Source of the DNA: Camelus dromedarius
Taxonomy: Eukaryota
Direction: 5' to 3'
DNA length: 64,000 nt
Assembly (NCBI RefSeq): GCF_036321535.1
Contig: NC_087459.1
Coordinates: 9,300,001 to 9,364,000 of the forward strand
Shown: in pieces, positions 1 to 64,000 of the stretch
How the letters are laid out: every line of letters begins with the position of its first letter
Position numbering within the stretch: position 1 is the stretch's first letter
The notes under the pieces: generated by a model
Seen by the model: the letters and a program-made list of their open reading frames with translations, nothing else
Databases searched by the model: none
What the model was told of the DNA's origin: nothing
Translations under genes and position numbers: made by a program

Positions 1-200
1 CAGCGCATACCCTCAGCCCTCTGGACACAAAAACAAATGGCTGTCCTGCCCCTGGGGCCCCTAGATTAGTGTTCAGAGACTTTTACTCCCTGATAGGCAG
101 GGTCAACGCCCCTACTCAGTCTGGAAGTAGTTTCAGAAGACGGACCATCGCCCCTCTGCAACCCCAGAAGATTATGGGAGTAAAATCTCTGAGGGGAGAG
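1..200 (+). mobile_element. 3' end of ERV1-class internal region with polypurine tract
   Basis: Gammaretrovirus-like 3' motif cgcccctactcagtctggaagtagtttcagaagacggaccatcgccc; purine tract gaggggagag at 191-200 immediately before TG at 201. Confidence 0.55.
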
Positions 201-810
201 TGAGACAGGAGGGAAGGGCGCAAGGCACAGCCATTTAAGGAATGATACAGCAATTTAACACCAAAATAGTGGGAGATTCAACTCCCAGTTGGCCTTGAGG
301 TTCGAGAGGTTTGACTTCTAACAGACCTTGAGCTTCATTATGTGCTCATTGTAACAGTGTGATAAATAACATGCCCGCAGGTGCCATGACAGTCCCAAGG
401 CTAACTGCAAAAGGCCAAAGAATGGGCTGTGGCCCAATTCCTGGGAATCCCAGCCTCTTCCCCAGGGTAGTTGGAAAGGTCCCACCTGTAGGCGTGTGAA
501 ACTACTGAGCTCATAAAAACTGGCAACACCAGGCCTCGCGCCCTTTTTTCACTTCCCCCTCTTTGGAGACAGCCTGCATTGTCTGTGGAGTGTGTATCTA
601 CTTATACTTTAACCTGAGCAACCAATTCCCGTACCTCTTTCCTTGCCTTTCTCTTGCCTTACACTCCATGCAGTGTGTATCTCTCTAAATAAATCTACCT
701 TTACTCAACTGTGGCTTGCACTTGAATTCTTTCCTGGGGGAAGCCAAGGACCCACACTTGGTGGGGCACCTCTCAGGGGTTCAACCAAGACCTGGGACAC
801 AGCCCTCCTC
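201..810 (+). mobile_element. ERV1-type LTR (3' LTR)
   Basis: Begins TGAGA after the PPT; TATA-like cataaaa ~573; aataaa ~688 followed by the typical U5 text tctacctttactc...cttgaattctttcctgggggaagccaaggaccc. 3' end approximate. Confidence 0.65.
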
Positions 811-899
811 ACGCCCCACATCCATTTTCCTGCATCAGAGCCAGTGGGGCCCACAACGTTGGGTCCCAAGTCAACAGGCACCCCATGCAAATGAGACTG

Positions 900-1760
900 G
901 GATAGCATATATTACGCTAAGAGAGTGACGGCCTGGGCGGCCACAGGGAGGAACCTCCCCGCCAGCCTTGCGGATTGGCCCTTGCAGCCGCGATGTCAGG
1001 AGCCCAGAGCGCGAAACACTGGCAGGATGGCAGGGCGAGAAGCTAGGGCGGAGCCTGGCGTCCCCTCTCGCGTCCGGCCGCGCCCGTCAGCTGAGCTGCG
1101 GAGAGACAACCGGCCGCTGCCGCCTCTGCTAGCTGTCCCTGCGGAGCGCCAGCCCCGGTGGAGCCGGCCTCACTGCGCTCGGCCCTGGCGCGTCCCTAGT
1201 TTCAACCCCGACGCGGGGTCGCAGGGCCCGCGCCTGCGCAGCGCGGGAGGGGCGCGGACCGGGACCCTCGAGCCAGCGCGTGCGCGGACCGAGCACTGGG
1301 CGGGGGGTGGGCGCCGGGGTGAGCCTTTGGGGGCCGCAGCCCCACTGAGGCGGCGGCCCGGGGGCAAGAGAAGCACGGGCCGACTGCGCCCGGCTGGGCC
1401 ATGGCGTTCTTAGCCGGGCCGCGCCTGCTGGACTGGTCCAGCTCGCCGTCGCACCTGCAGTTCAACAAGTTCGTACTGACCGGCTACCGGCCCGCCAGTA
1501 GCGGCTCCGGCTGCCTGCGTAGCCTCTTCTACATGCACAACGAGCTGGGCAACATCTACACGCACGGTGAGCTGCGCCCCGCATCCCACATCTGCTGCAG
1601 CCCTGCCTGGGCCGCAGGCTGAGGAGAGCCCCAGCGCCGAGGTCCTGGGCTGCCCGGGCCCTGGCACAGCCAGGAGCCGCAGTGACAAAGCTGCCATTGT
1701 CCGGGATTGCGCTGCTTGCTTCCGCTTCCCCGGCGGGGGACCCCGTGGCAGGCGAGGGAA
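900..1760. promoter_or_regulatory. PAQR4 CpG-island promoter
   Basis: Dense CpG and GC boxes (agggcggagc, ggggcgcgg) upstream of and across the first coding exon. Confidence 0.75.
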
Positions 1761-3701
1761 GCAGAGTGGGAGACCTATTCCTCTTAATCCCTCTGAGCCC
1801 TGGACAGAAGGAGCTTGGTGTCCGGCCCCTTCGTAATCCCTGCATTCTGAGCACCCTCTTCCTCCCAACACCCGTCCCGGAGATAGGTGTTGACTTTGGC
1901 AAGAAGGGGCCCAGGAGAAGCCAGGCCCAGGCTGCCCTGCCGCCCCTGCCTGGAGCAGGCCAGGCACGGGGCTCCACCTGGTGGCAACTTCTTCCTGCCC
2001 TAGCAGGCGCCGGGCCCCTCCTCCACGCCCTGCGGAAGGTGTGGTGACACAGCCCTGCCTGTCGTTGGCGTGTCCCGTGGTGATAAAGGGATCCTGGGCG
2101 CGCTGGGCCCAGAATTGGTACCTGCCTCCTTGGGGACATGCCAGGAGTGGGCAGCCCACAGCCTCAGCCTGCTGTTAGCCTTTGACCCCTGTGAGGGCAA
2201 TGCCAGAGTGCCAGCAGGAAGGGGTACAAATGGCCCTGGAGGCCTGGGTTGGGAGAAACGGAGCTCTGGGAAAAGGTGCCTGGGGAAGAGACAAACAAGG
2301 TCCCTTTAGCCTCCTCCCCTGTCTGGCCTCACTCCTCTCTGGAACACCAATAGGCCCACAGCCTCCATTTGTCTGGTCACTTAAGGGGAGGAGAGGACAT
2401 ACGGGTTGGGAGGAGCAAGCTAAGTGGTCCTGGGTTCTGGTATCATCGCCCACATGTCTTGTTCTGAACTCAGCTTGAAGTCTCGCCTCCTGGCTCCTGC
2501 GGACACATGGAGGCCAGGTTGGGGGGTTGGAGCACCCTGCTTTCTGGGGAGGGGGCATGGCTGGGAGGGTGAGAGCAGCATGGGAGTCAGGCTGCCTGGG
2601 CTGTGTCCTCCTTCCATTGCTTACTTGCTGGGGTCACCTGGGGGCATTTCCTCACCTGTAAAGTGGGGATAAAATGGTCTCTACTTCCCAGAACTACTGT
2701 GAGCTCTGCTAAATAAAGTTACTGAAAGCCCAGGGCCTGCCAACCAACAGCCTTGCCAGGGCCTGTCTTGCTTTCATTCCTCTCATGTTATCTCTAGACT
2801 GTGGACTCATTGAGGACATGACTTGTCCTCAATGCTGAAGCTGTCTGATGGAAAACTGTCTCCCTCCCCCAGGGCTGGCCCTGCTGGGCTTCCTGGTGCT
2901 GCTGCCCATGACCATGCCCTGGGGTCAGCTGGGCAAGGATGGCTGGCTGGGGGGCACACACTGTGTGGCCTGCCTGGCACCCCCTGCTGGCTCTGTGCTC
3001 TATCACCTCTTCATGTGCCACAAAGGGGGCAGCCCTGTGTACACCCGGCTCCTTGCTCTGGATATGTGTGGGGTCTGCCTCGTCAACACTCTCGGTGAGC
3101 CAAGGGATGGGGTGGGGGTGGGAGGCTCGAAGGACGGGAGCTGGGGGTTCGGGTAAACTCACATGAGCCTTAGAAAGGGCAGGTATCGATTAAACTGAAA
3201 GGAAAAAAAAGGGGGGCAAGTGGCCCCCAGACTGATGTGCCCTCTCCTGCCTCTCTCCTCTGTGCAGGGGCCCTGCCCATCATCCACTGCACCCTGGCCT
3301 GCAGGCCCTGGCTGCGCCCAGCTGCCCTGGTAGGCTACACCGTGTTGTCGGGTGTGACTGGCTGGCGGGCCCTCACCGCCCCTTCCACTGGTGCCCGGCT
3401 CCGCGCCTTTGGCTGGCAGGCTGGTGCCCGCCTCCTGGTGTTTGGGGCCCGGGGAATGGGGCTGGGCTCGGGGGCTCCAGGCTCCCTCCTCTGCTACCTG
3501 CGCATGGATGCACTGGCACTACTCGGGGGCCTGGTGAACGTGGCCCGCCTGCCGGAGCGCTGGGGACCTGGCCGCTTCGACTACTGGGGTAACTCACACC
3601 AGATCATGCACCTGCTCAGCGTGGGCTCCATCCTCCAGCTGCATGCTGGCGTCGTGCCTGACCTGCTCTGGGCCGCCCACCACGCCTGCCCCCTGGATTG
3701 A
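1401..3701 (+). CDS. PAQR4: Progestin and adipoQ receptor family member 4; 3 coding exons, 273 aa
   Basis: Exons 1401-1566, 2873-3094, 3268-3701 (166+222+434=822 nt), all AG/GT. MAFLAGPRLLDW...HNELGNIYTHG; PERWGPGRFDYWGNSHQIMH PAQR motif. Confidence 0.97.
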
Positions 3702-4443
3702 GTCACCTCCTGCCTGCCATGCGGGCCGGCCCAGTCTTCCAGGGCCAAGAGCACCATGCTTCCCTCCTCCTGCTGCTCTGCGAGGGCCTGGCTCCCTGGA
3801 TGCTTCCAGCAAACAGGACTTCCCAACAGGGATCCCTCATCTGTTTACCCATTCTTGCCTGTGGACTAGCCTCTTCTCCTCCTCACACCTTAGATTTCCA
3901 GCTTCCTTTCTCTGGGCCTCAGTTTACCCTCTGTGAGTTGGGATCCTGCCAGCCCAGAGCCATCACCCCCCCGGCCCCTCCTGGGACCCTCAGATAAGGT
4001 ACCTCATGGGTCCCTGGCCCAGCGTCTGGCCCATGCTTCATGCCCTCTGTCTTTCGGCCAGCATACCAGCCCTCCCAGCAGCCCAAGGCTTGCCTCCCTC
4101 TTCTCCCTTCTGCCCAGAGACTGTGGAGTGAGGGGTCTGGGCAACAGGACTAGCCTCTTATCTCAGGATCGAGGGGCAGGAGGGCGGCTGCTGATGCTTT
4201 TTCCAGGCAACTGGCACAGAGACACAGAGAGCTGAGTGGCCCTGGACCCAGGCCCTGCTGAGCTAAGGGCCCACCCTCCTCTTTGACAGCTTGACCTGCC
4301 TACCAGGGACATACCTGCTCAAGAAATCTCTGCTCCACACCATGTGGGGCTCCCAGCTCCAGTCTGTGGGCCTGGGGCTGGGGGGCTTGCAGGAGAGCTC
4401 AGCCTCAACCCATCCCCAGGGGCCTCAGATCCTGGGCGATGTC

Positions 4444-4449
4444 AATAAA
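4444..4449 (+). terminator. Candidate PAQR4 polyadenylation signal
   Basis: AATAAA about 740 nt after the stop codon. Confidence 0.55.
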
Positions 4450-4511
4450 AGGGGCAGGAAGTGCTGGTTGCCATGCAAGTGAGCTGGGGTGCTCCCGAGA
4501 TTCAAATACCT

Positions 4512-4517
4512 TTTATT
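4512..4517 (-). terminator. PKMYT1 polyadenylation signal
   Basis: tttatt on + strand (AATAAA on -), about 110 nt past the stop codon. Confidence 0.65.
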
Positions 4518-4624
4518 AGACATGGCCAGGCAGAAGGGACCCACTTTCCAGAGGGACCCCAACCTCCAGGAAGATGGAGGGGAGGAGCTAAAAGGTTAAA
4601 AGTGCCGAGCTTGAGCCCACAGGC

Positions 4625-7600
4625 TCAGGCTGGGCCCAGTGAATCCTCAAACAGGCTGAGGAGGTTCCGAGGCTCAAAGGAGGGGAAGGTGCCCCGAGGG
4701 GGCTCTGAGTCAATGTCACTTAGATCCAGAGCATCCCTGGGGCAGGAGGGAGAAAAGAGAGAAGTGACTCCCAAGATCTGAGAGCTGCCCTCCCACCCCC
4801 AGGACCGTGGGTCCGCTCACCTCAGCGTGTACCTGCTCCGGGGGGCAGGGGAGCCACTGCAGGGGGTGGAGGTGCTCCCGGAGGCCCTAGCCAGGATGGC
4901 CTCTGGAGAGAGCGCGGGCCTACACAGGATGAGCAAGACCAGCAAGGTGTCGGGGGTAGGCTGGAGTGGGTAGGGAGGGCCTGGAGAGGAGGCCACAGCT
5001 GGGTGGGAGCAGCAAGACTAGCCCTGTCCCCGGGGTGGGAGGCCATGTCTCAGACAATGGAAGTGTGGTGTATTTTCAAAGAAGCACTTTGACAACTTCT
5101 AAAGTCCACCTGACCACACTCAGAGGCCCTTTTTGAAATACATGGGCTCTGCCTGAACTGGCTTTGAAATGACCTTGTAGTAAATGAAGCTTCTCTGGCA
5201 CTTCAAGTCTGCTCTGAAGTGTACCCCTGGTGATGGGGTAACATTTCATAAGGAAGGAGGTAATGGTGTAATCCCTCCTGAGAACTGTCAGCCCCTAGCG
5301 TGTGGTTTTCCTTTGCAGTAGTTTCTTAATTACAGCCTCTTGCTTGGCCACCAGGCACCTGGGACTAAGGAATTCCTCCCAGCGCAGGGCTTGCCAGGCT
5401 CTGGGGGCTTTGTCCTGGGAGAGGAAGGATAATGCCTTGTCCTTGTGTACTGGCAGCCTCTACGGGGGCGGGGGCTGCACTGCCTGCCTTTCCCAGCAGG
5501 ACCATGGCTCCCTAGCATGGCAGCGCCCCAAGTGTGAGGTTGCCAGCCCCGCTGGACTCTGTACAGCCCCCGCCCCATTCATTGAGCTGAGAAGGAACAG
5601 CTGCACCACCCCCAGCCTTGGTTCCCTTCCTGGGGTTTGACGGGGGCCAGGATTGTGGGAGGTGTCCCGCTTCACCACTAATACCCCTGGGCTTCTGGCT
5701 GGGCCTCAAGTGTGGGGTTTGGCCCCCAATGACAGCCCCCCCACAGCCGTCTGTCCCGAGCTCTCACCCACCCTGTGCTGTCATCATCCCAGTTGCTGGA
5801 GAGGCTGCTGTCCAGGAGGAGGCTGCAGCGTGGCGAGCCAGGCGGGGTGGCCGGCGGACCAGGGGGCTGCAGCCAGCTGGAAGGGTGAGCCAGCCCATGC
5901 CAGAGCCAGCACAGCAGGGCCAGCAGGGCCTGTGGGGACAGGGGCATGAGGGAGGCTGGGCAGACCCTGGGGCCAGACAGCAGAGCAGGACTGCCCATCC
6001 CCTTCACCAGCCTACCTGCCACAGGGCCCACCCTCGACTGAGGGCTTCGGCAGCCATGTACCACAGGACGCTCCAGGGCCGCGGCTGCCTGAGCATGGGC
6101 AGGGCCAACAGGGCCTCGGCCGTGGCCCGCAGCTTGGGGTCAGGTTCCAGCATCATGGTGAGGACAGAACGCAGCTCAGAAGACAGGCCTATCCATGGAG
6201 CAGGGCCACATTAGGAGTGACAGGCCCTCGAGCCCCATGGTTCCCCACTGGCAGCCATTCTCTACAATGTGTCCCCCACTCACCAGCAGTGAACTCCGGG
6301 GGCAGGTAGCCCTGGCGCAGCTGCTGCCAGCCCTCCCCGCCATGCGGCAGCTCCATGTTGCATGCCACTTCCAAGATGGTGAGGCCCAGACTGGGAGGCA
6401 CAGGGACAGAGAAGGGTACGGTTGGCCTTGAGACATAGAATCCAGAGCCCTAGGCTGCCCCCAGGAAGAGAGTGGGAAAGGGCTTCTGTCTTCTGCCATG
6501 AGCCGGTGAGGTGGGGAAGCGGGGGCTGGGGGCCCTGAGAAGGTCTCTTCAGGGCTAAGGACAGGGACCACATCATGGAGCATGGACCACTGTAGTGAGT
6601 CCTCCTAGCACCCTCATCACCACCACCACCACCACCACAGGACTGGCACTCTGGTGGCTGTGGTTAACAGTGATGCTCTCATCATTCATTCTGTTGACAT
6701 GATTGGATACATTCGAGGCAGAGCAGTGGTTACCAGAGTAGACTGTGGAACCCAGCGCCTGGTCCAGTCCCAGCTTCACCACCTGCTAGCTGTGGACTTG
6801 GGGAAAGTCTCTTAATCTGCTGTGCCCATTCCTTGTCAATGAAGTAATAATAGTCCCTCCCATGGAGGTGTGGTAAGGACATGGGTGAATCCCATAAACT
6901 GGTTCCAGAGGGTTCATTGCTTAGACAGCCTAACCCTTCAGAGCCCCCTAGACTAGGGGGCGGGACCTTGACCCCCTTGGGGATGTGTCTCCTGTCCTGA
7001 GGCCAGGTCTTCATGCCTTGGGGCTAGGATGGTGTTCACCCTGCTGACCACACCCCCAGCCACCAGGGCAGGCCTCCCACATCCCCACCCTTACCTGAAC
7101 ACGTCGGCCGCTGTCCCATAAGAGCCTTGAAGCAGCTCAGGGGCCATGTAGCGGGGGTCTCCTTCCTGGGCCTCGCTAGCTTCGGATGCACCCAACTCCA
7201 CCAGCAGCCCAAAGTCACCCAGCTTGCAGCGGCCCCGGGGCCCCAGGAAGATGTTGGCGGGCTTGACATCAAGGTGGACCAGGCCCTGGCCATGTAGGTG
7301 GGCCAGGGCGAGCAGGGTGTCCCGCAGGTAACCCCAGACCTGGGCCTCAGGCAGGCCGGCCCCCCAGGCCTCACAGTGCTGCTGCAGGCTGGGCCCGCAC
7401 AGCTCTGTCTGCAGGTACAGGAGGCCGCCCTCCTCCCAGGCTTGCTCCAGCCGCACGCAGCGCGGGTGCTGCCCCACCTTCTCATGGCCGCCAACCTCAG
7501 CCAGCTTGCGGGCCCGGTCCTTGTGGCCCCGGAATGGTGACATGGAACGCTTCACTGCATAGAGCCGGCCATCCTCCTTGGAGCGCACCTGGAAGGGAAG

Positions 7601-8829
7601 GGGCACAACCATTTAGGAGGACAGTCTGGCAGATTCAGTCTGGCAGTGTGGCGTCTGCCCTAGAGAGACCCCTGTGAGTGCAAGAGCGAAGCTGGACAAA
7701 CCTCCACCCCAGGTGCTGGTTTGCTGGAGCCTGAGAGAGGGCGAACCTCTAAGTACTGACTTGGGAAGGTGGCTAGGATGCATTAAGTGAAAAAAGCTGG
7801 CTACAGAACAATACAGGCCATCTGATCTGCTGAGTAGCATATAAAATGGGTTCTTCTCTACATGGTCAACTCCAGAGATGTACGGAGAAAGGTCCGGAAG
7901 GACGAACCACCTGAGAATCACCATGGTTTTCTCCAGGAAGGAGAGCTGATCTAGGGGCCTGTTTGTACTTTTTAACAACAGAATTGTCTTCATAGAATCC
8001 TTGTGTAAGGAAAATGACCGTTTTAAAGAAAACATACATGATTGGAAAATATATTTTAAGAAACAAAAGGTGGCATGGAGGGCGTCGCCTGAGCGCTCGC
8101 TGGCTGGGGGCGGTGGCGGCGGGTGTGTGCCTGCACTGGGAGGGGCGTTGGCTCGGGGTGGGCAGAGCTCGCCAAAAACCCCAGCGTGGCTGGCACGGGG
8201 CGGGAGGAGATGGCAGCCCGGAGCAACCACAAGGCGTGCCAGGCTCTGGACAAAGGGAGAGTGTGTCCTGAGGGGGCCTCAGAGGGGCCTGTGGAGGGAG
8301 TGGTATGAGAAAGCAGCCAAATCAAGCACTAAGGGGAGCCTGTCAGCCCACGAGAGGAGGGCTTGCAGGGGAGGGGAGGGAAACAGGCTGCTCAAGACAC
8401 TAGCCCATCCCGGCCAGGGAAATGGGGGTGAGGAGGGGGGACCCCCAGACAGGTGTGGGGAGCTGTTACCTGACTCACCTTGAAGACCTCTCCGTAAGAG
8501 CCATGGCCCAAGCGGCCAAGCCTGTGGAAACTCTGCTGGAAGAAGGACTCTGGCCGGCTCGGGTCATACACGGGGCTCTGCAGGGGCTCGGAGGTTTTCC
8601 CTCGGAAGGACACCCGCCGGGGCTGGGGCTGGTGCCAGCCCGGGGTCCGAGGAGGGAAGAGGCGGCTGACAGGGATGCTACCCTTGGCGGGGGGCCGGGG
8701 CGGGAGGCTCCGACTGAGCCCCCCAGGCCTCTTGAGGGAGAAGCCAGGTTCTGCATGGCGGAAGTAGGCTGGGACTGGGACCGGGGTGCCACTCAGGGGT
8801 GGCGGGGTGCCCTCTGTGGGCACAGGCAT
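4625..8829 (-). CDS. PKMYT1: Membrane-associated Tyr/Thr cdc2-inhibitory kinase Myt1; 7 coding exons, 497 aa from ATG 8829
   Basis: Exons 8829-8479 (acceptor at 8846), 7588-7095, 6390-6284, 6188-6016, 5929-5772, 4919-4821, 4736-4625; total 1494 nt in frame. Kinase motifs [31 protein letters not shown]; C-terminal RNLLSLFED. Confidence 0.96.
6617..6637 (+). repeat. (CAC)n microsatellite
   Basis: caccaccaccaccaccac run in a PKMYT1 intron. Confidence 0.7.
6710..6910 (+). mobile_element. MIR SINE remnant
   Basis: MIR core-like ccagcttcaccacctgctagctgtggacttggggaaagtctcttaatct...aataatagt. Confidence 0.55.
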
Positions 8830-9214
8830 GTCCAGCACAGGAGCCCCTGAGGGGCAGAGTACAGAACAGTATGTCACTCAAACAGCACCTGGTCCTGTGG
8901 CCCCAAAGAGGCTGCAGAAGAGAGCCACGCCTACTCCAGACCCACGCTCTGCTTTAGACATGGAGGCCGTGGGCCCACCAGTACCTGTGGGGAAAAGGTA
9001 TACAAATGTCTGCTTGCCTGCACCCAGTCGCCTGCACCTTGGAGGTTAGAGAAACATAAACTGGAAACCACAGGGTCATGTCCTGGAGGCCCCCATGGTC
9101 CAGCAGAGGTTAAAGCAAGGCAAATTCTGGAGCCAGACCACCTGTGTACGCATCCCAGACCTTGCTAGGCCTTAAAATATGCAACCTCTTCCAAGACTGT
9201 CTGGTGGAAATATT

Positions 9215-9325
9215 AACATAGGCTCACTATCCCTTATCTCCAGTTTAAAATTTTAAAATTCTGAATTCCAAAAGTTTCTTTCTTGCTTTCTTTTTCCATA
9301 GTTTAGACTAAAACTCATTTAGTGG
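9215..9325 (+). mobile_element. 5' half of a MER96-like non-autonomous DNA transposon
   Basis: aggctcactatcccttatct...attctgaattccaaaagttt; matching 3' half at 13140-13345. Family named from recalled consensus. Confidence 0.45.
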
Positions 9326-12300
9326 AGTTCCACTTCCAGCTCCATAGTGTAGAGGCTAAATCCCAGCTGAGTGTAGCAGAGAGGCTGGTTTCCCTCCTTT
9401 CACCAGCTCCTACTCCTAGGGCAGAAGTTCTAACTCAGCTCCAGCAGGCTGGCAATACTAGAGCCCAACTGCTAAAGTCCCAGCTCATTCCTAAGGAGAA
9501 GGCTCCACACTGGGAGAGGCAAGCCAGCAAGGCCAGAGGCTACTGCCTTCTTTATAAGGCAGCAGTGACATTCAGAGACAGGTGCCACTATCCTTGCCCC
9601 CAGCTCCAGAGTTGTGGCTCAGAGACTCTGCCCAGGGGAGAGGTAGGTCATAAAACAGAGAGCACCAAAGCTCTCTCTGCAAAAAAACTGACTTTATTAG
9701 AAGCACAGTGTGCTCATGCAACCTAATAACAAAAAAACAAGCCACCCAATCCAAAAATGGGCAGAAGACCTAAACAAGNNNNNNNNNNNNNNNNNNNNNN
9801 NNNNNNNNNNNNNNNNNNNNNNNNNNNNNNNNNNNNNNNNNNNNNNNNNNNNNNNNNNNNNNNNNNNNNNNNNNNNNNNNNNNNNNNNNNNNNNNNNNNN
9901 NNNNNNNNNNNNNNNNNNCCACAAACNNNNNNNNNNNNNNNNNNNNNNNNNNNNNNNNNNNNNNNNNNNNNNNNNNNNNNNNNNNNNNNNNNNNNNNNNN
10001 NNNNNNNNNNNNNNNNNNNNNNNNNNNNNNNNNNNNNNNNNNNNNNNNNNNNNNNNNNNNNNNNNNNNNNNNNNNNNNNNNNNNNNNNNNNNNAAACTTA
10101 ATTGAAAAAGATACATGTGTCCCAATGTGCACAGCAGCAGCATTTACAATAGCCAAGACACGGAAACAACCTAAATGTCTATCGACAGATGATTGGATAA
10201 AGAAGTTGTGGTATATTTATACAATGGAATAATACTCAGCAATAAAAAATTAATAAAATAATGCCATTTGCAGCAACATGGATGGACCTAGAGAATGTCA
10301 TTCTAAGTGAAGTAAGCTAGAAAGAGAAAGAAAAATACTATATGATATCACTTATATGTGGAATCTTAAAAAAAAAAAAGACAGACAAACTTATTTACAA
10401 AACAGAAACAGACTCATGGACATAGAAAACAAACTTATGGTTACCAGTGGGGGAAGGGGGTGGGAAGGGATAAATTGAGAGTTGGATATTTGCAGATACT
10501 AACTAATATATATAAAATAGATAAACAAGTTTATGCTATATAGCACAGGGGACTATATTCAATATCTTATAGTAACATGATTAAAAAGAATATGAAAATG
10601 AATATATGTATATTCCTATATGACTGAAATATTCTGCTGTACACCAGAAATTGATACAACATTGTAAACTAACTATACTTCAATAAATATATACTGAAAA
10701 AAAAAAAAAGAAAAGAACAGAAGCACATTTTGGGAAGTTCAAGCCTAAAGGCACTCTCAAAATCAATGGAGGTTTTGGTAGTAAGCAAATAGGAGGCTAG
10801 GACCTTCATTAGTGCTACAAGCTGAACCATAGGCCAGCTAGTTTACCAGAGACAAATGGGGAAAGAGATAGCTAAGAAGGGCTTTCCTGGGGTCAGAACA
10901 AACCTTAAACACTGAACTCAAAAGCTACCCCTTTAAAGCCCAAATTTGACTGGATCAATCCATGGAACAATTGATGTTCCAGGGTATTGTCAAAAATATT
11001 AGAGCAACCAGCCAGCAATAAGTGGAGCCTAACAGCTAGGTATGATTGGAGAAAAGACAAAGAGAGCCCCCACCCACCCTAAAACCACTGGCGTCCCAGG
11101 GTGGCTGTATACATGCCCAAGGCTGGGCCCTCTGAGGAGCAAAGCCAAAGGCTTCACACTGCAGGGAAAAGAGACAGCACTACAATGGTCCAGCCAGGCA
11201 CCAAACAAACAAGCAAACAACAATCCCAAGCCCTCGGGGGTGGAGTGAGGAACCAGTATCTGCAATTGCTACAACATATTATCTAAAATGTCCATTTTTC
11301 AACAACAACAGGAAATTACAAGATAGGCAAAGACACAGGAAAGGGTGACCCACACACAGGGAATAAAACAGGCAGCAGAAACTGCCTGTAGGAAAGACCA
11401 GATGTCAGATTTAACAGACAAAGATTTCAAACTAGCCTCTATAAATACGTTCAAAGAACTAAAGGCAACTACACTTGAAGAAGTAAAGGAAACACGATGA
11501 CAACATCTCACCAAATAGAGTATCAATAATGAGATAGAAATTACAAAAGAACCAAATGCAGAGTTGGAAAGTGCAATAACTGAAATGAAAAAAAAAAAAT
11601 TCACTGGAGGTGTTCAACAGTAGATTTGAATTGGCAGAAGAAATAATTAGTGAACTTGAAGATAGATTGATAAAGAGTATCCAACCTGAAGAATAGATGA
11701 AGAAAAGGAAACCAAGCCTCAGAGAAATGTAGGACAGCATTAAGTGAACCAGTGTATGCATGATAGGTACATTAGAAGAGAAGAGAAGGAGCAGGGAAAA
11801 TATGGATTAAAACTTCCGAAATGTGATTTAAAAAATAATAATAATATAGCTAAAAAGCTCAATGAACTTCAAGTAATATAAACGTAGAGATCCACACACA
11901 GACACACCACATTTAAAGTGCTGAAAGCCAAAAGCAAGGGGAAAATCTTGAAAGCAGCAACAGAAAAACAACTCATCACTTGGAACCATAAAATTAACAG
12001 CTGACTTCTCAAAAGAAGTAATGGAGGTCAGAACGAAGTGGAATGACATATTCAAGCATTAGGGGTGAAATTTTGTCAACTAAGAATCCTACATCCTACA
12101 AAACTATCTTCCGAATATAAAGGCAAAAAAGAGGTATTCCCAGATAAACAAAACAGAAATAATTCATTGTTAGGAGACCTGCTTTACAAGAAAAACTAAG
12201 GAAGTTCTTCAGGCTGAAAGCATGTGATCCCCAACAGTAATTCAGATCCACATAAAAAAAAGAGAGCCCCAATAAAGGCAATGATGTTGTATATGTAGTT

Positions 12301-13140
12301 TAAAAGACCGTACAAATTCATTATTTTTTCTCCTTTCTTCTTTTAGCTGATTTAAAAGCAAATTTATAAAACTATGTAATTGTATTGTTGGCATGTAATA
12401 TATGGAAATGTAATATACTTGCAAATAACAGCACAAAGAAGGTGTGTGGGAACAATACTAGAGAATGATACCACATAGTAACTCAAACCCACAGGAACAA
12501 GTGGAGAGAACCAGAAGAGGTAAATAAGGAGGTGAACATAATAAAAAAAATTAAAAAATTTTAAAATGAAAAACACTAAAAGAAAAAGTAGAAAAAGAAT
12601 AAATAAAGGTCAATGTAGCAAACGTTATACACATACACTTGCTTTTCTTTCTTCCCTTAGCTTCTTTAAGAAATTAAAGATGACCTAAATAAATGGAAAG
12701 ACATTATGGTTCATAGATCCAAAGACAATATAGATAAAACGGCAACACTGTCCAATTGATTAATTGGTCTACAGATTCAGCACAATCCCTATCAAAATCC
12801 TAGAGAACTTCTTTGCAGAAATTGACAAACTGGTCCTAAAAATCANNNNNNNNNNNNNNNNNNNNNNNNNNNNNNNNNNNNNNNNNNNNNNNNNNNNNNN
12901 NNNNNNNNNNNNNNNNNNNNNNNNNNNNNNNNNNNNNNNNNNNNNNNNNNNNNNNNNNNNNNNNNNNNNNNNNNNCATGNNNNNNNNNNNNNNNNNNNNN
13001 NNNNNNNNNNNNNNNNNNNNNNNNNNNNNNNNNNNNNNNNNNNNNNNNNNNNNNNNNNNNNNNNNNNNNNNNNNNNNNNNNNNNNNNNNNNNNNNNNNNN
13101 NNNNNNNNNNNNNGCAACTAGATATCCACATGCAAAATGT
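9325..13140 (+). mobile_element. Old degraded L1M (5' region, ORF1 remnant ~11250-12250, ORF2 fragment ~12670-13140), interrupted by a younger L1
   Basis: A-rich L1 text: cagatgtcagatttaacagacaaagatttcaaa, aagggaaaatcttgaaagcagca, aaatggaaagacat, tacagattcagcacaatccctatcaaaatcc; many stop codons. Confidence 0.7.
9708..10718 (+). mobile_element. Young 5'-truncated L1 (ORF2 end, 3'UTR, poly-A) with 9-bp TSD
   Basis: ccaaaaatgggcagaagacctaaac, gcagcaacatggatggacctagag, caataaa plus A-tail ~10696-10709; TSD AGAAGCACA at 9699-9707 and 10719-10727. Confidence 0.85.
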
Positions 13141-13345
13141 TTTTAGTAGAAAAATCTGATCTGGCCCATTCTTCCCTCTAAGTGTGAATATTCATATAAT
13201 TCTTGACAGAAATATTAATGTTTTTGATTATGGGGTGATGCCCCAGACCCATGAATGGGTGGTGTTACATATAAATGTTAACATGCACCTTACTAGCTTT
13301 CTAAAATCTGAGACATTTTGAATTCTGAAACACACCTGCTTCAGG
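13140..13345 (+). mobile_element. 3' half of the MER96-like DNA transposon
   Basis: gtgtgaatattcatata...tgattatggggtgatgccccagaccc...ttctaaaatctg...gtggacctgta. Confidence 0.5.
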
Positions 13346-14199
13346 GTTTTGTGGACCTGTAATACTGACCTCATGGAAGGCTTAGCCTAGTGTCTGGGGT
13401 ATAGATCCTGCAATAACTGTTATAAGCAATGCTCTGAATAGTAATTGAAAGAATACACAAAATACAACGGTCCCATGGGTGTAAGTGACTTGTGTTGGAG
13501 CAGAGAGGGCTACTGTGTTGCTATAATGTTATAATTGAAAGAAAAACAGAGAGAAAAAGGGAGAGGACTCCAATTCTGAGAGGAAGCCACAGTGTTATCA
13601 AAAGATTCACTCAGCAGGGGATGAGTCAGTAACTGAAACAGGAGGGGGCAGTCACTTGCCATCTGAAGTGACTCTAGTGCCTAGGAGAGTGAGGGATGAG
13701 GGGAGGGACCCCCACAAGGGCCTATATGGAAGACTCACCCTACATCCTATGGGGACCCTTCCTCTGCCTCCATCCACCTCAGGAAACCCATCCCAGAGTT
13801 TCTCAAAGTGAACCAGGGAGTCAGGTTACCCTAGGGTACTGGTTAAAAGTACAGCCTCCAAGTCCAGGCCCAGCACATTCAGGGACATTGGGCACCTGCA
13901 TCTTAAACCAATTCTCAGACCATTCCAATGTCACTACGTTGTAGCACCGCAGGCGTGACCAAAAAGCTTAGGGGGTGGGATAGGGGAGGTAGAAGAAGCA
14001 GGGACTCCCGGTGAATCCAGGGTAGCCCTGAACAGAGACTAGGCTGGGATAACTTTTTCAGCCTTCAGGGGCCTCACCCTCTCACTGGGCTGGACACATC
14101 TGCTGACCACGGTCTACTGCACTAGACTGTGAGTTCCTCCTGGGCAGGGCCACAGCTGATTCACCTTCGTGGGCGTGGGGAAACCCTGGTGAGCAGAGT

Positions 14200-15400
14200 T
14201 GAGCAAACCAGCTGTCACGGGGGAGGAACTGCAGATGGAAGGGTCGGTGGGGCTTTTCCTGGGGACGAACGCGTAAAGGGGGAGCAGTCGCTGGGCGAAG
14301 GGGCTTCCGGAAGACGGGTGATAGGGAGGCGGGAGGAGGAGGAGGGCAGGGGCAAGTCACCCGGGAGCCAGTAGAGGGGAAGTGGGCGGGGCCGCCCGGG
14401 GCAAGGCTGACCCAGGGAGGGTTTATCAGAGGGGCGGGGCCGGACCCAGCCGGACAGTGAGACGTGGGGCTGTTGGGATGAGAAAGGGGGCTGGAGTGGG
14501 TGATGGGGGAGACAGATCCGGGGAAGGGCTGTCAGAGGGCGAGGGGTTGCCGGGGAGGGAGGTAGAAAGGAGAAGGAGGCAGTCCCGCCCTAGAAGCGTC
14601 AGGGCCAGGTATGGGCTCACCTGGGGCGGGTGGGTGGGGCGCAGCTCAGCGAGGTCCCAGATTCCGGGTCGGCAGAGGGCGCGGGAGCCCTCAGAGCGGT
14701 CAGGCGGTCCGGGGTCTATGGTCGACGGCTCCCCACGCCCGGGCGGGAGGACTATCTGAAGGGGGAACGGCCCGTGAACGCGCGCGGAACCGACTCGCGC
14801 CAAAAATTCCAAACCGGACTCGAAGCCCCGCCCAGGAACGCCTCTTACCCCACCGCCTCCCCGATGTAGCCTATCAGAGATGGTCACCCTGCTGGGGCTC
14901 TGCCCTGACGTCCCTGCGTGCGCGTAGCCGATCCCGCCCCGTGGGCTCAGCGGCCGAGCGCGCTCACTGCGCAAGCGCCAGCCTCCTGGGCGCTGGCTGG
15001 GGGCGGAGGTCTGTGCAGCATGGCTTTCAGGCTGAGGCGGCACTTGGGCCCCTCCGGCTGGGTTTTGAGGACTCCGATGGACCTCCGGACCTCGACCGAC
15101 CTCCAGACTCTGGCCCTGGCACCCACAGCCCTCTGGGCTGGCTCAGTTTCTGCATCTATAAAAGGAACCGGTCACTGCGTTTCGCCCCTGAGGTGTAGCC
15201 CCAAGAAGCGGTCACTTGGGGCTGAACAGGAAGTCCGGCGGCCTCCGGGGTCCCCTGGCGTCCCTGCGAGGTGGCGTGCCCAGGCCTCACTGGCTCCCTC
15301 ATGCCTGCCGTGTACTGCACTGGGGAAGCGGTGGGGAATGCCACACAGACATCCCCCACCCCACCCCCGGAACGCGCGGCTTCGTGAAGTAGAAAATTCT
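14200..15400 (-). promoter_or_regulatory. PKMYT1 CpG-island promoter and non-coding first exon(s), with E2F site
   Basis: High CpG; TTTTGGCGCG on - strand at 14796-14805; candidate - strand donors at 14621 (CAG|GTGAGC) and ~14164 (AAG|GTGAAT). Confidence 0.7.
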
Positions 15401-16329
15401 GCCTCTGACGGGAAGCCTCCTGCTTCCAGGCCTCAGACCTCCAGGCAGCCCTTCTCATCCTTTGGATTTGAAACAAGCTCCACTCAAACCTCCCTTAGCC
15501 CCTTCCTGGCTGAACGACCTTGGAAACGCACTGGGCCTTTCTGAGCTTCGGATTAGTCTTTCTCTCTGGTAAAAATGGAGCTGATGACGCTTCCCTCAGG
15601 GAACTGGAGGTTCAAATAGGATGATCCCCTTAAAGTTCTTAGCAGGGGGGCCGGCGCAGAGCAAGCGCTGATTCCTAACAGTAGGCTGGGGTTTGCTTCT
15701 TCCTTCACCAGAGGGGACCTTTTTATCCATTTAACAGGATCTAGATGGGTCATGCTTTTAGGCCACCATCCCTAGAATGCTCCCCATCTCATCACATCTC
15801 CTTTCCCCCCTTATTTTCATATAGCATTTATCTCTATCTGAAATTCTGTCTTTATCGGTTTACTCATTGACCACCTGCCCCCACAAGTTGCTGAAAGGTC
15901 ATGGACTGCAGGGCTCCCAGCCAACTGTGCTGCTGACACCTTCAGCAAACACTCCACTGCATGGACCAGCACTAGAGGCATCCTGGGTTAGGTCCAAGAC
16001 CCAGAACTTCTCTGGGGGCTACAGCCCACCTCCATCCTCCCTTCCTTTGCATTAGCATATCTGGCAGCCACAGCCCCTGTCACTCAGGCTGAATCCTTGT
16101 TAAAGACCCCAGGTTTGCCCCAGGAAACCCCAGGGAGCAAGCACACCCCTTTCCAGCTGCCATCCCCTCTGCCAGCCACATCTCCAGGAGTCCTGGACTC
16201 AGGTCCTCTTCCAACTGTCCATTCTTGAAAGTCTAATTCATAATGACTTTAAAATTGTTCTAGTTGAAAAATATACTTCCAATGGACATTTCACTGTATA
16301 GAAGGGCTATAATATAAAATTAAGTACAG

Positions 16330-16560
16330 ATACCAGGTAAGGGCTTGGGCTATGGAGTCAGGGAATTTAGCGCTCCAACCCTGCTCTGCCACACAGAATC
16401 TCTGCAATCAGAGGCAAATTGTTTTATGTCTCTGGGCCTGTATTTTCCACATTTATAAAATGGGGATGATAATAGTAGTTCCGATCTCCTTGGGTATATG
16501 AACACTAAATGAGAAAAGGACATGGTCAAGCATGCAGTAGGAACTTACTCATTGTTTAAT
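16330..16560 (+). mobile_element. MIR remnant
   Basis: tctctgggcctgtattttccacatttataaaatggggatgataatagtag. Confidence 0.55.
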
Positions 16561-18289
16561 CATAAAAGTAACACTCCCTCAAGTGTATAGTGTTTTGCAG
16601 TTTTCAAAAAAGCTGCCTGGGCCAAAAGGAGGCCCCTGGAGGACACTTGGAGCCAGGACCCCTGCACCCACCTGGGGGTCAAAAGGTTTGAGACCAAAAC
16701 GCTTGGCTGGTGCTCCATCCAGGAGGAAGCCTCCCAAACTCTGCCCAGGCATGGGATTCCCCAGGTCCTGCAGGCAGGTCCACGTGAGAGCCAGCTTGAA
16801 CCGGGCGCCCCCGTGCGACCTGTCTCCGAAACAGCACCTTGGGCCGGAGGAGACTCTCCCTGAAGATGCATTCACTACTCACTAGCAAAACCCCTCCAGG
16901 AATGGGGCCGCAAAATTGGAATAATGTGACTTTAGAAAGGCAAGGAAAAGACAAGAGTGGCCACAAGTGCGAACGTGGCTACGCTAACAGGAAAGAAGAG
17001 ATTGCAGTGGGCGCTTCTGGGCAGCTGGCTGTGTTCTATTTCTTGACCTCTGTGCCAGATGCATGGGTGCTTTATACGTATTTGTTATATTGTACATTCC
17101 TGTCTCATGCAGGCTCTTGTTTGGATGCTATTTTTCACACTGCCACAAGGTTTTGGTTTTGTTTGTTTGTTTTTAAAATAAACTGACAGGTGGGTGGGGA
17201 GAGGGAGCTAATAGAAGTCAGCTTTGCACAGCACAAGTGCCTGGGGGTGACTGAGGTGTCCCCGAGGTGCCTGATGCAGGGATCTAGGCTGAAGAGCTGC
17301 CAGATAGAGGGCTGGGGTGTGACTTGAGGGGCCTTTAGCACAGCTGCGTGTTCAGAAGATGCCTGACCTGCAGGCCCCTGGCCTTCCCAGATTCCCACCC
17401 TAGCAGGTGCTGCTGCTGTGAGCAGCTGGCTGGGAGCCCACTGACCCAGGCTGTGCTATTTTAGATAATGCCCTTCTTGAGCCTCCGTCTTGGACTTTCA
17501 GCACCCCCGCTGTCTCTTTGCCCTGGGATCCCAACTCCGGCCCCTCAAAGTTGCTTCTCTATTCAGAGGCTAAGCCATGTCCCCTCACACCTGAGAGCTA
17601 AGGGTAGGCCAGGCCCTGGCTCCATCAGAGACCCTCTCGACCCCTAAGCTGTTCATATACTCTCAGGCTGGCCCTGCCAGGGCAAGGCTGGGGGTGAACT
17701 GAGGAAACTGGTCTTGCTGGGGGCGGAGGTGGTGACATTACAGGGACCAGGGGTGCCCAACTAGGCCGGGCCCTTGTCCCAGGCAGTCAGCTGGCCCAAG
17801 GCCCCAGATTGGTTGGCATTTTCCATAAGCCCATGCCAGCACCCAGGCAGTCTGGCAGTGGTAGCTGGCGCTGGCTTTCCCTTTGGCAGGGGCCAAGCAG
17901 GCGCGCAGCCGGTACCTCCTGCATGGTCCCTCCTGGTCTCCCCGCCTGCCTCCTCCTGGGCCAAACTTTCCTGGCAGCCTGCAGGGTGGGCTGTATGTCT
18001 GTGTCTGGGTCTGTGCAGGGGGTCCTCAGCCATCCCAGGTCTGAAGCAGACCCCTTGGACCCAGACTGGCATGGAGTGGGCAGACAGCAAAGTGGTGTCT
18101 GGGATAATAGGTCTGCTGCTGCCAGAAGCGTGTGGATGAACCGAGTGGAGGGTTGTGGACTCGAGCCTGTGAATTGCCTGGCTTCAAGTCCCAGCTCCGC
18201 TGCTCAGTTGTACAACCTGGGCCAAGTCCCTTCTCTTCTCTGCCTCTGTTTCCCCACCTGTAAAATGGGGTAAGAAGTAGCTCCCGACT

Positions 18290-18740
18290 TTATTTTTTTT
18301 ATTTGAGATATTTTTATTTATTTTTTAACTGAAGTGTAGTCAGTTTACAACATTGTATTAATTTCTGATATACAGCATAGTGATTCAGTTATACACATAC
18401 ATACTTTTCATATTCTTTTTCATTACAGGCCATTACAAGATATTGAGTATAGTTTCCTATGCTATACTGTAGGACCTTGTTTATTTCCCCCACTCCATTT
18501 TTAAAAATTATTTATTTTTTAAATTTTATTTTTTATTGAAGTATAGTTGATTTACAATGTTAGTTTCAGGTGTACAGCAAAGCAATTCATTTATACATAT
18601 ATATATTTTTTTAGATTCTCTTCCATTATAGCTTATTACAAGAGATTAAATATAGTTCCCTATACAGTAGGTTTTTGTTATCTGTTTCATATATAGTATT
18701 GTGTATCTGTTAATCCCAAACTCCTAATTTATCCCTCCCC
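18290..18740 (-). mobile_element. Two adjacent L1 3'-end fragments
   Basis: tttttttaactgaagtgtagtcagtttacaac...tgatatacagcatagtgattcag; ttttattgaagtatagttgatttacaatgtt...gtagtattgtgtatctgttaatcccaaactcctaatttatccc. Confidence 0.7.
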
Positions 18741-18744
18741 CCCC

Positions 18745-18848
18745 TTTTATTTTTATTTATTTATTTCTAAAATAGAGGTACTGGGGATTGAACCTGGGAC
18801 CTTGTGCATGCTGAGCACATGCTCTATCACTGACTTCTACCCACTTCC
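18745..18848 (-). mobile_element. Camelid tRNA-derived SINE (Vic-1-like)
   Basis: gaggtactggggattgaacctgggaccttgtgcatgctgagcacatgctctatcactga; same family at five other positions. Confidence 0.75.
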
Positions 18849-20802
18849 TTCCCCTACTATAGAGGCAAGCAGATAGACTCAGGGAAGTGGGATTCCTACT
18901 CAAGCTCCTCAGCCCAGTAGAGCTGGTATTTGAACCCAGTCTGAACCCAAATCCAGTGCCCAGGTTACTGATCACTGGCCACTCAGCTGCCCTCCATGAG
19001 CAGGCCAGGGAACCAGTGCCTGGTGCCATGGGGCAGAGCAGGTGGCCTGGCAGGCGAGCCCTCCCCAGGGAATCAGAGTGGACTGTCCCAGCTGTCCCAG
19101 GCTCTTATGGGTGGTTGGGGCCAGGGGCCACCCCTGTGCTCCTCCCAGCAGCCAGTAAAGCCCACAGGACTCCAAGTCATGGCTGCCTGCCAGGCAGGGC
19201 AGGAAGTAGGTGTGTGGGGAGCTGTGCTGGTGCACCGGGCTGAGGGTACCCAGCAGGAACAGAGGGGCCTTGTGCAAAGGTGGGTCTGTTGGGGGGTAAG
19301 AGAGGGTGGGTGCTGCCAGCACAGTTGCATGGCATGTGCACTCACATGAGCATGCCCCCTGGGTGCAGGCCCTGGTGTGGGGAGAGAGAGTGGCAAGGGT
19401 GCAGTCCAGGGTGTGGGTGGGAGGGGAGGCAGAGAGGGAGGTGGGATGCAGGTGAATCTCAGTGCCTGGGGGCACTGCAAGGGAGTGGGTACCTGGTAAA
19501 AGCCCTGCAGTCCACTGGTGGCTGAACCAAGGGCCCCCATAGGTGTTGTGGGCTCAGAGGCCTCACCTTGAAAAGCCCCTCTACCCGTTGTTGTCCACTT
19601 CTTACTCCAGCCTCTCTCCAGGCCCCACCCTGCCCGGCTACCTGGGGTGGTAGGCTGGACTCCTTAGCCAGAGGTGCCCCAGAGGGGCTGGCTGGGCAGG
19701 GGGCAGGCCAGCAGATAGAGTGTGGGGCCTCTGGACTAGGATCCAGGAGCCCTGAATCACTGCTGTCTCCAGCCAGCCCAGTGGGGTCCACAGACTCCCT
19801 GGATGAGGTAGGGGCTGGTGTCCAGACCCCCCTATTCCTGGCATTTCCCAGGCCTACCTCTCCTGGCCTCCTGGCCTCAGCTCCCCACCAAGCCCCCTGT
19901 GCCTGGCCCTGCTTCAGGCTCCTCTGCCTGCCCTGAGGAAGGGAATGGAGAGTGGTTACTAACCCCCAGGGACCCTTCTTGCAATCCTGCCCCTTCCTGC
20001 TCCTGCAATGCTGCCCCCACTGCATCCTGAGCAATGATACCTGCTCCCCTCCACAAATTCTGTCCCTTATAGTTAAGAGTCAGTGCTGCTGGAGCAGAGC
20101 AGGAGATGGAGGTAGAGCTGGGAGGGCCTCATGCAACAGGTAGACCCCGGCCAAGCCTTCAGGAAAGAGTGTAGACTCTTGGACATGCTGAGCATGGGGT
20201 GACCCATCCCTGTGTGTCACCGTCCTTCATGGAACGGAGGCTCAGGCCCACTCTTGCAAACCCAGCTTCAGCTGGGGGCAAAGGGCCATCTCCTGGTGTG
20301 GTCCCTGTGCTCTCCAGGGTTAGATGGGTTAATAGACTGGCTCTTCTTGTGAACAGGCCTGCCTGTGGGATACAGTGATACAGTCTGCTACACTGTTCCC
20401 TTGCCACTTACCCCTGTAACACACTGCCTCCTTCGTGTAACACAGTAACTCATTCTGAGTCTCCCCTGCCAGCTACACCCACATTTCTGGGCCTGGTTTC
20501 CCTACCCCCAGCTGTGTTTAGGCTGGGCCTAGGGTGCCTGCCTGCTCCTTGCCAGCTGCTGGGGGGACATCTGAGCCCTCTGGGCCTGGCGCCAGGGCCC
20601 CAGTCCCTGACGGGGGGTGGAGGGGCCTGGGGGTCTAGCTGTCAGCACCCATGATGAATGAAGGATGGGGCAGGGAAGAGGCCCAGGGCTGGACTCATGC
20701 TGAAGGAGGTGGGGGCTGGCCCCCTGGGGTCTGCCAGCAAAGCTTCTACTACTCCCAGTGGGGGGGCCTGGGTGAGGGTCCCCTCCCAGCAGGGGTGTTT
20801 AA

Positions 20803-33622
<12,820 letters not shown>

Positions 33623-33826
33623 GCCCCAGAGCCAATCCACCGCCCATCCTGAGGTCCTCTGTATCAGAGCCTGGTCTGCCAGGCAAGGCTGTCCAAACCC
33701 TCGAGGGCTTGGTCACCTCCCCCCATCACCAAAAAAAAAAAAGCTTAAAAAATAAAATAAATTTAAAAGAAAATAGACCCTCGGGCTTGGCCTCGGGCCT
33801 GGGGTCTCCTGCAGGCTGGAAGTATC

Positions 33827-33832
33827 AATAAA
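33827..33832 (+). terminator. GREP1 polyadenylation signal
   Basis: AATAAA about 200 nt after the stop, followed by GT/T-rich sequence; further AATAAA near 33751. Confidence 0.65.
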
Positions 33833-33924
33833 AGCAATGAGCTTCTCTCTGCTTCTGTGTGCTTCGTGTGAGGGATTGGCTGGCTGGGCTGGGGACAGCC
33901 TGGGCCTGCAGCCTCCAACCAGCA

Positions 33925-34075
33925 CCTTATTCATTCATTCAACAAACATCAATGCAGCTATGAGCCAGAGGCTATGTTCCAGATGGGAGAGATGTGAGAA
34001 CAGAACAAACTCGGGCTTGCCCTTGGGGAGGGGGACATCAAGTGGTCACAATCTAGTGATGGAGCTGCGTCCAAG
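33925..34075 (-). mobile_element. L2 3'-end remnant
   Basis: ttattcattcattcaacaaaca...gccagaggctatgttccagatgggaga...aacaaactc. Confidence 0.55.
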
Positions 34076-34911
34076 TTAAGGGACTTGTGCAGGATTTGTG
34101 TTTTAATTTATAGTTAATTTATTAAAATGATCAAACTAAAAAAAAATCTCATTTTCCTTAAGCCTTTATACTTGATTCTGGACATGATTGTATTGATTAA
34201 TCTTATCATTTGGACGTAAAACTCACTTTTTTTCCACATTCATCCAAAACTCACTTTTATACACTTTGATTAATACTCAGTTAGATTATAAATTTGACAG
34301 ATCAACATCTCCCTAAATATTTAACGTGCTTTACAAGCCTGATTAACTCAATTCTTTTAGACACTTCAAATAATTACACACACAATCTACTTGATCTCTT
34401 AAGGGGTGGGATATGTTGTGGGGTGTGTGTGGCACAAATCCAATCAGCAACTTCCTCTTAAGCACTTGAGGCGCTCTTGGAAATGAATAAATCAGACATT
34501 TAATATCTCAGATTACTGAACGCTTTCAAACATCTTAAAAAGCCAGTTACTGATCCAGTATCAGTAATCAGAACTACTGGATTGCCTTATTTTTCTCATC
34601 CCATGATTACAAATTTAGTAACTCAGAAACATGGAAGTAAATTACTCTCCTATGCTGTGTCCAGAATGGAGGTTGCACAACTGGGGATTGATTTGCTATT
34701 CTGAACTTTGACCCAGGGCTTGGCCAGTCCCAGAAAAAGTCTCTTTGAGCCTCTGTTCTTAGGTTTGTCCTAAGCCCAAACCTCCTGCAACCTGATAAAG
34801 TTTTACCCTAAATGAAGAATTTGAGATGAACAGAGTTGATGGGATTTGGCAGCCTATGAGGAACTCAGCTTGTCTTTCTATGGCCTGATTTAAGATACTT
34901 TTGGTGTAGGT

Positions 34912-35022
34912 GGGGAGGGTAAAGCTCAGGGGTAGAGCGTGTGCCTAGCATGTATAAGGTTCTGGGTTCAATCCCCAGTACCTCCATTAAACAAATAAAT
35001 AAACCCTAATTACCTCCACCCC
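34912..35022 (+). mobile_element. Vic-1-like SINE
   Basis: ggggagggtaaagctcaggggtagagcgtgtgcctagcatg...gggttcaatccccagtacctcc...aaataaaccctaattacctcc. Confidence 0.8.
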
Positions 35023-35312
35023 AGAATATATAACTTAGATGTAGACCAAAACCTGACTGCACTATGCACAAAGTTTTGGGTTGATCAACCTTTAGGAGAT
35101 TGTGTAAACATTGGAATTCTAGCCTGATTTCTCTTAGCCTACCTCAATTAACTTGCTCTATTTGAGAATCATTATAGCGTTTTGCTTTTCCACAGAAGTA
35201 TTGACTCTTTAAGAGATATCCATAGTCTCATCTTGTGTTTCTCTGCCTCAAAGTATGAAATAAACCATATCGTCTTTTTATTTGGGAACAGGATTAAGAG
35301 CCAACATTTGTA

Positions 35313-35469
35313 GCGGGAGGGTATGGCTCAAGTGATAGAGTGCATGCTCGGCATGTAGGTGGTCCTGGGTTCAATCCCCGCGACTTCCTCCAAGCTGAAC
35401 TTAATGAAGAAACCTAATTGCCTCCACGACTGAATACAAACAATACAAGCAAAAAAATAAAGAAGTCTG
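35313..35469 (+). mobile_element. Vic-1-like SINE with 12-bp TSD
   Basis: gggagggtatggctcaagtgatagagtgcatgc...gggttcaatcccc; TSD AAGAGCCAACAT at 35296-35307 and 35470-35481. Confidence 0.8.
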
Positions 35470-35599
35470 AAGAGCCAACATAGGGACACAGGGGCCACGG
35501 AGCTGACTGTCTCAGTGAAGGCAGTGTGTGATATCCTTTCTAACCCACCTAGAAATGTTCTACTATTGCTTTAAGAAAAATTTCTATACTTCGATTTTA

Positions 35600-35745
35600 A
35601 TTTTTTAATTTTTAATTTAATTTTTAATCGAGATATAGTCAGTTTACAGTGCTGTGTCAATTTCTGATGTACAGCACAATGCTTCATACATGAATATACA
35701 TATATTCATTTTCATATTCTTTTTCACCATATATTCCAATTTTAA
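35600..35745 (-). mobile_element. L1 3'-end fragment
   Basis: tttttaatcgagatatagtcagtttacagtgctgtgtcaatttctgatgtacagcac. Confidence 0.6.
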
Positions 35746-35849
35746 ATATATTGACCATTCTCTCCTTTTTCCTGATTGTTATCCATCTGTCATTTACAAC
35801 CGTTCTTAATAACGTTAATGCGAGTGCTACATGTCAAAGTTGGCTTTTT

Positions 35850-35977
35850 ATTTTTTAAATTTTTTTAGGGGGGAGGTAATTAGGTTTATTTATTTTTAGA
35901 AGCAGTACTGGGGATTGAAAACTAGGACCTTGTGTATGCTAAGCATGCGCTCTGCCACTTGAGCTGTATCTCCCCCC
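35850..35977 (-). mobile_element. Vic-1-like SINE
   Basis: gggggaggtaattaggtttattt...gtactgggattgaa...gaccttgtgtatgctaagcatgcgctctgccacttgagc; flanking ttggctttt duplication. Confidence 0.8.
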
Positions 35978-36119
35978 AAGATTGGCTTTTGAACTGATAT
36001 CGTTTCATCTTTTCTATAAGATTATTCAGCGAAAATTTGCAAATTGCATAGATATTGACCTACTAGGAGCAACATTCCAGAATCTCTAAAGACAAATCCC
36101 AAACGAGGAAATCCATGCT

Positions 36120-36445
36120 CTCTCTCATTGGCTGTCGCAGGAATGGGGCGGGGCGGGACGGTTGAGGGTTGCAGCGAATCAGTGGACCCTCAGGCCAGTT
36201 GGGGGCGCCCACTACATAGGCACCGCCTGGCCTCAGGGATAGTTGCGGGTGGAGCCTGCGGCATCTCTGGACACTGTGATCGGCTGGTACTAGGGGAGGG
36301 AGGGAAGAAGCCATTGAAGGAGAGCGCTGCTGCCTCTGATTGGCTGACACTGGTAACTCCAGGCGGCGGGAGAAATGCGTAGGCCGCCAGCGCACTGGCC
36401 TTTGATTGGCTGGAGCGCGTTGGCGCGCGGCTCCGATTGGCTGGG
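36120..36445. promoter_or_regulatory. CpG-island promoter with four inverted CCAAT (NF-Y) boxes and an E2F-like site
   Basis: ATTGGCT at 36127, 36339, 36405, 36436; TTGGCGCG at 36420-36427. Confidence 0.7.
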
Positions 36446-37169
36446 CCGTCCGCAGCGGGCTCGTAGCCACCTGCGGGAAGAACTAAAGATCCGCAGGCTA
36501 CGCGATTGTGACCCTGGAGCGGCGGTGGCAGCAGGGGCGGCCAAGCTGGCGGCGCGGCTTCCTCGCTCCCACTCGCATCCGCGGCTGGCCTGCGCCCGCG
36601 GCCACTCGCGGTTGGGCCGGGCCCGCTTGTCGCTGTCTCTGACCCCGCCGCCCGCGCCGTCCCTGCCGCACCCGCCGTTGCCCGGACTGCCGTCCAGCCT
36701 GAGCCCCGGGCCGCCTGCGCTGCCCTCGGCGCTCGCTCTGGCCGAGCTGCCACCGCTGCCCGCGCTCCCGCTGCGGCCCGAGCCGCTGGCGCCCTGGGGC
36801 CCCAGCGCCCACGTGGCGCTGCCCGAGCTGCCGCCTTCGGCCTGCGCGCCCGCGCCGCCCGCCGCCGCGCTCGCCCTGCAGGGCCTGCCGCGCCTGCCAG
36901 CGCCCTCGCCGCCGCCCGCGCACCTGCCACTGCCGCCGCTGCCCGAGGCCGCAGTCGCCAACACACCAGGGCCGGTGGGCGCGCGCGGCCGTCCGCCCCT
37001 CATCGCCGAGCCGCCCCCGCAGCCGCTGCCGCCGCTGCCCGCGAGGCCCTCGCCCTTCAACCTGCTGGCGCCGCCTGCGCCCAGCGACCCCTGGCAGCTG
37101 CCCGCCTTCCCCCCACAGCTGCGGCCGCCGCCCCCGCCAACCTACTTTTTCCTGTTGCCACCCTGTTGA
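36375..37169 (+). CDS. Uncharacterised Pro/Leu/Ala-rich ORF (264 aa from ATG, or 207 aa from CTG 36546) in a putative two-exon gene
   Basis: Codon-like periodicity (CTG/CCG/CCC/GCG; T concentrated at codon position 2); donor CGG|GTGAGT at 37203, acceptor tttttcctactgctctacag at 37380, AATAAA at 37526 and 37577. Confidence 0.4.
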   Translation: MRRPPAHWPLIGWSALARGSDWLGRPQRARSHLREELKIRRLRDCDPGAAVAAGAAKLAARLPRSHSHPRLACARGHSRLGRARLSLSLTPPPAPSLPHPPLPGLPSSLSPGPPALPSALALAELPPLPALPLRPEPLAPWGPSAHVALPELPPSACAPAPPAAALALQGLPRLPAPSPPPAHLPLPPLPEAAVANTPGPVGARGRPPLIAEPPPQPLPPLPARPSPFNLLAPPAPSDPWQLPAFPPQLRPPPPPTYFFLLPPC

Positions 37170-38055
37170 AAGTCTGGCCCTCCCCTGGAGGGGCTGCGGG
37201 CGGGTGAGTAGGCAGCCCTGTCTGGACACAGGGGCCTCTGCCCCTCGCCGCCTTCCCCGACGGCAGATTCAGAAGGCTTGGGTCACAGCCTGGCTGGACG
37301 AAGAGGGCGCAGTGGAGGTTTGGGGGAGGAAGTCTGAAATTAAGCTCGTTTCTTCCATATTTTTTCCTACTGCTCTACAGCAAACCTCTTGCCTGGTCAT
37401 TTGAGAATGTAACTCATCTATCCCCTATACTGATAAACTGGCTGATGATCTGGGCCGTGGGGCACTCAGCTTGAGGAAATGACAACAGAATTTGAAATGC
37501 TTTAACTAAGAAAAAAGTATTTTTAAATAAAATGCTTTAACTGGCATACTCAAGATGTCTCATTTTCCCCTTTCACAATAAAGGTTTTGGATGCCATCGC
37601 TAAGGCCCACCTATGCTTAAGTTTGTATGGCTTTTCAGAAACTCAGAATCTGCCTTCCAAGTCTTAAAAAGTCAAACTCACAGCTGAAGTAGATCCCGGG
37701 GTCTCCTGGGGCTGGGCGCACCAGGAAAACAGTGGTGTTGATGGTCAACCGATACTGGGCCCTGAAACAGAAGTATCACATGCAAGGGTTGTGAAGTCCT
37801 CCCCACGGGACAGGAGAGCTCCCAGGGTGAGTTATAAGAGGAAGCCCCTGTTCTCTCCCCATCTTTACCTGCCCCCCCCCCCCCATTTACAACTCAGAAT
37901 AAAGTTCCCTTTGTTACTCAGGTGGCTTGGGCTCAGGTAACCAGGCAGACTCCTATCTCAAATGGGCTCTTCTACAGCAGCTCAGGAGTGGTATCAGGAA
38001 GCCAGCTTGACCTCGGGGGACCTGTGAGAGCCTGGAACTCACCAGGAAGAAGGAC

Positions 38056-38510
38056 AATGTATGAATTTTCTGACTGCTGTAGCAAGTCACCACAAACTGG
38101 GTGGAGTAAAACGACAGAAATTTATTCCCTCCCAGTACTGGAAGCCAGAAATCCAAAATCAGGGTGTCCCAAGGCCACACTCCCTCCCAAGGCTCTATGG
38201 GAGGCTCCTTCCTTGACTCTTGCAGCTTCTGGGGCTCCAGGCACTCGTTGCTTTGTGGCTGCCTCATTCAGTCTCTGCCTCCGTCGTCACATGATCTTCT
38301 CCCTTGTGTCTGTCTCAAATCTCCCTCGTATTTTTCTCTTATGACACCTGTTTTGGATGTAGGGCCCACCCTAAATCCAGAATGATCTCATCTTGAGATC
38401 CTTAATTTAGTTATATCTGCAAAGACCCTTTTTAAAAATAAGGCCACATTCACAGGTTCCAGTGCTTGGGACCTAGACATAGTGTCGGGAGTCACCATCC
38501 AAACTATACC
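38056..38510 (-). mobile_element. MLT1 (ERVL-MaLR) solo LTR
   Basis: caccacaaactgggtgg...aaaacgacagaaatttatt; tagggcccaccctaaatccagaatgatctcatcttgagatccttaa...tctgcaaagaccct. Confidence 0.8.
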
Positions 38511-41500
38511 AGCAGTGTCCTCTCCCCTGTGGGCCTAGCCTCCTTCCCAAGCTGTCTTTCAGCTTCCTTAAACCATCTTTTAGGCCCTATCCCTTGCTGA
38601 ACCTGAGCCTTGGGTGCCCTTGGAGTCCTTGAGTGAGATCCAAAGGCACTAGTACCATGATAAAGCTCTCACTGGCACAGGAAGAAAATAGAGCGAATTG
38701 TGGCCCAGTTCCCATTCCTGCTGGCTTGCTGCTTCCTCAACCCTCTTTGTGTCCTACAGCCCGCCTCCCAAAGAAGACATCGTTCTCAGAACTTCACGTG
38801 GGTAACTGCTGCTGGTGGAAACCTGACAGTTACGACTGATAATAAAGTTAATTGTTACCCAGTCCGCGGAGTCTGCCCGGGTTTACATGTGAGGCTGCCC
38901 TTATCCTCTTGGCAAAATACTCTTGTCCCAAGTCAGTACCTACAATAATCCCCTAGGTGTGCAGGGCGCTTGTGGCCTCAGCAGATGCCTTGGGTGACCC
39001 TGGAGGAGGCAGGGCAGGCTTCTCCTTCTGGCTTACAGCCAGGAAACACCCAAGATTAGGCAGTTGTGACTTGCCCAGTGAGGCCCTGGGGTAAGGGGGG
39101 TGACACCAGGTCTGACCCAGAGTCCAGCAACCTGCACACTGCAGGTGGCAAGGAAACCAGTGCTTTCTGCAACAGGGGCATAGACAATGGTGAAACTGAA
39201 CCCTGGGTGGAGGGTGGCTTCCTGTGTAATCAGATCCAGACGCTATTCTCCGTGGAGACTTCATGCGCAGGGAGCCTCCAGGAGTAGGAGGAAGGCGGGA
39301 ATGGCTGGCTCCGGAGGAGCAGTGTGGGATGCATGTGGGATGGCTTGAGGAAGACTCAGCATAGAGGGGAGGGGGGTGGCTGCGGGCTGTGCTGCCTTCA
39401 GGAAAAGAGGCACCAGGAGGCCCAGCTCACCCTAAATTTTCTTAGATCCCAATTCCTGAGGTCCTGAACAAGGAGCCGGCAGCTTTTATGTCGGTCGGTC
39501 TGGGGTTGCATTAGGCTTGTCCTGTTTCCTGCATGTTCTCTTGGCCAAACTCCCTAGCTCTCTGAGCTTGCTTCCTTGTCTGTAAAATGGGGCTATGACA
39601 TGAGAATTATTATAGAACATCAAGGTTTCCCCTCCTCCTTTTCATTCAGGAGCCCCTGGCTCCCAACCTGCAACATCGGGGCCTCAAGTGCCTCCCCAGA
39701 GAAACCGGTAGTGCAGTCCCCATGGCCACCCCCATACCCTTCCTGGTACCACAGTGGCTGTGGTCAGTTCCCCTCTTTTGTCCTTGGCAACACTTCCTCT
39801 CTAGGGGGAGTGAGATGGACAATAGGATTGGAGTTAACCCGCTCCCACCTCACCTCCATCTAAGCTGAGCTCCAGTTTCTTCTGCCCACCTGAACCTCCC
39901 ACCCCTCCGCCCTCCCAGAGAGAACAAAGGTTAGATTTAGTTCTGTCCCTCACCGAAGGGGTGAGGAGGGCCAACCCCTTCCCGCCTTCCTCTGTTTCCT
40001 CTCTGGGTGGAACCGGGGGAAAGTTCCTCTCCCCCACCTCTTTCCCAGGAGGAGGCAGATGGGGTAGGGATGATGGAGTGGGGATTCCAGTGGACCTGTT
40101 AAAGTCTCATTGATATGGTAACCACGCGGTGGGGGTCCCGGCCTCTCCCCATCAACAGCATTCCAGCCCGAGTCCCAGTTCCTTCCTAGACCCCAACTTT
40201 AACCCTTAGGTTCCCAGATCCAGCTGAATCCAGTTTGACCAGGGGGCCCAAGAGAGGTCCTTGGGCCTCCTAGCCTTGGTCCAAGGAGGGCTGAGGGCGG
40301 GCAGTACACCTGCCCAGGTGCCCTGGGAATCTGCTCTATACTGCTGCACACCACCACCCCACCACCACCCCGTGGGCCTCCTAGTTCTGTGACATATTCC
40401 CCCATTTTTACTTTCCCTTTAGGCTGTTGGGCGAGGTGCTTATCAAGAGGGGGGAAAGTGAGAGGAAGCTGAAGTTGCTTGTCCTCCCCTCTCCAGGCAG
40501 GTCCAGCTAGGGGTGGCAGGTGAAAGGGGATATCTCCATCCTCTGAGCACCCACCTCCCACGTGGCAGTGCAGGTGTGGAGATGTCGAGCCAGAGAGGAA
40601 TTGGGATCTAAGAAATTTAGGGTCCTTTTAGTGCCGTTTCTGGGCATGATGCTTATTACTGGACATGTGTAGTGCCCCCACCAGGCCCCATCATTACGTT
40701 GTGGGGTTAGAGATGCCCATAGTATGGGTGGGCCTGATTGCAGGCTGATCAATGACCCCTTCCCCCCAACCCCGTCGCCATGCAGGACTCAGTGTTCAAG
40801 ACAGAAAAGTCCCAGGCAGATCAGGACCAGTTGATCATTTATGCCCAAGGCAAGAGGCAAACTCTCTTTGGGCCTGGGGAGAGAAAAGGTCCTGGGCTGG
40901 GGCTGCCCAGGATGGAGGCCTTTTGTGCAGGTTGGTGGGCCCTCCAGAGATCCGGGCTGGCCTCCCACCACCTGCCCAAACCTGTGTGACTGGATTCTCG
41001 GTGGCCCCAGAGGAAGCCCCCTGAAGACTTACCTCTATTTGCTCTTCTCAGCCACCCCCTACCCCTGTGAGATCTGAGGCCTTGGGGGCTGAATGACCTG
41101 GAAAACCCACCCAGGGTTCCCTCTACCCATCACAGCCAGGAGGGACCTCTGGTCCTTTTCCAGCCAGCTATCAGGATCCTCCTCCCTCTCCTCAGGCGTC
41201 CTGGGGCCATCAGGTCAGTCCCAGACTGGACAGTCACTGCCCCTCTGTGGGGAGGCACCAGGCATGGAAAAGTCCCACCCCCTGGAGCCCACCTGTGAGA
41301 CCCGCTGATTGGCACTGGCCTCAGTCTCTCCATGTTAGGAAGAAGGGTTCTCATGTTTTCCTGGAGCACCCACCCCTTTGCAAATCTGAGGATATCAACC
41401 TCTCTTCCTGCAAAATGCTAAAACCCATTCCCAGAAGCAATGCACCCACCTGAAATTAAAAATCCTTTATAAATAAAGCCCCACTGGCCACCTAGCACCC

Positions 41501-43275
41501 CTCCCCTCCCCCAGGGCCATAGACCAGGTGTGCCCTGGGGAGCCTCCCACCCCTGCCCCCACTGGCCAGTCGGCTCCAGCCTCTGCAGGAGGAGGGGTGG
41601 CGGTGAGAGGCTCTCCCCGGGACACTCCTCCCTGCCACCCTGGAAAGTGGAATTTTCATCAGCCTCCAACTCCCTTTTCACAGAATAATCATCAGTTCTT
41701 GGCACCCAGGAAGGGGCTTGAAGGAGCTCATGATCCTCCCAAAAATGAGGGGTCCTGTTTGTGGGTCCCATGAGGTTTCTCAAAGGGGTCTTTGACCCAA
41801 GGAGGCTAAGGACTTTGACATTCTGAGATCTGGCCCCAGCTGGGGGGCAGGATTTGAGCCTTGGACTGTGTGACTCCCAGGCTGTCCCTCCACCAGGAGA
41901 GGGGAGTCACTGGCTCCTAGGGGTCTTCAAGAGGGGTGTCTTTCCTGAGGAGGGGGAGGCAGGGCTCTGGGAAGCTTGGGTCACTGGGCCTTACCCCCCT
42001 TGCCCTCTGTTGTGGTGTCTCACTACCCGAGGAATTGAGTTGGGTCCTGGGGCTGCTCCTCAACTGAGAGCTCAGCCCCTGCTACTCTCCCCCTCCCCCA
42101 CCAAGGCTCCTGTGTGCCCCTCCCCCACCTCAACAGCAGGCTTTTTATCCCCTGGCCCCCAGACTCCTTCAGCAGCTCAGCTCAGCCCCCAGTTTCAGCA
42201 GGGGTGTAGGGGTAGGCACACCTGAGCTAAAGCAGAAAGGGGGGTGGTTTTCTAGGCCGTTGCCTGGGTGATGCCACCTGAGCTTGGCGCCAGGCACCTG
42301 TCACCCGGGGAACAGTGCGGGCGGGGTGCCTCCCTCGGGAGCCACCGGGGCCACTGGGCTGAGACTGGAGACAGATTGGATTCCAGAGAGTCCCTGGCTG
42401 GGGGAGCAGGGGGAGATGGGCGGGGTGGGTGATACTGGGGGAACTAGGTGCTTTTGCATCACAAAACAAAGTGGGGTGGGGGACAGCAAAGCTAATGGTG
42501 GCTGGCCGGTGGCTCAGGAAGGCAGCCAAGGCACCCTCCCACTCCTGTCCTGAGCCAGTGACTTTATTGCCCCCATTCCTTACTCCCCAGCCAGTCCTCA
42601 GTCTCCCAGTTCCTTTGTGCCTGTGTTTTTCCCTCCCATCCCACGGATGCTCTTTCCTCCCCTGTTCCTTCCCAATCACGAGCACCCCCATTGACCCCAA
42701 GGCGCCCCATCCTCAGCTCCGCCTCCTTCCTGTAACTCTGGCTTCCTCTGTTGTGGCATCGTGCTGCTCCTCCCCTGCCTCAGCCTTAAAACCCCGCCTG
42801 CAGCTGAGAGTCAGCAGAGTTCCCAGGTGCCACCCACCAGGATAAGCCACTCAGCGTGAACCTGCACCAGCCGGTGGGGATGCAGGTCTCCTCAGCCTGA
42901 AGGTGGGTCGGGAGGGTCCAGGCAAGCTGGGTCAGGCCAGCGGCAGCCAGGACGTGACTGCAGGGTGGCAGGAACAGCAGCCGTTGGACATCTGAAGGAC
43001 GACGGGCCCCTCAAAGGAACACCAGCCACTCAGCCACTCAGGACTGTGAGACTGATTTGTGTTTGTCAAGGGTCAGAGACACATCTGTGAGGGGCACGGA
43101 GCTAGGAAGTGACTTGCAGGAGGCCCACTGATGTGAGGACTGTCTTGGTCGGAGGACGCTGACTTAAGCTCCTGCTGGGCACCGAGACACCCCCACCCCC
43201 ACCCCGAAGCATCCGACCCACTCCACTGAATCAACCAGGCTGCCTAGAGTGAGAAGACCTAACCAAGGCAGGCAG

Positions 43276-43929
43276 ATGGCTTCAACTGGCCTTGAACTCC
43301 TGGGCATGACCCTGGCTGTGCTGGGCTGGCTGGGGACCCTGGTGTCCTGTGCCCTGCCCCTGTGGAAAGTGACTGCCTTCATCGGCAACAGCATCGTAGT
43401 GGCCCAGGTGGTGTGGGAGGGGCTGTGGATGTCCTGTGTGGTGCAGAGCACAGGCCAGATGCAGTGCAAGGTGTACGACTCGCTACTGGCGCTGCCCCAG
43501 GATCTGCAGGCAGCCCGAGCTCTCTGCATCATTGCCCTTCTGCTGGCTCTGCTTGGCCTCCTGGTGGCCATCACAGGCGCCCAGTGCACCACCTGCGTGG
43601 AGGATGAAGGTGCCAAGGCCCGCATCGTGCTCACAGCGGGAGTCATCCTCCTTCTCTCGGGCATCCTGGTGCTCATCCCCATCTGCTGGACCGCGCACGC
43701 CATCATCCAGGACTTCTACAACCCCCTGGTGGCAGAGGCCCTCAAGCGGGAGCTGGGAGCCTCCCTCTATGTGGGCTGGGCAGCAGCTGCCCTGCTCATG
43801 CTGGGAGGGGGCCTCCTCTGCTGCACCTGTCCCCCTCCCCAGATCGACCGGCCCCGCGGACCAAGACTGGGCTACTCCATCCCCTCCCGCTCTGGTGCAT
43901 CAGGGCTGGACAAGAGGGACTACGTATGA
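43276..43929 (+). CDS. CLDN9: Claudin-9, 217 aa, single coding exon
   Basis: [10 protein letters not shown]...[25 protein letters not shown]...[13 protein letters not shown]...GLDKRDYV; claudin signature and PDZ-binding YV. Confidence 0.97.
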
Positions 43930-44401
43930 GGTGGAGAATATCCCTGGAAGCCTGCTGCTTAGAACCTTGACCTTTTGCTGGGTGCCTAATCCTTGCCTGG
44001 TACTGTCCACCACTCCCCTAGCTGAAACCCACTTTCCAGATGCTCAAGCCAGGCCTGGCTGCAAGGCTAGTCTCAGCGGGCCTGGCTGAGTCTAGACCCA
44101 CTTTTGACGGGTCCCCATTTCCACTCAGGCAGGGCCTGAGCTGATAGGGAACACCGGCCTGCCCCTACGTCCCCCATGTTGCTGTCTTCTGTTGTCCAGG
44201 ATTTGGACTAGCTTTCCTCGGAGCCCTCCTCCACCCCAGGAACCCCAAAGGGCAATAGCTCCTCATGCCCTCCCTGGCCTGGAGTTGGTCCTCTCTGTCT
44301 GACCAGACCACCATCAGCATCCAGAGGCTGAGGCCAGGCCCTTGGAGCAGCCAGGAGTCCCAACATATCACCTCACCTCTCACCCCCTCCTTTGAGTAGG
44401 G

Positions 44402-44407
44402 AATAAA
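44402..44407 (+). terminator. CLDN9 polyadenylation signal
   Basis: AATAAA. Confidence 0.6.
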
Positions 44408-44650
44408 TAGAGTATTTGTAAATCAGCTCCTTTGATCTGTGGTTGGGCTGGGAAGACCAGGTGGCCTCCCCTGGGGCTGTCTGGCCAAGGCCTGCTTCAT
44501 GTCCTGCCCAGTGGGAAACCTCACTCAGGCCATGCAAGGCACAGGGCAACACAGAAGATGAGCTATTTGTACCCACCTCCTCCTGCCAGGCTGGCCCTTG
44601 GCAGCCCCCACCCCCCACCAGCAACACCAAAGGCAAGTAACAAAACATGC

Positions 44651-44656
44651 TTTATT
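44651..44656 (-). terminator. CLDN6 polyadenylation signal
   Basis: tttatt on + strand. Confidence 0.6.
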
Positions 44657-45257
44657 CAGTGGAAACTGGTGAGTGTGGGCAGGGCATGGCAGAAGTGTAC
44701 AGGGGCTGGAGATAAAAGGGTCAGGGGTCACACAGCAGGGACATAACAACTCAGGATGGAGGAGCCAGAGATCAGAAGACTTGGAGGTGGGTGGTTGGTT
44801 CTTTGGTAACTTGTTGCCTGCTCTTCTAGAGGCTACGTGAGGCTCAAGAGCCCCTGGGGGTTCCAGAGGCCTCACCATCACGGGAAGGCTTGTCCCTGCA
44901 AGCCTAGGGAGGCCCTGCCCCCCAAAACAGTGGGAACTCTTGGGGACAGGATGAAAGCATCTGGAGAGCAAGCAGCCTTCACACTGGGCCCACAGGTCAA
45001 TGGCTGGTCTGAGATGGGGATGTCCAGGGTGGAGAAAGCCAGAAACTTTGAAGCATCACCTTTTTGGCTCCATCACTCAAAGGTGAGGAACACCAGTAGT
45101 AGAGCCCAGATGGGTTACCAAATGGATTAACGACCCCTGCCTTCTCCCAAAATAAAAAGCAAAAACAACCCCAAAGCTGTCATGGATCACCACCTCCAGG
45201 GTTCCATCTCAGAGGTTAGGCTCCACTGTCAATGGAGCCCATACTCCTCTACCCAAA

Positions 45258-45923
45258 TTAGACGTAATTCTTAGTGGGGTACTCAGAGGGACCCCGGGAG
45301 GTGGTATGTGGGGCTGATGCTGAGTATCGGGCCATATAATGTCTGGAGCTCCGGGACCCCCAGGAGGGGCAGGTGCAGCACAGTAGCCCCCCACCCAGCA
45401 ACAAAAGGCCAGAGGCAGCCCAGCCCACATAGAGGGAGGCTCCCAGCTCCCACTTTTGGGCCTCAGCCACCAGGGGGTTGTAGAAGTCTCGAATGATGGT
45501 GTTGGCCGTCCAGCACACGGGTATCAGGGTCAGGATCCCAGAGATGACAAAGATGATCCCGGAGGTGAGCACCAGTCGGGCCTTAGAGTCCTTGTCCATC
45601 ACGCAGGTGGTGCACTTGGCTCCGGCAAGGTAGATCAGGAAGCCGAGCAGGGCCACAAGGAGAGTGATGACGCTGAGGGCTCGGGCAGCCTGCAGGTCCT
45701 GGGGCAGCGCCAGTAGCGAGTCAAACACCTTGCACTGCATCTGGCCTGTGCTCTGCACCACGCAGGACATCCACGGCCCCTCCCACACCACCTGGGCTAC
45801 CACGATGCTGTTGCCGATGAAGGCAGTCACTTTCCACAGGGGCAGGGCACAGGACACCAGGGCATTCACCCAGCCAAGCAGTGACAGGACGATCCCCAGG
45901 ATTTGCAGACCAGCAAGGGCCAT
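45258..45923 (-). CDS. CLDN6: Claudin-6, 221 aa, single coding exon
   Basis: MALAGLQILG...NPLVAEAQKWELG...RGPSEYPTKNYV; Kozak cctcaccATGG; 5'UTR acceptor at 45950. Confidence 0.95.
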   Translation of the reverse strand: MALAGLQILGIVLSLLGWVNALVSCALPLWKVTAFIGNSIVVAQVVWEGPWMSCVVQSTGQMQCKVFDSLLALPQDLQAARALSVITLLVALLGFLIYLAGAKCTTCVMDKDSKARLVLTSGIIFVISGILTLIPVCWTANTIIRDFYNPLVAEAQKWELGASLYVGWAASGLLLLGGGLLCCTCPSWGSRSSRHYMARYSASAPHTTSRGPSEYPTKNYV

Positions 45924-46660
45924 GGTGAGGTGGAGGTTGAGGAACTGCACTGGGGGATGGAAGCAGAGTAATGTTAAAACCAGCTGGCCCTGTCCCCTCG
46001 TTCCCAGTGAGTGCTAACCCCCATGCCACATGCCATGGCCAACACACAGGATACCAAACGTATGAACCCTAGGAGTCAGGATACCATGTCCTGTAATGTG
46101 GGCAAGGCATGCTCCCTAAGCCTCATTTTCTCACAGGGAAAATGAACGTTTAATGCTTCAGCATTTTTCTCCCCCTAGTTATGTGACAGGCATTGGCTTA
46201 TATGAGTGCAAAAGTAAGCAGCCCAGTCCCCTCCCGCTCTCCATCTCTATTTCCCTTCTGAGCCGGCCCAAAGGAAGGTGTCCTCAGCCCTCAAGCCTGG
46301 AAGCCATACGCCCTGGAAGGGTCCAATGGCGGCGCTAGCAGCAGGGTCCTCTCCCGACTGGTGAAGGGGAGGGGAGCCCCGCCCCGGAGAGCAGCGCAGG
46401 TGGGGGAGGGGCGCCCAGGTTTCGGTGCCTTTGTCCCCGGGAAGGGGGGAGGGGCGTTTAACCTTTCTGCCGAAGGATCCCATCAGGGCCGAGGTTTAGG
46501 TGCAGCCCCCAACCAGGGACTCGCCGTCCCGGGTGGCTGCCATCAGATATGTCCAGGTTCTTCACATGCACCCCAACCCAAAGCCGCCATGCCCCCTGTA
46601 ACTCTCTCTGCGAGGCATCTACGTCCTCCTCCACAACATGCACCCTTCCGCCAGGCTTAC

Positions 46661-46800
46661 CTGTGAAGGAGTCCACAAAGATTCGAAGTAGCTGGCCGAG
46701 TGTGAGGATGGGGGCGGAGCTGGGGGGGTCTTAAAGAGGCAGTGACGTCACCGGATCAACGCCTCCAGGAGGGGCAGAGACCCCAGTCCAGATAGCAGCG
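46661..46800 (-). promoter_or_regulatory. CLDN6 promoter and non-coding exon 1
   Basis: Donor CAG|GTAAGC at 46661; GC box ggggcggag; TATA-like TTTAAGA ~46730; palindromic CRE TGACGTCA at 46743-46750. Confidence 0.6.
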
Positions 46801-47125
46801 GACGTGCGAATCCCAACCCCGCCAGTAGCGGGCGCTCGAGGACGGAGCCGCTGCTCCGGCGTCTGGACCGGGTCCGGGGGGCATTACCTGCCCGAAGTCT
46901 GGCCGGCAGTGAGTCAAGGTGTAGGGCGAGGAGCGGAAAAGAGCTCGGGTCTCGACTCTGAAACCCACCTAATCTTTCAAAGCCTAATTTTACTCTGCAA
47001 AATGGAGACAACAAGCCCACATTTTACTATGTAACTATGTCCTAAGGTGGAAATTAAAAGGGCACAGTATTATTTTTGTTTTATTGTTATTATCATACCC
47101 TCAGGCCTTAAGAAAGCTGCAGTTA

Positions 47126-47271
47126 GCGGGGCAAGTATAGCTCAATGGTAGATTGCGTATTTAGCATGCATGGGGTCCTGAGTTCAAATCCAGTACAGCC
47201 ATTAAAAATAAATAAGTAGGTAAACCTAATTACTCCCCTTCCTTCCCCCGCCCCCAGAAGAATTAAAAAGA
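47126..47271 (+). mobile_element. Vic-1-like SINE with 16-bp TSD
   Basis: ggggcaagtatagctcaatggtagattgcgtatttagcatgcatggggtcctgagttcaaatcc; TSD AAGAAAGCTGCAGTTA at 47110-47125 and 47272-47287. Confidence 0.85.
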
Positions 47272-47598
47272 AAGAAAGCTGCAGTTATGTCTGTGATGGG
47301 TTGTGTCAGACTCCCCGCCATAGCCCAACACACACCTCCTGGGCTTCAGCACGGAGAATATAGGGCTGGATCTGTATTATCCCCTTGGCGTTCTGGCCCC
47401 TCACGCACGGAGACGGCTTTTGTTGAGTGAATGACTGAACTTAGTCTGCCAGGAGGGCGGGGGCGTCCAGGGGTGGATCGCGGGGCGGGCAGAGGCGAGG
47501 GATCCGCCCCGGAAGGCGGGGGCGGGGGCGGGGCCGCTGCTGTCTGTCCTGGTCCGCGGGTGGCGAGCCCAGACGGCAGCGGCCGCCCGAGGAGCGCC

Positions 47599-49034
47599 AT
47601 GGTTCCTGGCTCGCTATGCCCGCTGCTGCGGCTCTTCGTGCTGGGTCTCGGGCTGGTGCTGCTGGGCGCCGCGGCCGGGGAGAAAGTGCCAGGTATGCCC
47701 GGCCGGGGCTGGGCGGGAGGGCGTGGGGGCTAGGGGAATCCCTGGTCCGGCGTTGGGGAGCCGGCATTGGGGGCCTAGAGGAGGGGCCAGAATGGGGGGA
47801 AATTGGCTGACATGGAGATCCGGGGTCAGGTGGTCTCTCCGGACACCGCACTTCCTGGTCAGGAGAGGTCCCATCTCGCTCCGAGCCTCAGTTTCCTGCC
47901 TGTCAAACTTGGTGGGGACGGGAGGGCTTCTGTCCTGAGAGTCTGGATTCAGAAGTGGAGAGAGAAAGAAAGTTTGAGGGAGGGATGTCCCGTTGGGTAA
48001 GGCGGCACGCCCCCAGGCTGATCAATACCGGGTCTGCCCAGCCCCAGTGACTGAACAGTGGGGGGGGGTGTTGAGAGGCACGGAGGCCTGTGCCCCCTAT
48101 ACCATGCGGGGTGCCCCCTTTCATCCGGTGACTTCAGTGCCCAGCTATGCGGGGGGAGGGACTAGGGTCGGGCCCGGTGCCCAGGAATGAGTCACCCGCC
48201 GGCGGCGGGGGGGTATGGGGACCTGACCCCCCCCCGCACTACGGCCCCCTCTCACCCGCGCCGCCGTGTCCTGGTCGGGCCGTGCGGTCACCTGTGAGGA
48301 ATGCGGAGGGAAGGGCGCCGGTGACTCACGTTATTCGAGCCGGCCGACCCTGACCTCAGCCCCCAAAATAGCCGAGCCCCGCCCCCAGCCTCTGACCCAC
48401 GGCCCCCTCCCCAGGAACCACCCCCTGCTCTCGCGGCAGCTCCTGGAGCGCGGACCTAGACAAGTGCATGGACTGCGCGTCGTGCCCCACGCGACCGAAC
48501 AGCGACTTCTGCCTGGGCTGTGAGTAGGGGCGGGGTTAGAGGCGAGCAGACCCCAGGCGGCGGGAGAGAGTTGCTGCGGTTGAGAGGGGACCAAGGAGCT
48601 TCACATCTGGGGAATGAATCAAGGGGACGCTGGAGTGAGGAAGGGGTTCTGACCTGGGTAGCGGCCACGGTGGAGAAAAGGCTTGAGGTTCAGATCTAGG
48701 GGGCGGAGCTGGTCCGGAAAGGGGCGAGGTCTGACTTTCAGTCCTGCTCCCAGGCGCTGCGGCCCCTCCGGCCTCTTTCAGGCTGCTGTGGCCCATCTTG
48801 GGGGGTGCCCTGAGCCTGGCGCTGGTGCTGGCGCTGCTTTCTGGCTTCTTGGTCTGGAGACGGTGCCGCAGGAGAGAGAAGTTTACCAGTAAGTATGCCC
48901 TGGCTCACCCACCGCCCCCCCCACCATCATTCCTCAACGTGTTCCCCACTCTTGACGCCCCTCTTTTTTATCTTGCAGCCCCCATCGAGGAGACAGGCGG
49001 GGAGGGCTGTCCTGGCGTGGCGCTGATCCAGTGA
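47599..49034 (+). CDS. TNFRSF12A: TNF receptor superfamily 12A (Fn14/TWEAK receptor); 4 exons, 129 aa
   Basis: Exons 47599-47692, 48415-48519, 48754-48888, 48979-49034 (390 nt). Signal peptide, CRD CSRGSSWSADLDKCMDCASC...DFCLGC, TM segment, TRAF motif PIEET. Confidence 0.97.
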
Positions 49035-49565
49035 CAGTGAGCACCCCCTGCCAAGAGGAGGCCGCGCCCACTCATCATCCATTCATTCATTCTGGAGCCA
49101 GCCCCTGCTTTCCAGACAGCCAGAACCAGGCCACTCCAACCACAGGGGTGGAGGGATTGGGTGACGGGTGAATCACCTCTCTGAGGCCTGGGCCCAGGCT
49201 TCAGAGGAGACTTCCAAGGTGTCTGACTGCCCTGTCTCTGGCTCCAGAATAGAAAAGGAGACCCTGACTCACGCCGGACAGCTGACACTAAGGAACTGCA
49301 GCATTTGCACAAGGGTCCCCTACTCCCACTATGGCCTGGGGGCCAGGCTGACCTGAGGGACAGACACAACACCAGGCCCCACCCACCCAGATGTACCGAA
49401 ATTCCAGCACGGGGGTCTCAGCCTGGGGGGGGGGGGTTAGAGACCTGTTCCTAACACTAGGGGGCTGGCCCTCTAGTGGGGCTGGTCCTTAAGACACTGC
49501 TCCTCCAACCCCCAAAGGAGGGGAGATATTTATTGTGGGGAGAAAGTTTTTTGGGGGGATTTATT

Positions 49566-49571
49566 AATAAA
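49566..49571 (+). terminator. TNFRSF12A polyadenylation signal
   Basis: AATAAA followed by U-rich sequence. Confidence 0.7.
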
Positions 49572-49844
49572 AGAATCTTTAACTTTAAATGGTTTGGAGA
49601 GTGGCACGATCCCCAGCTTGACTTCCAAGAGCTGGAGGGAGGAGTGAGTCAGCCGCGGGGGTGGGGGTGAGGCTCTGACTCACACATTCTCAATGCCTGA
49701 GCCCAGCCTGCCAGAACCTGGCGGGGTCCTGACCGTTTTTCCAGGGATGTTGAGGAGAAACCCCAGCATCCAGTACCCAAGCCCTTCCCTCCCTTTCCCA
49801 AAGGCCCTGGGTTCCAGACTGAAGCTTTCATTTGCTCTGCAATC

Positions 49845-49850
49845 TTTATT
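49845..49850 (-). terminator. HCFC1R1 polyadenylation signal
   Basis: tttatt on + strand. Confidence 0.65.
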
Positions 49851-50066
49851 CAGTTCCGATGGGGAAGGCCTCCCTTCCCATGTTCCTGCCCCTCCCACCC
49901 CAGGGCTCCGTGGGGCTCAGTGTCCTCCTCTGTTGGGGGAAGGTTCTGGTGCCCAGAGGCCTGGTCTGGAAGAAAAGCAGGGCCGCTGGTCCCTTCGTGG
50001 AAGTGCTGGTCTCCCCTGTTGTGGGGAAGAAGGAAGGTGGGCAAGGTCACGCCCCCCCCGCAGCCC

Positions 50067-51188
50067 TCAGAGCTCCATTATGTCTCCAGCTGGGCTTGCA
50101 GGGTAGTTGGGGGTGGGGGTGTCCCCCAGCCTCAGCAGCCGGAGCGTCTCAGGGATCAGGTTCCCAGGGTAGCGCCAGAGAAGCAGCTCTGAGCAAGGGC
50201 TTCTGGAAGAGGAAATGACAGTCAGGGCACAGGGCTGAGGCTGGCCTGGCAGAGCCACCGCCACCCCCCACCCCCGACCTGGTTCAGGTCCCCAGGGGCT
50301 CTTGGGCTACTGGCACCTTCCAAGGAGTCAAGATGGGGAATAACGGAGGTTGACTAGAAACTAAAAATAGCAGGATGAGGCAGAGCCTGGAGTTTGGCTC
50401 TGAAGATGGTATAATCCTCCAGAAGGCCCAGCCAGTGGCTTGTGGATGGTGCCTACCTGAGTGGGGGCAGAGCTGGGCGGAAAGCCATGGGGGTGCTGCA
50501 GTAAGGATGGTCATTGTGCAGGCTGAGTCGAGAGAAGTGGGTGGCCATGTTCTCCTCAGACAGGAACTGCTTGCGCAGGGGCTCCCTGGGGAGAGACAGG
50601 GAGGCAGGAAGGCTGGGATATTCAGAGGAGAGGTAGTCTGATGGGGACCTGGATTGACAGAGGTCTTGCTGGGAGTCCCTCCCTGCCCCCAAACTCACTG
50701 CTCCTCCTCCAGGCGCCGCTTGGTGCTCATGGGCACAGCTCCTCGGAGAGGGGAGCTGGGAAGAAAAGAGAGCCAGGAGCACCCCACCCTCTTGGCCCCT
50801 ACCCAGGATCTATCTGCCCGCCTAAGCCTGCAGCGTCAGCCAGGAGCCCCCATCCCGTCCAGTCCCTGTCTCAGCTGACGCCTAAGTCACCTCCTTCACC
50901 CTCACCCCCAGACCACCCAAAAGTCGGCCTCGGACATCTCAGCCCTTAGTCTCCAACCCTGTCTCAGCTCATGCCTAAGCCCTGCCGATTCACCCCACCG
51001 CGTGTCAGCCTGTGGACCAGCCCTGAGGCCCCAGCCAAGGCTCCTGGGGTTCTGGACCCCTGGGCCGGGCCCACCCAGGAACCCTACACACACCTCGCGT
51101 CCAGGCCTCGGGGCACCCCCGAGGCGGCCCGCGGGTGGCGCTGGGCCCGACCCTGGGGTCCTCGTTCCAGGGGTTGCTGCAGGATCAT
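50067..51188 (-). CDS. HCFC1R1: Host cell factor C1 regulator 1 (HPIP); 4 exons, 138 aa
   Basis: Exons 51188-51094, 50755-50699, 50585-50457, 50202-50067 (417 nt). [10 protein letters not shown]..., HCF-binding DHPY motif, ...LRLLRLGD...PAGDIMEL. Confidence 0.96.
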
Positions 51189-51639
51189 TTAGGTTCGGGG
51201 TCCTGCGAGCGGAGGGGTGGGAGCCGGGAGACAGGGGCGGGAGCCGGGAGACAGGGGCGGGAGCCGGGAGACAGGGGCGGAGCCTCTGAGGGCGTGACCC
51301 AACGCGTGGGGCGTGGTTTTAGGCCCGCGCAGAGGCCAGCTTCCGCGCAGGCGCAGAAGACGGACGGTCGGCACGCGGCTGGGAGGCGGGTGTGTTCAGT
51401 GGGGTGGGGTGGGGGTGGGCGTCCGGTAGTAGGGCTGCGGTGGGCGCCACTTGGTGTTGGGTTCTTCTTGGCGGTCCACCTCCATTCCTGGGGCTCGGGT
51501 TACGCGGCGGCCGCCTTCACGCCTGGCCGGCCAGCAGTGTTAGGAGGTGGGGCGCCGCTAAGGGGAGACGCTCTTCGGCACTTCCGGACTCGTGAGGCTG
51601 CCTGGCGCGCGGAGCACTCTGGGAGTTTTAGTTCTGGAG
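51189..51639. promoter_or_regulatory. Bidirectional CpG promoter of HCFC1R1 and THOC6
   Basis: Start codons are head-to-head 451 bp apart; CpG-rich; GC boxes; ETS-like cacttccgg and NRF1-like tgcgc motifs. Confidence 0.8.
51221..51280 (+). repeat. 20-bp minisatellite, 3 copies (GAGCCGGGAGACAGGGGCGG)
   Basis: Three perfect copies. Confidence 0.95.
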
Positions 51640-54410
<2,771 letters not shown>

Positions 54411-54713
54411 TGATTTTGATACATAAATACCCACCCCCACCCGGTTCTGGTGCTTGCCAGGGCCAGGGGGCCTAGTGCCTAGAAAAAGTAGTCCTATATA
54501 GATTCGAAAAACAGCTCTGCCACCCCTGCCTCTGCCACCCACCTGGGGTCTCTGAACCCCAAAGCTGGCACTTGCTCCCAGTGAGCCCCTGCTAAGCCTT
54601 TCAGGGCGGGGAGGGCATTAGCCCCCTTTGGCAGACGATCGGGGCCGTCGCTCCATTGGCCGGAAGTGGAAAGTGAGCCAAAGAGGGCAAAGGGGGCCCC
54701 CTCCACCCGGCCC

Positions 54714-57700
54714 TCAGGTCCTTCGGAAGAAGTTGCTGAGGAAGCCGCCGGAGGGCCCAGGGCCCAAGCGCAGTGAGAAGCGCGGCGGGGCGCGGCGTGG
54801 GGTGGAACCGGCCGCACTCAACTCTTTCAGGCGTTGGGAGCGCAGCTGCTGTCCGATGACCACTTGCATGTCGTCCTGTGGGGCGGGTCAGCCGAGCCAG
54901 AGGGGCGGGTCAGCATCTGGCCCCGCCCCTGCCTGTTCCGCCCCGTCGGCCCCCGTCGGCCCCCGTCGGCCCCCGTCGGCCCCCGTCGGCCCCCGTCGGC
55001 CCCCGTCGGCCCCCGTCGGCCCTGCCTCTCACCTGCCAGGCCTCCAGTTCTTGCGTTAGCGCCACCTTCTGGCCGATGGTGCGAAGCAATTCTCGGGAGA
55101 GGGAGTCCCGCTCCAGAGAAACGCGGCTGAGCTCCAGGGACAATTCTAGGGCCCTGTCGGCAGAAAACGGGTCCAAGGGCGCTGGGGCGTCAGCGAGCCT
55201 TTAGGGGAGAAGGGGGAGAGGGGTAGAACCCTGAACCCAGACGAAGTGGGGCCGCTGATACAGAAACCAGGGAGGTCAGAGGGCTCCTGGTCCGAGTGAG
55301 GATAATTATATCCCATATCATGCGTGGCGTATTGGAGGTCTAGAAAGGCCAGAGTGTCCTGGGGGCCGGTAGTCCCCCTGGGGCGGTGGTGGATGGTGGC
55401 AGAAGCTCACTTGTTCACGGCCTCGTCCCGGTCGGAGAGAGCATCACTTAAGGCCTCCGCAGGGTCCTGAGCCCTCAGTTCCTTCTGCCTTTGCAGTTCC
55501 TCCCGCAGGGCCTGTAGCTCTGCCCGCTGCAGCGTGATCTGCGGGCAGGGGAGGGTGCAGAGAAGCGAGTAGGCCCTGGCGTCCTAGCCCGGGTTCCATC
55601 TCACCGTCCCAATCTTCTGCCCTCCTCCTCCCCGCCCATCCCCGTCTCCACAAACAACCCCGACAGCTGTGGTCCTGTGCTGAAGATGAATCTTCTGAGC
55701 CCCTAGACTGTGGCCGGATGGGTTGGGTTAGGGCTAGTTGGGTGGTATAAGCCTACAGAAAGGATGGAGAAGCACTGGAGGTGCGACTAAGTGGGGAGTG
55801 TAGCCCAGGAAGTCTTCCTGGAGGAGATGACATACAGACTGGCTCTAGAAACATGATTTGCAGGTTTGTTGGGATGAAGGGCTATCCAGGTAGGGGGAGA
55901 TAGTGGGCAAAGGCTTGGAGGTGTAGATGGGAAAGAGAAACTGACATTGAGAAGGGCTCTGCATCCAGTCCTATGTTCCCCCCCACCTCATCCTGCAACC
56001 GGACCGCTTCTGCCTCCTCCTCTTCCAACATCTCCCCCGGGCTCAGGGATGCTCGCTTCCTGGGAAGCTCCAACCTCTCCTCCTGGGACGAAGGCTGATG
56101 GCTGGATGCCTTTTGGGTCTCCAGGGACAGAGTGGTCTGTTCACCAAAGGAATCAGTCAGTGAAGTGTCGAACCTCGTGGGAAAAGGAGGAGGGGCGGAG
56201 TCTGCAGCCCTCCTGGATGGTACCTGTGCGGGGCTGGTGGGCCGAGAGCTCATGAGAGTGTCTCCACGTCTGTCCGTGTTCTGGTCTTGGTCATGGACAC
56301 TGTCGAGGCTATGGGCAAGCTCCAGCTGCAGCGAGGCTCCCGAGATGTCGGCCTCTTGGAGGCGCGACTCCTCCAGCTCCGAGACGCGTCGCTGCAGCCG
56401 CCGCAGCGCGCTCAGTGCTTCCTCCGCCTCGGAGCGCGCACGTTCCAGCTGCGACCGACCCGCACACCGACAGAAACAAGGACGGTCAGCCGTGCGCTCC
56501 CGGCGCCGGCATCCCACAGCCGACCCACAGAGGGCGCCAGCGCGCCTCAGAGAGTCTGGCAGCCCCGCGAGTCCGTGAAACCCGGCACCAAAGTTGGCTC
56601 CCACTCCTGGATCTCTGGGTAGCCTTGGGCTGCACAGTTCTTGGTAAATACCAGTTTACTCACCTATAAAGCAGGGTGCCGACGGGTGCCCGGGCTTTAA
56701 AGTCTCGCATCACCCTCCCTCCTGTCCCACCCCATCAGTTCACCTTGAAAAGCCCCCCCGCCCCCGACAGGTCTGCCTTCCTTTCTTTAATGCTGTCATT
56801 CAGTATTAACTGATCCTTCCTTCTAAGCCGGCGATGTGCTGAGTGTTTCACACCCTCATCATAGCCCTGTACCATTATCATCCCGTCTCACAGATGAGGA
56901 AACTGAGTCCCACAATAGTAAGAAGGGACACTGGGATAAGAACCCAGGTAATTTGACTGCAAAGTGCAAACTCCTGAGCTCTCAGACATCAGAACATGCT
57001 GCCTCTTCTCATATCCTTTTCTCTCTCTTCACAGCCCAGACCTGGTCCAAGACCCCATCATCTCTGACTTGAGCTCTGGCTTCTGCCCCATGGCCAGGCT
57101 CTGATTCTTTTTTTTATTTTTAATTTTTTTGTGGGGGGAGGTAATTATGTTTGCATATTTAGCTTTGGAGGGGGTACTGGGGATTGAACCCAGGACCTTG
57201 TGTATGCTAAGCATGCACTCTACCACTTGAACTACACCCTCCCCCTACCAGGCTCTGATACTAAGAGTGTACTACCCCTGCTCAATATCCTTCCATAGCT
57301 CCCACTTCGCTTGTGGCCCAGCTGCTAGGGCTCCCAATGACACAGTTGTGGCCTCATCTCCCAGGAAGCCCAGACGCAGTGGCCAAGACCCTGGTGATGC
57401 ACCCGCCCACCCCAACCCCACTAGTCACCTCCAGACTGTGCTCCCGCCTCTCACGTCGTAGCAGCAGCAGCTCCTCGTGGGTTGCCTGTAGCCTGCCCTG
57501 GCCCTTCTCCACCTCCTCACGCAGGCCTCGAATCTGGGCCTCCAAGTCCTGTCGACGGCTCTGCAGCATCTGATTCTGGGAAGAGGCCTCAGAGCTGGAT
57601 TGGAAGTGCTAGGCTAGCCCCAGATAGCCCCCTATCCAGCCCTTCTGGCTCAATAGATCCCCAGCCCCAGCCAGCACTCACCTCCCCCTGCAGACTCTCC

Positions 57701-60700
57701 AGCCGTGTCCTCAGCTCTGCCCCAGCCAGGACCTGAGCTTGGCACTGCCCCCGTAGGCCATCCAGTTCCCTCTGAAGCTCCTGCTCAGCCTGGGAGGCCT
57801 TGGGGGTGGGGGGAGGCAGTGGAGCCCTCAGCTGGCCCCAGTCTGAACACCAAGCCCAGCGCACCCACCCCAACCAGGACCCAGGCATCTGCCCTCTCCT
57901 TGCCCAGGGACCTGGGGTCAGGGCTATCCCACCTGGGCCAGCTGCTGACTGAGCCGGAGGTTCTGTTCGCTGAGTTCACTGAGGGCCCGCACCCGCTCAC
58001 GCCCGCTGTCCTGCTGCTCTGAACGCTGCTCCCCGAGCTGGGCCCGAAGGGCCTCCACGTCCCCTTCCAGCTCCACAGCCCTGGCCTCCCACTCAGCTCC
58101 CCGTGCTGCCAGGCCCCGGCGGAGCTCATGGTTCTCCTGCTGCAGCTGCTGTGGGGGCCGAGACAGACGGTCAGAGACAGAAGAGGAGAGGTGAGGCTGG
58201 AGCAGACACAGAGAGACTGAGATGGAGAGACAGAGACCCAAAGAGAGGGGTCTGGGGCAGGCATGAGACAGGAGAGTGCTGGGGAGGAAGTGGGCAGAGA
58301 GAGCAAGACTCAGGCTCAGGCAGTAGGAGAAGGGGGGGAGCGGTAGAGAGAAGTTGCCAGGAGGGTCTGACCCTGGGCCAGAGTGGGGTGGGGCCCCTTG
58401 GATGCCCACTCACCTCTGGTTGCCGCCTGGGCTTCTGGACCCGAGGCCGCAGGCGCCGCTTCTGACGCCTGAGTCTGGCAGAATTTAAGCCTCGGCCCAT
58501 GGCCCCACGCACCTGTGTTCCAGGGGCTCTGAAGCTTCAGCCTCTGCTCAAGCCCTCTTCCCCAGCTCCCACCGGCCAGCTCCCTCTAATTAACCATGCT
58601 CAGCCCCACCCTGGCCCCACGCCTCTGCCTGCCCTCCCCAAAACCTGTCTAACCAGCAGGGGGACGCTCCTGGCACACCCAGATGCCCAGCTTGGGGAGG
58701 CGGGCAAGCCAGGGGGCCAGCCTCTGCCCCCTACTCTATGGACTCACAAAACAGGAAGATGATGCTAACCACAGCTGTTCCAAGTATTAGCAGGTGCTCC
58801 TGCAGGGTCCTGGGCTAGCGCATTAGCTGTATTGTTTTATTTACTCACTTTGAGTTAGAATCCTTAACGTCCTCATTTTACAGATGAGAAAACTGGCCTC
58901 AGAGAGGTCACATGTCTTGCCCAAGGACACACAGTGAGTTAGTGGAGCTGGGATTCTAACCCAGGCAGCCAAGCCCCTAACTGAATACTGTGGGGGCAAT
59001 ATAACTCTAGGATTAAGCCCACAGGTTCGGGGTCTGATTATCCTGGCCAGTGCCCAGCTCTGCTGCTGCTTTGTGGTCAGGAAAGTCTCCTAATATCTCC
59101 AAGTCCCATCCATCCACCCATCCATCCCATGTTTCCTGAGCCCCCCTGTTTTGGAGTCTGGCTGTCAGCAGTAAGCGAGACCACCAAGTTGTGTCTCAAG
59201 CAGCTTAGAGTCCAGAGGGTCACAGGCAAATGGACACATTCTTGAACCAGGTAGTTTTGGAGGGGGAACATTAAGGGCTATAAAGAGACTCTGAGAAGTG
59301 ATAAAGAGCAGTGGGTGAGGGCTCCTTCAGGAGGAAGTAATGCCTAAATTGACTCCTGCAGGGCAAGAAGGAAGAGGGCCACAGCAAGGGACTTCACGTG
59401 CAAAGGCCCTGAGGCAACAAGCTTGGGTTACTAAAGGAAGTGAAAAAAGGACCCATCAGAGGAGGAGCTGTGCGGCTGAGATGAGGTCAGGGAGGTGACA
59501 TGGGATGTTTAGGGATGTGGGGAAGAGTTTCAGTTTCATTCTAAATGTGAGGCTAGCCACTGGGAGATTCTGGGCAAGGACTGAAATGATCTGACTTCGA
59601 ATTTTTGAAGATCCCTCTGGCTGCCCTGTGGAGAAAGGGCTCCAGGGAGCAAGAGTGGAAGCTGAGGGCCAGTGAGGAGGCGGCTGCAGTGTCTGTGGCA
59701 GAGACGATGAGGCTACGGCCTGCTTAGAGAGACAATGAGAAGTGGGGAGACTCGAACTCTAGTTTTGCAGAAGAACCAGCAGGGCTTGTCGATGTGGAAG
59801 GAGAGAGGTCACGGGGACTCAGGTCCTGCAGTAGGAAGCTGAGATGGGGACGGCAGGTGATTGGGTCATGGAATCCAGTGCCACTTATGTTGAGATGCCC
59901 AGTCTGGCCAGGTGGAGAGGGTGTGGGGCTGACGATGTGGATACAGGAGTCAGTGGTGTCCAGGGCATTTAGGGGACCAGATGTGACCGCCAGGGTGAGA
60001 GGGTGGCTGACGACAGCCTGGGCAGAGAGAACTTTTTGTATCTCAGAATTGGGTAAGAATTGACTGAAGTGATGGGTGGAAAGTGCCTAGCCCAGAGCCA
60101 GACAGGGAGGGGGCACCCAGGAACTGAGCCAGGCAAGGAGGGGGCACCCAGGAAATGTTGGCTGGGGTTACTGCTGAGGAACCAGACCCAAGATTCCGAG
60201 AGGACCAGCAGCTTTCCTACAGCCACACAGCCAGGCGGGGATCTGAACCCAGGTCCTGACTTGTCCTCAGTGCCCGTATTCTTAACCAGTGGACAATATG
60301 ACCAGGGGTGTGTGTGAGGAATGGTCCCAGCCCTGAACTGCTGTTCAGGGGCCTCCCCCTGCCCAGCTTTCCTCCCCACCCCCACCTGGTCCCTGCCACC
60401 TGTCCCCCATCTGCCCATGCCTGCCCTCTGCTGCCAGCTCACTTCCTCACGCTCAGAGTGCTGGGCATTCAGCATCTCCAGCTGTCGCTGCAGCTCCTCA
60501 TTGCGCTCCAGAAGCATCTTGCCAAGCTCGGCGGCCAGCAGCAGGTCTTTCTCCTTCTGCTGCAGCTGCAGGGCCAGGTCCTCAGGCTCCTCAGGCCCTG
60601 CGCCCCCTCCTAGGAACGAGTCCCGCCGCTCGAGCACAAAGGGGTAGAAGCCCTCATCGCCGCTGGGGGAGGCGCCCCCAGAGAGCAACCCCGACGGGAA

Positions 60701-60724
60701 GCTTGGCCCTTCTGGGGAGCTCAT
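54714..60724 (-). CDS. BICDL2: BICD family-like cargo adaptor 2 (CCDC64B); 9 coding exons, ~515 aa
   Basis: Exons 60724-60443, 58148-57933, 57798-57682, 57575-57429, 56448-56224, 56136-55987, 55538-55411, 55153-55033, 54875-54714. CC1 box [15 protein letters not shown]; C-terminal [18 protein letters not shown]...FLSNFFRRT. Confidence 0.94.
54941..55020 (+). repeat. 10-bp minisatellite, 8 copies (CCCCGTCGGC), in the last BICDL2 intron
   Basis: Eight perfect copies. Confidence 0.97.
56840..56995 (-). mobile_element. MIR remnant
   Basis: atcccgtctcacagatgaggaaactgagtccca...aacccagg. Confidence 0.55.
57106..57247 (-). mobile_element. Vic-1-like SINE with 12-bp TSD
   Basis: ggtactggggattgaacccaggaccttgtgtatgctaagcatgcactctaccacttgaactacaccctcccc; TSD CCAGGCTCTGAT at 57094-57105 and 57248-57259. 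Confidence 0.85.
58810..58990 (-). mobile_element. MIR remnant
   Basis: cctcattttacagatgagaaaactggcctcagagaggtcacatgtcttgcccaaggacacacag. Confidence 0.65.
59270..60070 (-). mobile_element. L2 remnant
   Basis: ttttcattctaaatgtgag...ccactggga...gatctgacttcgaatttt...gatccctctggctgc...tgttgagatgcc. Confidence 0.6.
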
Positions 60725-62182
60725 GGTGCCTGCAGCGTCTGTAGGGACAGGTAGGTCTGTGGGGAGAGGTAGCTGCAGTACCCTCTACTCAGCAGCCCAG
60801 CGGGGTTCACCCCCGCTGGCCAAGATGTGGCTCTCCTGCAATTCTTCCCCTGCCCACTGGCCCTCTCAGTCCTGCCACTAGTGCCTCCCTGGGCCATGAA
60901 GGGTTAATGATCTGTGTCTTGGCCACCCAGCTCCGTTAATGTCTCCAAGGTAAACTGAGGCAGGAGGAAACAGGAAGGGAGCTGCCCAGCCTTCTGCCCC
61001 TGGCAGACATTTTCTGCCCCAGGAAACCGTTGTCCCAGTGCTCCAGAACCCCAGGCCACCCCACCAACTGCCCCTGCCCCCTCTTCCCAGAACCCAGCTG
61101 CTCTGGCTCCCAGTCCCTCACCAGCTGGGAAACTCTTCCCAGAACCCAGGTTCTTGAGACTCAGGACTCAGGGATAAGTCCAGCCCCTTCTCCCCAGTAT
61201 CCACGGCAGTGGGAACTTAGGTGTCCTGAGCCCTTAACCCCCAGAAATCCAGCCCCTTCCTCTTCTTCCAGAAGCCCAGGCCCAGGTTCCCAGTTCCTGG
61301 AGACCCAGATGCTCTCATGCCAGCCCCCCTGTCCTCCTGGCTCTTGTTCTCCTAATGTCCTATGTCCCCACCCCTTGGAACTCAGGTGCCCAGGCCCCCA
61401 GCCCCCCAGGTTCCCAGGCCACGGGCGGGAGAGGTAACAGGTTGTGCCGGCACTGCTGCCCTGCCACTCCAGGTTTCTGTTTACTCCCCTCCCGGCCCTG
61501 GGGACGGGAGCCTGGTGGCGCTCCCCTAGGGCTGCCAGGGCCTGGCAGTTCAGGGGCTCTGGGCTCAGGAGGGCAGGGATGCCAGGGGCTTCCCTGCCAT
61601 GTTCCCCCCTCCAGCCCTTCTGAGGTTCCCCACCCCCTAAACACACAAACACACACACCTGTCCCTTCCTCTCCTCCCCTTGCCAGGTGTCCAACCCCAG
61701 GCCTACCTGTAGGACCCAGGTGTTAGCGGTAGTCCTAGCCCAGCTGCCCACAGGCTGGACGGGGGTGGGGGTGGGGGTCTCCCTAACGTGGCCTCCGCGA
61801 CCCAACCCAGCTCTGGGATTCAGAGCATCCCTTCTCCTTGCCTCTCCCCGCACCGAGCTACCATTAGTAAATGGTGCCCAGGCGTCAGGGCCCCCAGCCC
61901 CTTGACCCCCAACCCTAGGCGTCGGAAACCCAGCTACCTCCTTACTTCCTGCCGGCGTTCCCCATTTCCCGGTCCCAAGAGCCAGGCCCAGCCGCTCCAG
62001 CCCCGCGCCATCCTCCCGCTCCAGCTCGCCCCGGCCTGAACTCGAAGGGCCCCGGTCCCTAGGCTCTCACCCGACGACGCCCGGCTCCCTCCGAGGTCCC
62101 CGCGGTCCCGATCCCCTCTTCCGGAGGCGGTGCCAGGTGCACGGCGCACAGGTGAGGGGGCGGTGCCACGGGCAGGGCTGGG

Positions 62183-62196
62183 GCGCCCCCTGGTGG
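62183..62196 (-). promoter_or_regulatory. CTCF consensus site at the BICDL2 5' CpG region
   Basis: Reverse complement CCACCAGGGGGCGC matches the core CTCF consensus. Confidence 0.55.
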
Positions 62197-62439
62197 CCGG
62201 AATGGCCAGGTGGGGCTTAAAGAAAGTCGCCTCCACCCAGGTCAGAGCCAGTGACCCATTTTACTGCCATTGGAAAACAACAGCGCCCATTAATTGAGCA
62301 CCCACTGTATGCGGACCGCACGTTGAGCATAGACTTCCGCTCCTTTTCCCTCAGAACTGCCCTGTGGGATAGGAAATTATTAACAATAACAAATCTAACA
62401 CACATTAAGCACTCTGCCAACTAAGCTATTTTATAGGCA

Positions 62440-62660
62440 TAACTTGTTTACTTTCAAGACATCTTAATGAAGCAAGAACTACTATCATCCCCATTTTCCA
62501 GGTGAGGAAACAGAGGCCCGGGGGGATCTAACTTGCTTCGGGTCAAATGGACAGAACTTGAATGTGAGGGTCAGAAATGTGACTTCAGGGTGTGTGCTCT
62601 TATACTGATTCCTGGGCTGCAGGTGAGAACAGCTAAAGTGACTTGCCCATAGCCACACCT
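62440..62660 (-). mobile_element. MIR remnant
   Basis: atcatccccattttccaggtgaggaaacagaggccc...aacttgcttcgggtca. Confidence 0.55.
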
Positions 62661-63699
62661 TAGCCTGTGTGCTGACTCCCAGCTTGATGCTCTCAGTTCC
62701 CAGGCTGTGCAGAGTCAGGGGCAGAGCACTTGGTGTGGAGACTGGGAGGATCCAGGGCTGGATGCTGGTGTTTAAACAGCCTAGTGCAGCCCGGGCATGT
62801 GGGTGATGCCACCGCCATGGCCTGGTGGCTTGCCAGGAGTCTCCTCAGACTTCCAGAGCTCCCTGGGTCCCTGTGAAAGGGGCTCCTGGCCTGGTGAGGA
62901 GGGATGAATGGAGGGCTGGGAGCTGTGGTGAGCTGGTAACTATTTAACGACAGGCTCTCTGGGGGCAAAGAAAGCCCTGATTTGTTGCTTTTGCCAATTT
63001 CTGGGGTGTAAATACTCCCACCAATGCTAATTCCAAGCTATGGACATGACATCCTTGAATGTGGGGATGGGCGGAGATGTGCATAATCAGTTTTTGCCAG
63101 CCACTTACCAGCTGGGTCCCCTGCATCTGTGGCTTCGGGGGTCAGGACTTCTGAGTGTTGGAGGACTGAGGACCTATCTGGCTGGGCCCTAGAAATAGAA
63201 AAGGAAAATGGGAGCTGGGACTCCTGACTTGTGGGAAAATGGATGCAAGAATTCTTTGGAGGGGTGGTTCAGGGGCTGGGACCCCTGGATCCTGGACTAG
63301 GCCCAGGTTTCCTGCCAGCACAGAGCAGAAGTACCAATTTCATTTTAAAGGGGTCTGAGGGGTGTGTTGCCTGGCAAGGCCACTGTATTCTCCCACAGCA
63401 TCTGTGGGAACAGCCTGGTGGACTTTGAAGGACTAGAGACATCCCTGGTGCTGCCACCTGATTTCCTCCAAATGCCAGGATCACCCCAGGCTCCTCCTGT
63501 ACCACACCCAGCACACCTTCCTGAGCCCCCCTCCTGCCAGGCAGGGGCTGGGCTCACCTGGAGATGAAGTGGTCAAGGCCCTACTCCCAGGAGGTCCACA
63601 GTCCACCCAGGAGGTAGGAGGAGGTGTAGACCTATAAAACAGAAAGGAACCAATAAAACAATACAGCAAAGAGCTTGGTTCACAGATGTTGGCATCCCA

Positions 63700-63870
63700 T
63701 GGCTTCAGTCCAAATTCCAGTTTGGCCACATATGGGCTATGTGTGCCTGTTTCATCCAGCTGACCTCTGCAGCCCTCAGTTTCTCCATTTGTAAAATGGG
63801 GTGATAAGTTTCCAGCTTATGCAGTTGTGAGAATTAAATGGTGAAGTGCCAACACTTAGTCTGTGCTAGT
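63700..63870 (+). mobile_element. MIR remnant
   Basis: ctcagtttctccatttgtaaaatggggtgataa...gttgtgagaattaaatg. Confidence 0.6.
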
Positions 63871-64000
63871 GATCCTGAGCAGGACCATAAGAAGTGACTC
63901 ACCACACATATTACAATGTACTTCATCCTCACAGCAACCCTATGAGGGCATACCAGTCACGGACATGTGACCAGCTCAGGGAGATAGAGTGATTTGTCTG

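What the first reader, a model, noticed from the sequence alone, without database searches (positions are those of the whole stretch)
36375..37600. Complete unannotated two-exon gene model: Pro/Leu-rich ORF, possible CUG start, NMD-safe 3'UTR intron
Seen: a CCAAT-rich CpG promoter and a 795-nt + strand ORF with codon-like periodicity and repeated LPPLP/ELPP motifs. A GT donor lies 34 nt after the stop (37203|GTGAGT), under the 50-55 nt NMD threshold. A strong acceptor sits at 37380 (177-nt intron) and AATAAA at 37526 and 37577. The only ATG (36375) is upstream of two CCAAT boxes and may not be transcribed. An in-frame CTG at 36546 has ideal context (gccAAG-CTG-G: A at -3, G at +4) and gives 207 aa. 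Inference: a hidden, possibly non-AUG, proline-rich disordered protein with SH3/WW/EVH1-type ligands, or a lncRNA. I recognise no homologue.
Basis: partly seen in the sequence, partly recalled or inferred. Interest (0 to 1): 0.72.

Follow-up and report, generated by a model that had tools for sequence, protein, structure and literature searches.

The report
Conserved hidden CUG-start proline-rich gene
A 207-codon proline-rich reading frame between GREP1 and CLDN9 in this camel genome has no called gene and no conserved AUG, yet protein-level selection has kept it intact across placental mammals, so it is very probably a real, overlooked gene that starts at a CUG codon.

Summary
In camel alone the ORF proves nothing: the CpG island is 78-84% GC, five of six frames are open, and 36% of shuffles give an ORF this long.

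Comparison with other mammals changes the picture. I reached orthologous loci through CLDN9 and CLDN6 and compared odontocetes, pig, rhinoceros, a murid, marmot and siamang.
- All 7 indels inside it are multiples of 3, against 10 of 56 in the flanks.
- Third codon positions change 2-4 times faster than the others, and only between the CTG at 36546 and the stop.
- omega is 0.13 (2dlnL 255).
- Amino-acid identity across orders is 80-89%. An elephant-shrew model covers the ORF, and a marsupial prediction is collinear.

No in-frame ATG is conserved. The CTG in GCC-AAR-CTG-G is invariant. The donor 29-50 nt after the stop and the acceptor are conserved.

The scan has not noted this on other DNA. 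Other genomes carry only erratic automatic predictions, some fused to GREP1. Some lineages carry frameshifts.

The parts
36100..36545 (+). CpG-island promoter region. It holds four inverted CCAAT (ATTGG, NF-Y-type) boxes at 36127, 36339, 36405 and 36436, and GC boxes at 36146, 36151 and 36535. It is not under coding constraint.
   Evidence: The boxes are conserved in odontocetes, pig and rhinoceros, with positions. Substitutions are flat across the three phases (p=0.82 and 0.97). Only 4 of 25 indels are multiples of 3.
36375..36377 (+). It is kept in other Camelus assemblies but is not conserved in other orders.
   Evidence: Odontocetes, rhinoceros and marmot have no in-frame ATG within 300 nt upstream of the CTG, and pig's only one lies beyond an in-frame TAG. 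Frame-breaking indels lie between this ATG and the CTG.
36546..36548 (+). Proposed CUG initiation codon in GCC-AAG-CTG-G (A at -3, G at +4).
   Evidence: The hexamer context is invariant in the 8 aligned species and a murid RNA contig. Pig has AAA at the preceding codon, which keeps A at -3 but removes the AG. Codon-phase constraint starts here, not upstream.
36546..37169 (+). Conserved coding sequence of 207 codons plus TGA. The product is basic (pI about 11), 32% Pro, 18% Leu and 15% Ala. Its N-terminal 40 residues are Arg/Ser-rich with no acidic residue. It carries three LPPLP motifs and PxxP motifs.
   Evidence: It is the only frame free of stops in 8 species. omega is 0.131, 2dlnL 255. 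Pooled NG86 pN/pS is 0.35. Changes by phase are about 0.2/0.1/0.45 in each third of the ORF. All 7 indels are multiples of 3. Identity is 80-89%. Composition is and motifs.
36650..36692 (.). They lie inside the ORF (codons 35-49 counted from the CTG). I worked beside them and sent no letters of them to any search tool afterwards.
   Evidence: Later searches used 36546-36647, 36693-37166 or 37204 onward.
36975..36980 (+). Internal GT (ccg|GTGGGC) inside the ORF. Its orthologue is used as an alternative splice donor in a murid RNA contig.
   Evidence: L011 joins L012:8596 to L012:9892 with GT-AG ends.
37170..37203 (+). Short 3'UTR stretch of exon 1 between the stop and the donor (34 nt).
   Evidence: The distance from the stop to the exon end is 29-50 nt in all 8 species.
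37204..37380 (+). Candidate intron of 177 nt: GTGAGT donor at 37204-37209, pyrimidine tract and CTACAG acceptor ending at 37380.
   Evidence: The donor GGTGAGT is present in all 8 species. The acceptor AG is present in 6 of the 7 species aligned there and lost in marmot. Four camel runs hold 33 of 53 sampled words of 37204-37700, which is the number expected if only 37381-37700 is present. One run holds 0.93, so there the intron is retained or the RNA is unspliced.
37381..37826 (+). Candidate exon 2 (3'UTR). Its end is unknown. Possible poly(A) signals are at 37577 and 37898, and a possible further donor (GGTGAGT) is at 37826/37827.
   Evidence: The block TTTGAGAATGTAAC is conserved across orders. 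AATAAA at 37577 is kept in rhinoceros and siamang, is AGTAAA in odontocetes, and is lost in pig. The donor at 37827 is conserved in Laurasiatheria only. RNA word shares imply coverage to at least about 37700.
37920..37921 (+). Second conserved acceptor (ttactcAG|gtggc), followed by a conserved downstream exon-like block.
   Evidence: It is conserved in all the species aligned there, and it is the acceptor used in the murid RNA contig L011.

Best explanation
Window 36546-37169 (+) is a real protein-coding sequence of an overlooked mammalian gene lying between GREP1 and CLDN9.

Shown: it is conserved and under purifying selection at the protein level across placental orders, and probably in marsupials.

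Inferred:
- It is transcribed from its own CpG-island promoter carrying NF-Y-type boxes.
- It is translated from the invariant CUG at 36546 in a strong Kozak context, because no AUG is conserved.
- It ends 34 nt before a conserved splice donor, so the rest of the mRNA is 3'UTR exon(s).
- The product is about 205 aa, very basic and intrinsically disordered, rich in Pro, Leu and Ala. It has an Arg/Ser-rich N-terminus free of acidic residues and invariant LPPLP/PxxP blocks.
- It most likely acts as a docking ligand for proline-recognition domains (EVH1, SH3, WW or profilin type).
- The N-terminal segment may be a targeting signal. This is speculation.
For: - Orthologous loci from 7 other species align throughout.
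- Only this frame lacks stops in all 8 species.
- Amino-acid identity between orders is 80-89%.
- Codon model: omega 0.131, 2dlnL 255 against omega=1. Pooled NG86 pN/pS is 0.35; four of the other five frames are at or above 1.2, and the antisense frame that shares the wobble is 0.41.
- Phase-specific substitution is confined to 36546-37166 (p=0.003, 3.5e-5 and 0.0012 in the three thirds). It is flat in the promoter, in the 85 nt before the CTG, in the intron and downstream.
- Indels: 7 of 7 are multiples of 3 inside the ORF, against 10 of 56 in the flanks.
- Natural control: two related species with decayed copies carry many 1-2 nt indels and nearly flat phase counts, 11/9/14.
- Start: no conserved in-frame ATG. 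Pig has an in-frame TAG 19 codons upstream and marmot one 38 codons upstream, with no ATG after either. The CTG context is invariant.
- Depth: an elephant-shrew gene model covers the ORF through to its end, the visible tenrec C-terminus is conserved, and a collinear marsupial prediction exists.
- Gene structure: conserved ATTGG boxes, donor and acceptors, and a spliced GT-AG murid RNA contig from the locus.
- Camel RNA-seq contigs from several studies hold the locus.
- No fold (pTM 0.13) and no Pfam family.
Against: - There is no direct evidence of translation or of the initiation site.
- The camel junction, strand and transcription start could not be read.
- About 30 nt before the CTG (GGN-CCT-GGN...) look partly conserved with third-position-like variation. 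Initiation could therefore lie slightly upstream at a codon that is not conserved.
- Rhinoceros and odontocetes have an out-of-frame ATG 44 or 37 nt upstream. This would compete with the CUG unless the transcription start lies downstream of it.
- Several gene models in other species attach the ORF to GREP1 exons.
- The murid RNA contig begins more than 250 nt upstream of the CTG and uses an internal donor that replaces the C-terminus.
- Frameshifted copies exist in two unidentified species, in a murid Logan cluster and in a colugo model. The gene is therefore dispensable in some lineages.
- The antisense frame that shares the wobble position has a similar omega of 0.16.
Confidence: 0.7

Rival explanations
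1. The ORF is the C-terminal coding exon of a long GREP1 isoform. GREP1 exons would splice into it, so it needs no start codon of its own.
For: RefSeq and other models in Delphinus (named GREP1, 732 aa), Lipotes, Elephantulus, Dipodomys, Cynocephalus and Cricetulus join GREP1-like Gly-rich exons to this ORF. In two odontocete loci the upstream gene call ends exactly at this ORF's stop.
Against: - The junction differs in every model. It ranges from the CCAAT-box region to inside the ORF, so there is no conserved acceptor.
- The sequence between those junctions and the CTG shows no coding signature and has frame-breaking indels.
- The only AG at the boundary of constraint (AAG|CTG) follows a purine-rich stretch and is AAA in pig.
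- A conserved CpG-island promoter lies directly upstream.
- Camel, pig, one odontocete and one rhinoceros annotation end GREP1 well upstream.
Confidence: 0.12
2. Translation starts somewhere other than the CUG. Candidates are the lineage-specific upstream AUGs (36375 in camel, giving 264 aa) or another near-cognate codon a few codons upstream.
For: Camel, siamang, Arvicanthis and one murid have an in-frame ATG 19-58 codons upstream with the frame open. The murid RNA contig includes its ATG. The roughly 10 codons before the CTG look weakly constrained.
Against: These ATGs are not homologous. They are absent within the open frame in pig, marmot, odontocetes and rhinoceros. The 85 nt before the CTG evolve fast and without phase.
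Confidence: 0.15
3. It is a chance ORF in a GC-rich CpG island. The locus would be only a promoter plus the first exon of a lncRNA or an alternative CLDN9 5' exon.
For: Five of six frames are open in camel, and 36% of shuffles give an ORF this long. There is no Pfam family or Atlas relative and no Rfam hit.
Against: A non-coding exon does not give omega 0.13, indels only in multiples of 3, or phase-specific substitution bounded by the CTG and the stop. It also would not give 80-89% amino-acid identity between rodents, a primate and ungulates.
Confidence: 0.04
4. The selected frame is the antisense Gly/Ser/Ala-rich frame that shares the wobble position (36290-37060, minus strand).
For: omega is 0.16 and pN/pS 0.41 in that frame, close to the + frame.
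Against: - That frame has stops in 5 of 8 species.
- Position-1 changes exceed position-2 changes in all six pairs, as expected for the + frame.
- The donor, the acceptors and the spliced murid contig are all + strand.
Confidence: 0.02

Closest known systems
Automatic predictions of the orthologue: LOC131422032 (Diceros bicornis minor, 268 aa), LOC143442869 (Arvicanthis niloticus, 262 aa), an uncharacterized Symphalangus syndactylus protein (257 aa), a Marmota monax hypothetical protein (272 aa) and LOC127545667 (Antechinus flavipes, 302 aa)
   Same: The same conserved reading frame, with a stop at or within four codons of the same place in the placentals. Identity to the camel C-terminal 158 aa is 82-86% in placentals. 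The marsupial protein is collinear in its motifs.
   Different: Each model invents a different, non-homologous ATG-initiated N-terminus, some through an added upstream exon. None is named or characterised. The camel assembly has no model at all.
[quoted passage not shown]
   Same: It is adjacent on the same strand, and several gene predictors fuse the two. GREP1 was also long taken for non-coding (bioRxiv 10.1101/2020.03.10.981001).
   Different: GREP1 is Gly-rich, has a signal peptide and is built from many tiny exons. This ORF is Pro/Leu/Ala-rich, has no signal peptide, sits in one exon and lies behind its own CpG-island promoter. The paper's description of GREP1 mentions no proline-rich part.
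Mammalian proteins made only from non-AUG codons, for example POLGARF (CUG; PMC7059407) and, from my own knowledge, EIF4G2/DAP5 (GUG)
   Same: A conserved ORF with a coding signature but no conserved AUG, and a near-cognate codon in a strong Kozak context where the signature begins.
   Different: POLGARF overlaps a known CDS, and EIF4G2 is a long-known gene. This ORF stands alone behind its own promoter and is not recognised as a gene. Initiation here is inferred, not measured.
Proline-rich docking regions such as formin FH1 and Ena/VASP-, SH3- and WW-binding segments (from my own knowledge)
   Same: It is disordered and about one third proline. It has repeated, invariant LPPLP ([FWYL]PxΦP), PPLP and PxxPxR motifs.
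   Different: There is no attached folded domain and no sequence homology to any such protein. Binding has not been tested.

Membership tests
Protein-coding sequence under purifying selection | The reading frame is intact in orthologues | tested here: met
   No stops in camel, two odontocetes, pig, rhinoceros, Arvicanthis, siamang and marmot. All five other frames have stops in some of these species. Exceptions: frameshifted copies in two unidentified species, a murid cluster and a colugo model.
Protein-coding sequence under purifying selection | dN/dS well below 1, with excess third-position change limited to the ORF | tested here: met
   omega is 0.131, 2dlnL 255. Phase effects appear only between 36546 and 37166.
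Protein-coding sequence under purifying selection | Indels keep the frame | tested here: met
   7 of 7 gap runs are multiples of 3, against 10 of 56 in the flanks.
Protein-coding sequence under purifying selection | Transcribed and translated | tested here: inconclusive
   Camel RNA-seq contigs hold 0.5-0.93 of the sampled words, and a spliced murid contig exists. Strand, junction and translation could not be tested here.
Non-AUG (CUG)-initiated ORF | No conserved in-frame AUG upstream within the open frame | tested here: met
   Pig and marmot have an in-frame stop and then no ATG, and odontocetes and rhinoceros have none in frame.
Non-AUG (CUG)-initiated ORF | A conserved near-cognate codon in a strong context where the coding signature begins | tested here: met
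   GCC-AAR-CTG-GCG is invariant. The region just upstream shows a flat phase pattern. The resolution is about 30 nt.
Non-AUG (CUG)-initiated ORF | Initiating ribosomes or an N-terminal peptide mapped to the codon | not testable with these tools
   No Ribo-seq or proteomics tool was available.
GREP1 (as its terminal exon) | A conserved splice acceptor joining GREP1 exons in frame | tested here: not met
   The junction differs in every fused model. The AG before the CTG is absent in pig and is preceded by purines.
3'UTR intron that escapes NMD (stop no more than 50-55 nt before the last junction) | Distance from the stop to the donor | tested here: met
   34, 50, 50, 47, 47, 29, 32 and 41 nt in the 8 species.
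3'UTR intron that escapes NMD (stop no more than 50-55 nt before the last junction) | This junction is used and is the last one | tested here: inconclusive
   The word shares fit removal of the intron in four runs and retention in one. Further conserved splice sites at 37827 and 37921 may add a later junction.
Proline-recognition-domain ligands (EVH1, SH3, WW) | Consensus motifs are present and conserved | tested here: met
   Three LPPLP, three PPLP, two PxxPxR and one RxxPxxP. The core prolines and leucines are invariant. PPxY is not conserved.
Proline-recognition-domain ligands (EVH1, SH3, WW) | Binding to such domains | not tested
   No partner is known, so I sent no complex prediction.
Any Pfam family | A match to a curated profile | tested here: not met
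   No families at E up to 1 for either piece.

The most novel reading that the evidence does not exclude
This is a therian-wide protein-coding gene that no curated annotation recognises. It would be translated solely from a CUG codon behind its own NF-Y-type promoter. It would found a new family of basic, disordered proline-rich adaptor proteins that gene finders either miss or wrongly weld onto GREP1.
Probability: 0.45. Interest if true: 0.85.

Novelty: new member of a known kind. Interest (0 to 1): 0.75.

Why it matters
Conserved mammalian genes of about 200 codons that are still missing from annotation are rare. Those without any AUG are systematically missed by gene finders and by AUG-only Ribo-seq ORF catalogues.

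This case gives a concrete, testable example with clear boundaries: the CUG at 36546, the stop at 37167 and a conserved donor 29-50 nt downstream. It also gives a natural control, namely lineages where the gene has decayed. And it explains the inconsistent 'GREP1', 'basic proline-rich protein-like' and 'collagen-like' fusion models found in several genomes.

If it is confirmed, GREP1 and CLDN9-region annotations would need correcting in many mammals, and a new proline-rich protein would become available for functional study.

Tried and rejected
A second call beside those places was blocked by the cap. No read-level view of junctions, strand or ends was therefore possible. All searches used neighbouring pieces.
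- The two sequencing-run runs give only word shares. These are suggestive, not proof.
- Pfam, the ESM Atlas and Rfam found nothing.
- RNA folding downstream of the CUG gave -42.9 kcal/mol but z = 0.31, so it is no more structured than its composition predicts.
- Six paper searches and two full-text look-ups found no description of this ORF (48, 64, 80).
- The rodent, marmot and siamang loci did not reach CLDN9 within 8 kb, so I did not attempt Mus through CLDN9.
- The tenrec locus has an assembly gap over most of the ORF. I did not fill it.
- I considered and rejected the antisense frame, a splice acceptor at AAG|CTG, and a chance ORF (see the rival explanations).
- I did not fetch or use human sequence.
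Full report
WHERE WE ARE. ORFs in the window identify PAQR4 and PKMYT1 (3-9 kb), CLDN9 (43276-43926, +), CLDN6 (45261-45923, -) and BICDL2 (about 56-61 kb). An exact look-up of the CLDN9 product places the window on CM070333.1 of assembly GCA_036321535.1, a camel, where window coordinate = L001 coordinate + 33275. The finding therefore lies in the 9.6-kb gap between GREP1 and CLDN9. No protein gene is called there in this assembly or in two other Camelus assemblies; a third has an N run over the place.

THE OBSERVATION. The 'CCAAT boxes' are four inverted ATTGG boxes. The island has 78-84% GC and a CpG observed/expected ratio near 1.

Taken alone, the ORF is not evidence of a gene. Five of six frames are open for more than 240 codons. 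The per-frame chance of 264 open codons at this composition is about 0.10. In addition, 181 of 500 dinucleotide shuffles contain an open run that long.

COMPARATIVE EVIDENCE. I used members of the CLDN9 protein cluster and of the CLDN6 cluster as anchors, and later the few database orthologues. With these I fetched the orthologous DNA of four odontocetes, pig, two rhinoceroses, Arvicanthis, siamang, marmot, three further Camelus assemblies and a tenrec. The whole of 35982-38000 aligns at 72-80% identity to the whale, pig and rhinoceros loci. Five results follow.

1. Open frame. Every other frame has stops in some of them, including the antisense frame that shares the wobble position.

2. Indels. 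In the nucleotide alignment of camel, two odontocetes, pig and two rhinoceroses, all seven gap runs between the CTG and the stop are multiples of three (3, 3, 6, 6, 9, 12, 15). In the promoter, intron and downstream flanks only 10 of 56 are.

3. Substitution by codon phase. Changes per phase are about 0.2, 0.1 and 0.45 in each third of the ORF (p = 0.003, 3.5e-5 and 0.0012). They are flat in the promoter (p = 0.82), in the 85 nt just before the CTG (p = 0.97), in the 3'UTR plus intron (p = 0.70) and downstream (p = 0.67). Positions 1 and 2 evolve several times more slowly than the flanks, while position 3 evolves about as fast as the flanks.

4. Codon models. Pooled Nei-Gojobori pN/pS is 0.35 in this frame and 1.2-2.0 in four other frames. 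A codon model on the fixed species tree gives omega 0.131, with 2dlnL = 255 against omega = 1.

5. Protein identity. Amino-acid identity between orders is 80-89%, including murid against ungulate. The C-terminal 158 residues have 92 invariant columns.

A NATURAL CONTROL. Two Logan contigs (L010 and L016) come from two related, unidentified species. They are 91% alike and are nearest to odontocetes among my set. Relative to the rhinoceros CDS, L010 has four indels that are not multiples of 3 and L016 has eleven, one shared by both. Substitutions between the two are nearly flat across phases, 11/9/14. So the local mutation process does not create the periodicity by itself. The gene has also been lost in at least one lineage. 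A murid Logan cluster (P0034, six contigs) and a colugo model also shift frame in the last quarter or half.

DEPTH OF CONSERVATION. A profile of the C-terminal part finds only 13 proteins among 1.84 billion representatives. Among them is an Elephantulus model whose last 150 or so residues are this ORF through to ...FFLSPPC. Another is a 302-aa Antechinus (marsupial) prediction that carries the same motif blocks in the same order. In the tenrec an assembly gap hides most of the ORF, but the visible last 40 residues are conserved. The gene is therefore at least placental and probably therian.

START CODON. No in-frame ATG is conserved.
- The ATGs of camel, siamang, Arvicanthis and one murid sit at different places.
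- Pig has an in-frame TAG 19 codons before the CTG and marmot one 38 codons before it, with no ATG after either.
- Odontocetes and rhinoceros have none in frame.
- Database models each invent a different N-terminus.
- GCC-AAR-CTG-GCG is invariant, with A at -3 and G at +4, and the coding signature begins there within about 30 nt.

A splice acceptor at AAG|CTG is unlikely, because the AG is AAA in pig and the preceding sequence is purine-rich. Three points weigh against it. The roughly 10 codons before the CTG show some third-position-like variation. Rhinoceros and odontocetes carry an out-of-frame ATG 44 or 37 nt upstream. Folding downstream of the CUG is stable but no more so than shuffles.

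GENE STRUCTURE AND RNA. The ATTGG boxes are conserved in Laurasiatheria. GGTGAGT follows the stop at 29-50 nt in all eight species. The acceptor at 37380 is kept in six of the seven species aligned there. A second acceptor at 37921 is kept in all of them, and a further donor at 37827 is kept in Laurasiatheria.

A murid Logan contig (L011) is a spliced RNA. It joins an internal donor of the ORF (orthologous to camel 36975) to the acceptor orthologous to 37921, with GT-AG ends on the + strand.

In camel, RNA-seq contig sets from several studies hold 0.28-0.62 of the sampled words of 36100-37700. For 37204-37700, four runs hold 0.62 (33 of 53 words). That is exactly the number expected if only 37381-37700 is present. 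One run holds 0.93, meaning the intron is retained or the RNA is unspliced.

THE FUSION RIVAL. Gnomon-type models in Delphinus (named GREP1), Lipotes, Elephantulus, Dipodomys, Cynocephalus and Cricetulus chain GREP1 exons to this ORF. The junction differs in each. The stretch between the junctions and the CTG lacks any coding signature, and a conserved promoter lies in between. I read these models as attempts by gene predictors to give an ATG-less ORF a start. The published description of human GREP1 mentions no proline-rich part. A real read-through isoform cannot be excluded without cDNA.

THE PROTEIN. Counted from the CUG it has 207 residues, pI about 11, and is 32% Pro, 18% Leu and 15% Ala. 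The first 40 residues carry 7-10 Arg/Lys and at most one acidic residue in the eight species. Invariant blocks include three LPPLP motifs, PxxPxR motifs and two Trp-containing motifs. AlphaFold gives pTM 0.13 and no fold. There is no Pfam family and no Atlas neighbour.

By analogy with known proline-rich ligands, it most likely works as a disordered docking protein for EVH1, SH3, WW or profilin-type domains. The basic N-terminus may be a targeting signal. Both points are inference.

NOVELTY. Six literature searches, including peptide strings, and look-ups in the whole-genome PhyloCSF paper and its supplements found no description of this ORF. Databases hold only scattered, mutually inconsistent automatic predictions. 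I did not examine human sequence, so I cannot say whether a current human annotation already lists it. That is the main uncertainty on novelty.

Noticed in passing
L002:1-3837, L003:1-3854, and proteins P0030-P0033, P0035, P0036: Gene predictors in dolphin, baiji, elephant shrew, kangaroo rat and colugo weld GREP1 exons onto this ORF. The junction differs each time, and the products are named 'GREP1', 'basic proline-rich protein-like' or 'collagen alpha-2(IV) chain-like'. These are likely annotation artefacts that inflate GREP1.
   Followed up: partly
L010:540-1300 and L016:500-1300 (Logan SRR23625869 and SRR23625870): Two related, unidentified mammals are 91% alike and nearest to odontocetes in my set. 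Both carry decayed copies of the ORF, L010 with four and L016 with eleven indels that are not multiples of 3, one shared. They may be ruminants, but the species could not be determined here.
   Followed up: partly
P0034 cluster (six Logan contigs, murid-like) and L011: One murid species has a frameshift after ...GARGRPP. Another murid's RNA contig splices out the same C-terminal quarter through an internal donor. The C-terminus therefore seems to have been remodelled in murids.
   Followed up: partly
L021:3520-3640 (tenrec): The tenrec stop codon TAA overlaps the splice donor (TG|GTAAGT), so splicing would remove the stop. Most of the ORF lies in an assembly gap.
   Followed up: no
window 37685-37800 and 37922-38030: Sequence blocks downstream of the ORF are strongly conserved across orders, for example GTCACATGCAAGG and CAGGAGTGGTATCAGGAAGCC. 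They may be further exons or regulatory elements upstream of CLDN9.
   Followed up: partly
window 35860-35980; 37876-37888; 9779-10093 and 12846-13113: A tRNA-derived SINE sits just upstream of the island. A run of 13 C sits before the AATAAA at 37898. Masked N runs lie inside the AT-rich 10-14 kb stretch; I left these untouched.
   Followed up: no
window 36546-37169 against L018 and L020 (other Camelus assemblies): Seven nucleotide differences and four amino-acid differences separate this camel from two other Camelus assemblies over 36375-37169. The ORF is intact in all three.
   Followed up: yes
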